A stretch of DNA of 64,000 bases from Candidatus Enterousia sp. (GCA_045612805.1 JAZKZR010000010.1:195136-259135), one strand, 5' to 3'. Counted from the first letter of the stretch, positions 1 through 64,000 are shown. Made by a program: numbers and translations. The notes: generated by a model from the sequence alone, not told the origin.

Positions 1-599
1 TCGCGCCGGTTGATATTATGGACGAAGAAGGTTCAATGACTTTGCCGGTCACGGACGGGAACAGATTGACCGAAAACTATGTCGGAACGCATTTTGCAAA
101 TTATCCGTCGTATATTGTCCTGTCGCATTTCAAGGGACATCAAATGGCGGGCTTTGGTGGCGCATTGAAAAACATTTCTATCGGTTTTGCATCATCCATG
201 GGCAAGGCATGGATTCACAGTGGTGGCACATCCAAAGATAATCCGTGGGGTGGCGAACAAGACGCGTTTTTGGAATCTATGGCGGATGCGGCGCGCGCGG
301 TGACGGACTATGTCGGGCGCGATAATATGGTTTATATCAATGTGCTGAACCGCATAAGTATCGATTGTGATTGCAATGCGAACCCCGCGGAACCGGATAT
401 TCACGATATCGGAATTTTGGTGTCGCGTGACCCGGTCGCCATTGACCAGGCCGGTATTGACATGGTGTCGGTTGCGGACGGCAATCAAAAACTGATGGAA
501 CGTATCGCCGACAGAAACGGATTGCACACATTGGAATCTGCGGAAAAAATCGGTGTTGGTTCCCGCAAATATAAACTGGTCGATTTGGACAACGAATAA
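1..599 (+). CDS. DUF362-family protein, C-terminal part; the 5' end lies outside the window (ORF open to position 1, first in-frame ATG at 18)
   Basis: The 193-aa translation has a CDCNANP motif and the general DUF362 pattern. The frame has no upstream stop before the window edge. Confidence 0.45.
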   Translation, partial: APVDIMDEEGSMTLPVTDGNRLTENYVGTHFANYPSYIVLSHFKGHQMAGFGGALKNISIGFASSMGKAWIHSGGTSKDNPWGGEQDAFLESMADAARAVTDYVGRDNMVYINVLNRISIDCDCNANPAEPDIHDIGILVSRDPVAIDQAGIDMVSVADGNQKLMERIADRNGLHTLESAEKIGVGSRKYKLVDLDNE

Positions 600-617
600 C
601 AAACAAAGGAGAAAAAA

Positions 618-1193
618 ATGAAAAAAGTATTATTTATTTTGGCAATAGTCATAGTGATTGTTGGAATCTTTTTGGTCTTGCGCCCGCGCGTTTCCGCATC
701 AAAAGGTGCAACGGACGGTGGCAAAATTTTGGTCGCATATTTTAGTGCCACCGGAAATACCAAGGCGGTGGCGGAAAAATTGGCCGATGCAACCGGTGCC
801 GATTTATTTGAAATACCCCCCGAACAATTGTATACAGATGAAGATTTGAATTGGCAAAATGACCAAAGCCGTTCTTCGATTGAAATGGCGAGCAGGTATT
901 CACGCCCGGCAATCGCATCAAAAATTGAAAATATCGCACAATATAATGTGGTGTTTGTTGGGTTCCCAATTTGGTGGGGACGCGAACCATCGATAATTGA
1001 TACTTTCATGGAAAGTTATGATTTTGCTGGAAAAATAATTGTTCCGTTTGCAACATCCGGCACCAGTGGTATCGGCGATTCGGGGGCAAACATGCAATCA
1101 CTTGCACCGAACGCGCATGTCCGCGGTGGCGAAAGATTCCCGGTCGATGTTTCCGTGTCGGAATTAAAAACCTGGGCCGACGAACAAATGTAA
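618..1193 (+). CDS. Flavodoxin-like protein with an N-terminal hydrophobic anchor or signal
   Basis: Hydrophobic N-terminus MKKVLFILAIVIVIVGIFLV. The flavodoxin FMN-binding start ILVAYFSATGNTKAVAEKLA is present. A ribosome-binding site AAGGAGA precedes the ATG. Confidence 0.6.
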   Translation: MKKVLFILAIVIVIVGIFLVLRPRVSASKGATDGGKILVAYFSATGNTKAVAEKLADATGADLFEIPPEQLYTDEDLNWQNDQSRSSIEMASRYSRPAIASKIENIAQYNVVFVGFPIWWGREPSIIDTFMESYDFAGKIIVPFATSGTSGIGDSGANMQSLAPNAHVRGGERFPVDVSVSELKTWADEQM

Positions 1194-1198
1194 AAAAC

Positions 1199-1228
1199 GG
1201 ACCGCCAAATCGGCGGTCTGATTTTTTT
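1199..1228 (+). terminator. Rho-independent terminator after the flavodoxin gene
   Basis: GC hairpin gaccgcc-aaatc-ggcggtc followed by a run of seven T. Confidence 0.5.
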
Positions 1229-1438
1229 ATGCGTCCGGCACACGAAAACCTGGTGAAATGTGATGACCGGATTGCTTCGCCAATGTTGAAACATCCACCT
1301 TTGCAAAACGCTACGGTGGACCGGCATACTCCGTCTGCCTTGTTTCAACATTTCGAACCGGCTAAACTCGCCGGTTCGAATCAAGATAACATACGGTGAA
1401 TTTAAAAAACATCCCAATCGGGATGTTTTTCAAATTCA

Positions 1439-1516
1439 TGGGGCGGATGACCGGATTCGAACCGGCGACATTCGGTACCACAAACCGACGCTCTAACCAG
1501 CTGAGCTACATCCGCC
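1439..1516 (-). tRNA. tRNA-His (anticodon GTG) with genomically encoded G-1 and C73
   Basis: Cloverleaf read on the minus strand. The anticodon loop is TTGTGGT, the extra 5' G pairs with discriminator C73, and the T-loop is TTCGAAT. Confidence 0.85.
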
Positions 1517-1623
1517 ATGTGCGAAACGCAGTTTAACATTAAAAAATCCGCTTTTCAAGATTTTTCTTTACATCCGCTAAAAACGATACATAATGTCAAT
1601 AAATCAAAGAAAAAGGATATATT

Positions 1624-2148
1624 ATGGAACAACTTATTAGCATGTATGCCGCGTTGCAAAAAAATCCCGTTACGGTGTCATATCCCGATGGACAAATATC
1701 ATCCAATGATTTCAATCATGCGCATGGATACGACAATGATTTTGTAACAATTTATACATTTGGCCCATACAAGCTTGAACATAATAATTTGGCGCGTAGT
1801 AAACATTATATCAAGGGTTATACCCAAGAATTAACATTTACCAAACCAGGAACAACACTTTATAGATTGGTGCTTGTCAGAAAGCATTTATTTAGACTTG
1901 ATAAAAATTATGTTGACCTATTCAGGGCTGTACAAGCCAAAGCAGATGGAAAAAATTTTGAAAACCCATTTGAAAAAACTATCAACGACAGCGTATGCAA
2001 CCTTCAATTTTATTTAACAGAGTTGGCACATACGCATGGTGCATTAATGAACGATGATGAAATCCAAGAAACAATTGCCCAATTGGATAATATCAAGAAT
2101 CGTTTATTACTAACCCAAAATATAAATTATTCGGAAAAATCGAAATAA
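1624..2148 (+). CDS. Hypothetical protein (AT-rich gene next to tRNA-His)
   Basis: 174-aa ORF with no recognisable motif. GAAAAAGGA lies upstream of the ATG. Confidence 0.45.
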   Translation: MEQLISMYAALQKNPVTVSYPDGQISSNDFNHAHGYDNDFVTIYTFGPYKLEHNNLARSKHYIKGYTQELTFTKPGTTLYRLVLVRKHLFRLDKNYVDLFRAVQAKADGKNFENPFEKTINDSVCNLQFYLTELAHTHGALMNDDEIQETIAQLDNIKNRLLLTQNINYSEKSK

Positions 2149-2180
2149 AAAACGCCCCGTTTGGGGCGATTTCTTATTTC
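2145..2180. terminator. Bidirectional hairpin terminator between convergent genes
   Basis: cgcccc-gttt-ggggcg hairpin flanked by A/T runs on both sides, between the 2148 (+) and 2174 (-) gene ends. Confidence 0.45.
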
Positions 2181-2695
2181 TTTAATCTTACAATTTTCTT
2201 TAATTTTTTTAATCCCTTGGCCATGTCGCTTTCTTCGGCGGGTTTTATTTCCCCAGGCGTCAATTCCGAACAGCAATGCGGGCATTTTGTTGCGGTAATA
2301 TCAACCGTTTGTTTGCAATATGGACACGTGCGCGTTGTGACGGCCTTTTTAGTTTTCATTTTATTGACGGTTCGCACAATAAGGAACGCCGCAAACATCG
2401 TGATAACGAAACTTACCAAAGTATTCAAAAACAACCCGATATTCATTGTCTTGGCACCGGCGGCCTGGGCTTCCGCCAAGGTATTAAAGTGTTGACCCGC
2501 GCCACCCGAAAGCACAATAAAGAACTGTGAAAAATCGATACCGCCAATCAAAAGCCCAATCGGTGGCATAATAACATCGGTGACAAGAGAGTTCACAACA
2601 CTGGTCAATACAGAACCAACGATGATACCGATGGCCATGTCGATTGCGTTACCGCGTTCCGCAAATTCCCGGAATTCTTTCAAAAATTTACTCAT
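2174..2695 (-). CDS. mscL: Large-conductance mechanosensitive channel MscL with a C-terminal CxxC...CxxCC zinc-ribbon-like extension
   Basis: N-terminus MSKFLKEFREFAERGNAIDMAIGIIVG matches the MscL signature. The start is placed at the internal Met because it matches the MscL N-terminus. The C-terminal extension reads TCPYCKQ...KCPHCC. Confidence 0.8.
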   Translation of the reverse strand: MSKFLKEFREFAERGNAIDMAIGIIVGSVLTSVVNSLVTDVIMPPIGLLIGGIDFSQFFIVLSGGAGQHFNTLAEAQAAGAKTMNIGLFLNTLVSFVITMFAAFLIVRTVNKMKTKKAVTTRTCPYCKQTVDITATKCPHCCSELTPGEIKPAEESDMAKGLKKLKKIVRLKK

Positions 2696-3257
2696 GTTTT
2701 TTTCCTTTTTGGTTGATATGTTCGTGCAAAGCATCAATCACCGTACCAAGCGTCTTGTGCAAATTTTCATCAAACGTTTCCACAGTTATATCCGCCATTG
2801 CATATGTGTTATACCGCTCTGCAATCAATTGAGCAAGGATTTTTTTACTATCAGTATGCAAAAGTTGCGGGCGCGTATTGCGAAACCGTGTCCGTTTGAC
2901 CAATAAATCCAGGTCGGCCTTTAACCAAATGCTTATTGCATCGCGTAAAACCTTGTCGCGAATTTCGGGCGTGATAAACGCGCCTTCGCCGGTGGACAAA
3001 ACCTTTACCCGCGGTTCGGAATCAAGCAACCGTCGCACCACGCGTTCTTCGACACGGCGAAATTCCTGTTCGCCATACATTGCGAATATATCAACGACAC
3101 TGCACCCGGCGGCGCGTTCAATTTCTTTGTCCGAATCGACAAATGGCACACCCAAATGATGCGCCAATGCGCGCCCCACACTTGTTTTGCCGGCCCCCAT
3201 CAGGCCGACCATTACTATCGGTTTATCAATTTTCAATTCGTTTTTCATAAAACTCAT
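2688..3257 (-). CDS. aroK: Shikimate kinase
   Basis: Walker A GLMGAGKTSVGRALA and the shikimate kinase core FVDSD. 189 aa. Confidence 0.8.
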   Translation of the reverse strand: MSFMKNELKIDKPIVMVGLMGAGKTSVGRALAHHLGVPFVDSDKEIERAAGCSVVDIFAMYGEQEFRRVEERVVRRLLDSEPRVKVLSTGEGAFITPEIRDKVLRDAISIWLKADLDLLVKRTRFRNTRPQLLHTDSKKILAQLIAERYNTYAMADITVETFDENLHKTLGTVIDALHEHINQKGKKHE

Positions 3258-3348
3258 GATAAATAATTTTTTTGCATGTCACAATAAAAACTTTTTTATG
3301 GCGATTTTTCGTGATATAATATAGGCAAGCAAAAACGGGAGACAAATT

Positions 3349-4395
3349 ATGAAAGCACAATATGCATTGATTGGAATTTTGATAACATCTGTGGCGCATT
3401 CGGCGGATTTTGGATTGTATGCGAATTCTGTGTCGGCGCACAATATCGCCACGGCCCAGCATGAAATTGCAAACCGTGTCTTTATGCCAATGGGTAAAAA
3501 ATTATTGCAACCGCGGGCGCGGGTCGTGCAAAAACCGATTACGGAAAATCAAGACCCCGATTCATACGGCGAAATGCTTTATTATGGTGAATTTGGTGAT
3601 GATACGGGCGTTTTACCACTTATCAAGGGTCGCAATGGCGGTGACGGGACGGATGAATATTTTCGCATTGGTTGGCAACATTTTTCCGATAATGTAAAAT
3701 TCAAATCAAATCCGCATTTGAAAAGCACATCTGATTTGGCGTTTGTCGCATATGGCAATGAATTTGATGCCACAAGAATAGAATTCTTTGGCGGATATTC
3801 CGGCGCGCACACGAAAAATGATGTGATGGACATTGATACCGACGGCGCATTTATTGGTGCATCATTTGGCAAAAAGTTCGGTGATTTGGAACTTTCGGCA
3901 ATGGCGGATTTGGGTTTGGCCGTAAATGATATGAATTTGATAATTTATGGTGATGACTTTAATAATTTCTATGCCGGCATTATGGCAAACGCCGCATATA
4001 CATACGGTTTTGAAGATGTAATATTCCTGCGACCGGCATTGCGCGCGGGTTACACATGGATAAATTCTGCAAATTATATTTCAAAAGATGGCAAAAACAT
4101 AAGCAACAAAGATTTCGGATTCTTTGAATTGACACCAATGCTTGATATTTATCATTATATTGGTGATGGACTTTCAATTGGTGGCCACGTCGGTTATGTT
4201 ATGAATTTTAGAACCGGCGGTGGCACACAGGTTAACTATGTCGGTGTTCCAAAATTAGATATAAACAATTACTTTGAATATGGCATAGTTTTATCACAAA
4301 ACTTCGACGGGTTTACTTTAAATATAAACCTTGGTCGTCATGATGGCGCACGAAACGGTTGGAACGGCGGCGCCGAATTCAAGTATGTGTTTTAA
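3349..4395 (+). CDS. Outer-membrane beta-barrel protein (predicted)
   Basis: Signal peptide MKAQYALIGILITSVAHSA, alternating Gly/aromatic-rich segments, and a C-terminal ...FKYVF terminal-Phe OMP signature. Confidence 0.55.
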   Translation: MKAQYALIGILITSVAHSADFGLYANSVSAHNIATAQHEIANRVFMPMGKKLLQPRARVVQKPITENQDPDSYGEMLYYGEFGDDTGVLPLIKGRNGGDGTDEYFRIGWQHFSDNVKFKSNPHLKSTSDLAFVAYGNEFDATRIEFFGGYSGAHTKNDVMDIDTDGAFIGASFGKKFGDLELSAMADLGLAVNDMNLIIYGDDFNNFYAGIMANAAYTYGFEDVIFLRPALRAGYTWINSANYISKDGKNISNKDFGFFELTPMLDIYHYIGDGLSIGGHVGYVMNFRTGGGTQVNYVGVPKLDINNYFEYGIVLSQNFDGFTLNINLGRHDGARNGWNGGAEFKYVF

Positions 4396-4560
4396 TAGTG
4401 TTAGCGACTAAGTGTAAGTGTTTAGCAGATTCTAGAATCTACTCGTGATTACGAAAGTGTTCCAGATACTACTAACTACTTACACCAAGCCAGGGCAAAG
4501 CCCTGGCGCAGTCTCGTCACCGCACCCAGCGGTGACGGATAATCACTTACACTATCCACT
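4396..4560. repeat. Dispersed structured intergenic repeat, copy A (two conserved hairpins)
   Basis: Shares agtgtaagtg...agattct.gaat...acaccaagccagggcaaagccctggcgcagtc plus a second GC hairpin and ggataa with the copy at 47001-47165. Confidence 0.6.
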
Positions 4561-5803
4561 ATTTATAAATACAATTTGCAAATTGTTGTGCGACCATTGA
4601 ACGTTCGGCACTGGTTGTGTCGGCAACCGGCACCATAAAGCAACGCGTGCTATCGCGCAGTATAAAAACCTTGGTTCCGTATTTATACGCGTTTTGCATA
4701 TTATCCATTTGCGCCGATGTTAAAAACGCATTTTGGGTAAGGGGCGAATTTGAAAGACCCGCCTGAATAACCTGATTTGCGGTCGCGTAATCATAAACTT
4801 CGGTATTAGATTTTACTTCGAAAAAAATTCCGTATTTGCCGGCGTTTTTATCTATTGCATTAGTTTTTTTTTGCGCATCGGGAAACGCAACGCCCGCCGC
4901 AACCGCCGCCACGGTTTGCAGTGCCACATTTGAATTTCCGGTTTCATGCGTCGCCAAATTCAGTTGCATATTTTCACCGCACGCCAAATTCATACGATTT
5001 GTATAGGACGCCAAAACTGCATCAACCGCGTTTTCCCAATCGGACGCCTTTTTATTCAAATCAAGCGTTACAATTTTTTCCGCCCATCCCCAAATGTTTG
5101 CACCGATATTTCCGGCGTTTGCGAATCGTGACACCATTTCGGCCGATCCACCCGGCACGCCCGCACCGCAAAAGTCACTAAGTTGCGACATAAGCATACT
5201 TGATGTTTCGTTTCCATACGCCAATGCGACCGCATGGCAAGACATTGCGGCCTCTAATTCCTGGCGCCGCTCTAAACACTGTGGTGAATGCGCCTTGGTC
5301 AATTCGTTTGCCATGTTGGACATGGCCAGCCACGCCATCAATTCTTGTTGCACATATGACGGGCAAAGGTGCGCCGCCGTATTCACGCCACCAACACCCA
5401 TTTTCGTATTTGTTGCATAATTCGGCAATAACACTGACACATCATTACGCAGGCAAAGCAAAACATAATTATATAACTCGCTTTCCGTTGCGTACGCACA
5501 GCGCCCCGATACCTGGCCCGGGACAACGGTAATATCGCCACAATAATCGGACAGGCATTTATCAATCTTTACACGACATGCACTGTCCACATCCGGCACA
5601 TTTACCATATAGTAAGTGTTGCGCTGATTGGTTTTATACGTATTTGCCAAACCCTGATTTCCGCGCAGGTTTGTGTTGCCAACCGTGCCCATATTCACGC
5701 CACGCGCCATATTTGTCGCGGTTGTTCCCGCCGACACACCATACGCGCCCGCACCAATCATGCATGCACACACAACGCCCGTCATACGAAAGAAATGTTT
5801 CAT
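4559..5803 (-). CDS. Secreted hypothetical protein
   Basis: Signal peptide MKHFFRMTGVVCACMIGAGAYGVSAG. 414 aa, with a Cys-containing N-terminal region. Confidence 0.5.
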   Translation of the reverse strand: MKHFFRMTGVVCACMIGAGAYGVSAGTTATNMARGVNMGTVGNTNLRGNQGLANTYKTNQRNTYYMVNVPDVDSACRVKIDKCLSDYCGDITVVPGQVSGRCAYATESELYNYVLLCLRNDVSVLLPNYATNTKMGVGGVNTAAHLCPSYVQQELMAWLAMSNMANELTKAHSPQCLERRQELEAAMSCHAVALAYGNETSSMLMSQLSDFCGAGVPGGSAEMVSRFANAGNIGANIWGWAEKIVTLDLNKKASDWENAVDAVLASYTNRMNLACGENMQLNLATHETGNSNVALQTVAAVAAGVAFPDAQKKTNAIDKNAGKYGIFFEVKSNTEVYDYATANQVIQAGLSNSPLTQNAFLTSAQMDNMQNAYKYGTKVFILRDSTRCFMVPVADTTSAERSMVAQQFANCIYK

Positions 5804-5900
5804 GAAACTCTCCCCCTATTTATCGTTCATTTTATCATAATTTTATGTCGCCCGCAAGATTTATTGTTGATTTTGGAATTTTTATTGCTATGATAACCCT

Positions 5901-6972
5901 ATGTTTTTGGCAAATGAAATCTTTAGTGAAATTTCCGATAACCTGAATAATATTCGGGGGTTTCTTTGACCCGGATAAACTCAGGACGCAAATCGACGAT
6001 TTAACCAAACAATCACTTTCGCCAGATTTATGGAACGACCCGGATGTGGCGCGCGCGATTATGCAGAAAAAGTCCGCGGCCGAACGCGACCTGCGAATGA
6101 TAGCGGATATGGATGCGGAATTTGAAAACCTGCGCGAATTGTACGCGATTGCGCCCGACGATGCGGATGTAATCGCGGCGATTGAAAAATTGGCGGATGA
6201 CGCCCGCCGCGCGGCATATGTGACACTGTTTAACGAACCGGCGGATGGCAACAACGCATTTTTATTTATTCAGGCCGGCGCCGGCGGAACCGAAGCCCAA
6301 GATTGGGCACAAATGTTGGCGCGTATGTATTCGCGTTGGGCCGAAAGACATGGATTTGCGGTGGAAATAATCGAAGAACACGAAGGCGACACCGCCGGAA
6401 TCAAAAGTATGACCATGCGAATTGTTGGCGAACGCGCGTATGGGTGGCTGCGTAATGAAATCGGCGTGCATCGGTTGGTGCGCATATCGCCGTTTAACGC
6501 AAACGGCAAACGCCAAACAAGTTTCGCATCCGTTGATGTGTGGCCGGATATCGACGACACAATCAATATCGAAATAAATGAAAAAGACCTGCGCATTGAC
6601 ACATATCGTTCTTCGGGCGCGGGCGGGCAACACGTGAACAAAACCGACAGTGCCGTCCGCATTACGCATATTCCAACCGGAATCGTTGTCACGTGTCAAA
6701 ATGAACGCAGTCAATTTCAGAATAAAGATATGGCAATGAAAATCTTGCGTTCGCGTTTGTATGAATTGGAAATGGAAAAACGTGCCGCCGAAGAAGACGC
6801 CGCCAAGGCCGCACAGAAAAAAATAGAGTGGGGCAGTCAGATTCGAAACTATGTCCTGTATCCATACCGTTTGGTCAAAGATGTCAGGACCGGTACAGAA
6901 AACACTGATTCCGACGCCGTGTTGGATGGTGATTTGGACGAATTTGTGTTGGCATTATTGCGCCGGGGGTAA
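5901..6972 (+). CDS. prfB: Peptide chain release factor 2, translated through a programmed +1 frameshift (frame 0 covers 5901-5966, frame +1 covers 5968-6972)
   Basis: Frame 0 encodes MFLANEIFSEISDNLNNIRGFL and then hits UGA. The +1 frame continues DPDKLRTQIDDL...LWNDPD... into the full RF2 body, which contains the SPF and GGQ motifs. Confidence 0.85.
5955..5970 (+). other. Programmed +1 ribosomal frameshift site of prfB
   Basis: An SD-like GGGGG lies 3 nt upstream of CTT TGA C. This is the canonical RF2 autoregulatory shift site. Confidence 0.8.
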
Positions 6973-7494
6973 GATCTGATATCTTTTATTCATCGTTTTT
7001 GCATATTGTAATACAAGCCGTTCATTACATAATTCATCAAGAATATACTTATTTGATTGTGCCGGATGTATTTTGGGTATATCATAACTTGTGTCTCCAA
7101 AATGTCCCAATATAATGAACGCGTCTTCGTATAAGTCCCCAATTGTTGAATGAAAACCAACTTTTTTAAAATCTTCTAATACTTTTGTAACAACCATATT
7201 TATGCTAAAAACTCTGCCACCCAAAAACGTAGCAGCCATTTGTGCGGGTGGATACGTACTTTGAATATGATGACAGTGAATTTTACAAAAGTACTCTATA
7301 TATGATGCTACAATAAAATCAGCAGTTTTTTTGTCTGTTCCCTGTGGTATTAGTTCGACATTGTATGTCAAATATTGTTTCAAGACATCGTAATCAGAAA
7401 TTTCATTCTGTGTATATGTAAGCACAGTTTGTTTGTGTTTTGTTGATAATACCCAAATAATTACTATAACTACTAGAACTATTATGACAATCAT
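6955..7494 (-). CDS. Hypothetical membrane-anchored protein (AT-rich cassette)
   Basis: N-terminal TM segment MIVIIVLVVIVIIWVL. 179 aa. Local GC is clearly lower than the flanking genes. Confidence 0.45.
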   Translation of the reverse strand: MIVIIVLVVIVIIWVLSTKHKQTVLTYTQNEISDYDVLKQYLTYNVELIPQGTDKKTADFIVASYIEYFCKIHCHHIQSTYPPAQMAATFLGGRVFSINMVVTKVLEDFKKVGFHSTIGDLYEDAFIILGHFGDTSYDIPKIHPAQSNKYILDELCNERLVLQYAKTMNKRYQILPPAQ

Positions 7495-7506
7495 TTTTAT
7501 TCTCCT

Positions 7507-7824
7507 TTACATGATGCAAATACCAAAAACTATCATAAACAACACCCAATATAGCAGCGGTATCTTGGTTAGAGATCCAAAACTTGATATTATGCTACCA
7601 CAAAAATATGTGATAATGGTTCCAATATAATCGGACAATTCTGCATTGCCGAACAAAATTTTTTTCATACTTAACGATTGTTGAAGTGGATTTTCCGGGA
7701 ACAATCGTAAACATACTACAATAATGCTACATAACATACTTGTTATGAATCCCGTTAATATGCCTATGATAGCGTAGCGTGTCAAACCACAAATTAATAG
7801 TATTAAAACAACGATCGATACCAT
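7507..7824 (-). CDS. Small integral membrane protein (AT-rich cassette)
   Basis: 105 aa with three predicted hydrophobic helices. Confidence 0.4.
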   Translation of the reverse strand: MVSIVVLILLICGLTRYAIIGILTGFITSMLCSIIVVCLRLFPENPLQQSLSMKKILFGNAELSDYIGTIITYFCGSIISSFGSLTKIPLLYWVLFMIVFGICIM

Positions 7825-7839
7825 TTTATCCTCCCTTTC

Positions 7840-8118
7840 TTATGATTTATATAATATATCTTCTAAAACACTCACTACAATTTTGCCTAAATATCGACCA
7901 TTAAAGGCAACTTTATCGCTTAACAAATTTGCTTGTATTTGGTGTTTTAGTGCACTAAGGTTATCTTTGCTAGGACGGCTATCAAGATAATAATCTAATA
8001 CCTTATCGACAAATTCTACGGTTTGCGCATGCGTGATTTGATTAGCAATGAATTTTACATTTTGTCTACCTAAAGTTGCAAAATATAAACCTTTTGCAAC
8101 ATCGTCTATAATGAACAT
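7840..8118 (-). CDS. Hypothetical protein (AT-rich cassette)
   Basis: 92-aa ORF, co-directional and tightly spaced with the two downstream ORFs. Confidence 0.4.
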   Translation of the reverse strand: MFIIDDVAKGLYFATLGRQNVKFIANQITHAQTVEFVDKVLDYYLDSRPSKDNLSALKHQIQANLLSDKVAFNGRYLGKIVVSVLEDILYKS

Positions 8119-8456
8119 GTTATTCTCCTTTGTATAAAAACTAAGACCGCCAAAGGAATAGCGGTCAGGGAGTTGATAAATCAGTATCTTAATGATTTCG
8201 TGGCTTTCGGGTTGCCCCTATTTTATAACCAACGGCTCCCCGACCATAAAGCCAGGGATGGTAACGGTGCAAAAGACACCGATAACACCAGATTACGGTG
8301 CTTTCGCACCGAAGATACTGGGCTTATCACAGCCCTGAACCCAATTCCCATTGGATTCATGGCATATTATACACGAAAGAGCGATGTTTTGCAAATATCT
8401 TTCAATTCATACTTGCTTTTCGGCGTAAAACCAATATAATTGCGCATGATGGTATA

Positions 8457-8533
8457 AGCACCCATAGCACAACTGGATAATGCGTCGGCCTCCGAAGCCG
8501 GAGATTGCGCGTTCGAATCGCGCTGGGTGCGCC
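8457..8533 (+). tRNA. tRNA-Arg (anticodon CCG)
   Basis: Acceptor GCACCCA/TGGGTGC, anticodon loop CTCCGAA, T-arm GCGCG-TTCGAAT-CGCGC, and a genomically encoded CCA. Confidence 0.85.
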
Positions 8534-8682
8534 ATAAATACAAAGTGACGCAGAATGCGACATTTTGTATTTATCATGGGCACTCCGCGATTTGGACGCG
8601 CAGCGTTCGACACGATAGTTGGCAAGAACAAGCGTGAAAACGCGCGGTTCGCGCCTTACGAGTGGTGAGCAAAGCGAACTAT

Positions 8683-8696
8683 CCGCTGGGTGCGCC
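8683..8696 (+). repeat. Direct repeat of the tRNA-Arg 3' end (att-like remnant)
   Basis: cgctgggtgcgcca repeats the last 14 nt of the tRNA (including CCA), 150 bp downstream and in the same orientation. Confidence 0.45.
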
Positions 8697-8716
8697 ACTT
8701 TAACTGGGTAATCATA

Positions 8717-9154
8717 ATGAAATTTTTATCTTTATTTTCCGTTTTGTTTCTTGCCGCCTGCAACAGTGTTTATCTTAAACCGAACACGATGGTGCCGGGG
8801 ACAACGGTTTATGCATCGCGTGGCGGAAACACCATGACCCGCGGGATAAAGGAAAAATTGGAAGAACATGGGTTTACCGTAAATGTGGGCAGTTTAAAGG
8901 ACGAATCTTCGATTGATGTTGATAAATTTAGTGTCCCCAAAAACACGCGCTATATTGTCCGCGTAAGCGAACAAGCGGAAACATTTATGCCATATTGGTG
9001 CATATTTAACGGATTTTGGTGGTGGCGATTTAATGTTTCAATTGCCGACCAGAAAACAGGCGAAGAAATTTTATCTTGGCGCGGACGCGGGTGCCAAAAC
9101 AGTTCCCTGCGCAAACTTGATAAATTCCTGGACGAATTGGAAATTAAAGAATAA
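8717..9154 (+). CDS. Lipoprotein (predicted)
   Basis: MKFLSLFSVLFLAAC lipobox. The start is placed at the second Met so that it does not overlap the att-like repeat. Confidence 0.5.
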   Translation: MKFLSLFSVLFLAACNSVYLKPNTMVPGTTVYASRGGNTMTRGIKEKLEEHGFTVNVGSLKDESSIDVDKFSVPKNTRYIVRVSEQAETFMPYWCIFNGFWWWRFNVSIADQKTGEEILSWRGRGCQNSSLRKLDKFLDELEIKE

Positions 9155-9209
9155 CTTGACAATTGCGTTTTTTTGAATAAAATGTCCGCGTAAAACAAAG
9201 GATATTTAC

Positions 9210-9719
9210 ATGGTTGAATCAATGGATAGGCATGCGCGCCAGGACGCACGCACCAAAGAGGTTATCGAACGCGAACGCGCCCGCCAAGAAGAACGTAAAA
9301 ATGGTTTGCCATCATTTTTGGTGGTGTCTGGTTGGTTGCTTAAAATATTATCAAAACCACAATATAACCGTTTTCAAAGCGATATCGATACAATTAAGGA
9401 CAGTTTTGCACTATATTGTGGCGAAAATAGTAATGCGCTAAATTTAACAAACATGATATATTCACATCGCGTTGCTAGAATAATGATAGGGCATATAGTA
9501 AAATATAATCCGGGTGTGTTTGATAAAATGATCAGAGATCCAGAAACGGTTACTGACCCGGAAACACAATCATATATTATCGCGGGTCATTTGAAAGAAC
9601 ACCCTGGTGATGCATACAAAGTCATCGAAAAATTTAAACGTGGCGATATTGATCCGAAGGTTTACAATAAGGCGCTAAGGTATGTCGCTCGATTGAACGT
9701 CGCGGAAAAATGCAGATAA
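9210..9719 (+). CDS. Hypothetical protein
   Basis: 169-aa ORF. Confidence 0.45.
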   Translation: MVESMDRHARQDARTKEVIERERARQEERKNGLPSFLVVSGWLLKILSKPQYNRFQSDIDTIKDSFALYCGENSNALNLTNMIYSHRVARIMIGHIVKYNPGVFDKMIRDPETVTDPETQSYIIAGHLKEHPGDAYKVIEKFKRGDIDPKVYNKALRYVARLNVAEKCR

Positions 9720-9750
9720 AAAACGGTGCGAATTTGCACCGTTTTCTTTT
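9720..9750. terminator. Hairpin terminator between convergent genes
   Basis: aaacggtgc-gaattt-gcaccgttt followed by a T-run. Confidence 0.45.
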
Positions 9751-9764
9751 ATGCTTTTCAATTC

Positions 9765-10391
9765 TCAATCATCAATTTTTGCGTATTCACAGAAACCTTC
9801 ACTGGTGTCGCAACGCGAAATTGTTCCTTCGCTAATGAAATATCCCTGGGGGTGCAGACACGCCGGGCAAACGGTTGGTGCCTCAAGTCCTATGTGCCAC
9901 ATACCACAATTCGTGCAACGCCACATAACGATTTTATCCTGTTTGAACAAGGTTCCATTCTCAATCGCATCAATCAGTGCGCGGAAACGCGATTCATGAT
10001 AACGTTCCGCAAGCCCGATGTTTCTTAGCACCGACGCGATGGAATCAAAACCTTCTTCGGCGGCGATTTGTGCAAAACGCGGATACATATCGGTGTTTTC
10101 TTCATGTTCGCCGTATGCCGCCGCCTGCAAATTTTCAAGTGTTGTGCCAATTTTCCCCGCCGGGAAAGATGCGGTTATTTCGATTGCACCGCCCTCTAAG
10201 AACTTGAACAAACGCGACGCATGTTCGCGTTCTTGTTCGGCCGTTTCGGTAAAGATTTTACCAATCGCCTGAAAACCTTCGTCCTTGGCGCGTGACGCAA
10301 AGAAAGAATAACGGTTGCGCGCCTGGGATTCGCCGGCGAATGCAATCAGCAAATTTTTTTCGGTTTGTGTGCCTTTTAATGATATAGACAT
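9765..10391 (-). CDS. rbr: Rubrerythrin (ferritin-like di-iron domain plus C-terminal rubredoxin-like CxxC...CxxC)
   Basis: EKNLLIAFAGESQARNRY...EQEREHASRLFKFL...YGEHEE di-iron ligand pattern, followed by CTNCGMW...CPAC. Confidence 0.85.
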   Translation of the reverse strand: MSISLKGTQTEKNLLIAFAGESQARNRYSFFASRAKDEGFQAIGKIFTETAEQEREHASRLFKFLEGGAIEITASFPAGKIGTTLENLQAAAYGEHEENTDMYPRFAQIAAEEGFDSIASVLRNIGLAERYHESRFRALIDAIENGTLFKQDKIVMWRCTNCGMWHIGLEAPTVCPACLHPQGYFISEGTISRCDTSEGFCEYAKIDD

Positions 10392-10454
10392 ATTTTTCTC
10401 CTTGGGTTAAATTTGCCACTATCATAACAGGCACCGCCACAAAAAGCAAAGCAA

Positions 10455-12525
<2,071 letters not shown>

Positions 12526-12546
12526 AACAAACAAAAAGGTGAAAAA

Positions 12547-12780
12547 ATGTTAGGAAAAATGAAAAAAATATTCTTTGGTGGTATATTCTGCGCATTGTAT
12601 ATTTCGTTTATTGCACAGTTTGTTTATGTGCTGGGTTGGATTTCCATGAACGATGGAAAGTTGGCGTTTTTGGCCGCACTGTCACTTGAATGGTTGTTCT
12701 TGATTGGTGCACGTTATTTATCACGCCGCAGTGGTGTTGCCCAACAAAAACCGGGCTTTAACGGTGGTCGCCGTCACTAA
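12547..12780 (+). CDS. Small hydrophobic protein (hypothetical)
   Basis: 77 aa with two hydrophobic helices. AAAAAGGTGAAAAA ribosome-binding site. Confidence 0.35.
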   Translation: MLGKMKKIFFGGIFCALYISFIAQFVYVLGWISMNDGKLAFLAALSLEWLFLIGARYLSRRSGVAQQKPGFNGGRRH

Positions 12781-12950
12781 ACATTGGCATTGTGTCAAAT
12801 AAAAAGTTCCCGAATTTTCGGGGATTTTTTTTTGTTACAGCGGGATAAGGACAAACAAAACGTGTCCACAGTAACCACCAACACTAACCACTAACACTTT
12901 GCATTATTGCTCTTGAAAAGTGTAAAAAATAATTCTATATTTATCTTGCT

Positions 12951-14708
12951 ATGAAAGAATATATTCTACCTTGTCGGGATTTAGTTGTGCATCCGGATAT
13001 GACGGTGCCACTTTACATTGATAATCCTGTTTCGATTTCTTGCATAAAGTCCGCCGCCGGCCTGACCCAGCGGGTCGTTATCGTTCCGCAACACGGGGGA
13101 TCATATCCGACCGCGCCGGGTGACCTGTATGAATACGGTACAATCGGCGACGTGGTTCAATTGTTGCATATGCCGGACGGTTCAATTCATTCCATTATCC
13201 GCACGACAAATGTTGTCCGGTTAAACAATATAACGGTTGTTGATGGCGTTTTCTGTGCGGACACGGAAACGATTCCAATGGCGGACGATATTGCGGACGA
13301 ACGCACGATCCTTATGCGGGACAAGGTTTTTGAAACAATTCAAAGTATATCGACTTTTCGTAAACTTAAAATCGATAAATTGCGCGGCGTGATTCAAAAT
13401 TATCCAATGCCGGCGTTTGTGGATTCGGTCTTGCAAACGATGGAGATTGATACCGACATGGCGGTTCGCGTTTTAACCACGCCGTCATGGTATGATAAAA
13501 TGGTCATGCTGTATGAAAAGATTAAGGTTATCCAAGAAACGTCCAAGGTTGAAGACAGTATAAATCGTCGCATCAGTATGCAAATGGAACAAGGCCGTCG
13601 CGAGGCGATTTTGCAAGAAAAAATGCGTGCGATTCAAAAAGAAATGGGCGAAGATGACGATATGGAAGATTCCACATCAATGCGTAAAAAAATTGAAAAA
13701 TCGTCTATGCCGGCGGATGTCAAAGAAAAGGCGATGACCGAATGGAAACGCATGCGCAATATGTCGCCAATGTCAAACGAAGGCGGCCTTATTAAAACAT
13801 ATTTGGAAGAATTACTTGCCATGCCGTGGGATAAATCCGATAAATCTGAAATTGATTTGAATGCGGCGCGTAAAACATTGGATGCGGAACATTCCGGCAT
13901 GCGGCCCGTCAAAGAAAGAATTTTGGAACATATCGCGGTTATGAAGAAAACCGGCTCTAATCGTGGCAGTATTCTATGCTTTGTCGGTGCGCCGGGTGTT
14001 GGAAAAACATCACTTTGCAAATCTATTGCGACCGCACTTGGGCGGAAATATGCACGAATTTCACTTGGTGGCGTTTCGGACGAGGCACATTTTAGGGGAC
14101 ACCGCAAAACCTATATCGGGGCGCAGACCGGGCGCATTATGGACGCATTGAAACGCGCAAAGTCTAATAATCCGGTTATTGTTTTGGATGAAATCGATAA
14201 AATGGGGCGCGATTGGCGCGGCGACCCGGAATCCGCACTTTTGGAAGTTTTGGACCCAGAGCAGAATAGGGCGTTCCGTGACCATTATTTAGAGGTGGAT
14301 TTTGACCTGTCGAACGTTCTGTTCATCGCAACGGCGAACAGTTTGAATATGTCAAGCGCATTGAAGGACCGTATGGAAATCATCGAAATTCCGGGTTATG
14401 GCGAAGATGAAAAGGTTCAAATCACCCGCGAACATTTAATTGCGCGCGCCGCGGCGGATACCGGTTGGGATGTGGATAAAATAACGATGACCGATGATGC
14501 AATTCGTCATATAATCCGCAAATATACGGCGGAACAGGGGGTGCGTGGGCTGCAACGTGAAATAACCGCGATTTTGCGCCGGTCGTTACTTGAAAACGAT
14601 GGCGAAGACGTACCAACGGAATTCAGCGTGGAAAAAATTGACGATTTATTGTCGCTGCATCAATCCGCCGGTTTTTCAAAGCGCATCGGTTTCGGGGTTG
14701 GTATATAG
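12951..14708 (+). CDS. lon: Lon-like ATPase with LON N-domain plus AAA+ module but no protease domain (truncated Lon)
   Basis: Walker A GAPGVGKTS and the alpha-helical subdomain are present. The ORF stops at ...NRIGFGVGI, the position where the Lon protease domain normally begins. tsaB starts 11 bp later. Confidence 0.75.
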   Translation: MKEYILPCRDLVVHPDMTVPLYIDNPVSISCIKSAAGLTQRVVIVPQHGGSYPTAPGDLYEYGTIGDVVQLLHMPDGSIHSIIRTTNVVRLNNITVVDGVFCADTETIPMADDIADERTILMRDKVFETIQSISTFRKLKIDKLRGVIQNYPMPAFVDSVLQTMEIDTDMAVRVLTTPSWYDKMVMLYEKIKVIQETSKVEDSINRRISMQMEQGRREAILQEKMRAIQKEMGEDDDMEDSTSMRKKIEKSSMPADVKEKAMTEWKRMRNMSPMSNEGGLIKTYLEELLAMPWDKSDKSEIDLNAARKTLDAEHSGMRPVKERILEHIAVMKKTGSNRGSILCFVGAPGVGKTSLCKSIATALGRKYARISLGGVSDEAHFRGHRKTYIGAQTGRIMDALKRAKSNNPVIVLDEIDKMGRDWRGDPESALLEVLDPEQNRAFRDHYLEVDFDLSNVLFIATANSLNMSSALKDRMEIIEIPGYGEDEKVQITREHLIARAAADTGWDVDKITMTDDAIRHIIRKYTAEQGVRGLQREITAILRRSLLENDGEDVPTEFSVEKIDDLLSLHQSAGFSKRIGFGVGI

Positions 14709-14718
14709 GGTATAAAAA

Positions 14719-15255
14719 ATGATTTTTGTTATAAACACATCTGGCACCGGTTTGGAATTTGTTTTGGATGACCATTACAAAGCGGTCGCGGTGGAAAAAC
14801 AATCATTGGCATTGACGACGGCGGCGGAATCTTTTTTGACCGAATGCGGCGCGAATTGGCGCGACATAACCGCGATTGGGGTTGTCACCGGCCCGGGCAG
14901 TTTCACCGGAATCCGCATGGGAATCGCCTATGCCAAGGGTATTGCGATGGGTTTGAATATCCCGGTTGTGGGGCTTAGTGCGTTTGACTTATATCATGCC
15001 GCCACGCCTGATGCATTTGTCGCGATTGATTCGGGACGTGGCGATTTTTTTGTGGCGTCGCCCCACCACGCGCCATGCACCATGACAATTGAACAAGTGG
15101 AAACGGAACAAATGAAATGTCCACGCACCGTTGGTCATCGGCCCTTTGATTTGAAACTTGCGCCGGCGATTGTGGCGGATAAAATCGCGCGCGGTGCGGT
15201 TGAACCGGTCGTGCCAATGTATCTGCGCCCAAGTTATGCCGAAGAAAAGAGGTAA
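14719..15255 (+). CDS. tsaB: tRNA threonylcarbamoyladenosine biosynthesis protein TsaB (YeaZ)
   Basis: GVVTGPGSFTGIRMGIAYAKG motif. Confidence 0.75.
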   Translation: MIFVINTSGTGLEFVLDDHYKAVAVEKQSLALTTAAESFLTECGANWRDITAIGVVTGPGSFTGIRMGIAYAKGIAMGLNIPVVGLSAFDLYHAATPDAFVAIDSGRGDFFVASPHHAPCTMTIEQVETEQMKCPRTVGHRPFDLKLAPAIVADKIARGAVEPVVPMYLRPSYAEEKR

Positions 15256-15260
15256 ATAAC

Positions 15261-15446
15261 ATGTTGAAAAAAGAAGAAATTGTTAAACGGATTAAATTGG
15301 AAAAATGCAAATCACCGGCAAAAGCCGAAAGGTATTTGCATGATATATATGATCATAAAATTCACAGTTACGTTGAAAGATGCATATTTGCTGGGTATGT
15401 TGCTGGCGTATGCGAATCAATACGGCGTAATCAAAAATCCAGGTAA
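15261..15446 (+). CDS. Small hypothetical ORF between tsaB and rimI
   Basis: 61-aa ORF, tightly packed in the operon and possibly spurious. Confidence 0.25.
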   Translation: MLKKEEIVKRIKLEKCKSPAKAERYLHDIYDHKIHSYVERCIFAGYVAGVCESIRRNQKSR

Positions 15447-15448
15447 AA

Positions 15449-15835
15449 ATGCTAAATAAACTTGCCGATTTACATAAACTTTGTTTCCCGCACAAACCGT
15501 GGACGGCGGACGATTTCAGTGACCTAAAAAAATCCGGTTGTGAAATTGTGGCGTCTGAAAACGGTTTTATCGTTTGGCGCACTGCTTGCGATGAATCGGA
15601 AATTATCACAATCGGTGTTCACCCCGCCGCGCGTGGCGATGGAATTGCGACCGCGATGCTGGGGCTAATGGAACACGAAATCAAAAAGGCCGGTGTTAAA
15701 AAGATATTTTTGGAGGTATCCGCCGAAAACGCGCCCGCAATCGCACTGTATAAAAAATGCGGATTTATCGAAAACGGCCGCCGCGCAAAATACTATGACG
15801 GTGTGGATGCAATTTTAATGGTAAAAAATATTTGA
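15449..15835 (+). CDS. rimI: GNAT acetyltransferase, RimI-like (ribosomal-protein-alanine acetyltransferase)
   Basis: Position directly after tsaB, plus GNAT motif IGVHPAARGDGIATAML...LYKKCGF. Confidence 0.7.
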   Translation: MLNKLADLHKLCFPHKPWTADDFSDLKKSGCEIVASENGFIVWRTACDESEIITIGVHPAARGDGIATAMLGLMEHEIKKAGVKKIFLEVSAENAPAIALYKKCGFIENGRRAKYYDGVDAILMVKNI

Positions 15836-15889
15836 CATCCTTGGCACTTTGTGTAAACTGACCCGCGACATATAACAAAAGGTGAAAAA

Positions 15890-16432
15890 ATGGAAGAAAA
15901 ACAAATAACAACAAAACAACAGGAAATTTTAAATAATATGGCCCCAACAATTACTGAAAAACTTGGCGTTGACCTGGCTGAGGTAACAATGGAAGCAAGT
16001 TTTACAAACGACCTTGGGGCGGATTCTCTTGATATGGTTGAATTAATGATGGATTTTGAAAAAGAATATCATCTAAGCATCCCGGACAATCAACAGGAAA
16101 ACATAGTGGCCGTTGGCGATGTGGTTAGGTTGATTGAAAAAATGCAGGCCGACCCTGATTGGCTTCCGCCCGTGAAACTTACTCAGCAACCAACTGCGTC
16201 CAAAGTTGCGAATCCGAAAACAACCGCTGGTGCAAAAACGCAAAAACAACCAAAGCCCGCCACCGTTGCTAAAAAGCCCGCCAGGACAAAAACATCCAAA
16301 AATGTGTCGGCAGATCCATTGCAAACTACGGTTGGTGAATTACTAGAAATGCCGGTCGAACAAGCATTAAATTTGTTTAATCAAATCCGGACACAAATGG
16401 CACTTCGGGCGCGGGCGGAAAAAAAGAAATAA
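15890..16432 (+). CDS. Acyl-carrier-protein domain protein with a long Lys/Ala/Thr/Pro-rich C-terminal extension
   Basis: GADSLDMVELMMDFEKEY phosphopantetheine attachment motif. The ORF is 180 aa, whereas a typical ACP is about 78 aa. Confidence 0.65.
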   Translation: MEEKQITTKQQEILNNMAPTITEKLGVDLAEVTMEASFTNDLGADSLDMVELMMDFEKEYHLSIPDNQQENIVAVGDVVRLIEKMQADPDWLPPVKLTQQPTASKVANPKTTAGAKTQKQPKPATVAKKPARTKTSKNVSADPLQTTVGELLEMPVEQALNLFNQIRTQMALRARAEKKK

Positions 16433-16435
16433 AAA

Positions 16436-16461
16436 ATAACGGCAATCGCCGTTATTTTTTA
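16436..16461. terminator. Bidirectional terminator between the ACP gene and the convergent helicase gene
   Basis: aacggc-aatc-gccgtt hairpin followed by a run of six T. Confidence 0.5.
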
Positions 16462-17730
16462 ATTCCCATTCACAAATTCCAACACACGCGGGTCAAATAT
16501 AACATCACGTGGCGCCAGCGGCCGTGCAATATGCATATCGCCGGCCGTCCGTGTGCGTGACAACGCGACATAGGTTTGGCCATGTTCAAACGCCCCGCGC
16601 GAAATATCAACAATCACGGTATCAAGGGTTTTGCCCTGGGCTTTGTGAATTGTCATTGCATAGCCAAGCATTAGCGGAAATTGCTTGTACGCGCCGGTTT
16701 CGTTTTCTTGCAAACGGTCATTTTCATCGCGCGTGTATTCAATCTTTTGCCACTTTTCGGGTTTTACCAAAACGACATCGCGCCCCGTATTCAACAGTTC
16801 CACCGTAATATCGCGCGCGCCCAGTGCCCGCACCACCCCCATCGACCCATTGTGCCATTTATCACCGTTTTTGACAAAGACGACCAACGCCCCGACTTTC
16901 AGTTCCAGATTCATCGGCGCCGGCACATCGCGTTCGGCAAAGTTCCCGGTAATTTGCCCGGTATATCGCACCAGTGGCGCACCAATCGCATTCAGCCGTT
17001 CGGCATTTATCCGTTCGGCAACCGCGCGAAAGGGTGTAATTATAACGGCATTTTCGCGCCGCGTCGCGTCATCAATTTGGCATGTATTAAAAAACGAAAG
17101 CGCACCCACATCACCGCTGCGTAACGCGTTCAGGTTCGTCAACAACCCCGTATCATTTTGCCGATACACTAAATCAAAGTTAAACCGTACGAAATCCGCC
17201 CGCCGGTAAACATTGCTGTCGAAAAAGTACGCGTGTTCATGTTCGTATGCCTGTTTGAAAAACGTGGTCGCGTCGCGCGTTATAACCGGTGGCAATTGAA
17301 ACAGGTCGCCAATCGCCACAACCTGAATCCCGCCAAAGGGTTCATTGTTACGCCGCGCCTGACGCGATAAAATATCCATCGCGTCCATCACATCGGGCGA
17401 AATCATCGACACTTCGTCAAGGACCAAAATATCGGTCGCGGTCAAAACATTTCGCACACGCGCCTTTAGTTTCAAAAATTCCGGGAATACAAAGTCACGC
17501 GGTTGAATCTGAAACAGCGAATGTATCGTTTGCCCACCAATGTTAAGGGCGGCAACAGCGGTCGGACATGCGCATATGATTCTTTTCTTAGATGCGGACT
17601 TTAAGTAATTAACAAAAGTGGATTTTCCTGTTCCGGCACTGCCCAAAATCAGCACGTTTTGATGGGTGTTTTCAATAGTATCGAACACGATTTTTTGTTC
17701 ATCACTTAAAATTTTAACGATTTCCGACAT
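16459..17730 (-). CDS. Pif1/RecD-family ATP-dependent DNA helicase
   Basis: Walker A GSAGTGKST. The N-terminal motif DEQKIVFD is typical of Pif1. Motif II LVLDEVSM. 423 aa. Confidence 0.75.
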   Translation of the reverse strand: MSEIVKILSDEQKIVFDTIENTHQNVLILGSAGTGKSTFVNYLKSASKKRIICACPTAVAALNIGGQTIHSLFQIQPRDFVFPEFLKLKARVRNVLTATDILVLDEVSMISPDVMDAMDILSRQARRNNEPFGGIQVVAIGDLFQLPPVITRDATTFFKQAYEHEHAYFFDSNVYRRADFVRFNFDLVYRQNDTGLLTNLNALRSGDVGALSFFNTCQIDDATRRENAVIITPFRAVAERINAERLNAIGAPLVRYTGQITGNFAERDVPAPMNLELKVGALVVFVKNGDKWHNGSMGVVRALGARDITVELLNTGRDVVLVKPEKWQKIEYTRDENDRLQENETGAYKQFPLMLGYAMTIHKAQGKTLDTVIVDISRGAFEHGQTYVALSRTRTAGDMHIARPLAPRDVIFDPRVLEFVNGN

Positions 17731-17804
17731 GCGCCCATTTTGGCATAACGAATATCAAAAATAAAGGGAAAAAGACGGATTTATATTGTCTTTTTGGCAC
17801 AGGT

Positions 17805-19091
17805 GTGATAAAATTCCCATACATGAGAGGGAATTTTTGCCACCGATTAACAAAGAAAGAATGGGTAATAACCGCTTTTGCGGTATTTCATACTGTTTCT
17901 AATCTGTTTCTTGGGACATTTGTTGTGTCTTTTTTAATGCATAACACAATCAATGAAATTGTGTCCATATCGACATATCGTTTTTTCGAAATCTTGGCGA
18001 TATGTCTAACATTTGTTATAACGGCAAATTGGTGCAAAAATGGTAACAGAACGGTACTTTTCGGAATGAACATTGTCACCCGGATTATTTTGATGGGTCT
18101 AATTGCCATACTTGGGTCGAATGCGGCGGGGTGGCTTGTTGTGTTGGGGATCCTTTACGGTATTTTCGAAGGTTTTTATAATTTGCCGATGCACACCATC
18201 ACAATTGAAAATGTTTGTGCCAAAAGAATGGTATTCTTTGTCGGCACCAAAGAAGCGATAGTACATACATTCAAAATCTTGGTGCCCGTCACATTGGGAA
18301 CAATGCTGACCACTACATCGTTGCAAGGTGTCGCATGGGCCATCATGGTTATGGCAATTATGGAATTTTTTATGTTGTTTTTATTGCCACCGTGCCGAAA
18401 TCCAAAACACCAACCAATAGATTTTATCGGTTTTTATAATCACCTAAAGGAAACGCCGGTGTTGCGTAAGATATTTCTTTCGGAATTGTTACGCGGTTTT
18501 GCATGGATTTTGGAAACGGTCGTGGTTATGTACATCGTCGATGCATTTCATACAGACATGAATCTTGGGATATGGTCAACGATTTTTGCAATCTGTACAA
18601 TTGCGGCATCATGGGCATTTGGGCGTTTTTGTTCCAATCGGGATTTCAGGTGGATTGTATTATCTTGCTCTGTATTATTGGCGTTTTCGGCGGCCGCGTT
18701 GATAATTGGTGTAAATAGGTTCAGCATATTGCTTTATTCTTTCGCCTATGCGGTCGGCATTGTCACCACAACTAAAATCTGTGGCACCAACATTTTAAAT
18801 GTCGGGCAATCACGGTTCGTCACAAAAAATATCCGCATAGAATACCTGGTTATGCGTGATGTTGTTCTGTTCTTTGGTCGTTGGGCGGGGTGCCTGTGTT
18901 TGATGTATATCGGTGCATTTAATTTACATGGCGCGTTGCAATATCTTATTGCGATATTATTTTTGTCGCATATCTTGGCGTGCGCGATATCCGCAAGACA
19001 AACGAAATGCCTTAGTGGAAAGTGCGGGCGCTTTCGCGCTCGTCACCCCGCAGTATCGGGCCCCGCGCAAAACAAAGTTTTGCGTGGGTGA
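17805..19091 (+). CDS. Polytopic membrane protein (MFS-like transporter). The 3' end probably lies earlier, because the ORF runs into an intergenic repeat
   Basis: About 12 hydrophobic segments. The last roughly 20 codons are encoded by repeat 19039-19105. Confidence 0.5.
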   Translation: MIKFPYMRGNFCHRLTKKEWVITAFAVFHTVSNLFLGTFVVSFLMHNTINEIVSISTYRFFEILAICLTFVITANWCKNGNRTVLFGMNIVTRIILMGLIAILGSNAAGWLVVLGILYGIFEGFYNLPMHTITIENVCAKRMVFFVGTKEAIVHTFKILVPVTLGTMLTTTSLQGVAWAIMVMAIMEFFMLFLLPPCRNPKHQPIDFIGFYNHLKETPVLRKIFLSELLRGFAWILETVVVMYIVDAFHTDMNLGIWSTIFAICTIAASWAFGRFCSNRDFRWIVLSCSVLLAFSAAALIIGVNRFSILLYSFAYAVGIVTTTKICGTNILNVGQSRFVTKNIRIEYLVMRDVVLFFGRWAGCLCLMYIGAFNLHGALQYLIAILFLSHILACAISARQTKCLSGKCGRFRARHPAVSGPAQNKVLRG

Positions 19092-19105
19092 TTTCACGCG
19101 GGGTC
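19039..19105 (+). repeat. 67-bp structured direct repeat, copy 1, upstream of tRNA-Met
   Basis: Identical to 19399-19465. It contains the palindrome cgcaaaac-aaa-gttttgcg nested inside ccccgcg/cgcgggg arms. Confidence 0.7.
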
Positions 19106-19209
19106 CGGTGGTTTCAACCGTGACGACGAGATCCCGCGTTTCCGCGGAATGACGTCACCACTAAAAAATCCTTGCATCGGCAAACAAACTGTGTAATAAT
19201 GCCCGCGTT

Positions 19210-19286
19210 GGGTTATTAGCTCAGTTGGTTAGAGCGGAGCGCTCATAACGCTTTGGTCGTGGGTTCGAGTCCTACATAACCCACCA
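19210..19286 (+). tRNA. tRNA-Met (CAT), elongator or Ile-lysidine type (G1-C72 pair is intact, so not an initiator)
   Basis: Cloverleaf with anticodon loop CTCATAA, T-loop TTCGAGT, and an encoded CCA. Confidence 0.85.
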
Positions 19287-19398
19287 TCCATCTTTGCCTT
19301 TGGGCGGGGATGTGATAGAGATTTCTCAATTATAATTGAAAAATCACCCACGCCGTCATCCGACGGCGTGTTTTATTCCCGTTACCCCGCTTTTTTTC

Positions 19399-19465
19399 CT
19401 CGTCACCCCGCAGTATCGGGCCCCGCGCAAAACAAAGTTTTGCGTGGGTGATTTCACGCGGGGTC
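19399..19465 (+). repeat. 67-bp structured direct repeat, copy 2, downstream of tRNA-Met
   Basis: 100% identical to copy 1. The 17-bp inverted repeats at 19120-19136 and 19529-19545 flank the same region. Confidence 0.7.
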
Positions 19466-19639
19466 TTGTCGTTCATGTCAAAGTTCAACAAGATACCGCG
19501 TTTCCGCGGTATGACGACAAGGGAAGGCCGGGATCTCGTCGTCACACTTGATACCACCAGATACCGGCCTGCGCCGGTATGACGAATCTGCATAACGATT
19601 CGCAAAAAAATGTCAAAAAAAAAAAATAAAAAAAAGCAA

Positions 19640-19702
19640 CTATTTTTTCTTGCCTTAGATTTTGTATTTTTCTAAGATGAAAGTAAATGAAAGGGAGAAA
19701 TT
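19640..19702 (+). promoter_or_regulatory. Putative promoter and ribosome-binding site of the giant gene
   Basis: cttgcc...N17...taagat (sigma70-like), then AGGGAGA 7 nt before the ATG. Weak, read by eye only. Confidence 0.3.
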
Positions 19703-22700
19703 ATGAAGAAATTCGCTAAAATCCTTGGTTTTCTGGGCTTTTTTGTGACGGTCGCGACGGTCCAAATCGGCACCGCCTGGGCCGATGGACAATACTGTGG
19801 CTACGGATATGATGGATATTATGGTTTAGGCAGGGAACAGAGTGATTGTTATAAATGCGCTGAGGATTTCAACAACTATCCCAATAGTACAGGGGGGTAC
19901 AATTTTAGCGGAAATTTGTGTTACAGTGCATGTTCCGGCACATGTATAGATGCAAATTCTAGTTTTCAAAATGGTGGCACATATGGGATACCTGCTACAT
20001 CCACATTCTTCGTTTCTCGACTTAATAACGGAACACAAAATTCATTATTAAACATCAGTGGTCTTACGTGTAATAATATTGGAAACTATTGTGCCGAAGT
20101 GTTTGATTGTGGCAAGAATGCATGTTCGGCAAATTGGAAAACCATCAATTTTGTAGATCATAATAATACCCCACTAGGCACACTTTACATTGTGTACGGC
20201 ATGATATGGAGCACACAGCAAACGACACAATGTGACGATTGTGCCGGAAATTCGCTGAATTATGCTGTATTTTACCCGGTGTTTCAAACGCCGACGGCAC
20301 CAACCCGGGAAGGGTACACGTTTCTTGGATATTCTGATAGCCAAACAGGCGGTATCATTCGCATAGGGCCCGACCATAGTAATATGTACGGTAAATTAAA
20401 TTATAACAATGCAACGAGTATTAGTGGAATTAGTGGTAATACCATTACCCTTTATGCACGTTATGAAAACGCCGGGTGTGCCCAGAATTATTGGTATAAT
20501 AGCCAAACAGATGAGTGTATACCTTGTGCCGAAGGTTTCACAAGCCCTGGTGGATATGGCAACCAACATACATGCACCAAGAGTTGCTCAGAAACGTGTA
20601 CGCAAAGACACAATAGTACAGACGAATGTGCCGAAGGTGTGACAGGGTTTTATTCACCAATCGTTCCTATCACTGGGAAAGAATACGAGGATGATCAGGG
20701 ACATTGTTACGACAACAATAACATAGAAATATTAGCCCCAGATAACGATCTTACAGAAGCACACTGGTGTCAATGGAATTGTGATGGTTGCAAGGATGAG
20801 CAATGTTATACTTTTGTTGAGGGCGCATGTGAACCGAAAATTTGGAACGCTATGTACGATTGCGATGATGGTACCAATGTAATCACAGACACGAATTATC
20901 CAGAATCTTACGGTAATTACATTATTGCCGATTTTAGTTGTCAGGGTCAGAATGGACAAACCTTTATTGGTTGGACACTCGGGTCTGGGGGAATTGTATA
21001 TAATCATGATGATCCCGAACATGATGAACTTACATGGGGATGTGGTCATCAAACATTCAAACCTGTTTTTGAGGATACCTGCTATGAAGTTAGTTTTAAT
21101 GACGAGACGAATGGTGGGCACCCAAACAACCAAAATGGTACGCACGGGCCTTTCTATAAAAAATATAATGACACACAGTACAATTGGTATACCAATAGCA
21201 AATGTACTGAAAAGGTTAATGGTGGCAACCCAAGTGTGGCAAATAACCTGCCTTGGAAAGAACATGCGACATTTACCGGGTATTATGATGAAACCCAAAA
21301 CCCTGATTTAAAGATTTTTGCCGGTGATAATGATACGCCCCAAGGTGGGTTGACAAACGATGGGACAAGCTGGACAATTGATGGTAACACAGTATTGTAT
21401 GCACAGTATACTTGTGTTGAAGGTTATACTCCAGATGCCAATGGTGATTGTGTTGGTGACAAAATCGATGTAAAATATACCTGTGTTTCACCTGTTGATG
21501 GTGATGAACCAGAACAGCATACATTCAATGATGACGCAACTTATGGCACCGCGTACCCTGTTAAATATGTTGGAACGGGTAGTAATCACAATGTGCAATG
21601 CGCATTTACTGGGTATGAGTTAGACACTGATTATGTGTGGAAATTACAAGATTATAGTGGCAATCCAGACAATCCGAACGGTGAATATGGCCCAGGCGCA
21701 GACGCAGGCAACACATTGCTTTCCACTGATTGGCAATATATCACGACCACACCATTGACGGAAATAGAATTTATTTTGGACAAGAGTTTGTGGCATTTAA
21801 AAACATACAATGTTGAATATCGTTGCGGCGAAATCAAACCGGATGCCGATGTTTATACGGATTCCAGTGCTACATACGGCCAAACATATAACGTTGCCGG
21901 TCAATTTGATCCGATTGGTGGCAATGCTGTTACAGTTCAAGATTTCTTGGACAACAATTGTAAACCAAATGGCGGGTTTGGTGCATGGACATTCCAAAAC
22001 TGGACATTCACATGTGATGGGGCTGATTCGGGACCCTACGACACAAATGATCCAACGTTCGGCCCCTGGACATACGACAGTAACAATTGCTACTTTACCG
22101 CAAACTGGGCCCAGACAGATTTTGTGATTATATTGGATCAAAATGGTGGAACTGATGGCAATCCTTCTGACTATCTTTATACCAGGAAAAACATTGGTGT
22201 ATATCTTGATTCTGCAAGAACATTAAAAATGTTGCCGGATCACGAATCCAACGCCAACCCCCTAACACCACCACAAAAGACTATCAATATAACCATTTAT
22301 CCCGATTCGACACATGATGGCACTGGTGCATCGTTTACTTACAATGGTACAATATATGGTTACAATGGAGCTAACAATTATGCAAACATTGATGAGAATC
22401 TTGACTTTATGGGGTATTATCAAAACATTTTATCAAACCCCGAAAAATATATAGACCCATATGAAGGCAAGGGATATATCACCGGTGAAGGTATAGCCGC
22501 TGGAAAAACGTATGATGAAAATTATACCGTACCGCAAAGAACCTGGGTCGCGCATTGGGGAACGTATGAACTAACATTACCGTCAACGGCAACATGGAAC
22601 GGTCATGATTTCGACGGATGGGAATGTGTTGATGATGAAGACACTGTAGTATATTCGTGCGGGACAAACCAATCTTGTCAGGTAACAGTATCCGAAAACA

Positions 22701-25700
22701 TCACCTGTACTGCGCAATGGTCTGTTGCGTGCCGCAACGTGCTGTTTGATGATACGACAAATGGCGAACCGAGTTCCCCAACGAACGGTGGAAATTCTGG
22801 TCGTTTTTCCAAGGTCGCCGGTCAAGCGGGCTGGTACCAGGGTACCGAATGCGCGGGCAATTCATACACCCCCAGTGTAGCAGATAGAATTCCGACGAAA
22901 ACAAATGGACATTTTATTGGGTATAACACCGCGGTCGATGGAACAGGAAACGAGATATTCGATGAATTTGGTGTCGTAACAACATATGGCAATCAAACAT
23001 GGGCGCCCGTTGACACCCCAACCCTCTATGCACAATATGAATGTGATGCCCCGTATCATCTTGATACCAATCCTAATTCTGAAACTGCTGGTCAATGTGT
23101 GGCGTGCGCCCCCGGGACTTTCTATGATCCTAACGAGGCCAACCCGGCAAAACAGTGTAAGAATTGTAATCAATATATCAGTGATAATGGTGTTGCTGGG
23201 GCAGGGGCTTATACCTGGACCAGTAGGCCACCATATAACTGGAGTATTAAGCAATGTTACCGTACCTGTGGCAGTGGTGTTGGTATACAAGAAACATGTG
23301 CAGAGGTCCCCACGGTATCCGGACACAACGAAATGGAACAGTTTTTGGGCGATTGCGAAGGTTGCACGCCAACCGGCAAACAAATTTCGTTCTATGGTAA
23401 CGAATTTGCCACCGATCCGAACAACAGGGTCAACACCTGTGACGCCAACGTCGGTGCCATTAATTGTCCCCAGGGATTTTTGGCGGGTGGTGCATCTGGT
23501 GCTAATAAACTTATGGCGGCTGCGGTTGATTTTTACGAAGATCGCGATTTGAACGGAACTTATGAACCGAACGGAAAACGGTATATAGTCGGTAGGCGTA
23601 TTGCTACAAATGACGTTTACAAACTAGATACCGGCTTTGTTTGGAGCCAGGTTGTCGGCGATGCGCAACTAGAAGGGAATACAGAAGGAAATCCCGGTAC
23701 CATAAGCATCATATATCCGGCCACTTTGGCACCGACGGTCGCAGACCCGGAACATCATACGTTTGCCGGTTACGGTTATCCGGAAGATGCCCCATCGTCG
23801 CAGGTGTTTGTTGATAACAATTATAGTTTGACATCTGGATCTAATGGTAACGCAAGTTCAATAATTTCTTTTGCAAATGATCATAGTTATACAAACATGA
23901 GCCCGATTATAGGCAACAGCAGTTATACCCGCAACCTGTATGCACAATATACGGCGGCCGATTCTTATACCCTTACGTACCTTTGTAATGGTGTGGAAAC
24001 CCCGTCGACGGACCATCAAGTAACGGGTTTATATGTGGGAACACAATTTAACTTGATCACCCCAGATTGGTGCACCGGTTGCTATGAATTTACGGGTTGG
24101 TGGGATGGATCGCAAACTATCACCCCAGACCAATTCACAAACTTTACGTGGATTTACAATAGCGATAAGACCTTTATCGCGCGGTGTGCTGAATCAAAAG
24201 ATAAGTTCATAATCTATAATAAAATTCCGGTTGACGATGTTAATGAAGATGGAACCACAAACAATGGCAACACTTATGTACCTGCTGAGGACGGCACGCC
24301 TACAACATTTACCTGTGGTAGTGAAATAACATCAATCACTGGCCACCCACAACTTAAAAATTCTGATAACGTCGTTATTGGTACGGTTATTGAATGGTGT
24401 ACAGATTCTGATTTAGAAGAATGCGATTCGCCGCTAGAATTACAAAACAGCAACTGCAACGATAAAAACGTCTATGCCAAATGGGAATGCACGGATCCGC
24501 GGTATCATTTGAACGAAAACAAGGATGATTGTGTGGCATGTAACGCCGGCGAATATTGGGATGCCACTACTCAGAAATGTGAATCGTGCAGTGAGGCAAC
24601 GGGTGGAAACTTCCCATACAGTACACCGGGATTCAACTGGAGTGTTGATCAGTGTTATAATTACTGTAACACGAATTTAACCTGTGACGATGCATCTTTG
24701 AATGGTATATATGATGGCGAATATGCTAATTGTCAGTTTACAAAAATTGATAATACTAATAAACAAATAGAATTCTACGGGAACCATAGAACAAGTGTAA
24801 CCGCATGCAACGGTACGGATACTGTTCGATATTGTGCATACGGTTTCGCCGGATGTGGCACCCCGAATGCGTTAATTAAACCGGTGACCGTACAGGTTGA
24901 TTTTAAGAAAACTACCAATGATACTGTTGGTCAACGTTACATCTTTGGTTCGCGTAGTGGCAATGGCAATAATATCGATGTTAATCCATCCACTGCCAAG
25001 ATATGGAGCCAGATTGTTGGTCAAGGTCAGCAAGAACAAGTGTCGGGTGGCAATTACAGTTACACGCACATAATTTACCCAACATACACGGCTCCGGCGG
25101 CGAACCAGATTGGACAAGATTTCACTGGATATTATTATCCAGAGAACGATGGTACCCGGTATGTAGAATACGATCTTGGCTTAGATGCCACCAATGCACA
25201 AAGTGTGTTGCAAGATCAGTCTGGTAGTATTAGTGCGCCCCGCAGTTTATTTGCAAAATATTGTTCAAACGGTCAAGAATGGAACGGTTCTGCATGCATC
25301 GGGACAGACTATACTGTTAAATATATTTGCGGTGCCCACGGAACGGCTCCTGGTGAAATGACGAACACGGCGACATCTGGTCAATCTTATATGGTGGCGG
25401 CTTTGGAAGGCGGGGCAACCGCAACGTGCACAGCAAATACTGATACTGGTTATGTCCTTAAGATGAATAATAATAAACCTGTATGGAAATTTAACGGTAA
25501 CGATAGAGAATATTTTACTGGCGAAGTAATTAACCAGTGGAACTTTACTATACAAAGTCCAACATTCACCGCACAATATGACTGCGCCGCGGGATATACT
25601 TGGAACACGGATGGTACCGCCTGTGTTTCCATATCCGATATAGCATGTCCGGCGGAATTATCAGAGAATTCACATGCAAGTTTGGTCGGTGAGCCAAGCA

Positions 25701-28700
25701 TCAATGGCGATGGAAAATGTGTTTATACAATCCAGTGTGATTTGTGTCAAACATCTGGGGTATACGGTTGTTATACCCATGATCCTATTTCCAACGGCCA
25801 GTTCACAATAACCGACGACCAATATGATGCTGATGCCCTTGAGGGTGTGTCCTGTACCCCGGCTGATTTCTGCGTCACATTAGATAGTAACGGCGGCAAT
25901 GGCGGTATTGGAACATTGTGTGAAACATATGGCGAAGGGTGGCATAAATCTGGTTCAGAAGGTTTTATTGATTCTTTGGAATCCAGTGACCTACCAACAT
26001 GGTTAAACAACAGCCAGGTGTTTGCTGGTTATTGGACTTTGCAAAACGGCGGCAATATGGAAATTGATCCAGAAGGGGCAATTGTGGCAAACAATACCAT
26101 ACTGGAAGATAATAACCAAACATGGTACGCGCATTGGGGCGATGGTACCGGATACACGGTTACATTCGAATGCGATGGTGATACTCAGTGGACCGAAACT
26201 CTACTGGTGTACCCAACACAAGACATAGAGGTTCCACAAACACAATGTTTGCGCACTGGTTATACATTTACCAATTGGGTGGATACGCCCCATAGTGTCA
26301 CAATTCCTGCAAACAACCAAACATTCAATTGGACCGGCGAATTTAATTCTGTCCTAACCCCAGATTGGACGGCGAACACTTATAGTGTGACCTATAAATG
26401 CGGTGAAGACGATACCGGTGTCACGGATCCGACAGCGGCGGAATTCGACCATGATTACTATGTGCAACCGCATAACGATAATATTGTTCGTTGTGCCGAA
26501 CCAGAAGGCAAGGTATTTGTAAAATGGTCATTAAATACGACACCAGACGCAACCTTGATTGCAGAGGATCAAAATACCACATGGACATATGATATATCCA
26601 ACCCAACCTTTACCGCCCAATGGACGGACGGGTGTTATGAGGTAACTTTCAATAATGATCGGCACGGTGGGCAACCTATTATCAGTACGTTAAAATTTTA
26701 CAAACAAGGCACGAGATGGTACGCCAATACCGAGGCAAAGTGTGATGGCGATTCTATAAGTCCAAGTGTGGCAGGTATGTTACCGACCAAGGAACATGCA
26801 AGCTTTATCGGATATGACGATGAGGATGGAACAGACCAACGTATTTTTGATGGCAATGGTTATCCTACGTATGCCGCATCCAGTTGGACAATTACGAGGG
26901 CTACAGTTCTGTATGCACAATACGATTGTGATGCTGGTTATACATTAAGTGGAACAACGTGCGTCTTGGATTCTTCGAATTTCCACACGATAACCCTTGA
27001 CAAAAATGCCGGAGAATTTTATGGCGTAGCCAGTAATCCGAATGTTTTGTACACCATAGAGGGTACAGCCCAAGCTTACACTGATGAGGGACATAATGAT
27101 CCATTCTATAGTTTGAACGAGAATGGTTTCCCCCGCAAATATGCCAAAGTGACATTCCATTATTGCGATGGCACAAACAATTCTTGCGGTAACCCATCCA
27201 CACCTGATGAAACCAAAGATGCAGATTTCACATTTAATGGATTTTATGCCACAACGTCGGCCACAGGGGATCTGTATATAGCTCAGAACGGCTATATCAC
27301 TGGGTATGGAAACATTGCGGCGGGCGCGGCCACAAGCAATGAAACATGGTATGCAGCTTGGAACGGATACGGCACGCTGGATACATCTCGTTGGCCGGTT
27401 CCTGCCCAGATCCCCAATGGTTACGCTTTTGGCGGTTGGTATACGGAACCTAAGTGCGAGGGTACACTAATGTCATCTAGCACCCAATTTACCACCCCTG
27501 ACACCGACCTTTATGCCTGTTGGTCACAGAATGTATTCACCGTCACATACAATTGCGGCATTGGTACCGGCAGCGCTCAACCAGATACACAAAATCATCC
27601 GACCACTGGCAGTAACTATACTGTTTTACCGAACGGAACTGCAAACGGTGGGGTTGTGGATTGTAACTATACTGGCCAGGGTTTCGCCGGGTGGAAATTT
27701 AGTGAAAACACCGGTGTAAACACGTATAATGCTGGGGATACAATAACATGGCAGGCCGGTTATGGCAATGAGACCTTGACCGCCCAATACAGACGCTGTG
27801 AAACAAACGAAGTCCTTGTGAACGGCGTATGTTATCCGACGTGCAGTGACACAACTTGTACGGAACCAACGTCACAGAATTCACAGAGCCATTGCCCAAC
27901 GGATCGTATCCCACCGTATCCGCATGATGAAGTGGAATGTTCATATTCATGGGACAATATTTCGGGGTATTTGGATGGTGGCGTGTGTAAATATGCAAAT
28001 GGTGACAACCAAGGGCAACCGATAAACACGGGTGTTTGCCAAGAGAGTGTTGCATGTAACGATTCTGCCTATATCTGGAATTCGGACCCGAATGTGTGGG
28101 ACTGTGTGCCGAATACGAGTATCACTTACAATGTTCAATTCAAATGCAATGAGACAGACATTGCACCTATATCTGACTATAGTTTTAGTGTAAGTTATGG
28201 CGAGAGTATAACAGTCCCGTCAGATTCAGCTTGTCAAAGAACCGGGCATTCGTATAGCCAGTGGAAAGCCACACAATACAATAATCCCGCTACACTTCCT
28301 GCGCAGGGTACTACATATCAATATCCGTGGGAACAGACCCATGGTGAAACATTCATCGCAGATTGGACAAACAACCAATATAGGATGACATTGAATGCAA
28401 ACGGTGGAACACATAATGGTTCCGATCCTGTTACTGAATTGCTAGAGGTATTTGGTCAATATTTCTATAAGAACTCTGATATGAGTTCACCGATTGAATA
28501 CTTTACCACCAATCAATTACCAACAAATGGTACCCAACATTTCGCTGGTTACATGACGGATGGCGAAGAATCTAGAACAATGTATAATCCGATTAGTGGT
28601 AACTGGAGACTAGTTCAGCCAAACATAGCAGCTAACGAAACATGGTATGCGAAATGGAGTGTTTGTAATCCAGGTCAGTATTATTCGGATGGTCAATGCA

Positions 28701-31700
28701 ATGATTGCCCAACATCACATCCAAACTCTGATCCAACAACTGCAACCTCAATGAACGATTGTTATTACAATTGCGTGACTTGTACACAGTATTGTCCGGA
28801 TGACGAAGAAGGTGTCAATGATTGTTATGACTATAGTTCCGCCGGTCTGCCACAAAATGGTCACGCTAATTATCCTGGAAATACTTGCGTCGCAAATCCA
28901 GGTCAGGAACAAAATTGTAACTATAAGGTTAGTTGTGAAAGTGGCTATCACCCAACTGAAGATCAAAAGCATTGTATCGGGGACACTTATACAATAACAT
29001 TGAACAGTCATCGTGAAACTTCTGGTTATGGCCAGTATTATGGAAACGATAGTAGCCCAGCAAACCTTTTGGCGCGTCATGGGGAAAATGGTGGCGTCTG
29101 GTATGATGCTAACAACCAAATGGTTGTCGGGGATGCTTTAACTAGCAATCCATCCAAGTATGCAAATGTGACATTAAACGGAAATGGAGGTGAAATTTAT
29201 TGGAATAACAGTTGGACCGAGCATAATGTATCAACAACCGCGGCGTTCGAATTCCAAGGATTTTTCCGGAACCAAACAGGGGCAGATAATCCATACATTA
29301 ATAATTATGGTAAACTTACCACAGACGGAGAAAGTGCGGCCCGGACATATATAGGAAATCAGACATGGCACGCACAATGGACACATGCGTGTATAACACT
29401 GCCGAATGCACAACGCACGGGATATAACTTTACGGGATGGGTATTTGGTTCTGCTATCGGTGGCACATTTGCTGGAAACGCTGGTAGCACTGTTTGCAGT
29501 AACAACGGCATGCCACAGATGGCGGATATAACGATTACTGCAACATGGGACAACGGGGCAAATTATTCTATTTTGTATGATGATAACACCAGACCATTGC
29601 ACCTTGGCCTAAATGCTAATACTATCTGTTCGCCGACTTCTTATCAGTACGGCCAAGGCGCATCTATCGGTTGTAACTTATCTAGTTATGCTAGCCTCGA
29701 CACCCACGTTGTGTTCAAGGGGTGGTGCCTTGATGCAACAACCAATAATTGTTACGACACCACTCCGACATACTACACAATACCAAACAATGCGACCGGG
29801 AATTATACATTCTATGCATGGTGGGAATGTGAGAGAGGGTATGACTTGTCAAATGGTGTTTGCGTGCCAAATGCATCTGAACTATGCCCGGCGCAATTGC
29901 CAAGCAATTCGCATGCAACCCTGGCAACGGACGTAACGCCTAATCCATCCATAAATCAAAATGGTGATTGCGTGTATACTGTTCAATGTAATTCATGTAT
30001 TAATGAAAATAGCGCGTATGATTGCTATGTCTATAGCAGTGGCAATATCAACAGTATCAACACCAATGGTCGGTTCACAATTACTGGGGCCCAAGGTACC
30101 GCCGGTCAGAATGTGTTGAATAACGTTCGTTGTGAACCGGCAACATATACCGCGGTCTATAGATGTGGCGACGGGACTCCCACCAGTCCTTACTATGATA
30201 CAGACCATATCATAACATACAATGGTTCTTATACTGTGTTACCAAACGGAAGCGATGGTGTTGTGACATGTTCAAAGGATGGCGAAATGTTCAATCATTG
30301 GACATTCAACCTTAACTCTGGGATCCAATATATTGGCGGTGAATCAATAAATCCTTGGCGGTATCACGGGTCAACCGTTCCGACATTTATGGCGCAATAT
30401 GGTCAATGCCCAGAAGACGAAGTGATTGTTGATGGTGAATGCAAGAAAGAATGTATCGTACCTTGTACATGGCAAAATTATCCGGCAAATCCGGCGCCAT
30501 GTCCAAATCCGCCGTATCCAGCAGGAACCACGTGTCATTATATCGCTGGTACTAACCCGGCCTATGGTTATCGCCCCAATCCATCTAGTCGTCTGTGTTT
30601 AGACATTGATACGGGTGAACAAGTAGAAGCACAAACATGTAATGTGGATCCGACACAAGACCCAACTTGTCCGCCACACTATCATTGGAATTCGGGTACA
30701 TTCAGTTGTGATCCGGACGTTTATACCGTTACATTAGATCCAAATAGAGAAAGTTATCAAAATAATACAATAGTCCCTGGTTCGAATAATGTTAACGAGT
30801 TGAAGGAAAAATGGGAATACGGTTGGAGCAAAGACGGGGGCTATCAATTTGCAACGGATAGTTTAATCTTGAACACAAACACCGAAGTTCCGTATTGGAC
30901 CGATGGTACGAAAGTATTTGATGGTTATTGGACCACGCCAAGTGGTGGGTATCGGATGGTTCAGGCAAATGGTTCAGTTAGTCAAAATGGTTACCAACTC
31001 TTGCCGGCCACCACTATCACAAGCGATACGACATGGTATGCACGATATGTCGACAATCCGGGGCCATTTACGGTTACGTTCAGATGTGATCAGGATGGTG
31101 CAATTCTAAATACTCAAAACCCATCTTTTGGTGATTATATTGATGTTCTGGCAGCACCGCAATCGGCGTGCACGAATCACCCTGGGGAAACGTTCAATCA
31201 GTGGAGAATTGTTGCAAATGGTATGCTTATTCCGGATTGGTATAATGGTACTTCTGGCATGTATCCGTGGCAACTTCACGAAGGTTCACAGATTGTCCCA
31301 GATTGGCGACCGGTTTACAAAGTGACATTGGATAAAGGTGCCACTGATGCGGTAAACGGGAACGTTACAAGTTTGTGGGATGCGGTTGGTATCGGTTGGT
31401 ACACAAATAGCGGTTTAACAAATGGAGTCGATTCTCTTAGCGACTCTGATTTGCCGACACGCAGTAATTACACTTTTGCTGGGTACGTTGATAGTGTATC
31501 TGGAAACCAAAGGGGTCAGTTCGGTAGTAATAATACATGGGTGTTGCCGGAAACCACCGATCTGACCAGCAATGAAACCTGGAGGGCTGAATGGAGCCGG
31601 TGCCCCGATTATAATTATTACGAAAACAATCAATGCAAAGAGTGTGATTCGAATTATCACCAAAATCCGCATCCGGTGACCCATGAGGATTGTTATACGA

Positions 31701-34700
31701 ATTGCCAGGGATATTGTCAGACATCTGGATGTACAACGGGGCAAAATCATGTTATAGGGTGTGATTATATATCAGAATCATATACTGGGTTTATACATTG
31801 GCCGAATCCCATTAATGGTCAGTGTCCAAATTCTAATGGTGTTGTTCCATCATGTGATTATTGTGTTCGTTGCGAGGATGGTTGGGTTCAGGATCCTAAT
31901 AATTGTAAGCAGTGTATAGAAGATGCTCATTTTATTGTTACGTTGAATCCGCATTTGGTAAATAATACCCAGGGAAGTTACAGTAGTCCAAGGGCACTAT
32001 ATACATGGCATGGCAAGGGTGTTTATTTGTATGAGGACTATAGCCAATATCTGATGAACGGAAACCAAAATCCGCTTGTCAGTAATCCACAGACCTACGC
32101 GACCGTAACTTTTAACTTGAATGGTGACGGGGCTTGGCTTGATTGGGAAAATCAGCGCTATACAGATCCCGTGGATATAGACGTTCCACTTACTTATCTT
32201 GGATTCTATAAATCAGAAACCGATTCAGATATGGTTATAAACACTAATCGGTATATAGAACCCGCGGGTACGCAGGCCGGTAAAACCGCCACAGCTAATT
32301 TGGAATGGCATGCGCATTGGCAACCACGGCAAATAGGAACGGTAACAGGTTCTCAGCTTCCGCAACCGTCGCGTCCAGGATTCAATTTTGTCGGATGGTT
32401 TAATACATCTGCGTCCAATGGTGGCACTCAAATATATGCGACGACGGCGGCCGCCCAGAATATGACCGTGTATGCACGTTGGGAAAAGGCAAAATATTTC
32501 GTGAATTTGGATAAAAATGGTGGTCAATGGGGTTCTGATCCTGTATATAAGTTATGGGAATTGTATGGTACCGGTTGGTCCACAGAAGAAACTGGCCCAT
32601 TTGAACGTGATTTGGTTTTGGGTGAAAGTGAGCGTCCATCATATGTGGACAACAGCAAGGTGTTCAATGGTTATTGGACCGCCAGGAACAACGGCACCCA
32701 ACAGATCCGTGCCGATGGTTCCGTTGTCGATACGACCGCAACCGTACTTACCGTGAATAATACTACATGGTATGCACAATACGTCGATAATACAAATAAA
32801 TATACTATCACATTCAGGTGCAGCGAGAATGCATCCCCGATTCGCACATATCGTGTAAGTGGTGGTGAAAGTATAACTGTTCCGGCCAAATCAGAATGTC
32901 CGAACCCAGGTTATTCATTCACGAAATGGATGGGAAATCAAGGCACAAATTTCAATGCACGAGATAGTGAATATACAGTAATATGGGAAAGTTTTTCTGA
33001 TGCAGATTTTGTTCCAAATTGGAATAATGGGGATGTGTATCATGTGACATTACTTCAAAATGATGCGGATGCACCTGGTGAAGTACAGAATTTGTATGAA
33101 AAATACGCCAGTTGGTGGGCATTGGATCAGAATAATCAGTACCCGATGACATCGTTAAGTGGCGATCAATTGCCGACCAAAACAGGTTACGATTTCGCTG
33201 GGTTTAAAACCAGAATTGGGGGATATACAAGGGGTGATTTTGACTCTGAAAGTAATGTATGGGTACCACAGTCAAATAGAGAAATAACCAATGACGAAGA
33301 ATGGGTTCCTAAGTGGACACAATGCAAACCGTATTGGTATTATGATAACGTTCAAAAGATATGCAAGGAATGTCCAGCCCCATACACCAATAACGAACAT
33401 CCAGAATCGTTGGCGGATTGCTATGATGGTCGGTGCGAGCTGCGCTGTATTGAAAGCGCGATCGAATGTCCGACCGATCCAAATGCGATTGAATTTGAAT
33501 ACAGCAATGACGTATATTCGGGAACAAATTATTATCAAAATCATTGTGTGTTGGATATATGGGTACAACAGGGCGCTCAACAAGAAGTGATACCAAGTTG
33601 TGAATGCACAATAAAAACCTGTAAACCTGGCTATCACCCTGTCAATGGTGACTGTGTTGAGTATGTCAAGACGGATATTGTGCTTAGTCCAAACGGGGGT
33701 GCGTGGGCTTCAAATGTCCCGTACGAATATAGGTACCTTTACACAATCGAAAGTACCGGTGTGTATCGTAATTCTGCAAGGACAGAAGAAATGACACCCG
33801 ACAATAACATGCCTTTACATGCAATTCCGTCGAATGGCGTGTCGATAACACTTGATGCCAATGATGGAAGCGTGACATGGGGTGGCGGAACAGGTGAGAT
33901 TCTAAATCGTAACGCTGCATTTGAATTCCTCGGGTTCTATAATTCTCAAGCCCCGGGTTTTGCGGCACCGTATATACTGCCACGGGAAATAAACGGTGAA
34001 ACATATGCCTTTATCACCACTGGTGGGCAATCAGCTGGTATGGGATACACGACAACACCACATACATGGTATGCACAATGGAATCGGTCGGTTACATTAC
34101 CCACGCCGGAACGCCAGAATTATACGTTCGTTGGGTGGACGTATAACGGGGAGTTGATATCTAATCCTTGGACGGTGCCTGGGAACACCACGAACGTAAC
34201 CTTGATTGCACGATGGACCAAGAATAATGGCACCATTGTGGCATACAAGTGTGACGATGGTGATGGTGGTATTGGTGGCACTGGTTATGATACGCTACAT
34301 CCGGCATATTTTGGTGAAAATTATAATGTTTTGCCAAACGGAATTGTAAACGGGGGTGTTGTGAATTGTTCAAAGCCGGCCAATATAACCCTGGGAAGAA
34401 GATATCATGAATTTGAAGATTGGGTATTCAGTGATGATTATGCGCATTATGATCCAGGTGAAATCAATTGGACTTTTAACGTGGATAACCCGACATTTAC
34501 TGCGAACTATGAAGAATGTCCAAATGGGTGGTATTTTGATGGTTCGTGCAAACAGTGCCCGACTGGTTATACCAGTTCTGATATAGATGCAGATAGTGCA
34601 ACCAAGTGTTATAAAACGTGCGATGTTCCATGTACACGACCGACGTCACAGTGTCCTATGAATGAAGAGGGGGTTCTTACATGCACTTATCCTAATAACA

Positions 34701-37700
34701 CATATCCGCTTGGTAAACAATATAGTGGCAGTGATGATTGCGTATATGATGGAACCGCGCCTGCTTGCGAACCGTTCACAATCATGTGCAAACCTGATTA
34801 TACGCCAGATTACTATCTTAGCACGGATACCGGAACACATTGTACAAAATTGGATCAATATGAAATTACATTGGATCAGAATGGTGGTACGGGTGGACAA
34901 GATAAAATCTATACGATTTATAATACCGGCGTATACCGTGACGCAGGACGGATTTATAGTATGACACAATACCCATTGTTAAATTTGCCATCAAAGTCCG
35001 TTAACGTAACATTTAATTCTTGTGATAATAATGATCCAAATTGTGAAGGTGCAACTGTTTGGGAAAGACCGGTTGATCTGGAGTTCAAAGGATATTATCA
35101 AACTGCATCGAACAATTCGCAATACATATATGCAACTGGATTAATCACATCAACAGGTCTGGCCGAAGGTAAGTCATATACGGACAATAATCAAACTTGG
35201 TACGCTCAATGGAATTCTGGTACAGTTGACTCCGATAAATGGCCTTTGCCGCCAACACGTCCGAGTGCGTGCGCAACATACAGTTTCCATGATTGGTATA
35301 CCGAAATAAATGGTGGGACACCGGTTTCGTATAACACACAGGTATCCGAAGATGTGACATGGTACGCCCATTGGTGCGAAAGTTGCCCGACCAGGGCAAT
35401 AGACCACGGTTCGTGCACTGCGCAAAATTGCAAGGCCGAATTTAAGTGTGACGACGGGTACGATTGGAATTCGGGTAGTTGCACTTGCACCCCAACAACC
35501 GGATTGACCCTAACATATCAACCAAATGGTGGCGTTGCGCGCAACGGTGTTGAACTTGTGCAACAAATGACATTTGAACAATCATTTACAACACTTGGCG
35601 GAAATGATATTACCATGGCGGGCAATATAAATTGTAAATGGGATACGGTATCTGGTGGTCAATTCCCATTATTAGATCACGAATATACCTATAATCAAAA
35701 TGGTAATACCGTGTTAAAAGCCCATTGGGCAGCATGCACGTGCGAGGCGGGCAATGGTGTTCAATCTTGTTCCACAAACGTTATAGATAATACCTGTGTT
35801 CCAACCGTTACGTGTCAGGGCGGATATATCCCCGTTACACCATACGGAATCAGTGAGGAATGTGGTAATAAGGTCACTGTTAGCTGCACTAAATGCCCGG
35901 CCGGAACATATCAAAATGGTAACCAATGTTCACCATGCGATGGAAACACTGTGTCCGCGGCGGGCGCAACCCAGTGCGAACCGTGTGACCCCGGTTATAC
36001 CGCCAATGCGGAACATACACAATGCGTGGGTAACCCGATCACAATCAATTGGGATGAAAACGGCGGAAATGCAATACCTGATGGTTCTTGTGTATATGGT
36101 CAAACGTTTACGTTGGCGAATGCACCGGAGCACAGCAACAGGGCTATGCAATTCCTTGGGTGGAAATTGTTTACGGGTGATAGTACTTATCCGGCCGGGA
36201 CAAACGTAATGTGTACATATGACAATGTCGGTGTTTACAGTGAAACAAGTACCAAAATCCAGGCACAATGGAACGAATGCCAGTGTTCGGATCAATTGAA
36301 TCCGCATGTGGCGTGGTGTCAGGCATGGTTTGCAGACGGCGAATGTAAGTATATGAATGGATGTGATGCCGGATACGAACCTGATCCGTTAACGGTGTAT
36401 ACCCCGGCTGCGGTATGTAAACCGAAAAATTACAATATAACATATAACTGTGGTGATGGAATTGGCATCCCAGAATATCTGACAGACAGTGCCACATTCA
36501 ATGAAAATTATACTGTAAAGGGACGTGGCACCTGTCAAATGACTGGGTTCAACTTTGCGGGTTGGAAACTCAGTGCTAACAGCCAAACTTATCAACCAGG
36601 ATATAGGTTTGAACCGTGGAATTTCACACAACAAAATCCAACCTTTACCGCACAATATAGTCAATGCGCGGCTGGCGAGGTATGGGTAGATGGCGCATGC
36701 GAACCATGTACTTGCTCACAGGATAATTGGAGTTCTGGTGTCGCATCATGTACGGCAAGTCCATCGTCGATTAGCACCTGTTCTGCGGTTGTCACATGTG
36801 AAACAGGTTATAATAATCCGCAAGGGAATTGCGATGGTGCGACATGTTCGGCCCAGTGTGACCAGATTCAATCCAATGCCATTTATGAATGTGGAATTGG
36901 TGCAACGGGAACACCGCCGGCCACGGAAACGATGAACTATGGTGCGACACACACGGTCAAAGGCCAGACAAGTTGTGCCAAATCGGGTTATACCTTTAAC
37001 GGTTGGAATTTTACTGGGACAAATAAAAATTATAACCCCGGCGCAACGGTCCAATGGAATTATGGAACGGATCAAACCTTTACGGGGAATTGGTGCGAAA
37101 ATTGCGGCAATGTTGCAAACGGAACTTGTTCACTGAATGCAACCTTCGCTGGTTCTTGTTCGTATGATTGTTCTTGTGAACCTGGATATAGACTGGTTGG
37201 TGGTGTATGTACCGCGCACCCGGTATGCGAACCTGATGATTCATTAACAATCACATATCAGCCAAATGGTGGTATGAATAATGGCGTCCTTGGGCAACCG
37301 GTGATACAAAATGTCACATATGGTGCCGGGTTTATAACCAAACCGGGAACCATATTTACCAAGGAAAACAGTATTATCACCGCATGGGATCATGTCGAAG
37401 GTGGCAATTATCCAGAATTGAATCGTTGGTATGTGTATGATACCGATATTGACACCATATTGAGTGCACATTGGGAACAGTGCACATGCACTGCGGGCAA
37501 CGGCGTGTCATCTTGTACAACAAGTTCTACAAGTGAAAATGCTTGCGCTTGTGCTGGTGAATGTGCTGCTCGTTACATAAACGGCGGTTGTAGTTGCAAC
37601 GGAACAAGTACCTGCACGCAAACTTGTACGGAATGTCCGGCCGGGTACATATCAAATGCAGATCAAACAGAATGTGTTATTTGTCCAGAAAACACGTATC

Positions 37701-40069
37701 AATCGGGCAATACTTGTGAACAGTGTCCAACTGGTTACACATCGCCGGCGGGTTCAACGTCGGTTGAAGATTGTTATAATAATCCGATATCATATACGGT
37801 GCATTATTCTTCAAACAATGGTTTGGATCAGACGGAAACTCAACCTGTTGTGTATGGGACAACGTTTACAACCCTTGGCGGAACGACATTCACGTATGAT
37901 AACCACATTATGACCCGTTGGAATAAAATAAGTGGTGGTGACTATACAGAATTGTCGCACCCATACGAATATGGTGTCCAAGAAGATACGTTCCTAAAGG
38001 CACAATGGGCAGAGTGTACATGTGCTACGGGCAATGGTGTGTCGTCTTGTACAACAAGTTCTACAAGTGAAAATGCTTGCGCTTGCACGGGCGAATGCGC
38101 CGCGGGTTATGTAAAGGGTGAGTGTTCTTGCTCTGGAAATACATGCACGCAATCTTGCACAAAGTGCGCGGATAATCAGGTTGAAATAAACGGTGTTTGT
38201 GTTGATTGCTCTTGTTCGGCCGATGGTGATGGGGTTGTTTCGGGATGCGGATTTGTATCAAACGAAAATAACGTTTGCCATTGGGGTCCAACAACTTGCG
38301 GTACAGGATACGGTAATCCTGGGGATCTTAGCTGCGATGATTCTGTACATAATAATAACTGTAGAGCAATATGCAGCCAGATTCAGTCCAATGCAATCTA
38401 TGAATGTGGGACTGGAATGGGTATTCCACCGGTTAGTGAACTTGTTGATTATGGCACACAGTATATCATCAAGGCCAATGCCGCGGTTTATGGGTGCCAT
38501 CGTGACAATTCCAGATTTGCGGGTTGGGAATTCGACGGAACCCAGAAACCATACTGGCCGGGCGATACGGTTACATGGAATTATACAGAAGATAGGCACT
38601 TCCGCGCGGTGTATTGCAATGAGTGCTTGACGGGCGATCATTGTACTTTGGACATACCTAATCCTGGTGAATGTGTGGTGACCTGTCATACAGGATATGA
38701 ATGGGATGCCAACCTGAAAAAGTGCGTGGCGAAAACATATGAAAACGGTATCACATACAAACCAAATGGTGGAACGCCAAATCAGAATTATACGCAATCT
38801 GTGATATATGATGCACCGTTCACAACGCTTGATTGGAACACGGAACATTATACCAAGGCGCACCATATCTTAAAACGTTGGGATGTTGAATCCGGTGGTG
38901 CGGGAACATTTAATGGTGGTTATGCCGCCCTTGGTACGGAATACACATATCATACGGACGGCGCAACATCGTTGTTGGCTGAATGGATAGAATGTGGTAT
39001 CAATGAAATATCATTGGATAATCAGTGTCAACAGTGCCGTTGTACCGATAATAACGCAGGTGTGACATCTTGTGAAACAAGTGCCACGAATAATGACACT
39101 TGCAGTTGTTCGGGCGAATGTGCCGCGGGGTACATAAACGCCGGTTGCAATTGCAACGGAACCAACTGCACACAATCTTGTACAAAGTGCGCAGATAACC
39201 AAGTTTCGGTAAACAATGCTTGTGAAAATTGCGTGTGCGAGAAAAACATTGATGGCATAGAGGGCATCATTTCAGGTTGCGGATTTGTGTCAAACAATGG
39301 CAATACATGTAACTGGGATCCGACAACTTGCAGATTGGGGTATGGTTATCCGGATTTGACCTGTACGGAAACCGAACATAACAATAATTGCACCGCATCG
39401 TGCACGATATGCCCGGCCGGCACATATGGCGATAATGGCATTGAATGCAAACTGTGTCCAGAAGGCAAAACATCTTTGGCCGGCGCAACATCAATAAGGG
39501 AATGCTTTATTGATCCAAACAGTTGCGCGCCGGATGAACACATCGAACACGGCGAATGTGTAAGCAATAAGCGTGCATGTTCTATACCAGATGCAACCAG
39601 TGCGGTTCGTATATGGAATCCGGCAATCGGAACATACGGCCCATGCACGGTTGAGGTTGATGGCTGTAATTCGGGTTATCATGTTTCCGGCAACGCGTGT
39701 GTCCGGGATACCTGCACCGTTGCACACGGCAGTGCCGAAAGCGAATATAGCGGTGGCCGATGGGAATGCTTTGTGACAAAGTGTGATCCGGGTTATGAAC
39801 CAAGTTCGGATTACAAGTCCTGTGTTGAATGTGCGAATCGTTATGTTGATGGCGATGTCGCGGTCAGCAGTTATGTATCCGAATGCGAAATCGCCGCATG
39901 TATGTACCAGGGTCAAAAGTATGCGTTGCAAAATGGCGAATGCGTCCCGATTTGTACCGCGGATAGGTTTACCCGTGAAGATCCGAGCAATCCAACTGGT
40001 ACAATACAATGGGATGAACGCACCAAGAAATGTATCCGAACCTGTAACCCGGGATACAAGATGTGGTAA
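19703..40069 (+). CDS. Giant (6788 aa) secreted Cys-rich mosaic protein: about 40 Listeria-Bacteroides (Flg_new/InlB B-repeat-like) units, ephrin-receptor-like (GCC2_GCC3-type) units and EGF-like Cys knots. Putative adhesin or surface fibril
   Basis: Single open frame of 20367 nt with the ribosome-binding site AGGGAGA. Signal peptide MKKFAKILGFLGFFVTVATVQIGTAWA. Recurring ...GYTFxGW...(T/L)(W/L/F)YAQ(W/Y) units. Motifs such as CPAGTYQNGNQCSPCDGNTVSAAGATQCEPC. Several hundred Cys. No LPXTG, RTX, autotransporter barrel or T9SS C-terminal domain is recognisable. Confidence 0.9.
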   Translation: MKKFAKILGFLGFFVTVATVQIGTAWADGQYCGYGYDGYYGLGREQSDCYKCAEDFNNYPNSTGGYNFSGNLCYSACSGTCIDANSSFQNGGTYGIPATSTFFVSRLNNGTQNSLLNISGLTCNNIGNYCAEVFDCGKNACSANWKTINFVDHNNTPLGTLYIVYGMIWSTQQTTQCDDCAGNSLNYAVFYPVFQTPTAPTREGYTFLGYSDSQTGGIIRIGPDHSNMYGKLNYNNATSISGISGNTITLYARYENAGCAQNYWYNSQTDECIPCAEGFTSPGGYGNQHTCTKSCSETCTQRHNSTDECAEGVTGFYSPIVPITGKEYEDDQGHCYDNNNIEILAPDNDLTEAHWCQWNCDGCKDEQCYTFVEGACEPKIWNAMYDCDDGTNVITDTNYPESYGNYIIADFSCQGQNGQTFIGWTLGSGGIVYNHDDPEHDELTWGCGHQTFKPVFEDTCYEVSFNDETNGGHPNNQNGTHGPFYKKYNDTQYNWYTNSKCTEKVNGGNPSVANNLPWKEHATFTGYYDETQNPDLKIFAGDNDTPQGGLTNDGTSWTIDGNTVLYAQYTCVEGYTPDANGDCVGDKIDVKYTCVSPVDGDEPEQHTFNDDATYGTAYPVKYVGTGSNHNVQCAFTGYELDTDYVWKLQDYSGNPDNPNGEYGPGADAGNTLLSTDWQYITTTPLTEIEFILDKSLWHLKTYNVEYRCGEIKPDADVYTDSSATYGQTYNVAGQFDPIGGNAVTVQDFLDNNCKPNGGFGAWTFQNWTFTCDGADSGPYDTNDPTFGPWTYDSNNCYFTANWAQTDFVIILDQNGGTDGNPSDYLYTRKNIGVYLDSARTLKMLPDHESNANPLTPPQKTINITIYPDSTHDGTGASFTYNGTIYGYNGANNYANIDENLDFMGYYQNILSNPEKYIDPYEGKGYITGEGIAAGKTYDENYTVPQRTWVAHWGTYELTLPSTATWNGHDFDGWECVDDEDTVVYSCGTNQSCQVTVSENITCTAQWSVACRNVLFDDTTNGEPSSPTNGGNSGRFSKVAGQAGWYQGTECAGNSYTPSVADRIPTKTNGHFIGYNTAVDGTGNEIFDEFGVVTTYGNQTWAPVDTPTLYAQYECDAPYHLDTNPNSETAGQCVACAPGTFYDPNEANPAKQCKNCNQYISDNGVAGAGAYTWTSRPPYNWSIKQCYRTCGSGVGIQETCAEVPTVSGHNEMEQFLGDCEGCTPTGKQISFYGNEFATDPNNRVNTCDANVGAINCPQGFLAGGASGANKLMAAAVDFYEDRDLNGTYEPNGKRYIVGRRIATNDVYKLDTGFVWSQVVGDAQLEGNTEGNPGTISIIYPATLAPTVADPEHHTFAGYGYPEDAPSSQVFVDNNYSLTSGSNGNASSIISFANDHSYTNMSPIIGNSSYTRNLYAQYTAADSYTLTYLCNGVETPSTDHQVTGLYVGTQFNLITPDWCTGCYEFTGWWDGSQTITPDQFTNFTWIYNSDKTFIARCAESKDKFIIYNKIPVDDVNEDGTTNNGNTYVPAEDGTPTTFTCGSEITSITGHPQLKNSDNVVIGTVIEWCTDSDLEECDSPLELQNSNCNDKNVYAKWECTDPRYHLNENKDDCVACNAGEYWDATTQKCESCSEATGGNFPYSTPGFNWSVDQCYNYCNTNLTCDDASLNGIYDGEYANCQFTKIDNTNKQIEFYGNHRTSVTACNGTDTVRYCAYGFAGCGTPNALIKPVTVQVDFKKTTNDTVGQRYIFGSRSGNGNNIDVNPSTAKIWSQIVGQGQQEQVSGGNYSYTHIIYPTYTAPAANQIGQDFTGYYYPENDGTRYVEYDLGLDATNAQSVLQDQSGSISAPRSLFAKYCSNGQEWNGSACIGTDYTVKYICGAHGTAPGEMTNTATSGQSYMVAALEGGATATCTANTDTGYVLKMNNNKPVWKFNGNDREYFTGEVINQWNFTIQSPTFTAQYDCAAGYTWNTDGTACVSISDIACPAELSENSHASLVGEPSINGDGKCVYTIQCDLCQTSGVYGCYTHDPISNGQFTITDDQYDADALEGVSCTPADFCVTLDSNGGNGGIGTLCETYGEGWHKSGSEGFIDSLESSDLPTWLNNSQVFAGYWTLQNGGNMEIDPEGAIVANNTILEDNNQTWYAHWGDGTGYTVTFECDGDTQWTETLLVYPTQDIEVPQTQCLRTGYTFTNWVDTPHSVTIPANNQTFNWTGEFNSVLTPDWTANTYSVTYKCGEDDTGVTDPTAAEFDHDYYVQPHNDNIVRCAEPEGKVFVKWSLNTTPDATLIAEDQNTTWTYDISNPTFTAQWTDGCYEVTFNNDRHGGQPIISTLKFYKQGTRWYANTEAKCDGDSISPSVAGMLPTKEHASFIGYDDEDGTDQRIFDGNGYPTYAASSWTITRATVLYAQYDCDAGYTLSGTTCVLDSSNFHTITLDKNAGEFYGVASNPNVLYTIEGTAQAYTDEGHNDPFYSLNENGFPRKYAKVTFHYCDGTNNSCGNPSTPDETKDADFTFNGFYATTSATGDLYIAQNGYITGYGNIAAGAATSNETWYAAWNGYGTLDTSRWPVPAQIPNGYAFGGWYTEPKCEGTLMSSSTQFTTPDTDLYACWSQNVFTVTYNCGIGTGSAQPDTQNHPTTGSNYTVLPNGTANGGVVDCNYTGQGFAGWKFSENTGVNTYNAGDTITWQAGYGNETLTAQYRRCETNEVLVNGVCYPTCSDTTCTEPTSQNSQSHCPTDRIPPYPHDEVECSYSWDNISGYLDGGVCKYANGDNQGQPINTGVCQESVACNDSAYIWNSDPNVWDCVPNTSITYNVQFKCNETDIAPISDYSFSVSYGESITVPSDSACQRTGHSYSQWKATQYNNPATLPAQGTTYQYPWEQTHGETFIADWTNNQYRMTLNANGGTHNGSDPVTELLEVFGQYFYKNSDMSSPIEYFTTNQLPTNGTQHFAGYMTDGEESRTMYNPISGNWRLVQPNIAANETWYAKWSVCNPGQYYSDGQCNDCPTSHPNSDPTTATSMNDCYYNCVTCTQYCPDDEEGVNDCYDYSSAGLPQNGHANYPGNTCVANPGQEQNCNYKVSCESGYHPTEDQKHCIGDTYTITLNSHRETSGYGQYYGNDSSPANLLARHGENGGVWYDANNQMVVGDALTSNPSKYANVTLNGNGGEIYWNNSWTEHNVSTTAAFEFQGFFRNQTGADNPYINNYGKLTTDGESAARTYIGNQTWHAQWTHACITLPNAQRTGYNFTGWVFGSAIGGTFAGNAGSTVCSNNGMPQMADITITATWDNGANYSILYDDNTRPLHLGLNANTICSPTSYQYGQGASIGCNLSSYASLDTHVVFKGWCLDATTNNCYDTTPTYYTIPNNATGNYTFYAWWECERGYDLSNGVCVPNASELCPAQLPSNSHATLATDVTPNPSINQNGDCVYTVQCNSCINENSAYDCYVYSSGNINSINTNGRFTITGAQGTAGQNVLNNVRCEPATYTAVYRCGDGTPTSPYYDTDHIITYNGSYTVLPNGSDGVVTCSKDGEMFNHWTFNLNSGIQYIGGESINPWRYHGSTVPTFMAQYGQCPEDEVIVDGECKKECIVPCTWQNYPANPAPCPNPPYPAGTTCHYIAGTNPAYGYRPNPSSRLCLDIDTGEQVEAQTCNVDPTQDPTCPPHYHWNSGTFSCDPDVYTVTLDPNRESYQNNTIVPGSNNVNELKEKWEYGWSKDGGYQFATDSLILNTNTEVPYWTDGTKVFDGYWTTPSGGYRMVQANGSVSQNGYQLLPATTITSDTTWYARYVDNPGPFTVTFRCDQDGAILNTQNPSFGDYIDVLAAPQSACTNHPGETFNQWRIVANGMLIPDWYNGTSGMYPWQLHEGSQIVPDWRPVYKVTLDKGATDAVNGNVTSLWDAVGIGWYTNSGLTNGVDSLSDSDLPTRSNYTFAGYVDSVSGNQRGQFGSNNTWVLPETTDLTSNETWRAEWSRCPDYNYYENNQCKECDSNYHQNPHPVTHEDCYTNCQGYCQTSGCTTGQNHVIGCDYISESYTGFIHWPNPINGQCPNSNGVVPSCDYCVRCEDGWVQDPNNCKQCIEDAHFIVTLNPHLVNNTQGSYSSPRALYTWHGKGVYLYEDYSQYLMNGNQNPLVSNPQTYATVTFNLNGDGAWLDWENQRYTDPVDIDVPLTYLGFYKSETDSDMVINTNRYIEPAGTQAGKTATANLEWHAHWQPRQIGTVTGSQLPQPSRPGFNFVGWFNTSASNGGTQIYATTAAAQNMTVYARWEKAKYFVNLDKNGGQWGSDPVYKLWELYGTGWSTEETGPFERDLVLGESERPSYVDNSKVFNGYWTARNNGTQQIRADGSVVDTTATVLTVNNTTWYAQYVDNTNKYTITFRCSENASPIRTYRVSGGESITVPAKSECPNPGYSFTKWMGNQGTNFNARDSEYTVIWESFSDADFVPNWNNGDVYHVTLLQNDADAPGEVQNLYEKYASWWALDQNNQYPMTSLSGDQLPTKTGYDFAGFKTRIGGYTRGDFDSESNVWVPQSNREITNDEEWVPKWTQCKPYWYYDNVQKICKECPAPYTNNEHPESLADCYDGRCELRCIESAIECPTDPNAIEFEYSNDVYSGTNYYQNHCVLDIWVQQGAQQEVIPSCECTIKTCKPGYHPVNGDCVEYVKTDIVLSPNGGAWASNVPYEYRYLYTIESTGVYRNSARTEEMTPDNNMPLHAIPSNGVSITLDANDGSVTWGGGTGEILNRNAAFEFLGFYNSQAPGFAAPYILPREINGETYAFITTGGQSAGMGYTTTPHTWYAQWNRSVTLPTPERQNYTFVGWTYNGELISNPWTVPGNTTNVTLIARWTKNNGTIVAYKCDDGDGGIGGTGYDTLHPAYFGENYNVLPNGIVNGGVVNCSKPANITLGRRYHEFEDWVFSDDYAHYDPGEINWTFNVDNPTFTANYEECPNGWYFDGSCKQCPTGYTSSDIDADSATKCYKTCDVPCTRPTSQCPMNEEGVLTCTYPNNTYPLGKQYSGSDDCVYDGTAPACEPFTIMCKPDYTPDYYLSTDTGTHCTKLDQYEITLDQNGGTGGQDKIYTIYNTGVYRDAGRIYSMTQYPLLNLPSKSVNVTFNSCDNNDPNCEGATVWERPVDLEFKGYYQTASNNSQYIYATGLITSTGLAEGKSYTDNNQTWYAQWNSGTVDSDKWPLPPTRPSACATYSFHDWYTEINGGTPVSYNTQVSEDVTWYAHWCESCPTRAIDHGSCTAQNCKAEFKCDDGYDWNSGSCTCTPTTGLTLTYQPNGGVARNGVELVQQMTFEQSFTTLGGNDITMAGNINCKWDTVSGGQFPLLDHEYTYNQNGNTVLKAHWAACTCEAGNGVQSCSTNVIDNTCVPTVTCQGGYIPVTPYGISEECGNKVTVSCTKCPAGTYQNGNQCSPCDGNTVSAAGATQCEPCDPGYTANAEHTQCVGNPITINWDENGGNAIPDGSCVYGQTFTLANAPEHSNRAMQFLGWKLFTGDSTYPAGTNVMCTYDNVGVYSETSTKIQAQWNECQCSDQLNPHVAWCQAWFADGECKYMNGCDAGYEPDPLTVYTPAAVCKPKNYNITYNCGDGIGIPEYLTDSATFNENYTVKGRGTCQMTGFNFAGWKLSANSQTYQPGYRFEPWNFTQQNPTFTAQYSQCAAGEVWVDGACEPCTCSQDNWSSGVASCTASPSSISTCSAVVTCETGYNNPQGNCDGATCSAQCDQIQSNAIYECGIGATGTPPATETMNYGATHTVKGQTSCAKSGYTFNGWNFTGTNKNYNPGATVQWNYGTDQTFTGNWCENCGNVANGTCSLNATFAGSCSYDCSCEPGYRLVGGVCTAHPVCEPDDSLTITYQPNGGMNNGVLGQPVIQNVTYGAGFITKPGTIFTKENSIITAWDHVEGGNYPELNRWYVYDTDIDTILSAHWEQCTCTAGNGVSSCTTSSTSENACACAGECAARYINGGCSCNGTSTCTQTCTECPAGYISNADQTECVICPENTYQSGNTCEQCPTGYTSPAGSTSVEDCYNNPISYTVHYSSNNGLDQTETQPVVYGTTFTTLGGTTFTYDNHIMTRWNKISGGDYTELSHPYEYGVQEDTFLKAQWAECTCATGNGVSSCTTSSTSENACACTGECAAGYVKGECSCSGNTCTQSCTKCADNQVEINGVCVDCSCSADGDGVVSGCGFVSNENNVCHWGPTTCGTGYGNPGDLSCDDSVHNNNCRAICSQIQSNAIYECGTGMGIPPVSELVDYGTQYIIKANAAVYGCHRDNSRFAGWEFDGTQKPYWPGDTVTWNYTEDRHFRAVYCNECLTGDHCTLDIPNPGECVVTCHTGYEWDANLKKCVAKTYENGITYKPNGGTPNQNYTQSVIYDAPFTTLDWNTEHYTKAHHILKRWDVESGGAGTFNGGYAALGTEYTYHTDGATSLLAEWIECGINEISLDNQCQQCRCTDNNAGVTSCETSATNNDTCSCSGECAAGYINAGCNCNGTNCTQSCTKCADNQVSVNNACENCVCEKNIDGIEGIISGCGFVSNNGNTCNWDPTTCRLGYGYPDLTCTETEHNNNCTASCTICPAGTYGDNGIECKLCPEGKTSLAGATSIRECFIDPNSCAPDEHIEHGECVSNKRACSIPDATSAVRIWNPAIGTYGPCTVEVDGCNSGYHVSGNACVRDTCTVAHGSAESEYSGGRWECFVTKCDPGYEPSSDYKSCVECANRYVDGDVAVSSYVSECEIAACMYQGQKYALQNGECVPICTADRFTREDPSNPTGTIQWDERTKKCIRTCNPGYKMW
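23030..25260 (+). repeat. Internal duplication of a roughly 260-300-aa super-module within the giant gene
   Basis: YECDAPYHLDTNPNSETAGQCVACAPGTFYDP...LYAQYT (about 23030-23940) parallels ECTDPRYHLNENKDDCVACNAGEYWD...LFAKYC (about 24480-25260), with the same domain order. Confidence 0.6.
35500..39520 (+). repeat. C-terminal tandem array of roughly 180-aa modules (B-repeat unit plus a CTCxxGNGVSSCTTSSTSENACAC...TQSCTxC Cys-rich unit), with a 41-nt identical DNA tract shared between copies
   Basis: At least five modules. The stretch tcttgtacaacaagttctacaagtgaaaatgcttgcgcttg at about 37510 is identical to the one at about 38047. The corresponding protein segments are near-identical. Confidence 0.65.
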
Positions 40070-40081
40070 GGATTATAACGC

Positions 40082-40924
40082 ATGAGTGGGGGGAGAATTC
40101 AGTTAAAAAAATCAAACCAAACGCCCAAGAATGATATTTTTGGGCGTCTTGGTGATTTTTCTGTTCGTATAATTCAATCCATTTATAACAATTGTAAATT
40201 TGTGTGTCGTGTCTTTCGCGCAATGTATTATGTATTGCGTGGGCGTGGTGACATGCGGCGTGTTGATTTATGGGTTGAAATTGATGCCGCGGGTCTGCGC
40301 GCGATTCCAATTGTATGTTTGATAAGTTTTATGATTGGTTTAATCATCGCGTTTGTTGGACATATGCAATTGGCAATGTTCGGTGCGGAAATTTATGTCG
40401 CGGCATTGGTTGCAATTTCCATGGTGCGTATTGTCGGCGCAATTATGACAGGAATAATTATGGCCGGCCGCACGGGTGCATCATATGCCGCGGAAATTGG
40501 TTCAATGCGCGCGAACGATGAAATCGATGCACTTAAAACCATGGGAATTTCGCCGATGGAATTTTTGGTTTTGCCACGTGTAATCGCATTAACCATAACT
40601 ATGCCATTACTAACCATAATCGCGGATGCGGTCGCCATATTGGGTGGCATGTGTGTTGCAATATCAATTATGAATGTTTCAATTGCGGAATATTGGCAAA
40701 CGACACTAAATTGGATAAGTTTCAAGAATTTTGCGGTAGGTGTTTTTCATGGATGGATTTTCGGTTGGGTAATCGCGATAACCGGATGTGCGTGTGGATT
40801 GCGTGCCGAAAAAAATGCGGCCGGAATAGGGCGGGCGACAACGCGCGCGGTGGTTATGGCGATTGTTGGGTGCGTTGTTGCGACGGCGATACTAACACTT
40901 GTTTTTAATTGGTTTGGAATATAA
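40082..40924 (+). CDS. mlaE: Mla/MCE ABC transporter permease
   Basis: Polytopic permease with the MlaE-type loop ...AAEIGSMRANDEIDALKTMGISP. It starts 12 bp after the giant gene's stop. Confidence 0.8.
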   Translation: MSGGRIQLKKSNQTPKNDIFGRLGDFSVRIIQSIYNNCKFVCRVFRAMYYVLRGRGDMRRVDLWVEIDAAGLRAIPIVCLISFMIGLIIAFVGHMQLAMFGAEIYVAALVAISMVRIVGAIMTGIIMAGRTGASYAAEIGSMRANDEIDALKTMGISPMEFLVLPRVIALTITMPLLTIIADAVAILGGMCVAISIMNVSIAEYWQTTLNWISFKNFAVGVFHGWIFGWVIAITGCACGLRAEKNAAGIGRATTRAVVMAIVGCVVATAILTLVFNWFGI

Positions 40925-41688
40925 TGCGAAAAAGTGAAAGAATTTTTATTAGTGTCGAAAATCTAACGCTGGGGTACGGCGGAAATGTCGTTGTGGAAAA
41001 ACTGAATTTTAATATAAACGCGGGCGACATTTTTGTAATTATGGGATTGTCGGGCTGTGGCAAAAGCACGATTATGCGTTCGATTGTTGGACTAAATAAA
41101 CCGATGTTGGGTCGTGTGATTGTGGGCGGCCAAGATTTATGGGCAATGTCGGAAAGTGCGCGCGAAAAAATAATTGAAACGTTTGGGGTGTCGTATCAAA
41201 GTGGCGCGTTGTTTTTATCAATGACCTTTGGTGAAAATGTTGCATTGCCAATGGAAATGAAAACAAATATGTCGCGTAAAGAGATAAATAAAGAAGTTCA
41301 CAAAAAACTTCAACTTGTTGGGCTTTCCGGATACGAAAATGTTTATCCCGCGGACGCAAGTGGCGGCATGATAAAACGTGCGGCACTTGCGCGGGCGCTT
41401 GCACTAAATCCGCGTGCACTCTTTTTCGATGAACCGTCGGCGGGACTTGACCCGGTGCGTTCGCGGCAATTGGATAATTTAATCGTGGAAATAAATAAAA
41501 AACTTGGCACGACGATTGTAATGGTGACACATGAATTGGCATCGATTCTGTCAATCGCAACAAATTCTGTTTATATTGGAAATAAAACTGTGCTTGCCAC
41601 CGGGGCACCGAAAAAGATTTTACAAACAACAAAAAACAAAGAGATTATCGAATTTCTAACACGTGAAACAAAGGGGGGCAAAAAATGA
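40924..41688 (+). CDS. mlaF: Mla/MCE ABC transporter ATP-binding protein
   Basis: Walker A GLSGCGKST, signature LSGGMIKRAALARALAL, Walker B LFFDEP. The ATG overlaps the mlaE stop (TAATG). Confidence 0.8.
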   Translation: MRKSERIFISVENLTLGYGGNVVVEKLNFNINAGDIFVIMGLSGCGKSTIMRSIVGLNKPMLGRVIVGGQDLWAMSESAREKIIETFGVSYQSGALFLSMTFGENVALPMEMKTNMSRKEINKEVHKKLQLVGLSGYENVYPADASGGMIKRAALARALALNPRALFFDEPSAGLDPVRSRQLDNLIVEINKKLGTTIVMVTHELASILSIATNSVYIGNKTVLATGAPKKILQTTKNKEIIEFLTRETKGGKK

Positions 41689-42461
41689 AACAACCATCGC
41701 GGCGCGCAATCGGCGGATTTATATTCTTGGTTATTTTAATTATTATCGGGACGGTTCTGTTCTTTTTCGGACGACGATTTGACCGTAATTATATAACGCC
41801 GGTTTTATTCTTTGAAGGTTCGGTCAAAGGCCTATCGGTTGGTTCAAATGTTTACTTTCGTGGCGTGCCGGTTGGACGTGTGGAAAAAATACAACTTATC
41901 CCGAATAACGAAGATAAAATTATTATCCCGGTTTATGTTCGCATCGATCCGCGTATGACGGCGCATGGCGAAATGTCGCGTTCGGAAATGGCGGGTTGGA
42001 TAAACGATTTGATACGGCACGGATTAAAGGGCAAATTGCAAACGCAAAATGTTTTAACCGGCCAAATGACAATCGAACTTGATTTTTATCCGAAATATCC
42101 ACCGCGTTTCCAGGCGGAAAAGTACGGAATCGAAGATATTGAAATCCCAACTGTGCCGTCGATGTTTGATGAAATTTCGCAAAACCTTGAAAAAATTCCG
42201 TTGTCAGATATATCAACAAACGTGAACGGCGTTTTGCAACAGTTGCACGACGATATGCCGGCACTGATGCGCCAATCGACCGAAGCGGTGGTTAGCATAA
42301 ATCGCCTTGCGGATTCGATTGCGGGGCCGGGCACGACAACGATGTCGGACTTTAACAAAATGATTCGCGACGTTAGCGAGGCCGCACGTGCGGTGTCGCG
42401 GCTTAGCGATTATTTGGAACGCCACCCAGAGGCATTATTAAAAGGAAAAGGAGGATATTAA
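41685..42461 (+). CDS. mlaD: MCE-domain periplasmic substrate-binding protein
   Basis: N-terminal TM helix followed by an MCE fold (…YFRGVPVGRVEKI…). It overlaps the mlaF stop. Confidence 0.75.
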   Translation: MKQPSRRAIGGFIFLVILIIIGTVLFFFGRRFDRNYITPVLFFEGSVKGLSVGSNVYFRGVPVGRVEKIQLIPNNEDKIIIPVYVRIDPRMTAHGEMSRSEMAGWINDLIRHGLKGKLQTQNVLTGQMTIELDFYPKYPPRFQAEKYGIEDIEIPTVPSMFDEISQNLEKIPLSDISTNVNGVLQQLHDDMPALMRQSTEAVVSINRLADSIAGPGTTTMSDFNKMIRDVSEAARAVSRLSDYLERHPEALLKGKGGY

Positions 42462-42462
42462 A

Positions 42463-43068
42463 ATGAAAAAATATATTTGTTTGATTGTTGCAACATTTGC
42501 GATTTCTGCCTGCACGCTTTGGCGGACCAGTGAACCCGCGCGGTTTTACACATTTACCGCGCCCGATGTGTCGCAAATTCGCGGGCCCGCACATGTGACA
42601 ACCGTTGCAATTGAAAATGTCACCGTGCCACAATCAATCAACCGTCCGCAAATTGTTATGAAATACAAAAATTCGAACATGATGATGGTGTCTGAATTTG
42701 ACCGTTGGATTGATGAACCCGCGAATTCGTTACCGGTTGTGATTTCTGAAAATATGAATATGTACGCAAAAAACATTAGCGCGCGACCAACAAAAAATTC
42801 AGTTGAGGCGCGTAACGCAAAATACATTTTGGCGGTGGACTTTGTCCGGTTTGAAACAGAAATCAATGGCAAAATCACAATATCGGCATGGTGGACACTA
42901 ACCAACAATCGTGGTGATATAGTCGCACAAAAGAAAATGACACAAACCGCGGACACACCGGAACTGGACGCAAGTTATCCAAACTATGACGCAATCGTCG
43001 CGGCGCAGAGTAAATTGCTTGCACGCCTGTCATATAAAATCGCCGACGTGATAAGTGAATTGAAATAA
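42463..43068 (+). CDS. PqiC/YmbA-like ABC-transport auxiliary lipoprotein
   Basis: Lipobox FAISAC. About 200 aa, directly after the MCE gene (1-bp spacing). Confidence 0.6.
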   Translation: MKKYICLIVATFAISACTLWRTSEPARFYTFTAPDVSQIRGPAHVTTVAIENVTVPQSINRPQIVMKYKNSNMMMVSEFDRWIDEPANSLPVVISENMNMYAKNISARPTKNSVEARNAKYILAVDFVRFETEINGKITISAWWTLTNNRGDIVAQKKMTQTADTPELDASYPNYDAIVAAQSKLLARLSYKIADVISELK

Positions 43069-43071
43069 AAA

Positions 43072-43097
43072 AAATTCCCCAAACGGGGAATTTTTTA
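43072..43097. terminator. Bidirectional rho-independent terminator (end of the mla operon, convergent with rne)
   Basis: ttcccc-aaac-ggggaa followed by tttttt, with an A-run on the other side. Confidence 0.6.
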
Positions 43098-44900
43098 TCC
43101 AACCAACTTTCGCCATAAACTCGGTTTCTTTTTACCTTTCTGGTTTTGGCGTTTGCGTGTGCGATGTGGCGCATTCATGGTTGTGCGTTTTGCCTCTACA
43201 TGTTGCGCATTTTTCTTTTTCGCATCCGTTGACGGCGCGTTCGCCATAAGGATTTCATCGGTTTTTACCTGTTCCGGGGCAACGCGTTGAATTGAATATT
43301 GGTCAATGTTCATCAAACTGTCATCGCCAACAACCACAATTTCCGTTCCAAATTCATTTTCCATTGCGTTCAATTCCGCGCGTTTGTGATTAAGGATATA
43401 AATCGCGACATCGGTCGGCACGGTCATGATGATTTTCTGCGCCGCCTTGGCCAACAATTTTTCTTGCAAATGGCGGAACAAAATAATCGACGCGGTTTGA
43501 ATACTTGGCACAACGCCAGCACCCATACAGTGCGGACACGCAACATACGAAGATTCGATAAAACTGCTGCGTAATCTTTGACGCGACAACATCAAAACCC
43601 CAAACGCGTTTATTTTTGCAACCTGGGTCCGGGCGCGGTCATGTTTCATCACTTCGCGCATTTTCATTTCCAATTTGCGATTGTTGCGTTCTTCTTCCAT
43701 ATCGATAAAGTCAATCGCGACAATCCCCGCCAAATCGCGCAGGCGCAATTGAAGGGCGATTTCCTCTGCCGCTTCTAAATTAGTATTCAGTGCGGTTTGT
43801 TCGATATCTTTTTCCTTTATCGCGCGCGAAGAATTGACGTCAATTGTCACCATCGCTTCGGTTTGATTTATAACAATCGAACCGCCGGACGGCAATTGCA
43901 CATACGGGCCATGCAATCCTTCCAATTGTTTTTCAACGCCTGCCTTGACCATGAGTGGCACCGCGTCATCCTTGTAAAGGACCAATTGTTTCCGTGGCGC
44001 GTGGCCGTACATTTGTTGGAAATAATTTTTCGCGGCTTCGAATGCCTCTTCGCCTTGGATGGTTAAAACATCATCTTTGTCCGAAAGAAAATCGCGAACA
44101 ACACGGCGCAAAAGTGAATCTTCGGTATGAATTATCACCGGCGCAACCGATTCCAATGTGGTCTTGCGAATTTCGTTCCAAAGGTTCACCAGGTAATCAT
44201 AGTCCGCCGAAATTTCCGCCGCCGTTGCACCCATCGCCGCCGTGCGCAAAACAACCGTCATGCCCTTTGGAATTTTAAGTGTGTGCAAAATTTCACGCAA
44301 ACGTGCGCGTTCCGGCCGGTCCGAAATCTTTTTTGAAATACCATAACTGTTGCGTTTACGCGAATTAGGCATCAAAACCGCAAAGCGGCCCGCCAACGAC
44401 AAATATGTCGTCATCGACGCGCCTTTTTGTCCGCGTTCTTCCTTGACCCCTTGGACCAGCAGGATTTGTTTCGGTTTAATCACATCTTGGATTTTGAATT
44501 CGCGTGCGCGTTTTTCAAATTCCTTGTTATCTTCGCCCGCACTGTGGTCGTCATAGTCGGCGACTTCGTCCCCTTCGTCATCGGGGTCTTCGTCATCATC
44601 AACGATGTTCGCATGCGCAAGTTCGATAAGTTTCTTTTTCTGTTCCGGCGTTATTTGGTAATAGTCCGGATGAATTTCCGAAAACGGCAAAAAACCATTT
44701 TTCCCCGTTCCGTAATCAACAAATGCGGCCTGAAGCGACGGTTCAACCCGAATAACCTTGGCCAGATAAATGTTCCCTTTTATCTGGGGCTTAGTCGTGG
44801 TTTCAACGTCAAAATCAGAAACGCGATTATTGGTGGAATCAACAACGACAACGCGTGTTTCCTCCGGGTGGACCGCGTCCACATATATCCTTTTTGACAT
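43095..44900 (-). CDS. rne: Ribonuclease E/G family endoribonuclease (short form with a basic C-terminal tail)
   Basis: S1 domain ...GNIYLAKVIRVEPSLQAAFVDYG, a catalytic core, and the Zn-link CPHCMGAG. 601 aa. Confidence 0.85.
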   Translation of the reverse strand: MSKRIYVDAVHPEETRVVVVDSTNNRVSDFDVETTTKPQIKGNIYLAKVIRVEPSLQAAFVDYGTGKNGFLPFSEIHPDYYQITPEQKKKLIELAHANIVDDDEDPDDEGDEVADYDDHSAGEDNKEFEKRAREFKIQDVIKPKQILLVQGVKEERGQKGASMTTYLSLAGRFAVLMPNSRKRNSYGISKKISDRPERARLREILHTLKIPKGMTVVLRTAAMGATAAEISADYDYLVNLWNEIRKTTLESVAPVIIHTEDSLLRRVVRDFLSDKDDVLTIQGEEAFEAAKNYFQQMYGHAPRKQLVLYKDDAVPLMVKAGVEKQLEGLHGPYVQLPSGGSIVINQTEAMVTIDVNSSRAIKEKDIEQTALNTNLEAAEEIALQLRLRDLAGIVAIDFIDMEEERNNRKLEMKMREVMKHDRARTQVAKINAFGVLMLSRQRLRSSFIESSYVACPHCMGAGVVPSIQTASIILFRHLQEKLLAKAAQKIIMTVPTDVAIYILNHKRAELNAMENEFGTEIVVVGDDSLMNIDQYSIQRVAPEQVKTDEILMANAPSTDAKKKNAQHVEAKRTTMNAPHRTRKRQNQKGKKKPSLWRKLVG

Positions 44901-45309
44901 TTGATAATCCTTTTATGTTTATTGCGTATAAATGGCCATTAATCCGTCCCCGTGGGGCGTCCAAGCCCATGCCAAGGGAATACGCCACGATAAGACACAG
45001 CGCCAATCGAATCAAAGGAAATAAAAACAACATGTTTTACAACCCCATATTATACGTTGGGTAAAAGTTTATCATGCCCCTAATCATTTGGCAAGGATAT
45101 TTTATTCGCCCCAGCATGAAATTATAAAATTTTCCAATGGCCGCCGGATTTCCCGCCAAAAAATCAAAATTTTCTGGGTAGTCTTCTAGGTAATTTTTGT
45201 GTCGGTCTTTCCTGTCCACATTTCGCAGGCAAATGTATGCGTTTTAAGTTTTTTCTTGACAAACGGAATAACGGTGGTACGGTTTTCGTGTTTAACAAAA
45301 GGATTTGAA

Positions 45310-45981
45310 ATGTGGCGTGGCATACCCGGAACGTGGGGTTTATGTGGTGTATATTGTAAGAATTTGGCAAATGTTGCCGCCATCGGAACATCAACATGGC
45401 AATATCACGGTGAATACCCAACGGATTTTGAATCTTTTTGGGGAAGTTTGGTAATACATAACGGTGTCGAAGGTAAATGTGAACGTATCTATACTATAAA
45501 ACTGTTCTGCGGTTACGTGATGAAGGAAATCATCAAATTTGGTGACCAATCAGACCCAGAAACAAACAGCTATGAATACGATGGGGGGCAACCAGAGGAC
45601 TTGTTAGAATGGTGCAAACAAATTTGGAAAACAGATAAGGCAAAAGGGATTACATTGTCGCCGCTGAGTGCGGGTATGCAATTAGATGCTGCCAAAGATT
45701 TACAAGTAGGCAAAATTGCTCAATTATGCCTGTTAACCAAAACACCTGTTGTATTCTCGGGTTCTTATTATCCCAATATAGATGTCATAACGGTGAACGG
45801 TCAGGAAATTCCGACAGATGGTAAAGGAAAGTTTTATACAGGGGTTTTGCAACACGAACAACAGAAACGGACAAAATCGCAACGCGACACAAAGGCACAA
45901 GAAAACGGTTTGTGGATGGCCACGACTAATGCATTAATACACCAGTTGAAAACGCAGGTTGCAGCCAATAGTAAGGCTTAG
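45310..45981 (+). CDS. Hypothetical protein
   Basis: ORF 45199-45981 trimmed to an internal Met (MWRGIPGTW...). No motif recognised. Confidence 0.4.
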   Translation: MWRGIPGTWGLCGVYCKNLANVAAIGTSTWQYHGEYPTDFESFWGSLVIHNGVEGKCERIYTIKLFCGYVMKEIIKFGDQSDPETNSYEYDGGQPEDLLEWCKQIWKTDKAKGITLSPLSAGMQLDAAKDLQVGKIAQLCLLTKTPVVFSGSYYPNIDVITVNGQEIPTDGKGKFYTGVLQHEQQKRTKSQRDTKAQENGLWMATTNALIHQLKTQVAANSKA

Positions 45982-45983
45982 TA

Positions 45984-47000
45984 TTATTTCCCCTTTGAAA
46001 ATCCCGGAAAATGGGGAATTCGCTGCTTTGCTTCGGCAAGCCACCGCTTCATACGCGCGCGCAACCAACGTTCATAAATAAAGAATAACCCACCAACGCC
46101 AATCAACGGCAAAACATAATAAATTATACGATAGGCCAGCAATGCACCAAAAATACTTGCCTTGTCAATATCGTCGGGCAGGGCGATCAAGAAAACACTT
46201 TCAAACACACCAATTCCGCCGGGAACCTGGCTAAAAACACCGGTCGTTTGTGCCACAACGAATAATCCGATAAATGTTCCAAACGGAATTTGCACAAACG
46301 GCGTCATACAAAAATAAAGGACCAGTCCCGCCAAAACACTGTCCGTCATACCAAGCAGTGTTTGTAAAAACGCCATTTTTGTTGACGGAACATCAAATTT
46401 AAGTTGCCCGATTTTAACGCTTTTGTTGCGGAAAAACACCGTAATCGCGAAATAGGCTAACAACGCCGCCAAACAGAATATAAATAGGGTATTAAGGCCC
46501 ACCGACGCACCGACCGATTCGGCAAAAATATCATGCGGTATAAGGAAATAACCAACAACCGCAATCGCCGTTGCACCCAAAAAATATGTGAACCCGTTGA
46601 TTGTTACGATTTTAACGATATCGCCACCACGAATGCGCCACCGCGTATAAAGCCGATAACGAATTGCGCCACCAGACACCACCGCGTGACCGGCATTATT
46701 GCTTATTGCGAACCCAAGCATCCCGGCCAACATCCATTTCCACCAAGAAACCTTGCCCCCCGCGCCAACATAATGCAGTGCCAAATAATCATACAATGCC
46801 AACGCGACATACCCCGCAAAGCACGCAACCGACGCCGCAACCAAATTCACAAATGGAATATCCAGTAGCGCCCGCGCAATATCGCCCAGTGAATAATTGC
46901 GCAATTGCCACCAAAGCATCCCGGCCGCAACACAGAAAAACACCAATCCCGAATATCCAATAAGTTTTTTGAATATCTTTTTTGCCTTTACTGACATCAT
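45984..47000 (-). CDS. Integral membrane protein, lysylphosphatidylglycerol-synthase-TM/flippase-like (UPF0104-type)
   Basis: 338 aa with about 8 TM helices and a pattern typical of the MprF-TM/AglD2-like family. This is inference. Confidence 0.5.
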   Translation of the reverse strand: MMSVKAKKIFKKLIGYSGLVFFCVAAGMLWWQLRNYSLGDIARALLDIPFVNLVAASVACFAGYVALALYDYLALHYVGAGGKVSWWKWMLAGMLGFAISNNAGHAVVSGGAIRYRLYTRWRIRGGDIVKIVTINGFTYFLGATAIAVVGYFLIPHDIFAESVGASVGLNTLFIFCLAALLAYFAITVFFRNKSVKIGQLKFDVPSTKMAFLQTLLGMTDSVLAGLVLYFCMTPFVQIPFGTFIGLFVVAQTTGVFSQVPGGIGVFESVFLIALPDDIDKASIFGALLAYRIIYYVLPLIGVGGLFFIYERWLRARMKRWLAEAKQRIPHFPGFSKGK

Positions 47001-47165
47001 AAACCTTCCACGAGTTCACAGAATAACACCCAAGGAAATAAAAAGCAAGTAGTCAGTGTAAGTGGGTAGTAGATTCTGGAATTCCCCACTAACACCAAGC
47101 CAGGGCAAAAGCCCTGGCGCAGTCGCGCCGTAGCCTCGGGCGAAGGCGGATAACACTAACCACCA
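47001..47165. repeat. Dispersed structured intergenic repeat, copy B
   Basis: Matches 4396-4560. Hairpin 1 (gccagggcaaaagccctggc) is conserved. Hairpin 2 is retained but with a different sequence (cgcc...ggcg here, gtcaccgc...gcggtgac in copy A). Confidence 0.6.
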
Positions 47166-47212
47166 TCCATCCCTTGCACCGCGGAATTTTTTTTGATATA
47201 ATACCCACCGAA

Positions 47213-48364
47213 ATGAAGGTATCCAGACGTCATATTTTACAAATTACCGGAATCGGTATAGTTATCGCGGGCGCGCTTCCGCGCATGGCTTTTGCGGCGC
47301 GTAATTCTATTAAATCTATGCGCACGGGGGTGCAACCGGGAAACAAGACGCGCTTTGTCGTTGAAACGGCAAACCGCCCATCATATACATTGGTCTATGG
47401 TGAAAACACATTGACGGTAAAGTTATCAAACACGCCGGCAAATGATTCCATTAGTCCAAAATTGGCATCGGGAACATTGGTGCGTAACGTGTCCCAGACC
47501 CAAATTGGCGATTCTGTAAACATTGTTCTGGATTTGAAAAAGCCAGTTGCCGAAATTCCAAAGAACCAGATTATGGTTTTGGAACCGAACGGCGACAACG
47601 ATTATCGACTTGTGCTGGACTTTGTTGCCGGCACGACCAAGGCAAATGCGGCGACGGCGACCACAGCAACCACGGCCCCGACCGAAAAAAAACACATAAT
47701 CGTCATTGATGCCGGCCACGGTGGCAAAGACCCGGGTTGCATCGGGCGTGGCGGAACCAAGGAAAAAACGGTTGTGCTATCGGTTGCACAAAAATTGCGC
47801 ACCGCACTTAAAAACGCCGGTTTCACGGTATATATGACGCGCAGTGATGATAATTATTTGAAATTGAACGAACGCGCAGAAATTGCGGAAAAACGCCACG
47901 CGGATTTGTTCCTTTCAATACACGCAAATGCGAACCCAAGTCGTTCTGTCAAGGGATTTTCAATCTATACCCTTTCTGAAAAGGCATCGGACGAAGAAGC
48001 ACAAAAACTTGCGGATGCCGAAAACGCGGCTGATAAAATCGATGTGACCGGGTTCGAAAGTTTTTCCAAGGATATTCGCATCGCGCTTTCGTCATTGCAA
48101 CAACACGCGGTTGCGGAAATGAGTGTGGAATACGCAAACGGTTGCGCGCGTGCGTTTAATCGCGCAGGAATTGAACAGCAAGCCGGTCCTGCCGTTCGCC
48201 ATGCGCCACTTGCGGTGTTGCGTTCAACCGTGCCGGGCGCACTGATTGAATGTGGGCATTTGTCGAACAAGGCCGAAGAAAAATTGTTAAAAAGTTCCGC
48301 GCACCAAGATAAACTTGTCACCGCAATCGTCAAATCTATCAAAAATTACGATTTTGAAGTGTAA
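47213..48364 (+). CDS. amiC: N-acetylmuramoyl-L-alanine amidase (AmiC-like) with a Tat signal and an AMIN domain
   Basis: Tat motif SRRHILQITGIGIVIAGALPRMAFA. The Amidase_3 core reads IIVIDAGHGGKDPG...LFLSIHANA. Confidence 0.8.
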   Translation: MKVSRRHILQITGIGIVIAGALPRMAFAARNSIKSMRTGVQPGNKTRFVVETANRPSYTLVYGENTLTVKLSNTPANDSISPKLASGTLVRNVSQTQIGDSVNIVLDLKKPVAEIPKNQIMVLEPNGDNDYRLVLDFVAGTTKANAATATTATTAPTEKKHIIVIDAGHGGKDPGCIGRGGTKEKTVVLSVAQKLRTALKNAGFTVYMTRSDDNYLKLNERAEIAEKRHADLFLSIHANANPSRSVKGFSIYTLSEKASDEEAQKLADAENAADKIDVTGFESFSKDIRIALSSLQQHAVAEMSVEYANGCARAFNRAGIEQQAGPAVRHAPLAVLRSTVPGALIECGHLSNKAEEKLLKSSAHQDKLVTAIVKSIKNYDFEV

Positions 48365-48439
48365 AAAAACACAAACGGGGCAAATTCCTAGCGGACTAGA
48401 ATTCTGTTGCTAACTTTCCCATACTTAAATATATTAACG

Positions 48440-49183
48440 CTAACGTGACCGATGACGCTGACCGTATGCGCGCCTTACAGGTTCAGTTTTATTGTTAAAC
48501 AATAACGACATATGTGCAGGTATATGTCCCGTCACCTGTGGGTGAATTTCGCACATTTTATCGTTAACAACAATTGTATTGGAAGGAATTTTCTTTACAT
48601 ATACCTCTCTATTATCATATTTGTATACATATAACGGGATGTGCGGGTTTATTTCTGATTCTTGATTATATCGTGTATAATCAAATTTTTCCGAATCAAA
48701 AACACCATCTATAAGATGGATGTACTTGAAATCATAGCCCAGAATTTTGCGGATATTTGTTGTGTATATCATTTTGTTTGCACGGTTATAAACAAAATGA
48801 AAAATACCGTTATTCACAGCCCGCAATTTCAAAGTATTAGAAATACTAACTCCACCCAAATCAGTATCAAAAATATGAACCATAGCATTTCTGCGCATTG
48901 TTATATTGTATGTTGGTCGTTCATAAAGAAGTGGGGTATAATCGTCAGAAATGTCGTGTAATCTGCTACAAAAATCTTGTGTCAGCGTAATTAATTCACG
49001 TGTTGTTTTCTGCCTCTCTTCTCTATGCATGATAAAATAGGGATCAAAAGGATTTCCGCGTGCATTCACAGCGGCCGGAATGTTTTTTAAAGCTAAACCA
49101 GATTCTTCTTTGTTTTTCATATCTGTTGGCAATATTAAATCAGTGGCTTCTAAACTGTAATAAACATGTGACATAACTTGCAT
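48440..49183 (-). CDS. Hypothetical protein (AT-rich, next to tRNA-Ser)
   Basis: 247-aa ORF with no motif. Confidence 0.45.
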   Translation of the reverse strand: MQVMSHVYYSLEATDLILPTDMKNKEESGLALKNIPAAVNARGNPFDPYFIMHREERQKTTRELITLTQDFCSRLHDISDDYTPLLYERPTYNITMRRNAMVHIFDTDLGGVSISNTLKLRAVNNGIFHFVYNRANKMIYTTNIRKILGYDFKYIHLIDGVFDSEKFDYTRYNQESEINPHIPLYVYKYDNREVYVKKIPSNTIVVNDKMCEIHPQVTGHIPAHMSLLFNNKTEPVRRAYGQRHRSR

Positions 49184-49347
49184 TTCGTACTCCTTATAAA
49201 AACATATCTTAGGGAAAAAGATACCTAAAACAAACGAATTGTCAAGTTTTTTTTAACTATCAAGAAAAAAGTATACCAGAGTGAATGTACGAAAAATCCC
49301 GCAGAACCGCGGACTTTTTATCGATGCTGGCATACCTGCCAGAATAC

Positions 49348-49438
49348 TGGCGGAGATAGGGGGATTCGAACCCTCGATACAGTTTCCTGTATACACGATT
49401 TCGAGTCGTGCGCATTCAACCAGCTCTGCCATATCTCC
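49348..49438 (-). tRNA. tRNA-Ser (anticodon CGA), class II with a long variable arm
   Basis: Acceptor GGAGATA/TATCTCC, anticodon loop CTCGAAA, variable stem-loop tatacag-gaaa-ctgtat, T-loop TTCGAAT, encoded CCA. The 3' half resembles E. coli serU. Confidence 0.8.
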
Positions 49439-49557
49439 GGTGCGGGTATTATACACATGCCTAAACATTTTGCAAGGTGATTTTTTTTACAATTTCCACA
49501 TTGAAAAACATGGTGAGTTTCCTATATAATGTAATGTCAGAGCCAAGAGGTGTCATC

Positions 49558-50283
49558 ATGATGAATCAAAATTCTAAACCACAAATCACTGAAATCATAA
49601 ACGCAATGCAATCGCCCACCAAATGGAATACATATAGGGTGACACAGGCCCGTAAAATCGTCGGCAAAATCGAAAAAACAAAATCCGAACAATTTGCGGA
49701 ATACGTTGATGGTGTTTTTATGTCGGTTTGTGAAGAGTTAAATGTTTTTGAAATGGCGCGCGATTGGGCGAAAAAAACGGCCCCCGAAAAATTGGCTGTG
49801 GCGGGCAACATTATCAAACGTTTTGTCGAACGCGTGCAATCGGACACACAAACAGGTCGTGCGAAAAAGTATAACGATAAAGTGGTGGAATCCGTTCCAA
49901 AAATTTCCGTGTCGCGCGCAACCGATGGCCAAATGTCGGTATCGCCGCGGGGCACGGTCAATGTAAACCCCAATTTTCAGTATTATGATAATTTGATAAA
50001 TTTCCTTATGGATCTGCGGCACGAAAGTACACATATTGTTGATATGTTTTTCCCGTCAATCAGTCCACTGGATACGGATATTCGTGATCTTTCGATGGCG
50101 TTTTATATAAAGCCCAATGAAGATATGGATTTATACAAGCAAAATCCATTGGAATTAAACGCGAATATGCGCCGTCGCGAATTTGGTAATAAATTACAGG
50201 AAAAAATCGCGCTGTGCGAATATGCGCGGGTGCAAAGGTTGGTTGGCAATGCAGTTGCACGCGGAATTTCACGGGGGCGCTAA
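49558..50283 (+). CDS. Hypothetical protein
   Basis: ORF 49477-50283. An internal Met was chosen to leave space after the tRNA, so the start is uncertain. Confidence 0.4.
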   Translation: MMNQNSKPQITEIINAMQSPTKWNTYRVTQARKIVGKIEKTKSEQFAEYVDGVFMSVCEELNVFEMARDWAKKTAPEKLAVAGNIIKRFVERVQSDTQTGRAKKYNDKVVESVPKISVSRATDGQMSVSPRGTVNVNPNFQYYDNLINFLMDLRHESTHIVDMFFPSISPLDTDIRDLSMAFYIKPNEDMDLYKQNPLELNANMRRREFGNKLQEKIALCEYARVQRLVGNAVARGISRGR

Positions 50284-50633
50284 TGTCGGAAAAAAGTTTC
50301 AATGAAAGTGTTTATGAAATTGTGGCGAAAATTCCCGCCGGTCGCGTGGCGACATTTGGTCAAATTGCGCGTATGATTGGCCGGCCGAAAATGGCGCGCT
50401 TTGTTGGTTATGCATCAAATAATAAAAAAAGTTGGCACTTGCCGTGGCACCGCGTTGTGTTCAAAGATGGCAGTATTTGTAGCCAACAATTTTTTGACCA
50501 ATCATACAAGGCATTAAAGGCCGAAGGTGTAAAATTTACCCTTGACAAACGCGTAAAAATGCCGGATTTTCAATGGCAGCCGGAATCTGAATCCATGCCT
50601 GCCGATATTCGCGATTGGCCATTAAAGTTTTAA
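50283..50633 (+). CDS. atl: Alkyltransferase-like protein (MGMT DNA-binding domain with Cys replaced by Trp: PWHRVV)
   Basis: MGMT C-terminal HTH domain ...GRVATFGQIARMIG...PWHRVV. The catalytic PCHRV carries W instead of C. Confidence 0.65.
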   Translation: MSEKSFNESVYEIVAKIPAGRVATFGQIARMIGRPKMARFVGYASNNKKSWHLPWHRVVFKDGSICSQQFFDQSYKALKAEGVKFTLDKRVKMPDFQWQPESESMPADIRDWPLKF

Positions 50634-50659
50634 AAAAGGGCGCAACCGCGCCCTGTTCT

Positions 50660-51634
50660 TTACCTGGATTTATTTTGCAACATTTGCTGTGCCTGATTCC
50701 ATGGCATTGTTGGTCGATTATCGCGTTTTTCAATCGTTTCTATGACACGAAAGCCCAATTGTTGGAAAATTGTTTTTGTTTCCGGACTCATTCGCCCTAT
50801 AAACGGATAAAGATTTCCTTCAAATGTTGCACCGTATTCATTTTGATACTTTGTAAATTGTGATGCAATATAATCCCAATCATTTTTACCAAATTGACCC
50901 TGTTGCACCTTGGACCAAAGCGTAGAATCCGGCACCAGGTGCGTCCCGCCGTATTGCGCCGTTCGCCTTGCAATGTGATCTTCGCTTGGGCCGGCAAAGT
51001 GATGATTAAAACCCCATCCAATTGTGTAACCTGTATTTTCGGATTGAAGCATATTTTGTGGCTTTGTTTTGTATGTCATCACTGTGTTTTGCGTCGATTT
51101 ACCAGGGGCATTTCTGACCTTGATCGTGATACCTAATGCTTCGAAAAGGTTTGCAACATTCCGATCCATTCCCATGACGTTCCCCGGGAGGTTATCATTA
51201 ATCTGTGAGACATAAATAACGCCGTCAAGTTTCACGCGCCCATACGGATCACCGGCAACAAAATTCATGAAACGATTATAAATACCTGGCCACTGGTTAT
51301 TTAGTATCCAGGTTGAACCTTTGATTGACTGTTCCGTTGTGTCCGGCATAATTACCACCCAATTGCCCACGTCGGTATAAGATTTTACATGATCGTTAAG
51401 TGGTCCGGTCCAATCATAAAACCACGAAAACCGAAGTGTGTCATTGAATTTTGAATTCAGATTCGGTTCGTTGGTGGGTGGCAAATCCGGCTGATTCGGT
51501 TGTATGTTTATCGTTGTATCGGGGGTATTGGTGTATTCATCATTTTCGGGTAATGGCACCTTTTTGCACCCATACGCCCCCATCGGTAACGCCGCTAGCG
51601 AAAGCCAATATATGACCTTTTGTCCAATCTTCAT
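50660..51634 (-). CDS. Secreted hypothetical protein
   Basis: Signal peptide MKIGQKVIYWLSLAALPMGAYGC. 324 aa. Confidence 0.45.
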   Translation of the reverse strand: MKIGQKVIYWLSLAALPMGAYGCKKVPLPENDEYTNTPDTTINIQPNQPDLPPTNEPNLNSKFNDTLRFSWFYDWTGPLNDHVKSYTDVGNWVVIMPDTTEQSIKGSTWILNNQWPGIYNRFMNFVAGDPYGRVKLDGVIYVSQINDNLPGNVMGMDRNVANLFEALGITIKVRNAPGKSTQNTVMTYKTKPQNMLQSENTGYTIGWGFNHHFAGPSEDHIARRTAQYGGTHLVPDSTLWSKVQQGQFGKNDWDYIASQFTKYQNEYGATFEGNLYPFIGRMSPETKTIFQQLGFRVIETIEKRDNRPTMPWNQAQQMLQNKSR

Positions 51635-51756
51635 TTATAACCTCCTACGTTTTCTTAGTGTTTGAATAACTAAATAACACTTATATTATATATTCAAAAG
51701 TGCGTATTGTCAAGTTGTTTGTTGGGCAAGAAAAACGGGCGCAACCGCGCCCAAAA

Positions 51757-52509
51757 TCATTTCTTTTTATGTTTGTTCGTTTTCTTTTCGGTATTGATAA
51801 GTTTCCTGTTTGTGATTTTATTTAGAATCATTTCCGGACTTATTGATTTAAATTTCAAAAACCAATCGCGTTCGCTGGCATGGCGAATATCAGAAATTTT
51901 GCCGGGGGCAGGCACAATAACATCTTCGCCGGGAATCCATTCTGCGGGCGTTGCGACATGAAACGCATCCGATGTTTGCAACGCGATAACAACGCGCTTT
52001 ATTTCCGTGATATTGCGCCCGACCGATTTCGGATAATAAAGAATAGTTCTAATAATCCCACGCGGATCAATTATAAAGACGGCACGCACGGTATCTGTAT
52101 TGCCAACGGCATCATGAATCATACCATATTTGCGCGCGACATCGCCGGACGCGTCCGCCACGACCGGAAAGGTTATTTCCATATTCTTCCAACCCTGATA
52201 GTTTATATCGTTGCGAATCGTTTGAATCCATGCCATATGCGATGCGTTTGAATCAACAGATAACCCAACCAGTTCCGTATTTAGTGCGTGAAATTCATCC
52301 GCCATCGATTGAAATGTCATAAATTCAGTCGTGCAAACCGGCGTAAAATCACCTGGGTGCGAAAAGAACACAACCCAATGTCCGCGATAATCATGTGGAA
52401 AGTGGATATAGCCGTTTGTCGTATTTGCACCAAATTCCGGCGCCGCATCCCCGATAAGTGGTATATTGCTTTCGTAATCACAGTTAAATTCGTTTAAAAA
52501 ATCTTTCAT
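51757..52509 (-). CDS. 1-Cys peroxiredoxin (Prx6-like)
   Basis: FTPVCTTEF peroxidatic Cys motif. The start is placed at MKDFLNEF, which has the ribosome-binding site AAGGGGGAAAA. The ORF track start at 52593 would add 28 aa. Confidence 0.8.
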   Translation of the reverse strand: MKDFLNEFNCDYESNIPLIGDAAPEFGANTTNGYIHFPHDYRGHWVVFFSHPGDFTPVCTTEFMTFQSMADEFHALNTELVGLSVDSNASHMAWIQTIRNDINYQGWKNMEITFPVVADASGDVARKYGMIHDAVGNTDTVRAVFIIDPRGIIRTILYYPKSVGRNITEIKRVVIALQTSDAFHVATPAEWIPGEDVIVPAPGKISDIRHASERDWFLKFKSISPEMILNKITNRKLINTEKKTNKHKKK

Positions 52510-52652
52510 ATTTTCCCCCTTTGGTTGATTGCATGGTATCAAATACGCGCGTCGTTTTCCCCAAGATAGAATTCTTATGCAATCTATACACATACTAACA
52601 CTTGAATTATTTTTTTGTTGGTGGTATCATGAAATTCCAAAAGGAAAAAGAA

Positions 52653-52931
52653 ATGAAAAGGTCTGATATTATACGCACTATTCGGGTTCAATTTAGGCGC
52701 ATGCGCACCGTTGATGCGGCGGCGGTGTTGGATACGGTGGTGGACACGATGATTGATGCGGTGGCACGTGGTGACCGTATTGAAATCCGTGGTTTTGGCA
52801 CGATTCGGCCGCGTCCGCGTGCCACAAAAATCGGATATAACCCCGTGACCGGGCAACCGATGCATTTGCCCGCAAATACGACAATTTTGTTTCGCCCAAG
52901 TCGCGAACTAACCAAAAAAATGAATGGATAA
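52653..52931 (+). CDS. Integration host factor / HU-family DNA-binding protein
   Basis: GDRIEIRGFGTI...P.TG arm motif. 92 aa from the Met that follows the ribosome-binding site AAGGAAAAAG. Confidence 0.75.
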   Translation: MKRSDIIRTIRVQFRRMRTVDAAAVLDTVVDTMIDAVARGDRIEIRGFGTIRPRPRATKIGYNPVTGQPMHLPANTTILFRPSRELTKKMNG

Positions 52932-52936
52932 TTATT

Positions 52937-54679
52937 ATGTTGTTCGGTAAAAGTTCCGGAATAAAAAATAAAAATCGTGAAAAATATGACCGCGTTCGCA
53001 AACTTATGTGGATAAAATGCGAATCCTGCGGGAAATTGGTTTATTACAAGGATTACAAAAACAATCATTATATTTGCCCGCGTTGCGGCCGCGCATTTAT
53101 TATGAACCCGAAACAGCGGTTTGATTTACTGTTTGATGACCGCACGTGGGAAAAAATCCCATTGCCAACCATGCCGGATGACCCATTGGGCTTTGTGGAC
53201 CGTATGCCATATTCCGAACGCTTGGCCGAGGCACGAAATGACACCGGTTATAACGATGCGGTCACAACGGCGGACGGAAAAATTGGCGGAATTCCAACAA
53301 CAATTTGTATCCTTAACGGCGAATTTATGATGGGTTCAATGGGGCGCGTTGCGGGCGAATGCATTGTCGCATCGGCCCAGCATGCAATTGATACACACCA
53401 ACCTTTTATTATGGTCGCGTGCAGTGGTGGCGCCCGGATGCAGGAAAACATACTTTCATTGATGCAAATGGCGCGCACGACCGTTGCGGTGAACAAATTG
53501 CACGCCGCACGGATTCCATACATTGTGCTGTTGACCGACCCAACATATGGCGGTGTGACGGCGTCCTTTGCAATGCTGGGCGATATCAATATCGCGGAAT
53601 CCGGCGCGCGAATCGGCTTTGCCGGACGGCGCGTGATTGAGCAAAATATTCGTGAAAAATTGCCGGCCAATTTCCAAACGGCGGATTACCTTTATGAACA
53701 CGGTATGGTTGATATGGTTGTCCCGCGTGCGGAATTAAAGGCGCGGCTTGAAAAAATCTTGCGTGTGTTGATGAATGTGCCGGGCGTGCCGCATGAAATT
53801 TCGGTGCAAACCCCGCCCGCCACAAACGAAACATCGAAAAAGGCACGCGGCATGGGTGAAACACCCGCCTATGACAAGGTTTTACTTGCGCGGAACGAAA
53901 ATCGCCCACATTTCTTGGACTATATAAACGGAATTGTTGACGATTGGACATACCTTGCGGGTGATAGATTGTTTGGTGAAGATGCGGCAATGTGTGGCGG
54001 GATTGGTCTGTGGAACGGCACGCCCGCGGTAATTTTAGGTCAGGAAAAAGGTCGCACCATTGAAACGCGTCAATTGCATCGTTTTGGCATGCCAAATCCA
54101 GAGGGTTATCGCAAGGCGCAAAGATTGATGCGACTTGCCGAACGATTTAATTTACCGGTAATATCGCTTTTTGATACGGCGGGTGCTTTTGCGGGATCGG
54201 CCGCCGAAGAACGTGGCCAGTCCGAGGCCGTCGCCACATCAATCCAAACGGGGCTTTCAATAAAGACACCATACATCGCCGTGAACGTGGGCGAAGGTGG
54301 TTCCGGTGGCGCAATTGCAATCGGTACCGGCGACCGTGTTTTAATGCTTGAAAACGCGATTTATTCGGTGATTGCGCCGGAATCTTGTGCAAGTATTTTG
54401 TGGAAGGATAATAAGTTCAAAGCAACGGCGGCGGAGGCAATGAAACTGACCGCGGCGGACATGATGGAAATGCGCGTGATTGATAAAATTATTCCCGAAC
54501 CCGCGGGCGGGGCGCATACCGATTGGAAGACGACGATGCAGAATTTGTCCGATATGGTTAGCGAGCAGATAAAACTGTTGCAAAAGACCGCACCGGAAAA
54601 ATTGCCGGAATTGCGTGCTGAAAAATTCCTTAAGATGACGCGCAAAATCGACGGCGAAAGCGCAAAACGGGGAAAGTAA
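52937..54679 (+). CDS. accDA: Acetyl-CoA carboxylase carboxyltransferase, fused beta-alpha (AccD-AccA) polypeptide
   Basis: AccD zinc ribbon CESCGKLVYYKDYKNNHYICPRCG is followed by the carboxyltransferase beta and alpha halves in one 580-aa frame. Confidence 0.85.
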   Translation: MLFGKSSGIKNKNREKYDRVRKLMWIKCESCGKLVYYKDYKNNHYICPRCGRAFIMNPKQRFDLLFDDRTWEKIPLPTMPDDPLGFVDRMPYSERLAEARNDTGYNDAVTTADGKIGGIPTTICILNGEFMMGSMGRVAGECIVASAQHAIDTHQPFIMVACSGGARMQENILSLMQMARTTVAVNKLHAARIPYIVLLTDPTYGGVTASFAMLGDINIAESGARIGFAGRRVIEQNIREKLPANFQTADYLYEHGMVDMVVPRAELKARLEKILRVLMNVPGVPHEISVQTPPATNETSKKARGMGETPAYDKVLLARNENRPHFLDYINGIVDDWTYLAGDRLFGEDAAMCGGIGLWNGTPAVILGQEKGRTIETRQLHRFGMPNPEGYRKAQRLMRLAERFNLPVISLFDTAGAFAGSAAEERGQSEAVATSIQTGLSIKTPYIAVNVGEGGSGGAIAIGTGDRVLMLENAIYSVIAPESCASILWKDNKFKATAAEAMKLTAADMMEMRVIDKIIPEPAGGAHTDWKTTMQNLSDMVSEQIKLLQKTAPEKLPELRAEKFLKMTRKIDGESAKRGK

Positions 54680-54714
54680 TCATTGGCATTTGGTCTGGTA
54701 CTGAAATTTTTTAA

Positions 54715-54736
54715 GCCCGCACTTTTTTGTGCGGGC
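54715..54736 (+). terminator. Hairpin after accDA
   Basis: gcccgcac-tttttt-gtgcgggc. No strong T-run follows. Confidence 0.4.
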
Positions 54737-54748
54737 TAACAAAATTTC

Positions 54749-54765
54749 GTGGCGGAGCGTATAGG
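54749..54765 (+). repeat. Direct repeat of the tRNA-Ser(GCT) 3' end (att-like remnant)
   Basis: tggcggagcgTatagga matches tggcggagcgGatagga at the tRNA 3' end, 173 bp away in the same orientation. Confidence 0.45.
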
Positions 54766-54921
54766 ATTGGACTCCCCTTCCGCTATCGCGGCGGGGATCC
54801 CCCTCTCCACTCGCAACGATTTGATTACGCTATGCTTATCAAATCTGCTCCGTGTCGAACCTATACGGTTCTCGTGACCATCTTTTCGCCATTTTTAATA
54901 CCCCTTGCGGGGCATAAAAAA

Positions 54922-55012
54922 TGGCGGAGCGGATAGGACTCGAACCTATGGACCGCTATAACACGGTCACGGATTAGCAATCCGCTGCATTACCACTCTG
55001 CCAACGCTCCGC
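54922..55012 (-). tRNA. tRNA-Ser (anticodon GCT), class II
   Basis: Acceptor GCGGAGC, anticodon loop TTGCTAA, long variable arm, T-loop TTCGAGT, encoded CCA. Confidence 0.85.
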
Positions 55013-55069
55013 AGTGTGCGGATGTGATTATATCAGACCAAAAACAAAAAAATCAAGGTAAATTTGCCG

Positions 55070-55330
55070 TCAAAGAAAATATTTTTCCTGTACGCTTTCC
55101 GGTACGTGCCGCAGGGCGATTTCAACCTTGTGCCAAATATGTTTGATATAATCTAACGCCTCGTCCAGGTTTGTAATCGCCAATTTCACATTGCCTTTTG
55201 GTGCCTCTATCTTGGCAATCGTGACAACATCTTCGATTTCTTGCAGTGTTTCAAGTATGCTCATTTGTTCGGTGGTAAAAGTGCCAAATCCTTTTGTGTA
55301 TTTCATCTGTGCCCCCTTTGCTATCAACAT
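55070..55330 (-). CDS. Small hypothetical protein (island cargo)
   Basis: 86-aa ORF directly downstream of the lysozyme gene. Confidence 0.4.
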   Translation of the reverse strand: MLIAKGAQMKYTKGFGTFTTEQMSILETLQEIEDVVTIAKIEAPKGNVKLAITNLDEALDYIKHIWHKVEIALRHVPESVQEKYFL

Positions 55331-55345
55331 TTTATCCGTTCGTGT

Positions 55346-55861
55346 TCACAAATTCAATGCGTAAATTCCGTTTTCATATATGTTTAGTTCAACTTCGCGT
55401 CGGCGAATAAGGCCTGCGCTCACATGGCCGCCAGTTTTGTTCCATGCCCGCCACGCCGCGCCCAGATTAAAGTATCGCGCGCTTTTGAAATTCGGATTGT
55501 TTATATATTTTACAACCGTCGAATTTGCAAAATTCCGCGCGCCAATGTTAAAGCACAGCATTACCAACGCATCAAATTGATTTTGCCGCAGGTTAGTCGT
55601 TATTGCGTTGCATACCGCGTGTTCTGCCACCGACAAATCACCACGCAAAATTTTCGTTGCCGCATCTTCATCGATTCCGTCACGAAAATCTTCGCCTGGT
55701 TTAATCAAATGCCCATATCCAATCGTTGCGCCGGCTGGCAGTGGCGCGCCCGCCGCAATCGGTTGCCCGTTTTTATCGTCGTATATAACATGCCGGCCAT
55801 TACGCATGACGCGGCCTTCGCACTGTTTCAATGTGCGAATGCCATTATCACTTAGTTTCAT
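55346..55861 (-). CDS. Phage-type lysozyme (GH24, P22 gp19 / T4 lysozyme-like)
   Basis: MKLSDNGIRTLKQCEGRV...TIGYGH...NQFDALVMLCFNIG pattern, with the catalytic Glu in the CEGR context. Confidence 0.8.
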   Translation of the reverse strand: MKLSDNGIRTLKQCEGRVMRNGRHVIYDDKNGQPIAAGAPLPAGATIGYGHLIKPGEDFRDGIDEDAATKILRGDLSVAEHAVCNAITTNLRQNQFDALVMLCFNIGARNFANSTVVKYINNPNFKSARYFNLGAAWRAWNKTGGHVSAGLIRRREVELNIYENGIYALNL

Positions 55862-56091
55862 ATAAAATCCTTTGGATGAAATTTATTAAAAAAGTTCCGC
55901 GCAAAAACGCGGAACAAAGGAGTCAGTAATAATTACATTACGCATATATTATAACACAAAATAAAACAAAAATCAAATTATAAATAAACACCAATAACAA
56001 AAGATACAGTTCTATTAAAAATAGAACATATTGAATAAAATCTTATTCGTGTTAGAATCCGATTCGTAACAAAAATAATAGGGAGAAAAAA

Positions 56092-56331
56092 ATGACGAAC
56101 GATCAATTATGGGACGCAATCATAAACCTTGCAAAATGGCTGCATTTATCGTGTTCGGGGTTGGCAAAACTTGCGGGATTGGATGCAACAACATTTAACA
56201 AAAGTAAACGCATCAACCGTTTTGGCGAAAAACGTTGGCCAACAACATGCAGTTTGGCCAAGGTCCTGAACGCCACCGGATTCACCCTTGCGGAATTTGC
56301 CAAAAAATTCATGCCAAAGGATAATCGATAA
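56092..56331 (+). CDS. Small HTH DNA-binding protein (phage CI/Cro-like)
   Basis: 79 aa. The HTH-like segment is LSCSGLAKLAGLDATTFNKSKR. Confidence 0.5.
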   Translation: MTNDQLWDAIINLAKWLHLSCSGLAKLAGLDATTFNKSKRINRFGEKRWPTTCSLAKVLNATGFTLAEFAKKFMPKDNR

Positions 56332-56435
56332 TTTTTTTATTAAACAAAAAGCCCTTGTATTAATTTTTGTTATTTAGTATATTGCCATCACAATAGGGGA
56401 AAGGGGTTAATTTACTGTATTTGCGGGTATCAGAT

Positions 56436-59400
56436 ATGAAAAAATTGTGTGCAACAATTGCTTTTACGGTTTATACATTGGCCGTGGCGTTTGCGGGCAC
56501 GGCATTTGCAGAAACAAATTGCACTGGTTGGTCATACTATGATTCCGTGTCGGAAACCTGTGTCACATGTGAAAATTCTGGTTTTACAATTACCACGTCC
56601 AGTTTGGCGGCAAATACGAACTTTTGGTTCACCATGTCCCCAAAGGGCAGTTTTGCGGTTGATTGGGGCGATGGCACCATAGATAACATTGATCGTGATA
56701 ATACAACCGTAACGGATTATTCGCATACATATACAAACGGTGGGGTGAAAACAATTAAGTTTTGTGGTCGGGCAACAGAATATAATTCCGCCGGTGGTGA
56801 CAGTGTTGTTGCGGCAATATCGTTTTATAAAAACGATTCAACTAATACATCTAAATGGATTACGTCCGTATCCGGATCAATGGGTTCAATGTTCCCAACC
56901 ATATCTGATACCCCTGCGGGCCAGCCACGTTTCCGCAGTACATTCCAAGGTGCCAGCAGCTTAACAACGATATCGGCAAACTTGTTCAGTGGTGTGTCGG
57001 GTTCGGCGGAAGGTATGTTCCGTTCAACATTTGATAAAAGCGGGTTAAAGGCGATACCATACGGATTGTTTGCCGGTATAACGGGTGGTGCCTCAAATAT
57101 GTTTCGTTCAACATTTTACCAGTGCCGGGGGTTAACATCACTGCCGGATGATTTATTCGCCGGAATTACGGTCGCCGCCCAGGATGAATTTAGGTTCACT
57201 TTTTACCAGGCAAGTAGTTTATCGGGCGAATATATCCCGGCAAGTGCGTTTATTGGGTTGGTAAATGCGGGTTCCCCACAACCGGAAACTGGCAGCATGT
57301 GGTATCAAACATTTGATGGAACCGGTTTATTAAAAGCATGTCCGTCGCGGACACACCCGTTCATTACTGGCTACGAAGGGGAAACCGCAAGTGTCACATG
57401 GAACGGGTATGTGGCTTGTCAACCAGATAATCCGTGTAAGGGGGCGGAATATTGGGATTCAACGAACGAGGTTTGCGTTCCATGTCCCGGCGACTATGTT
57501 TATGATATGAAAAATACCAAGATATCGATTAACGAATGTAAAATTCAGTGTTCTGCCGGAACATATTTGGCGAATGCGGGTGATTTGACTTGTACCAATG
57601 CGGGGGTTGGTTATTACGCGATGGGCGGTGTGTTCAGTTATGGTCAATCCAGTACACGTACCCAATGTCCGGATAATATGCCGACAATAAATAATACCAC
57701 CACCGCATCCGATGTTGAACAATGTGTTGTGCGTTGTCGTGGCATACAATATCGCAATCCAAATAATTTATGTGTTGATTGTCCACCGGGATACGATGAC
57801 GATGATACGGACGGCAAAAATGCAATTACCGACTGTAAAATTCTTTGTGATGGCGGAACATATTTGCCAACGGCGAATGCGTCATCGTGTGAAGATGTTG
57901 GTGACGGTTATTGGTCGGTGGCAACAACGGTCGCATATGGTTCAACCGTATCGCGCAACAAATGTCCAATTGGTCAAACGACTGGTATGACCAATGCATC
58001 CAGTGCATCACAGTGTAGGGAAGCATTATGTACCGGTGCAACATATCGTGATTCTGTGACGGGGGAATGTATATCGTGCCCAATTGGATACGATGCGCAT
58101 ACGGTATCCGGTAAAACATCAATAAGTGAATGCCAGATTCATTGTTATGCCGGGACATATATTGCAAATGCGAATGATACAGTATGCACCAATGTTGGTG
58201 ATGGATACTATGCGGCGGCATCCGATGTAAATTACGGTTCAACTGGTTCGCGTGGTCAATGTCCATCCGGTCAATTAACGGGAACACAAACCGCGGCCAG
58301 TTCTTCACAGTGTAAAACATCATGCCTGGGTGTGCAATATTACGATTCTGCAACGGGGGCTTGTAAAAATTGCCCAACTGGATATACTGATAACCCCGCA
58401 GACGGCAAGAATAACATTAACCAGTGCCAGGCCTATTGTGCGGGGGGGACAGTTTTTGCGACATACACGCCACTTGAATATTTACAGAGCAGAAACGGAA
58501 ACCAATTTATTGATACTGGATATGGGGTCACAAGTGACCACGTAAATGGAACCGTGGTGATAGAAAATCTTGAAGTAATAACTAATCCTTCGCAATATGA
58601 TTCGGGTAATTTCTTTGGGAATTTATATGGACAAGGTGGATTTAGTTCTGGGTGGAAAAAGAATGTTTTTGGTGTATGGCTGCAGAAAACAAATGGTGGT
58701 GGTGCAAAGGCGCAGTATTCTGCCCCATTGAATCAGAATCAAGTATATACGATAAAATATGATATTACTTTGACGCTTGGAAATAATGGTAAGAAGAGTG
58801 GTGTTCCAAAGATTACTGTTGATAATAATAGTCCAAAAACGGCGAATGTACCAGATGTGTCGATTAATTATGAAGGAAATACGATAAAATTATTTACGAA
58901 CGGCAGTGCGTTTAAAAACGGCAATTCAATTGAACTTCCAAATGGTGATAAAATATTTGGTGGACGCATGTATTCAATGCAATTGTATGACAACGGTGTG
59001 TTGAAATTAGACCTGATTCCTGCACGACGCGAATCAGACGGTGAATTGGGTATGTATAATCGTGTTGACGGTGATTTTTATGTGAATGCTGGGTTTGATA
59101 CCTTTATTGCCGGTGCTGATAGCGGCGATCCATTTGGTTCGTGTGGTCCTGTGGGTAATGGATACTATATTGGCGCAACTTATACGAATTATGGAACGGT
59201 TGGAACACGTAGTAAATGTCCAAATGGTGCGCCAACTATGGAAAATAATAAAATTATAAATAATGCCAGCAGTATTTACCAGTGTGGTGGTGTTGAACCA
59301 TGCGAAGGTGCGATGTACCCGGATCCGGGTACCGGTATATGTACACTGTGTCCAACGAATTATATTTCTAATACACAAAATGGGAAAGAATCTATCTATG

Positions 59401-60125
59401 AATGTCAAATACATTGTGAACCAGGAACATATTTGGCAAATGCCAACGATGCGTCGTGCATAAATGTTGGTAATGGCTATTATACAGACGACAGTTTGAT
59501 AAATTGGGGCGATGTTGGAACGCGTACGCGTTGTCCAAATGGTGGTGTCACGAACATGACAAATGCCGCCACCGCTGATGCATGTGTGCCCATTGGCACG
59601 TGCAGTGGCGCAACATATATGAATTCTGGCACATGTGAACCATGTCCAACCGGATACACCGCCAATACGATAAATGGTAAAACGGCGGCAACCGATTGCC
59701 AAATGGTCTGTCCGGTGGGTTCGTATTTAGCAATGGCAAACGCAACAACATGTACCGATGCGGGTGCGGGTTATTGGGCAACGGGTGGCGTGGTAAATTA
59801 TGGTTCAACCAGTATAAAGAACGCCTGTGCAACGGGACTTACCACCGTTGGATATGGACACGGTGCGGATGAAGCGTCGGATTGTGGGCGTAAATTACAC
59901 CTTGGGGACTTTATATTATACACCAAAACAACAAAACCGACATTGCCCGCAATAAATGTTCGGGTTGAAAACGATAGCACAACACATTATATCGGGGTCA
60001 GTGATACGGACCAAACATTAACCCCAATTCATGTGACCCAGGGTGAAACACAATATACCGCCTTTGACGACAGTATTTTATACAGCGAACGTGATTTGGA
60101 AACCAACACGCGTATTACACAATAA
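56436..60125 (+). CDS. Large secreted Cys-rich repeat protein: N-terminal surface-protein short repeats (DUF285-like), seven roughly 100-aa CxxCPxGY modules, and a central predicted jelly-roll module
   Basis: Signal peptide MKKLCATIAFTVYTLAVAFAGTAFA. Repeats MFRSTF...GL..IP.GLFAGIT. The module C.G..Y.D...G.C..CP.GY.....GK..I..CQI.C..GTY.ANAND..C.NVG.GYY...NYGS...R..CP.G occurs seven times. The frame is open from 56421. Confidence 0.85.
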   Translation: MKKLCATIAFTVYTLAVAFAGTAFAETNCTGWSYYDSVSETCVTCENSGFTITTSSLAANTNFWFTMSPKGSFAVDWGDGTIDNIDRDNTTVTDYSHTYTNGGVKTIKFCGRATEYNSAGGDSVVAAISFYKNDSTNTSKWITSVSGSMGSMFPTISDTPAGQPRFRSTFQGASSLTTISANLFSGVSGSAEGMFRSTFDKSGLKAIPYGLFAGITGGASNMFRSTFYQCRGLTSLPDDLFAGITVAAQDEFRFTFYQASSLSGEYIPASAFIGLVNAGSPQPETGSMWYQTFDGTGLLKACPSRTHPFITGYEGETASVTWNGYVACQPDNPCKGAEYWDSTNEVCVPCPGDYVYDMKNTKISINECKIQCSAGTYLANAGDLTCTNAGVGYYAMGGVFSYGQSSTRTQCPDNMPTINNTTTASDVEQCVVRCRGIQYRNPNNLCVDCPPGYDDDDTDGKNAITDCKILCDGGTYLPTANASSCEDVGDGYWSVATTVAYGSTVSRNKCPIGQTTGMTNASSASQCREALCTGATYRDSVTGECISCPIGYDAHTVSGKTSISECQIHCYAGTYIANANDTVCTNVGDGYYAAASDVNYGSTGSRGQCPSGQLTGTQTAASSSQCKTSCLGVQYYDSATGACKNCPTGYTDNPADGKNNINQCQAYCAGGTVFATYTPLEYLQSRNGNQFIDTGYGVTSDHVNGTVVIENLEVITNPSQYDSGNFFGNLYGQGGFSSGWKKNVFGVWLQKTNGGGAKAQYSAPLNQNQVYTIKYDITLTLGNNGKKSGVPKITVDNNSPKTANVPDVSINYEGNTIKLFTNGSAFKNGNSIELPNGDKIFGGRMYSMQLYDNGVLKLDLIPARRESDGELGMYNRVDGDFYVNAGFDTFIAGADSGDPFGSCGPVGNGYYIGATYTNYGTVGTRSKCPNGAPTMENNKIINNASSIYQCGGVEPCEGAMYPDPGTGICTLCPTNYISNTQNGKESIYECQIHCEPGTYLANANDASCINVGNGYYTDDSLINWGDVGTRTRCPNGGVTNMTNAATADACVPIGTCSGATYMNSGTCEPCPTGYTANTINGKTAATDCQMVCPVGSYLAMANATTCTDAGAGYWATGGVVNYGSTSIKNACATGLTTVGYGHGADEASDCGRKLHLGDFILYTKTTKPTLPAINVRVENDSTTHYIGVSDTDQTLTPIHVTQGETQYTAFDDSILYSERDLETNTRITQ

Positions 60126-60227
60126 ATAATAAAAGGAATCATTGCGCTGGTATCGCAATAAGCAAAATTATACTAAAATGTGCAGAAATAGTATTTGAAA
60201 ATACTAAGAACATTGAAAAATCATTTA

Positions 60228-61166
60228 TTAATCAACCCCGTATCCCATTTGACCGGTCCCAGCGGGATAATACAGTTTTTTGTCAACGGTATCCCACATA
60301 CAATTTGTTTGTGCCATGTGTCCGCAAACATTTGTGCCAGCGGGAACGGGTTCAAAATCGTGTACCAACGTCCCTGATGTATCATATAATTTAATATAAT
60401 ACAATTTCATACCACCACTGTCTGTTTGGTCAAGCGAACTATTACTAATCAAATTATTTTTAAATATTTTTATCGTATCTGATGTTGAACATGAACCAAA
60501 CGTACGTGTTATTGTGCTTTTGTATACTCCATCGATATAATATTTAATACCCTTTTTTGTGGAATTTTGGTTTTCTGTTACAAATCTTAATAATTTTTTA
60601 CTGTTTGCTTCATTAAAATTTGTGGCTGAAGCCGAATTGGTAGATCCAAATCTAAACTGGGCACGACGTTTATGATCCAATGTCAGATCAAACCAACACG
60701 ATGAACTGTTTGTACCAAATATACGCGCACTTTTACCGTTTACAATTTTCACCTGAACATCAAGATTATATGAAGGGTTTACCGCAACACCCGTATCAAA
60801 CCACTGGTTCCCATCGGACAATAAATATGCATTTGGGGTCAGTGTTGGACCGGTGCATTCCGGGTCGGTTATAACAATCGGGTCACCCGGTTCTTCGGGC
60901 ATAACCCATGTGCCGCCACCACATTCACCATCACATATTGTATAAACGGTGCCATTTGCATTAACATGTAACGAATCCGCCGCCCACGTAGTGGTTGCAG
61001 GGGCGCAATACGTATTATTGCCAACCATAACTTTTAATTTGTGATCCGTGCTACACGAATTTTGTAAAGTGATAGAATGGTTTCCAATGCGCAAAACCTG
61101 TCCCATCGCCATACATGCGTATGTCGATATACCCAGTAATAAAAATACTCTCCCGTATCGCATCAC
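60228..61166 (-). CDS. Secreted protein that shares the jelly-roll-like module with the convergent 56436-60125 gene
   Basis: Signal peptide. YLLSDGNQWFDTGV...LYDTSGTLVHDFEPV...YYPAGTG aligns with EYLQSRNGNQFIDTGYGV...LYDNGVLKLDLIP...FYVNAGFD in the neighbouring gene. Confidence 0.7.
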   Translation of the reverse strand: MMRYGRVFLLLGISTYACMAMGQVLRIGNHSITLQNSCSTDHKLKVMVGNNTYCAPATTTWAADSLHVNANGTVYTICDGECGGGTWVMPEEPGDPIVITDPECTGPTLTPNAYLLSDGNQWFDTGVAVNPSYNLDVQVKIVNGKSARIFGTNSSSCWFDLTLDHKRRAQFRFGSTNSASATNFNEANSKKLLRFVTENQNSTKKGIKYYIDGVYKSTITRTFGSCSTSDTIKIFKNNLISNSSLDQTDSGGMKLYYIKLYDTSGTLVHDFEPVPAGTNVCGHMAQTNCMWDTVDKKLYYPAGTGQMGYGVD

Positions 61167-61282
61167 GCTTAGGGTCCATTCTTATGGTATCAAAACAATT
61201 ATGATGTGACACCAACCATACTAAGTGTAAAAAAAAACTTGTCACCAAGACAAGCGTTTTATGTGAAAAACGGAAAAATAAT

Positions 61283-61576
61283 TTATTCAAACCAAATTAC
61301 CGCACGGGTATTGCTTGACGTGCTGCCCACGGGAATTGTCACTTCACTTTTGGTAACGGTCACGGTTCCATTGCTTGCGGTAACACTGCTCACTATGGGA
61401 CCCGTCCCCGATTCAACAACATTTGTTGATGTTAATTTATCTTGTTTTACCGCATCCATTGTGTTATATGCTCCTTCGACATACGACCTTGTTACCACTT
61501 TTGTATTGGGTGTAACCTCGGCAAAAACCGGTGCAGTCAAGAAAATTCCGATAAAGATGCATAAAACCTTCTTCAT
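61283..61576 (-). CDS. Small secreted Thr/Ser/Val-rich protein (first of four tandem genes)
   Basis: Signal peptide MKKVLCIFIGIFLTAPVFA. Mature N-terminus PNTKVVTRSYVEGAYN. Confidence 0.55.
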   Translation of the reverse strand: MKKVLCIFIGIFLTAPVFAEVTPNTKVVTRSYVEGAYNTMDAVKQDKLTSTNVVESGTGPIVSSVTASNGTVTVTKSEVTIPVGSTSSNTRAVIWFE

Positions 61577-61653
61577 TTCGTAAATCTACCTGAACAATTA
61601 TGTTGTATAAAAATACAATCATAATTGCCCAGATATAAATTTATTTGTTTTTA

Positions 61654-62520
61654 TTACGGTTGTGTTGGGGCTGTTAATGTCACTTCTTGGTTTGTATCCG
61701 TATTCCAAGTTGTGTACACTTTCAACACTTTCGCACTTTGGGTATCAGCAGCAGTTTTTAATTCATTGATAGCAGCTGTTACCGTTTGTGCTGTCGTTTG
61801 CAAACCAGTATTACCAACTATTCCTTCCAAAGCATCTGCGTCTGCTTGTGCAGCATTTGCAGCAGATTGTGCAGTAGCGGCATTGGTTATACCTGTTTGT
61901 GCAGCGGTCATCGCAGCATTGGCAGCGGCCGCAGCGGATGCTTTTTGTGCTTCAGTAAAATGCGTATCTGTTAACGCTGCCGCAGTACCAGCAAAACCCG
62001 CTGCAGTATTAACTTCATTGATAGCACCAACTAAAGAATTTTTTTCTGTTGTTGTTAAATTATTTAAAACACCAACGCTTGTTTCCAACGCATCAACTTC
62101 GGATTGTGCAGTGGCGGCATTGGTTATACCTGTTTGTGCAGCGGTCATCGCAGCATTGGCAGCGGCCGCAGCGGATGCTTTTTGTGCTTCAGTAAAATGC
62201 GTATCTGTTAACGCTGCCGCAGTACCAGCAAAACCCGCTGCGGTATTAACTTCATTGATAGCACCAACTAAAGAATTTTTTTCTGTAGTTGTCAATGTTG
62301 TTAAATCACCTTCGGCTGCTTTTGCACGGGCATTTTCTGCGTTTGCAACTGCAACTGCGGCATTATATGCACCACGAACAAATGATGTTGATGCAACATT
62401 AGTGTTTGGGGTTGCATCCACTGGTTCCGCCGGAACTGTACCGATTGTCGGTGTTGCGTTCGCCGCCATTGGTAAAATCGCCAAAGCCGCGATTACCGAT
62501 ATGTTTAAGATTTTTTTCAT
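61654..62520 (-). CDS. Secreted Ala/Thr-rich fibrous protein with an internal 79-aa tandem duplication
   Basis: Signal peptide MKKILNISVIAALAILPMAANA. PNTNVASTSFVRGAYN. The 63-aa block TTEKNSLVGAINEVN...ITNAATAQS occurs twice within a 79-aa unit. The antisense ORF at 61625-62719 is rejected. Confidence 0.7.
   Translation of the reverse strand: MKKILNISVIAALAILPMAANATPTIGTVPAEPVDATPNTNVASTSFVRGAYNAAVAVANAENARAKAAEGDLTTLTTTEKNSLVGAINEVNTAAGFAGTAAALTDTHFTEAQKASAAAAANAAMTAAQTGITNAATAQSEVDALETSVGVLNNLTTTEKNSLVGAINEVNTAAGFAGTAAALTDTHFTEAQKASAAAAANAAMTAAQTGITNAATAQSAANAAQADADALEGIVGNTGLQTTAQTVTAAINELKTAADTQSAKVLKVYTTWNTDTNQEVTLTAPTQP
61865..62307. repeat. Near-perfect tandem duplication (237-bp period, about 200 bp per copy, 2 mismatches) inside gene 61654-62520
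   Basis: gattgtgcagt(a/g)gcggcattggttatacctgtttgtgcagcggtcatcgcagcattggcagcggccgcagcggatgc... occurs at 61865 and at 62102. Confidence 0.8.
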
Positions 62521-62618
62521 TCTCTTTCTCCTTGTTTGTTTTTGGTTTACCTGTGCGCATTATATCATAATAAAAAATTTTTTTGAACAATATAATGCAC
62601 TGTTTTTAATTTTTTTTT

Positions 62619-63194
62619 TTAGTTACCACTCAACACGTTATTTTCAAATGCTTCTGCACTCCATGTGGATTCTACCTCCATCGCCTGCCATGTTCCAGCA
62701 CCGTAGGCATCGGTTTTGAAAACATATGTTGTGTTCGCAGATGTGGTCACATCCAACCCGATTGTCGATGGGTTATCGCCGGTTCCTGGTGTGACCTTGA
62801 CACCGGTTCCCGCGGTGTAACCATTGGAATTTTCCAAATCGGTCACCCGTTTTACCAAACCACTGGTTGAATCACCGACTGTCGATTGCAAACTTTGAAC
62901 GGCACCCTTCAAACCGGTCCCCGGCGTGTTGCCTTCACCCACGGTTCCAATATCACCGACCAATCCGGTCGCCGGATCGTTACCACTTGCGGGTGCACCA
63001 ACAATGTTTTGCAAACTTTTTACCGCACCATCCGATATTCCACTTGCAACCTTGTACACGTATTTCAACCCGTCATCCACGTATCCCTTGGTTGTTAATG
63101 CCGCAGAACTGGCATCCGGAACCGGGTCCGCGTATGCGCCGATTGAAATCATCGATACTGATGCAATCAAACCATACAAAAAGTTTCTTTTCAT
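62619..63194 (-). CDS. Secreted Gly/Thr-rich protein in the same four-gene cluster
   Basis: Signal peptide MKRNFLYGLIASVSMISIGAYA. Mature N-terminus contains ALTTKGYVDDGLKYVYK. Confidence 0.6.
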   Translation of the reverse strand: MKRNFLYGLIASVSMISIGAYADPVPDASSAALTTKGYVDDGLKYVYKVASGISDGAVKSLQNIVGAPASGNDPATGLVGDIGTVGEGNTPGTGLKGAVQSLQSTVGDSTSGLVKRVTDLENSNGYTAGTGVKVTPGTGDNPSTIGLDVTTSANTTYVFKTDAYGAGTWQAMEVESTWSAEAFENNVLSGN

Positions 63195-63245
63195 TTCTAT
63201 CGTTCCTCCTTTTTTTTGTTAGTTTTTTTGTTTGTCTCTCTCGCC

Positions 63246-63980
63246 CTATGGTTGACCTTGGGTGCCACCGGTTTGACCATCATGCAAAAAACTGGGGTCA
63301 AATACCTTTACAACCTTTGCATTGGCCAAGTCGCCTACAATCTGGTCAACGTATTGTTTGGTATAATAATTATTTTGCAGATATGTTTTTGTTTGGTCAA
63401 TCGTATAATACTTTGTGACATCAACAAAGTCGGTTAAGTTGCCTATTTGTTGTTCCATTTCGGCAACCTTGTCCGGCAAAATCGCGATTTCTTCGGTCAC
63501 GCCGATTATGTTGCCGGTAATATCAATCCCATCGCCCGGTTCCAATGTTTCCTGTTTTGTTGTCATTTGGTCTTCCAACGCTGCAACCCGATTCGTTAAA
63601 TCGGACACATCTGTATTCGCACCACCGGACGGTGTTGTGTTATTTGACGGAATTTTTGAACTTATGCTTTTTACAATATTGCCATGAAGCCCCGACAACC
63701 GCATAGAATTCGCAGAACCCAATGTTGTTGACGTGGTAGTGCCCGAAACATTTGCACCACTGGTCGCCACGTTCTTCGGGCTAAGGTATGACCCCGATGT
63801 CCGTATGGATGATGCCCGCGTCGTGGTTGTTTTCGGGGGAACAACATTGTTGATTTGTGTGCCACCTGTATTTGTTGCGCCCAACCTTTTTACCGTCGGC
63901 GCCCCCACCGCCGGATACGTCAAAACACCCGTCGATACCAACGAAAACGCCAAAAACAATACGTTTCGATATAACATCAT
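63246..63980 (-). CDS. Secreted coiled-coil protein in the same four-gene cluster
   Basis: Signal peptide MMLYRNVLFLAFSLVSTGVLTYPAVGA. Ser/Thr-rich linker, predicted coiled coil ...RVAALEDQMTTKQETLE..., C-terminal TKQYVDQIVGDL. Confidence 0.6.
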   Translation of the reverse strand: MMLYRNVLFLAFSLVSTGVLTYPAVGAPTVKRLGATNTGGTQINNVVPPKTTTTRASSIRTSGSYLSPKNVATSGANVSGTTTSTTLGSANSMRLSGLHGNIVKSISSKIPSNNTTPSGGANTDVSDLTNRVAALEDQMTTKQETLEPGDGIDITGNIIGVTEEIAILPDKVAEMEQQIGNLTDFVDVTKYYTIDQTKTYLQNNYYTKQYVDQIVGDLANAKVVKVFDPSFLHDGQTGGTQGQP

Positions 63981-64000
63981 AGATTCCTATCAACACACAT

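Follow-up and report, generated by a model that had tools for sequence, protein, structure and literature searches.

What do the four small genes lying in a row in this stretch of DNA encode, and what would their products do for the bacterium? The window, meaning the whole 64,000-nucleotide stretch that was analysed, belongs to Candidatus Enterousia (order Rs-D84). These genome-reduced, uncultured alphaproteobacteria, with genomes below 1 Mb, are widespread in the guts of ruminants, horses, chickens and humans and are believed to live at the expense of other cells. Flagella, respiration and standard transporters are missing from Rs-D84 bacteria, for which a life as obligate symbionts or parasites drawing metabolites from other cells has been proposed (PMC12306168). 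As a conserved, probably strongly expressed and fast-diversifying set of putative fibre genes that takes up a measurable share of so small a genome, the cassette is the obvious candidate for the contact apparatus. The Enterousia and Rs-D84 papers retrieved deal with genome content and none with these proteins. The reading preferred here, in which belief and doubt are about evenly balanced, is that domesticated phage-fibre modules form exported, probably trimeric fibres on the cell surface.

The four genes and their products

A preliminary description had placed four co-directional genes in this region, and four open reading frames were found on the minus strand with exactly the proposed boundaries:

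63246-63980, minus strand: P4, first gene of the cassette, 244 amino acids
62619-63194, minus strand: P3, 191 amino acids
61654-62520, minus strand: P2, 288 amino acids
61283-61576, minus strand: P1, 97 amino acids

The genes are considered real because each has an orthologue at the matching place in 13 further species-level genomes. The quoted motif peptides were found, PNTKVVTRSYVEGAYN in P1, PNTNVASTSFVRGAYNAA in P2 and ALTTKGYVDDGLKYV in P3, and TKQYVDQIVGDL was located near the C-terminus of P4 as claimed. In a heuristic test all four proteins showed features of the Sec type, in keeping with the cleavable signal peptide that had been attributed to them: the n-region is basic, the h-region hydrophobic (10-residue Kyte-Doolittle maximum 2.3-3.3) and the site of the AXA type, with predicted cleavage at VFA↓E, ANA↓T, AYA↓D and AVG↓A. 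These features are also kept in the orthologues of all four slots in all species. The proteins are rich in Ala, Thr, Gly, Ser and Val, and in their mature form they are free of cysteine and consist to 54-68% of A+T+G+S+V+N, the figure for housekeeping proteins of the window being 41%. The YV motif said to be shared by the four is present, but it comes in two flavours, P1 and P2 having [ST]x[YF]VxGAYN and P3 and P4 having TKxYVD. The description of a coiled-coil-prone body fits P3, where heptad-type periodicity reaches a z of 7.7, and part of P4, with a z of about 3; no such body was detected in P2 (z ≤ 2 in the same crude periodicity test), and P1 is mostly beta in an AlphaFold model.

Scans of P1-P4 against Pfam and NCBIfam gave nothing above threshold, in line with the statement that no known family could be assigned, and no confident match to a characterised family accounted for all four. 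Profile matches were obtained at the level of modules only, to a tail-fibre PHROG for P2 and to T4 fibritin for the P3 family. The PHROG scan of P1, P3 and P4 gave no match better than E=0.0087; significant similarity to PHROG tail-fibre families was confined to the repeat region of P2 and in no protein extended over most of the length. Sequence searches of the PDB with single proteins and family profiles returned only coiled-coil noise for P1, P2 and P4.

The suggestion of pilus-like or S-layer-like subunits found no support. Neither an usher or chaperone nor a type IV pilin signal or a secretion signal typical of such systems was seen. Usher and chaperone genes were absent from the Pfam lists of neighbours in four loci, the N-termini of P1-P4 are of the classical Sec type with AXA sites and not of the prepilin (class III) type G↓F(T/M)LxE known from type IV and Flp pili, and neither Pfam nor NCBIfam matched an SLH, RTX or S-layer domain in P1-P4. 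The anatomy points to fibres of the phage type, probably trimeric, and not to polymerised pilins, and the predicted secreted and fibre-like nature of the products is supported.

Conservation of the cassette

The order P4>P3>P2>P1 recurs unchanged in the Ca. Enterousia / Rs-D84 lineage (13 species-level genomes). A paralogous family had been envisaged, but the cassette is not one if a recent tandem expansion is meant. Each slot constitutes an orthologous group of its own, and the order of the four groups is conserved across species. Alignment with hhalign gave a probability of 97% (E=5e-11) for P1 against the N-terminus of P2, 96% (E=2e-9) for P3 against P2 and 62% (E=7.5e-5) for P3 against the C-terminus of P4. 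As judged from sequence, sharing among the four is limited to terminal modules.

The conserved layout is OMP(-), P4, P3, P2, P1, Cys-rich(-), with a divergent gene for a small outer-membrane beta-barrel on one side and a convergent giant gene for a Cys-rich protein on the other; the gene upstream of P4, beyond base 64000, is taken from the loci of relatives. A second, more distant lineage carries an analogous array composed of an OMP gene, a P4-like gene and several fibres, and in the distant loci L018 and L019 the P4-like gene likewise comes first. The fibres of this array begin with AEIAS[KR]AYVD directly after the signal peptide, and the last one ends in the P1 module. The cassette is lineage-specific and vertically conserved. 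A recent genomic island at tRNA-Ser was also considered and was ruled out by the cross-species synteny and by an unremarkable GC content, which in the cassette is that of its surroundings.

Modules of P1, P3 and P4

P1 is composed of a signal peptide and a stand-alone module of ~75 amino acids, and nothing more. In the module a helix (SYVEGAYNxMDAVKQDKL) is followed by a short beta domain, and the terminus reads ...IPVGxxxxxTRAxIWFE. Among 1.84 billion representative proteins 92 relatives were found, 87 of which carry the module at the exact C-terminus with [IV]W[VIFL][EQ]. Elsewhere the module terminates diverse secreted proteins (...IW[VIFL][EQ]), including LRR-like and lectin-like ones, and proteins that contain it also bear tail-fibre PHROG modules. 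In the AlphaFold2 monomer model of P1 (pLDDT 81.6) the strands are polar and 3-8 residues long, and a Paenibacillus protein of 4421 amino acids contains 13 internal repeats of the module's core, P0326 three. A barrel anchor of the trimeric autotransporter type, with a helix and 4-5 strands, was rejected for the module because of these short polar strands and the recurrence of the core as an internal, soluble repeat in long proteins. Foldseek searches with the monomer models of P1 and P3 against the PDB or BFVD gave nothing significant, the best E being 0.05. Several tail fibres appeared among the weak Foldseek matches.

P3 belongs to a family of 109 members of 131-273 amino acids, all unnamed, one of which (P0121) is 100% identical to it. 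In P3 and in every one of its 109 relatives the sequence opens with a signal peptide, and behind it stands LTTKGYVD, within an invariant LTTKGYVDxGLKYVY. A variable number of coiled-coil segments (TGLxGDVExLQxxVG) comes next, and the protein closes with YTAGxGIxVT and, as a beta-hairpin, YVFKTDxNGxGTWxxxEVExxW. The AlphaFold2 monomer model (pLDDT 72) shows interrupted helices, with hairpins at the C-terminus. When the family profile was compared with the PDB, T4 fibritin was the top match at a borderline E=0.0016; Pfam Fibritin_C matched P3 at E=0.16 and the PHROG fibritin match was also weak. The C-terminus of the family member P0223 retrieved foldon-containing chains as four of its five top matches, weakly (E=0.2-0.9), and that of P0229 retrieved none. 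With the family profile, the real foldon ranked 28th (0-based) of 2,001 sequences, 28 of 2,000 shuffled foldons scoring above it. P3 may on these borderline matches be described as a fibritin-like, segmented coiled coil.

P4 differs from the other three in the region behind its signal peptide, which is conserved, basic and rich in Ser and Thr (APTVKRLG...RASSxR...RLSGLHGN). This is followed by a coiled coil (SDLTxRVxALE...LEPGDGIDI), by NYYTIDQT / YYTKQYVDQI and by the C-terminal end FDPSFL. All 16 relatives of P4 are unnamed and of the same lineage, and its N-terminal half is elsewhere fused to the P1 module. A role as base or anchor component is proposed for P4.

Variation of P2

P2 begins with a conserved signal peptide and the motif NVAxTS[YF]VxGAYNAA. 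The body is rich in Ala and Thr and made of exchangeable modules, among them the phage-type repeat TTEKNSLVGAINE, and the protein ends in AKVLKVYTTWNTDTNQEVTLT. The repeat region matched phrog_25848 (tail fibre) at E=6e-9, and P2 matched Pfam aRib at E=5e-5, below threshold. Orthologues share 29-55% identity, differ in their sets of modules and have one of two C-terminal types. The gene also contains a repeated segment:

61865-62292, strand not given: tandem duplication inside P2, 237 bp (79 amino acids), 1.8 copies, 98% identity

This duplication is read as a recent change in the length of the putative fibre. Median pairwise identity is 39% for P2, 43% for P4, 48% for P3 and 69% for P1, the best conserved of the four, compared with 59% for the flanking OMP and 66% for the Cys-rich gene. 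Nucleotide identity to the closest relative is 96% up to about 62998 and 95% again from 60126, and across the 3' part of P3, P2 and P1 it is 75-88% and mosaic. The divergence, the mosaic pattern and the duplication would fit an exposed surface under selection.

Expression signals

The following elements, which could govern expression, were found in and behind the cassette:

62559-62587, minus strand: P2 promoter hexamers, TTCAAA-17-TGATATAAT, scan score 10/12, with extended -10
62555-62600, minus strand: conserved inverted repeat in the P3-P2 spacer, enclosing this near-consensus promoter
61581-61643, minus strand: long conserved hairpin between the P2 stop and the P1 start codon, pairing with the P1 Shine-Dalgarno region
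61237-61255, minus strand: intrinsic-terminator-like stem with a T9 run downstream of P1, at the cassette end

The element TGATATAAT lies 35-47 nt upstream of the P2 start codon in nine of 11 species, each time inside the same palindrome. The P2-P1 hairpin has a dG of -25.5 kcal/mol (z -8.3), and an equally good fold was obtained in none of 200 shuffles. Across 14 species 90% of cells were paired, compared with 38-50% when the partner was slid, and seven pairs are compensatory. The hairpin is likely to be a terminator, an mRNA stabiliser or an attenuator that sets the P2:P1 ratio. The terminator behind P1 rests on the pattern of a stem plus a T-run, because its fold is no better than that of shuffles (z=-1.6). 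With a promoter of its own for P2 and a covarying hairpin before P1, the expression architecture appears to resemble that of major and minor subunits.

A strong, conserved promoter for P2 and a stabilising hairpin would fit a very abundant product, and with it the alternative of a surface coat that serves protection and not adhesion. Dense fibres, comparable to an S-layer or 'hairy nap', would screen the cell against phages, bacteriocins or the immunity of the host, or would be decoys for phages. The hypervariability fits phage or immune pressure and partner recognition equally. Nothing decisive speaks against such a coat, though an S-layer-type domain or secretion signal is absent and the inferred dependence of the lineage on other cells favours contact functions; it is considered unlikely. 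In the preferred reading, that of exported surface fibres built from phage-type modules, P2 would be the abundantly expressed, antigenically variable fibre.

Neighbouring genes and the question of a phage

The neighbours of the cassette that lie within the window are as follows:

60228-61166, minus strand: secreted Cys-containing protein, 312 amino acids, C-terminal half lectin-like; variable accessory gene adjoining P1
56421-60125, plus strand: secreted Cys-rich protein, 1234 amino acids; convergent neighbour, conserved by synteny
55346-55861, minus strand: phage-type lysozyme, GH24 (Pfam PF00959, E=3e-27)

Both the adjacency to Cys-rich proteins and the nearby lysozyme had been noted correctly. 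The N-terminal domain and the LamG-like middle region of the 1234-residue protein are elsewhere fused to the P1 module (P0314, P0275, P0307 and P0303 at E=1e-29 to 1e-60, with P0312, P0301 and P0293 also matching), and these fusions suggest a functional link. The gene of the 312-residue protein follows P1 in L006, is displaced in L002 and is missing from the closest relative, L011.

The lysozyme lies 5 kb from the cassette and its best NCBIfam match, far below cutoff, is a GTA endolysin. This, together with the likeness of single modules to tail-fibre PHROGs and fibritin, would fit proteins that serve a prophage, tailocin or GTA as its tail fibres or whiskers, are assembled in the cytoplasm and carry their apparent signal peptides only incidentally. 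Against this stand signal peptides that are conserved in four slots and all species, neighbours that are housekeeping genes with conserved synteny, a GC content equal to that of the surroundings, and the finding that neither the 64-kb window nor any related locus contains a gene for a capsid, terminase, tail or baseplate. P1, P3 and P4 moreover have no relatives in 2.9 million viral contigs (IMG/VR), and P2 has none in 50,697 phage genomes (INPHARED, tblastn). A phage or GTA origin of this kind is largely refuted already and is regarded as very improbable. The link to the lysozyme is only positional, the gene being a conserved chromosomal neighbour in some species and no part of a prophage.

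Export and proposed arrangement

If the phage-type modules have been domesticated as surface fibres, Sec would export each protein, which would then fold beyond the cytoplasm, probably into a trimer, with a small beta element at the C-terminus as nucleus (in P3 the hairpin, possibly foldon-like, in P1 the IW[VF]E module). One docking-type motif, [ST]-x-x-[YF]-V, stands directly behind the signal peptide of P3, P2 and P1 alike, and these three would be alternative or successive fibres. P4 is proposed as the envelope-proximal base because its unique basic N-terminal region replaces the N-terminal YV motif, and the divergent small outer-membrane beta-barrel may help to anchor it. We infer the surface exposure, the trimeric state and the export route across the outer membrane from this anatomy, and the adhesive function and the assignment of which protein docks on which are likewise our interpretation. 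The fibres would contact other cells, either partner or host, and such contact would place them under diversifying selection.

Neither P1-P4 nor the surroundings of the cassette showed a recognisable outer-membrane translocator or known anchor domain, be it a YadA anchor, an usher, a secretin or a T9SS C-terminal domain, and the proteins could therefore remain periplasmic. They would then be trimeric coiled-coil spacers or tethers of the envelope, unexposed and running from the outer membrane to peptidoglycan like Braun lipoprotein. Export by a Sec signal alone with no visible outer-membrane device, the tight conserved linkage to the small OMP beta-barrel gene, the coiled-coil segments of P3 and P4 and the basic N-terminal region of P4 all agree with this arrangement. 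A periplasmic scaffold would however be unusual in being hypervariable, in having its modules shuffled, in lying in a cassette bounded by recombination and in having undergone a recent duplication within a gene. The modules moreover belong to the receptor-binding fibre type of phages, and the P1 module ends LRR-like and lectin-like proteins that are typical of surface adhesins. Periplasmic spacers are for these reasons quite unlikely.

Starting again from exported surface fibres, a more far-reaching and somewhat unlikely extension is that the cassette may be the core of an undescribed cell-surface display system of gut bacteria that depend obligately on partners, in which an OMP-linked P4 base would carry swappable, Sec-exported trimeric fibres. 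The same extension would have the fibres dock through the N-terminal T-K-x-Y-V-D-type motif and recombination of the distal genes retarget the bacterium to a different partner. In that case the P1 module (IW[VIFL][EQ]) would represent a novel domain for assembly or sorting at the C-terminus, with a role like that of the foldon or of the C-terminal domain of the T9SS, and would be common to fibres and to LRR-like, lectin-like and Cys-rich adhesins. The cassette also offers practical handles: antigens for the labelling and sorting of cells, proteins for partner-binding screens and a marker locus for strain typing.

Comparison with known systems

The cassette shares features with several known systems. 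Like trimeric autotransporter adhesins (YadA/Hia) of Proteobacteria, the proteins are Sec-exported, modular, repetitive and probably trimeric, with short connector motifs and high variability, but the YadA-type C-terminal anchor (PF03895) had no match in P1-P4 (Pfam, E<=1). Sets of phage long tail-fibre genes such as T4 gp34-37 have in common with the cassette a fixed gene order, conserved joining ends and a hypervariable, recombining distal part, whereas the cassette is not part of a phage, encodes signal peptides and contains no chaperone or assembly genes. P3 resembles T4 fibritin (gp wac) in its predicted short VxxLxxxVG coiled-coil segments of variable number, its Gly-rich loops and its small terminal beta-hairpin. 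It differs in having a cleavable signal peptide and a bacterial chromosomal gene, in lacking the N-terminal virion-attachment domain and in an insertion that the hairpin carries relative to the foldon.

The closest analogue is the MAT (mosaic adhesive trimer) fibres of Bdellovibrio bacteriovorus, which are phage-like trimers with signal peptides on the surface of a Gram-negative cell and have a conserved, beta-rich N-terminal domain of ~130 amino acids (PMC10769870). The MAT proteins are about 1000 amino acids long with beta-helical shafts and often an S74 chaperone-protease, whereas those of the cassette have 97-350 amino acids; Pfam gave no Peptidase_S74 match in P1-P4, and the PDB sequence searches returned no MAT entries. 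In place of the ~130-residue domain the cassette proteins have only a motif of ~15-20 residues after the signal peptide, and they form a fixed four-gene set that adjoins an OMP gene. Both are encoded by a Gram-negative bacterium and not by a phage, and both have an N-terminal signal peptide with a conserved element directly behind it, a shaft like that of phage tail fibres, exchangeable mosaic distal parts and several members; the MAT fibres serve contact with other cells, and such a role is proposed here. If the preferred reading is true, the cassette would be a second independent case, after MAT, of phage-fibre modules domesticated for Sec export.

The four genes for fibre-like proteins

The preliminary description placed a cluster of four co-directional genes for fibrous proteins at 61283-63980. 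Four open reading frames were located on the minus strand of this segment, and every peptide that had been quoted was found in their translations. In array order the genes are:

63246-63980, minus strand, P4, 244 aa
62619-63194, minus strand, P3, 191 aa
61654-62520, minus strand, P2, 288 aa
61283-61576, minus strand, P1, 97 aa

In a heuristic check, all four N-termini combined a basic n-region with a strongly hydrophobic h-region and a site of AXA type: VFA/E in P1, ANA/T in P2, AYA/D in P3 and AVG/A in P4, which puts the predicted mature starts at E20, T23, D23 and A27, respectively. No lipobox cysteine or twin-arginine motif was seen in any of the four. The mature proteins contained no cysteine, and Ala, Thr, Gly, Ser, Val and Asn made up 54–68% of their residues compared to 41% in the housekeeping proteins of the window. 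Such exported proteins could form a periplasmic scaffold, which we regard as quite improbable. The plus-strand 364-aa reading frame at 61625-62719 is the antisense shadow of the Ala-rich P2.

A conserved four-slot cassette

Homologues of P1–P4 were found only in MAGs of uncultured gut and rumen 'Alphaproteobacteria bacterium', several of them labelled Candidatus Enterousia. Contigs carrying homologues, combined with one scanned genome for each GTDB species, yielded 13 loci at species level. Essentially all of them share one order: a divergent gene for a small outer-membrane beta-barrel (OMP, PF13505), then P4, P3, P2 and P1, and finally a convergent gene for a giant Cys-rich protein. In the source genome the gene for the neighbouring 226-aa OMP is placed from these relatives, as its position would fall just past base 64000 of the window.

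Each slot formed a separate orthologous group across the 13 loci, so that the earlier interpretation was only partly supported: the genes are not simply a paralogous family but a conserved four-slot cassette, in which similarity between slots is confined to the ends. Using hhalign, P1 and P2 matched over the signal peptide and N-terminal motif (probability 97%, E=5e-11), P3 matched P2 (96%, E=2e-9), and P3 and P4 matched at their C-termini, which contain a coiled coil, a GDGI motif and [FW]DPxFL (62%, E=7.5e-5).

An analogous array was present in a second, more distant lineage with a GC content of 42–43%, in a different chromosomal context beside rbfA and lepA (L018, 2540-7449, from an assembly with >440,000 contigs; L019, 1801-8443). 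These arrays comprised an OMP gene and a P4-like gene (product of 408 or 601 aa), then one or two fibres, and a final fibre that terminates in the P1 module (...IWVE). The fibres start with AEIAS[KR]AYVD or ADIASSAYVD directly after the signal peptide. The fixed, OMP-linked four-slot cassette is a feature worth follow-up.

Architecture of P4, P3 and P2

The N-terminal region of P4 is basic and conserved (APTVKRLG, RASSxR, RLSGLHGN); it is followed by a coiled coil and a GDGI motif, then YYTIDQT / YYTKQYVDQI and the terminus FDPSFL. In the family alignment of P3 an invariant LTTKGYVDxGLKYVY follows the signal peptide, the middle consists of a variable number of TGLxGDVExLQxxVG segments and then YTAGxGIxVT, and the C-terminus forms a hairpin (YVFKTDxNGxGTWxxxEVExxW). 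Searched against PDB, the P3 family profile matched T4 fibritin best (E=0.0016), with the segmented coiled coil as the aligned part; weak matches to the PHROG family 'fibritin neck whisker' (E=0.055) and to Fibritin_C of Pfam (E=0.16) pointed in the same direction. The AlphaFold2 monomer model of P3 (pLDDT 72) contained interrupted helices and C-terminal hairpins, and a hydrophobic periodicity of 3.5–3.67 residues was measured with z up to 7.7. A search of P2 detected no heptad-type periodicity. P2 retains the N-terminus NVAxTS[YF]VxGAYNAA, while its body is built of exchangeable modules, including an TTEKNSLVGAINE repeat shared with tail-fibre proteins (phrog_25848, E=6e-9), and its orthologues have two alternative C-terminal types.

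P1 and its C-terminal module

P1 consists only of a signal peptide and ~75 residues, modelled by AlphaFold2 as one helix followed by five short strands (pLDDT 81.6). When 1.84 billion representative proteins were searched exhaustively with phmmer, 92 relatives were obtained. The module ended at the exact protein C-terminus in 87 of them, with the tetrapeptide [IV]W[VIFL][EQ], and a hydrophobic N-terminal segment was present in 71. This IW[VIFL][EQ] C-terminal module is a feature worth follow-up.

The module was joined to very different N-terminal parts: a P4-like N-terminal half, phage tail-fibre repeats, and two portions of the Cys-rich 1234-aa protein, its N-terminal domain of ~330 aa (E=1e-29 to 1e-60) and its LamG-like region. 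By Rosetta-stone logic, these fusions suggest that the fibre cassette may be functionally tied to the adjacent Cys-rich proteins.

The module core (KQDKLT...G.G..V..V....G.VTV.K) was also seen repeated internally: P0326 carries three copies, and a Paenibacillus protein of 4421 aa carries 13. This indicates a soluble fibre element and rules out a membrane barrel. The Paenibacillus plantiphilus proteins (P0271 and P0338, 4421–4502 aa) are labelled 'calcium-binding protein' and come from a Firmicute, so the repeat unit is far more widespread than the cassette.

Neighbouring genes and chromosomal context

The gene for the secreted Cys-rich 1234-aa protein (56421-60125, plus strand) was the convergent neighbour of the cassette in nearly all species. 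The protein had no Pfam match. The fusions of its domains to the P1 module occur in other, metagenomic proteins, and the related fusion proteins matched phrog_9915. A 312-aa secreted protein with a lectin-like C-terminal half is encoded at 60228-61166 on the minus strand. The position of its gene differs between loci: the closest relative, L011, has no copy, in L006 it follows P1 immediately, and in L002 it is displaced and inverted. This gene appears to belong to the variable segment as an accessory.

A GH24 phage-type lysozyme lacking a signal peptide (55346-55861, minus strand) adjoins a tRNA-Ser (54922-55010, minus strand), and in several species its orthologues are found close to the cassette. 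Its top NCBIfam matches, the Bartonella GTA endolysin and the SpmX muramidase domain, were both far under cutoff. In the same neighbourhood L002 has a lysozyme gene with additional TPR repeats, which gave no homologue match to the lysozyme of the window at E<=1e-5.

The window is chromosomal, containing genes for the Mla transporter, RNase E/G, an AmiC-type amidase and acetyl-CoA carboxylase as well as five tRNAs. GC content was uniform, and no phage structural genes were found within the 64 kb. That P1–P4 are fibres of a phage or GTA is highly unlikely: their signal peptides are conserved, the synteny around the cassette is that of housekeeping genes, and these proteins are absent from viral collections.

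Two further features were observed. A two-piece (permuted) alphaproteobacterial tmRNA lies at 12163-12519 on the plus strand (Rfam RF01849, 149 bits), and the overlapping minus-strand 129-aa reading frame at 12206-12595 is probably spurious. The Pfam matches of a single reading frame of 6788 aa (19703-40069, plus strand) were limited to Listeria-Bacteroides repeats (Flg_new, E=8e-18) and, weakly, a TNFR-like Cys-rich piece; in this genome of ~1 Mb it presumably encodes a further giant surface protein.

Sequence variation and recombination

Median pairwise identity over 11 species was 39% for P2, 43% for P4, 48% for P3, 59% for the OMP, 66% for the Cys-rich gene and 69% for P1. Nucleotide identity between the window and L011 was 96% across P4 and the 5' end of P3 to ~62998, fell to a mosaic of 75–88% over the remainder of P3, P2 and P1, and returned to 95% from 60126. 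These sharp shifts indicate that the distal genes behave as a recombination cassette. P2 of the window contained a 237-bp tandem duplication of 98% identity. In L016, a goat-omasum MAG, the P2 slot was occupied by two reading frames (7895-8203 and 8229-8855), a split that may reflect a frameshift, phase variation, a pseudogene or an error of assembly.

The best-supported reading holds that the fibres face selection from outside. A protective coat or decoy is an alternative function that we consider rather unlikely.

Expression signals

Between P4 and P3, which are 51 nt apart, there is a strong ribosome-binding site but neither a promoter nor a hairpin. The later spacers contained two conserved elements:

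62555-62600, minus strand, palindrome ATGCATTATAT...ATGATATAATGCAT, including the extended -10 of the P2 promoter
61581-61643, minus strand, long P2–P1 hairpin, dG -25.5 kcal/mol, z=-8.3

The putative P2 promoter at 62559-62587, TTCAAA-17-TGATATAAT, is embedded in the palindrome of the P3–P2 spacer, with the extended -10 located 35–47 nt upstream of the P2 ATG in 9 of 11 species. The palindrome may serve as an operator or may terminate the P4–P3 transcript.

The P2–P1 hairpin, which has equivalents in L001–L017, was conserved over 14 species, with 90% of cells paired compared to 38–50% when the partner was slid, and compensatory changes at seven pairs. Many of the pairs are G-U on the sense strand, favouring an RNA-level element. 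Reading the alignment by eye gave a promoter-like TGGACA-17-TGGTATAAT within the hairpin; in most species a near-consensus promoter lies within the 5' arm and loop, and in most a U-run follows, so that terminator and promoter appear to overlap. Downstream of P1 there is a stem and then a T9 run. Judged from these signals, the layout would suit an abundant P2 and a separately dosed P1.

Proposed role and comparison with known systems

The best-supported interpretation, to which we give about an even chance, is that domesticated phage-fibre/fibritin modules form Sec-exported, probably trimeric fibres on the cell envelope. In a working model P4 would be the base of the assembly, given its unique N-terminus, its first position in the array in both lineages and its place next to the OMP gene. 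P3, P2 and P1 would dock via the common N-terminal YV motif, with P2 as the putative major variable fibre.

Enterousia belongs to the order Rs-D84, has genomes of <1 Mb and is without flagella, the TCA cycle, respiration and standard transporters; the lifestyle proposed for the group is obligate symbiosis or parasitism, in which metabolites are acquired from other cells (PMC12306168). Given the presumed dependence of this lineage on other cells, the fibres most likely serve in contact or adhesion.

Among the papers searched, none describes the P1–P4 proteins. Trimeric autotransporters, chaperone-usher pili, type IV pili and S-layers were rejected, as the defining features of each are missing. 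P3 would work much as fibritin does, although it is an exported, non-viral protein. Functionally, the nearest analogue is the MAT fibre family of Bdellovibrio, whose members are phage-like trimers with swappable tips and, at the N-terminus, a signal peptide and a conserved element (PMC10769870); P1–P4 fall outside that family in size, N-terminal domain and sequence. Bacterial surface fibres built of phage-fibre modules are a kind already known, and P1–P4 would be a variant of it.
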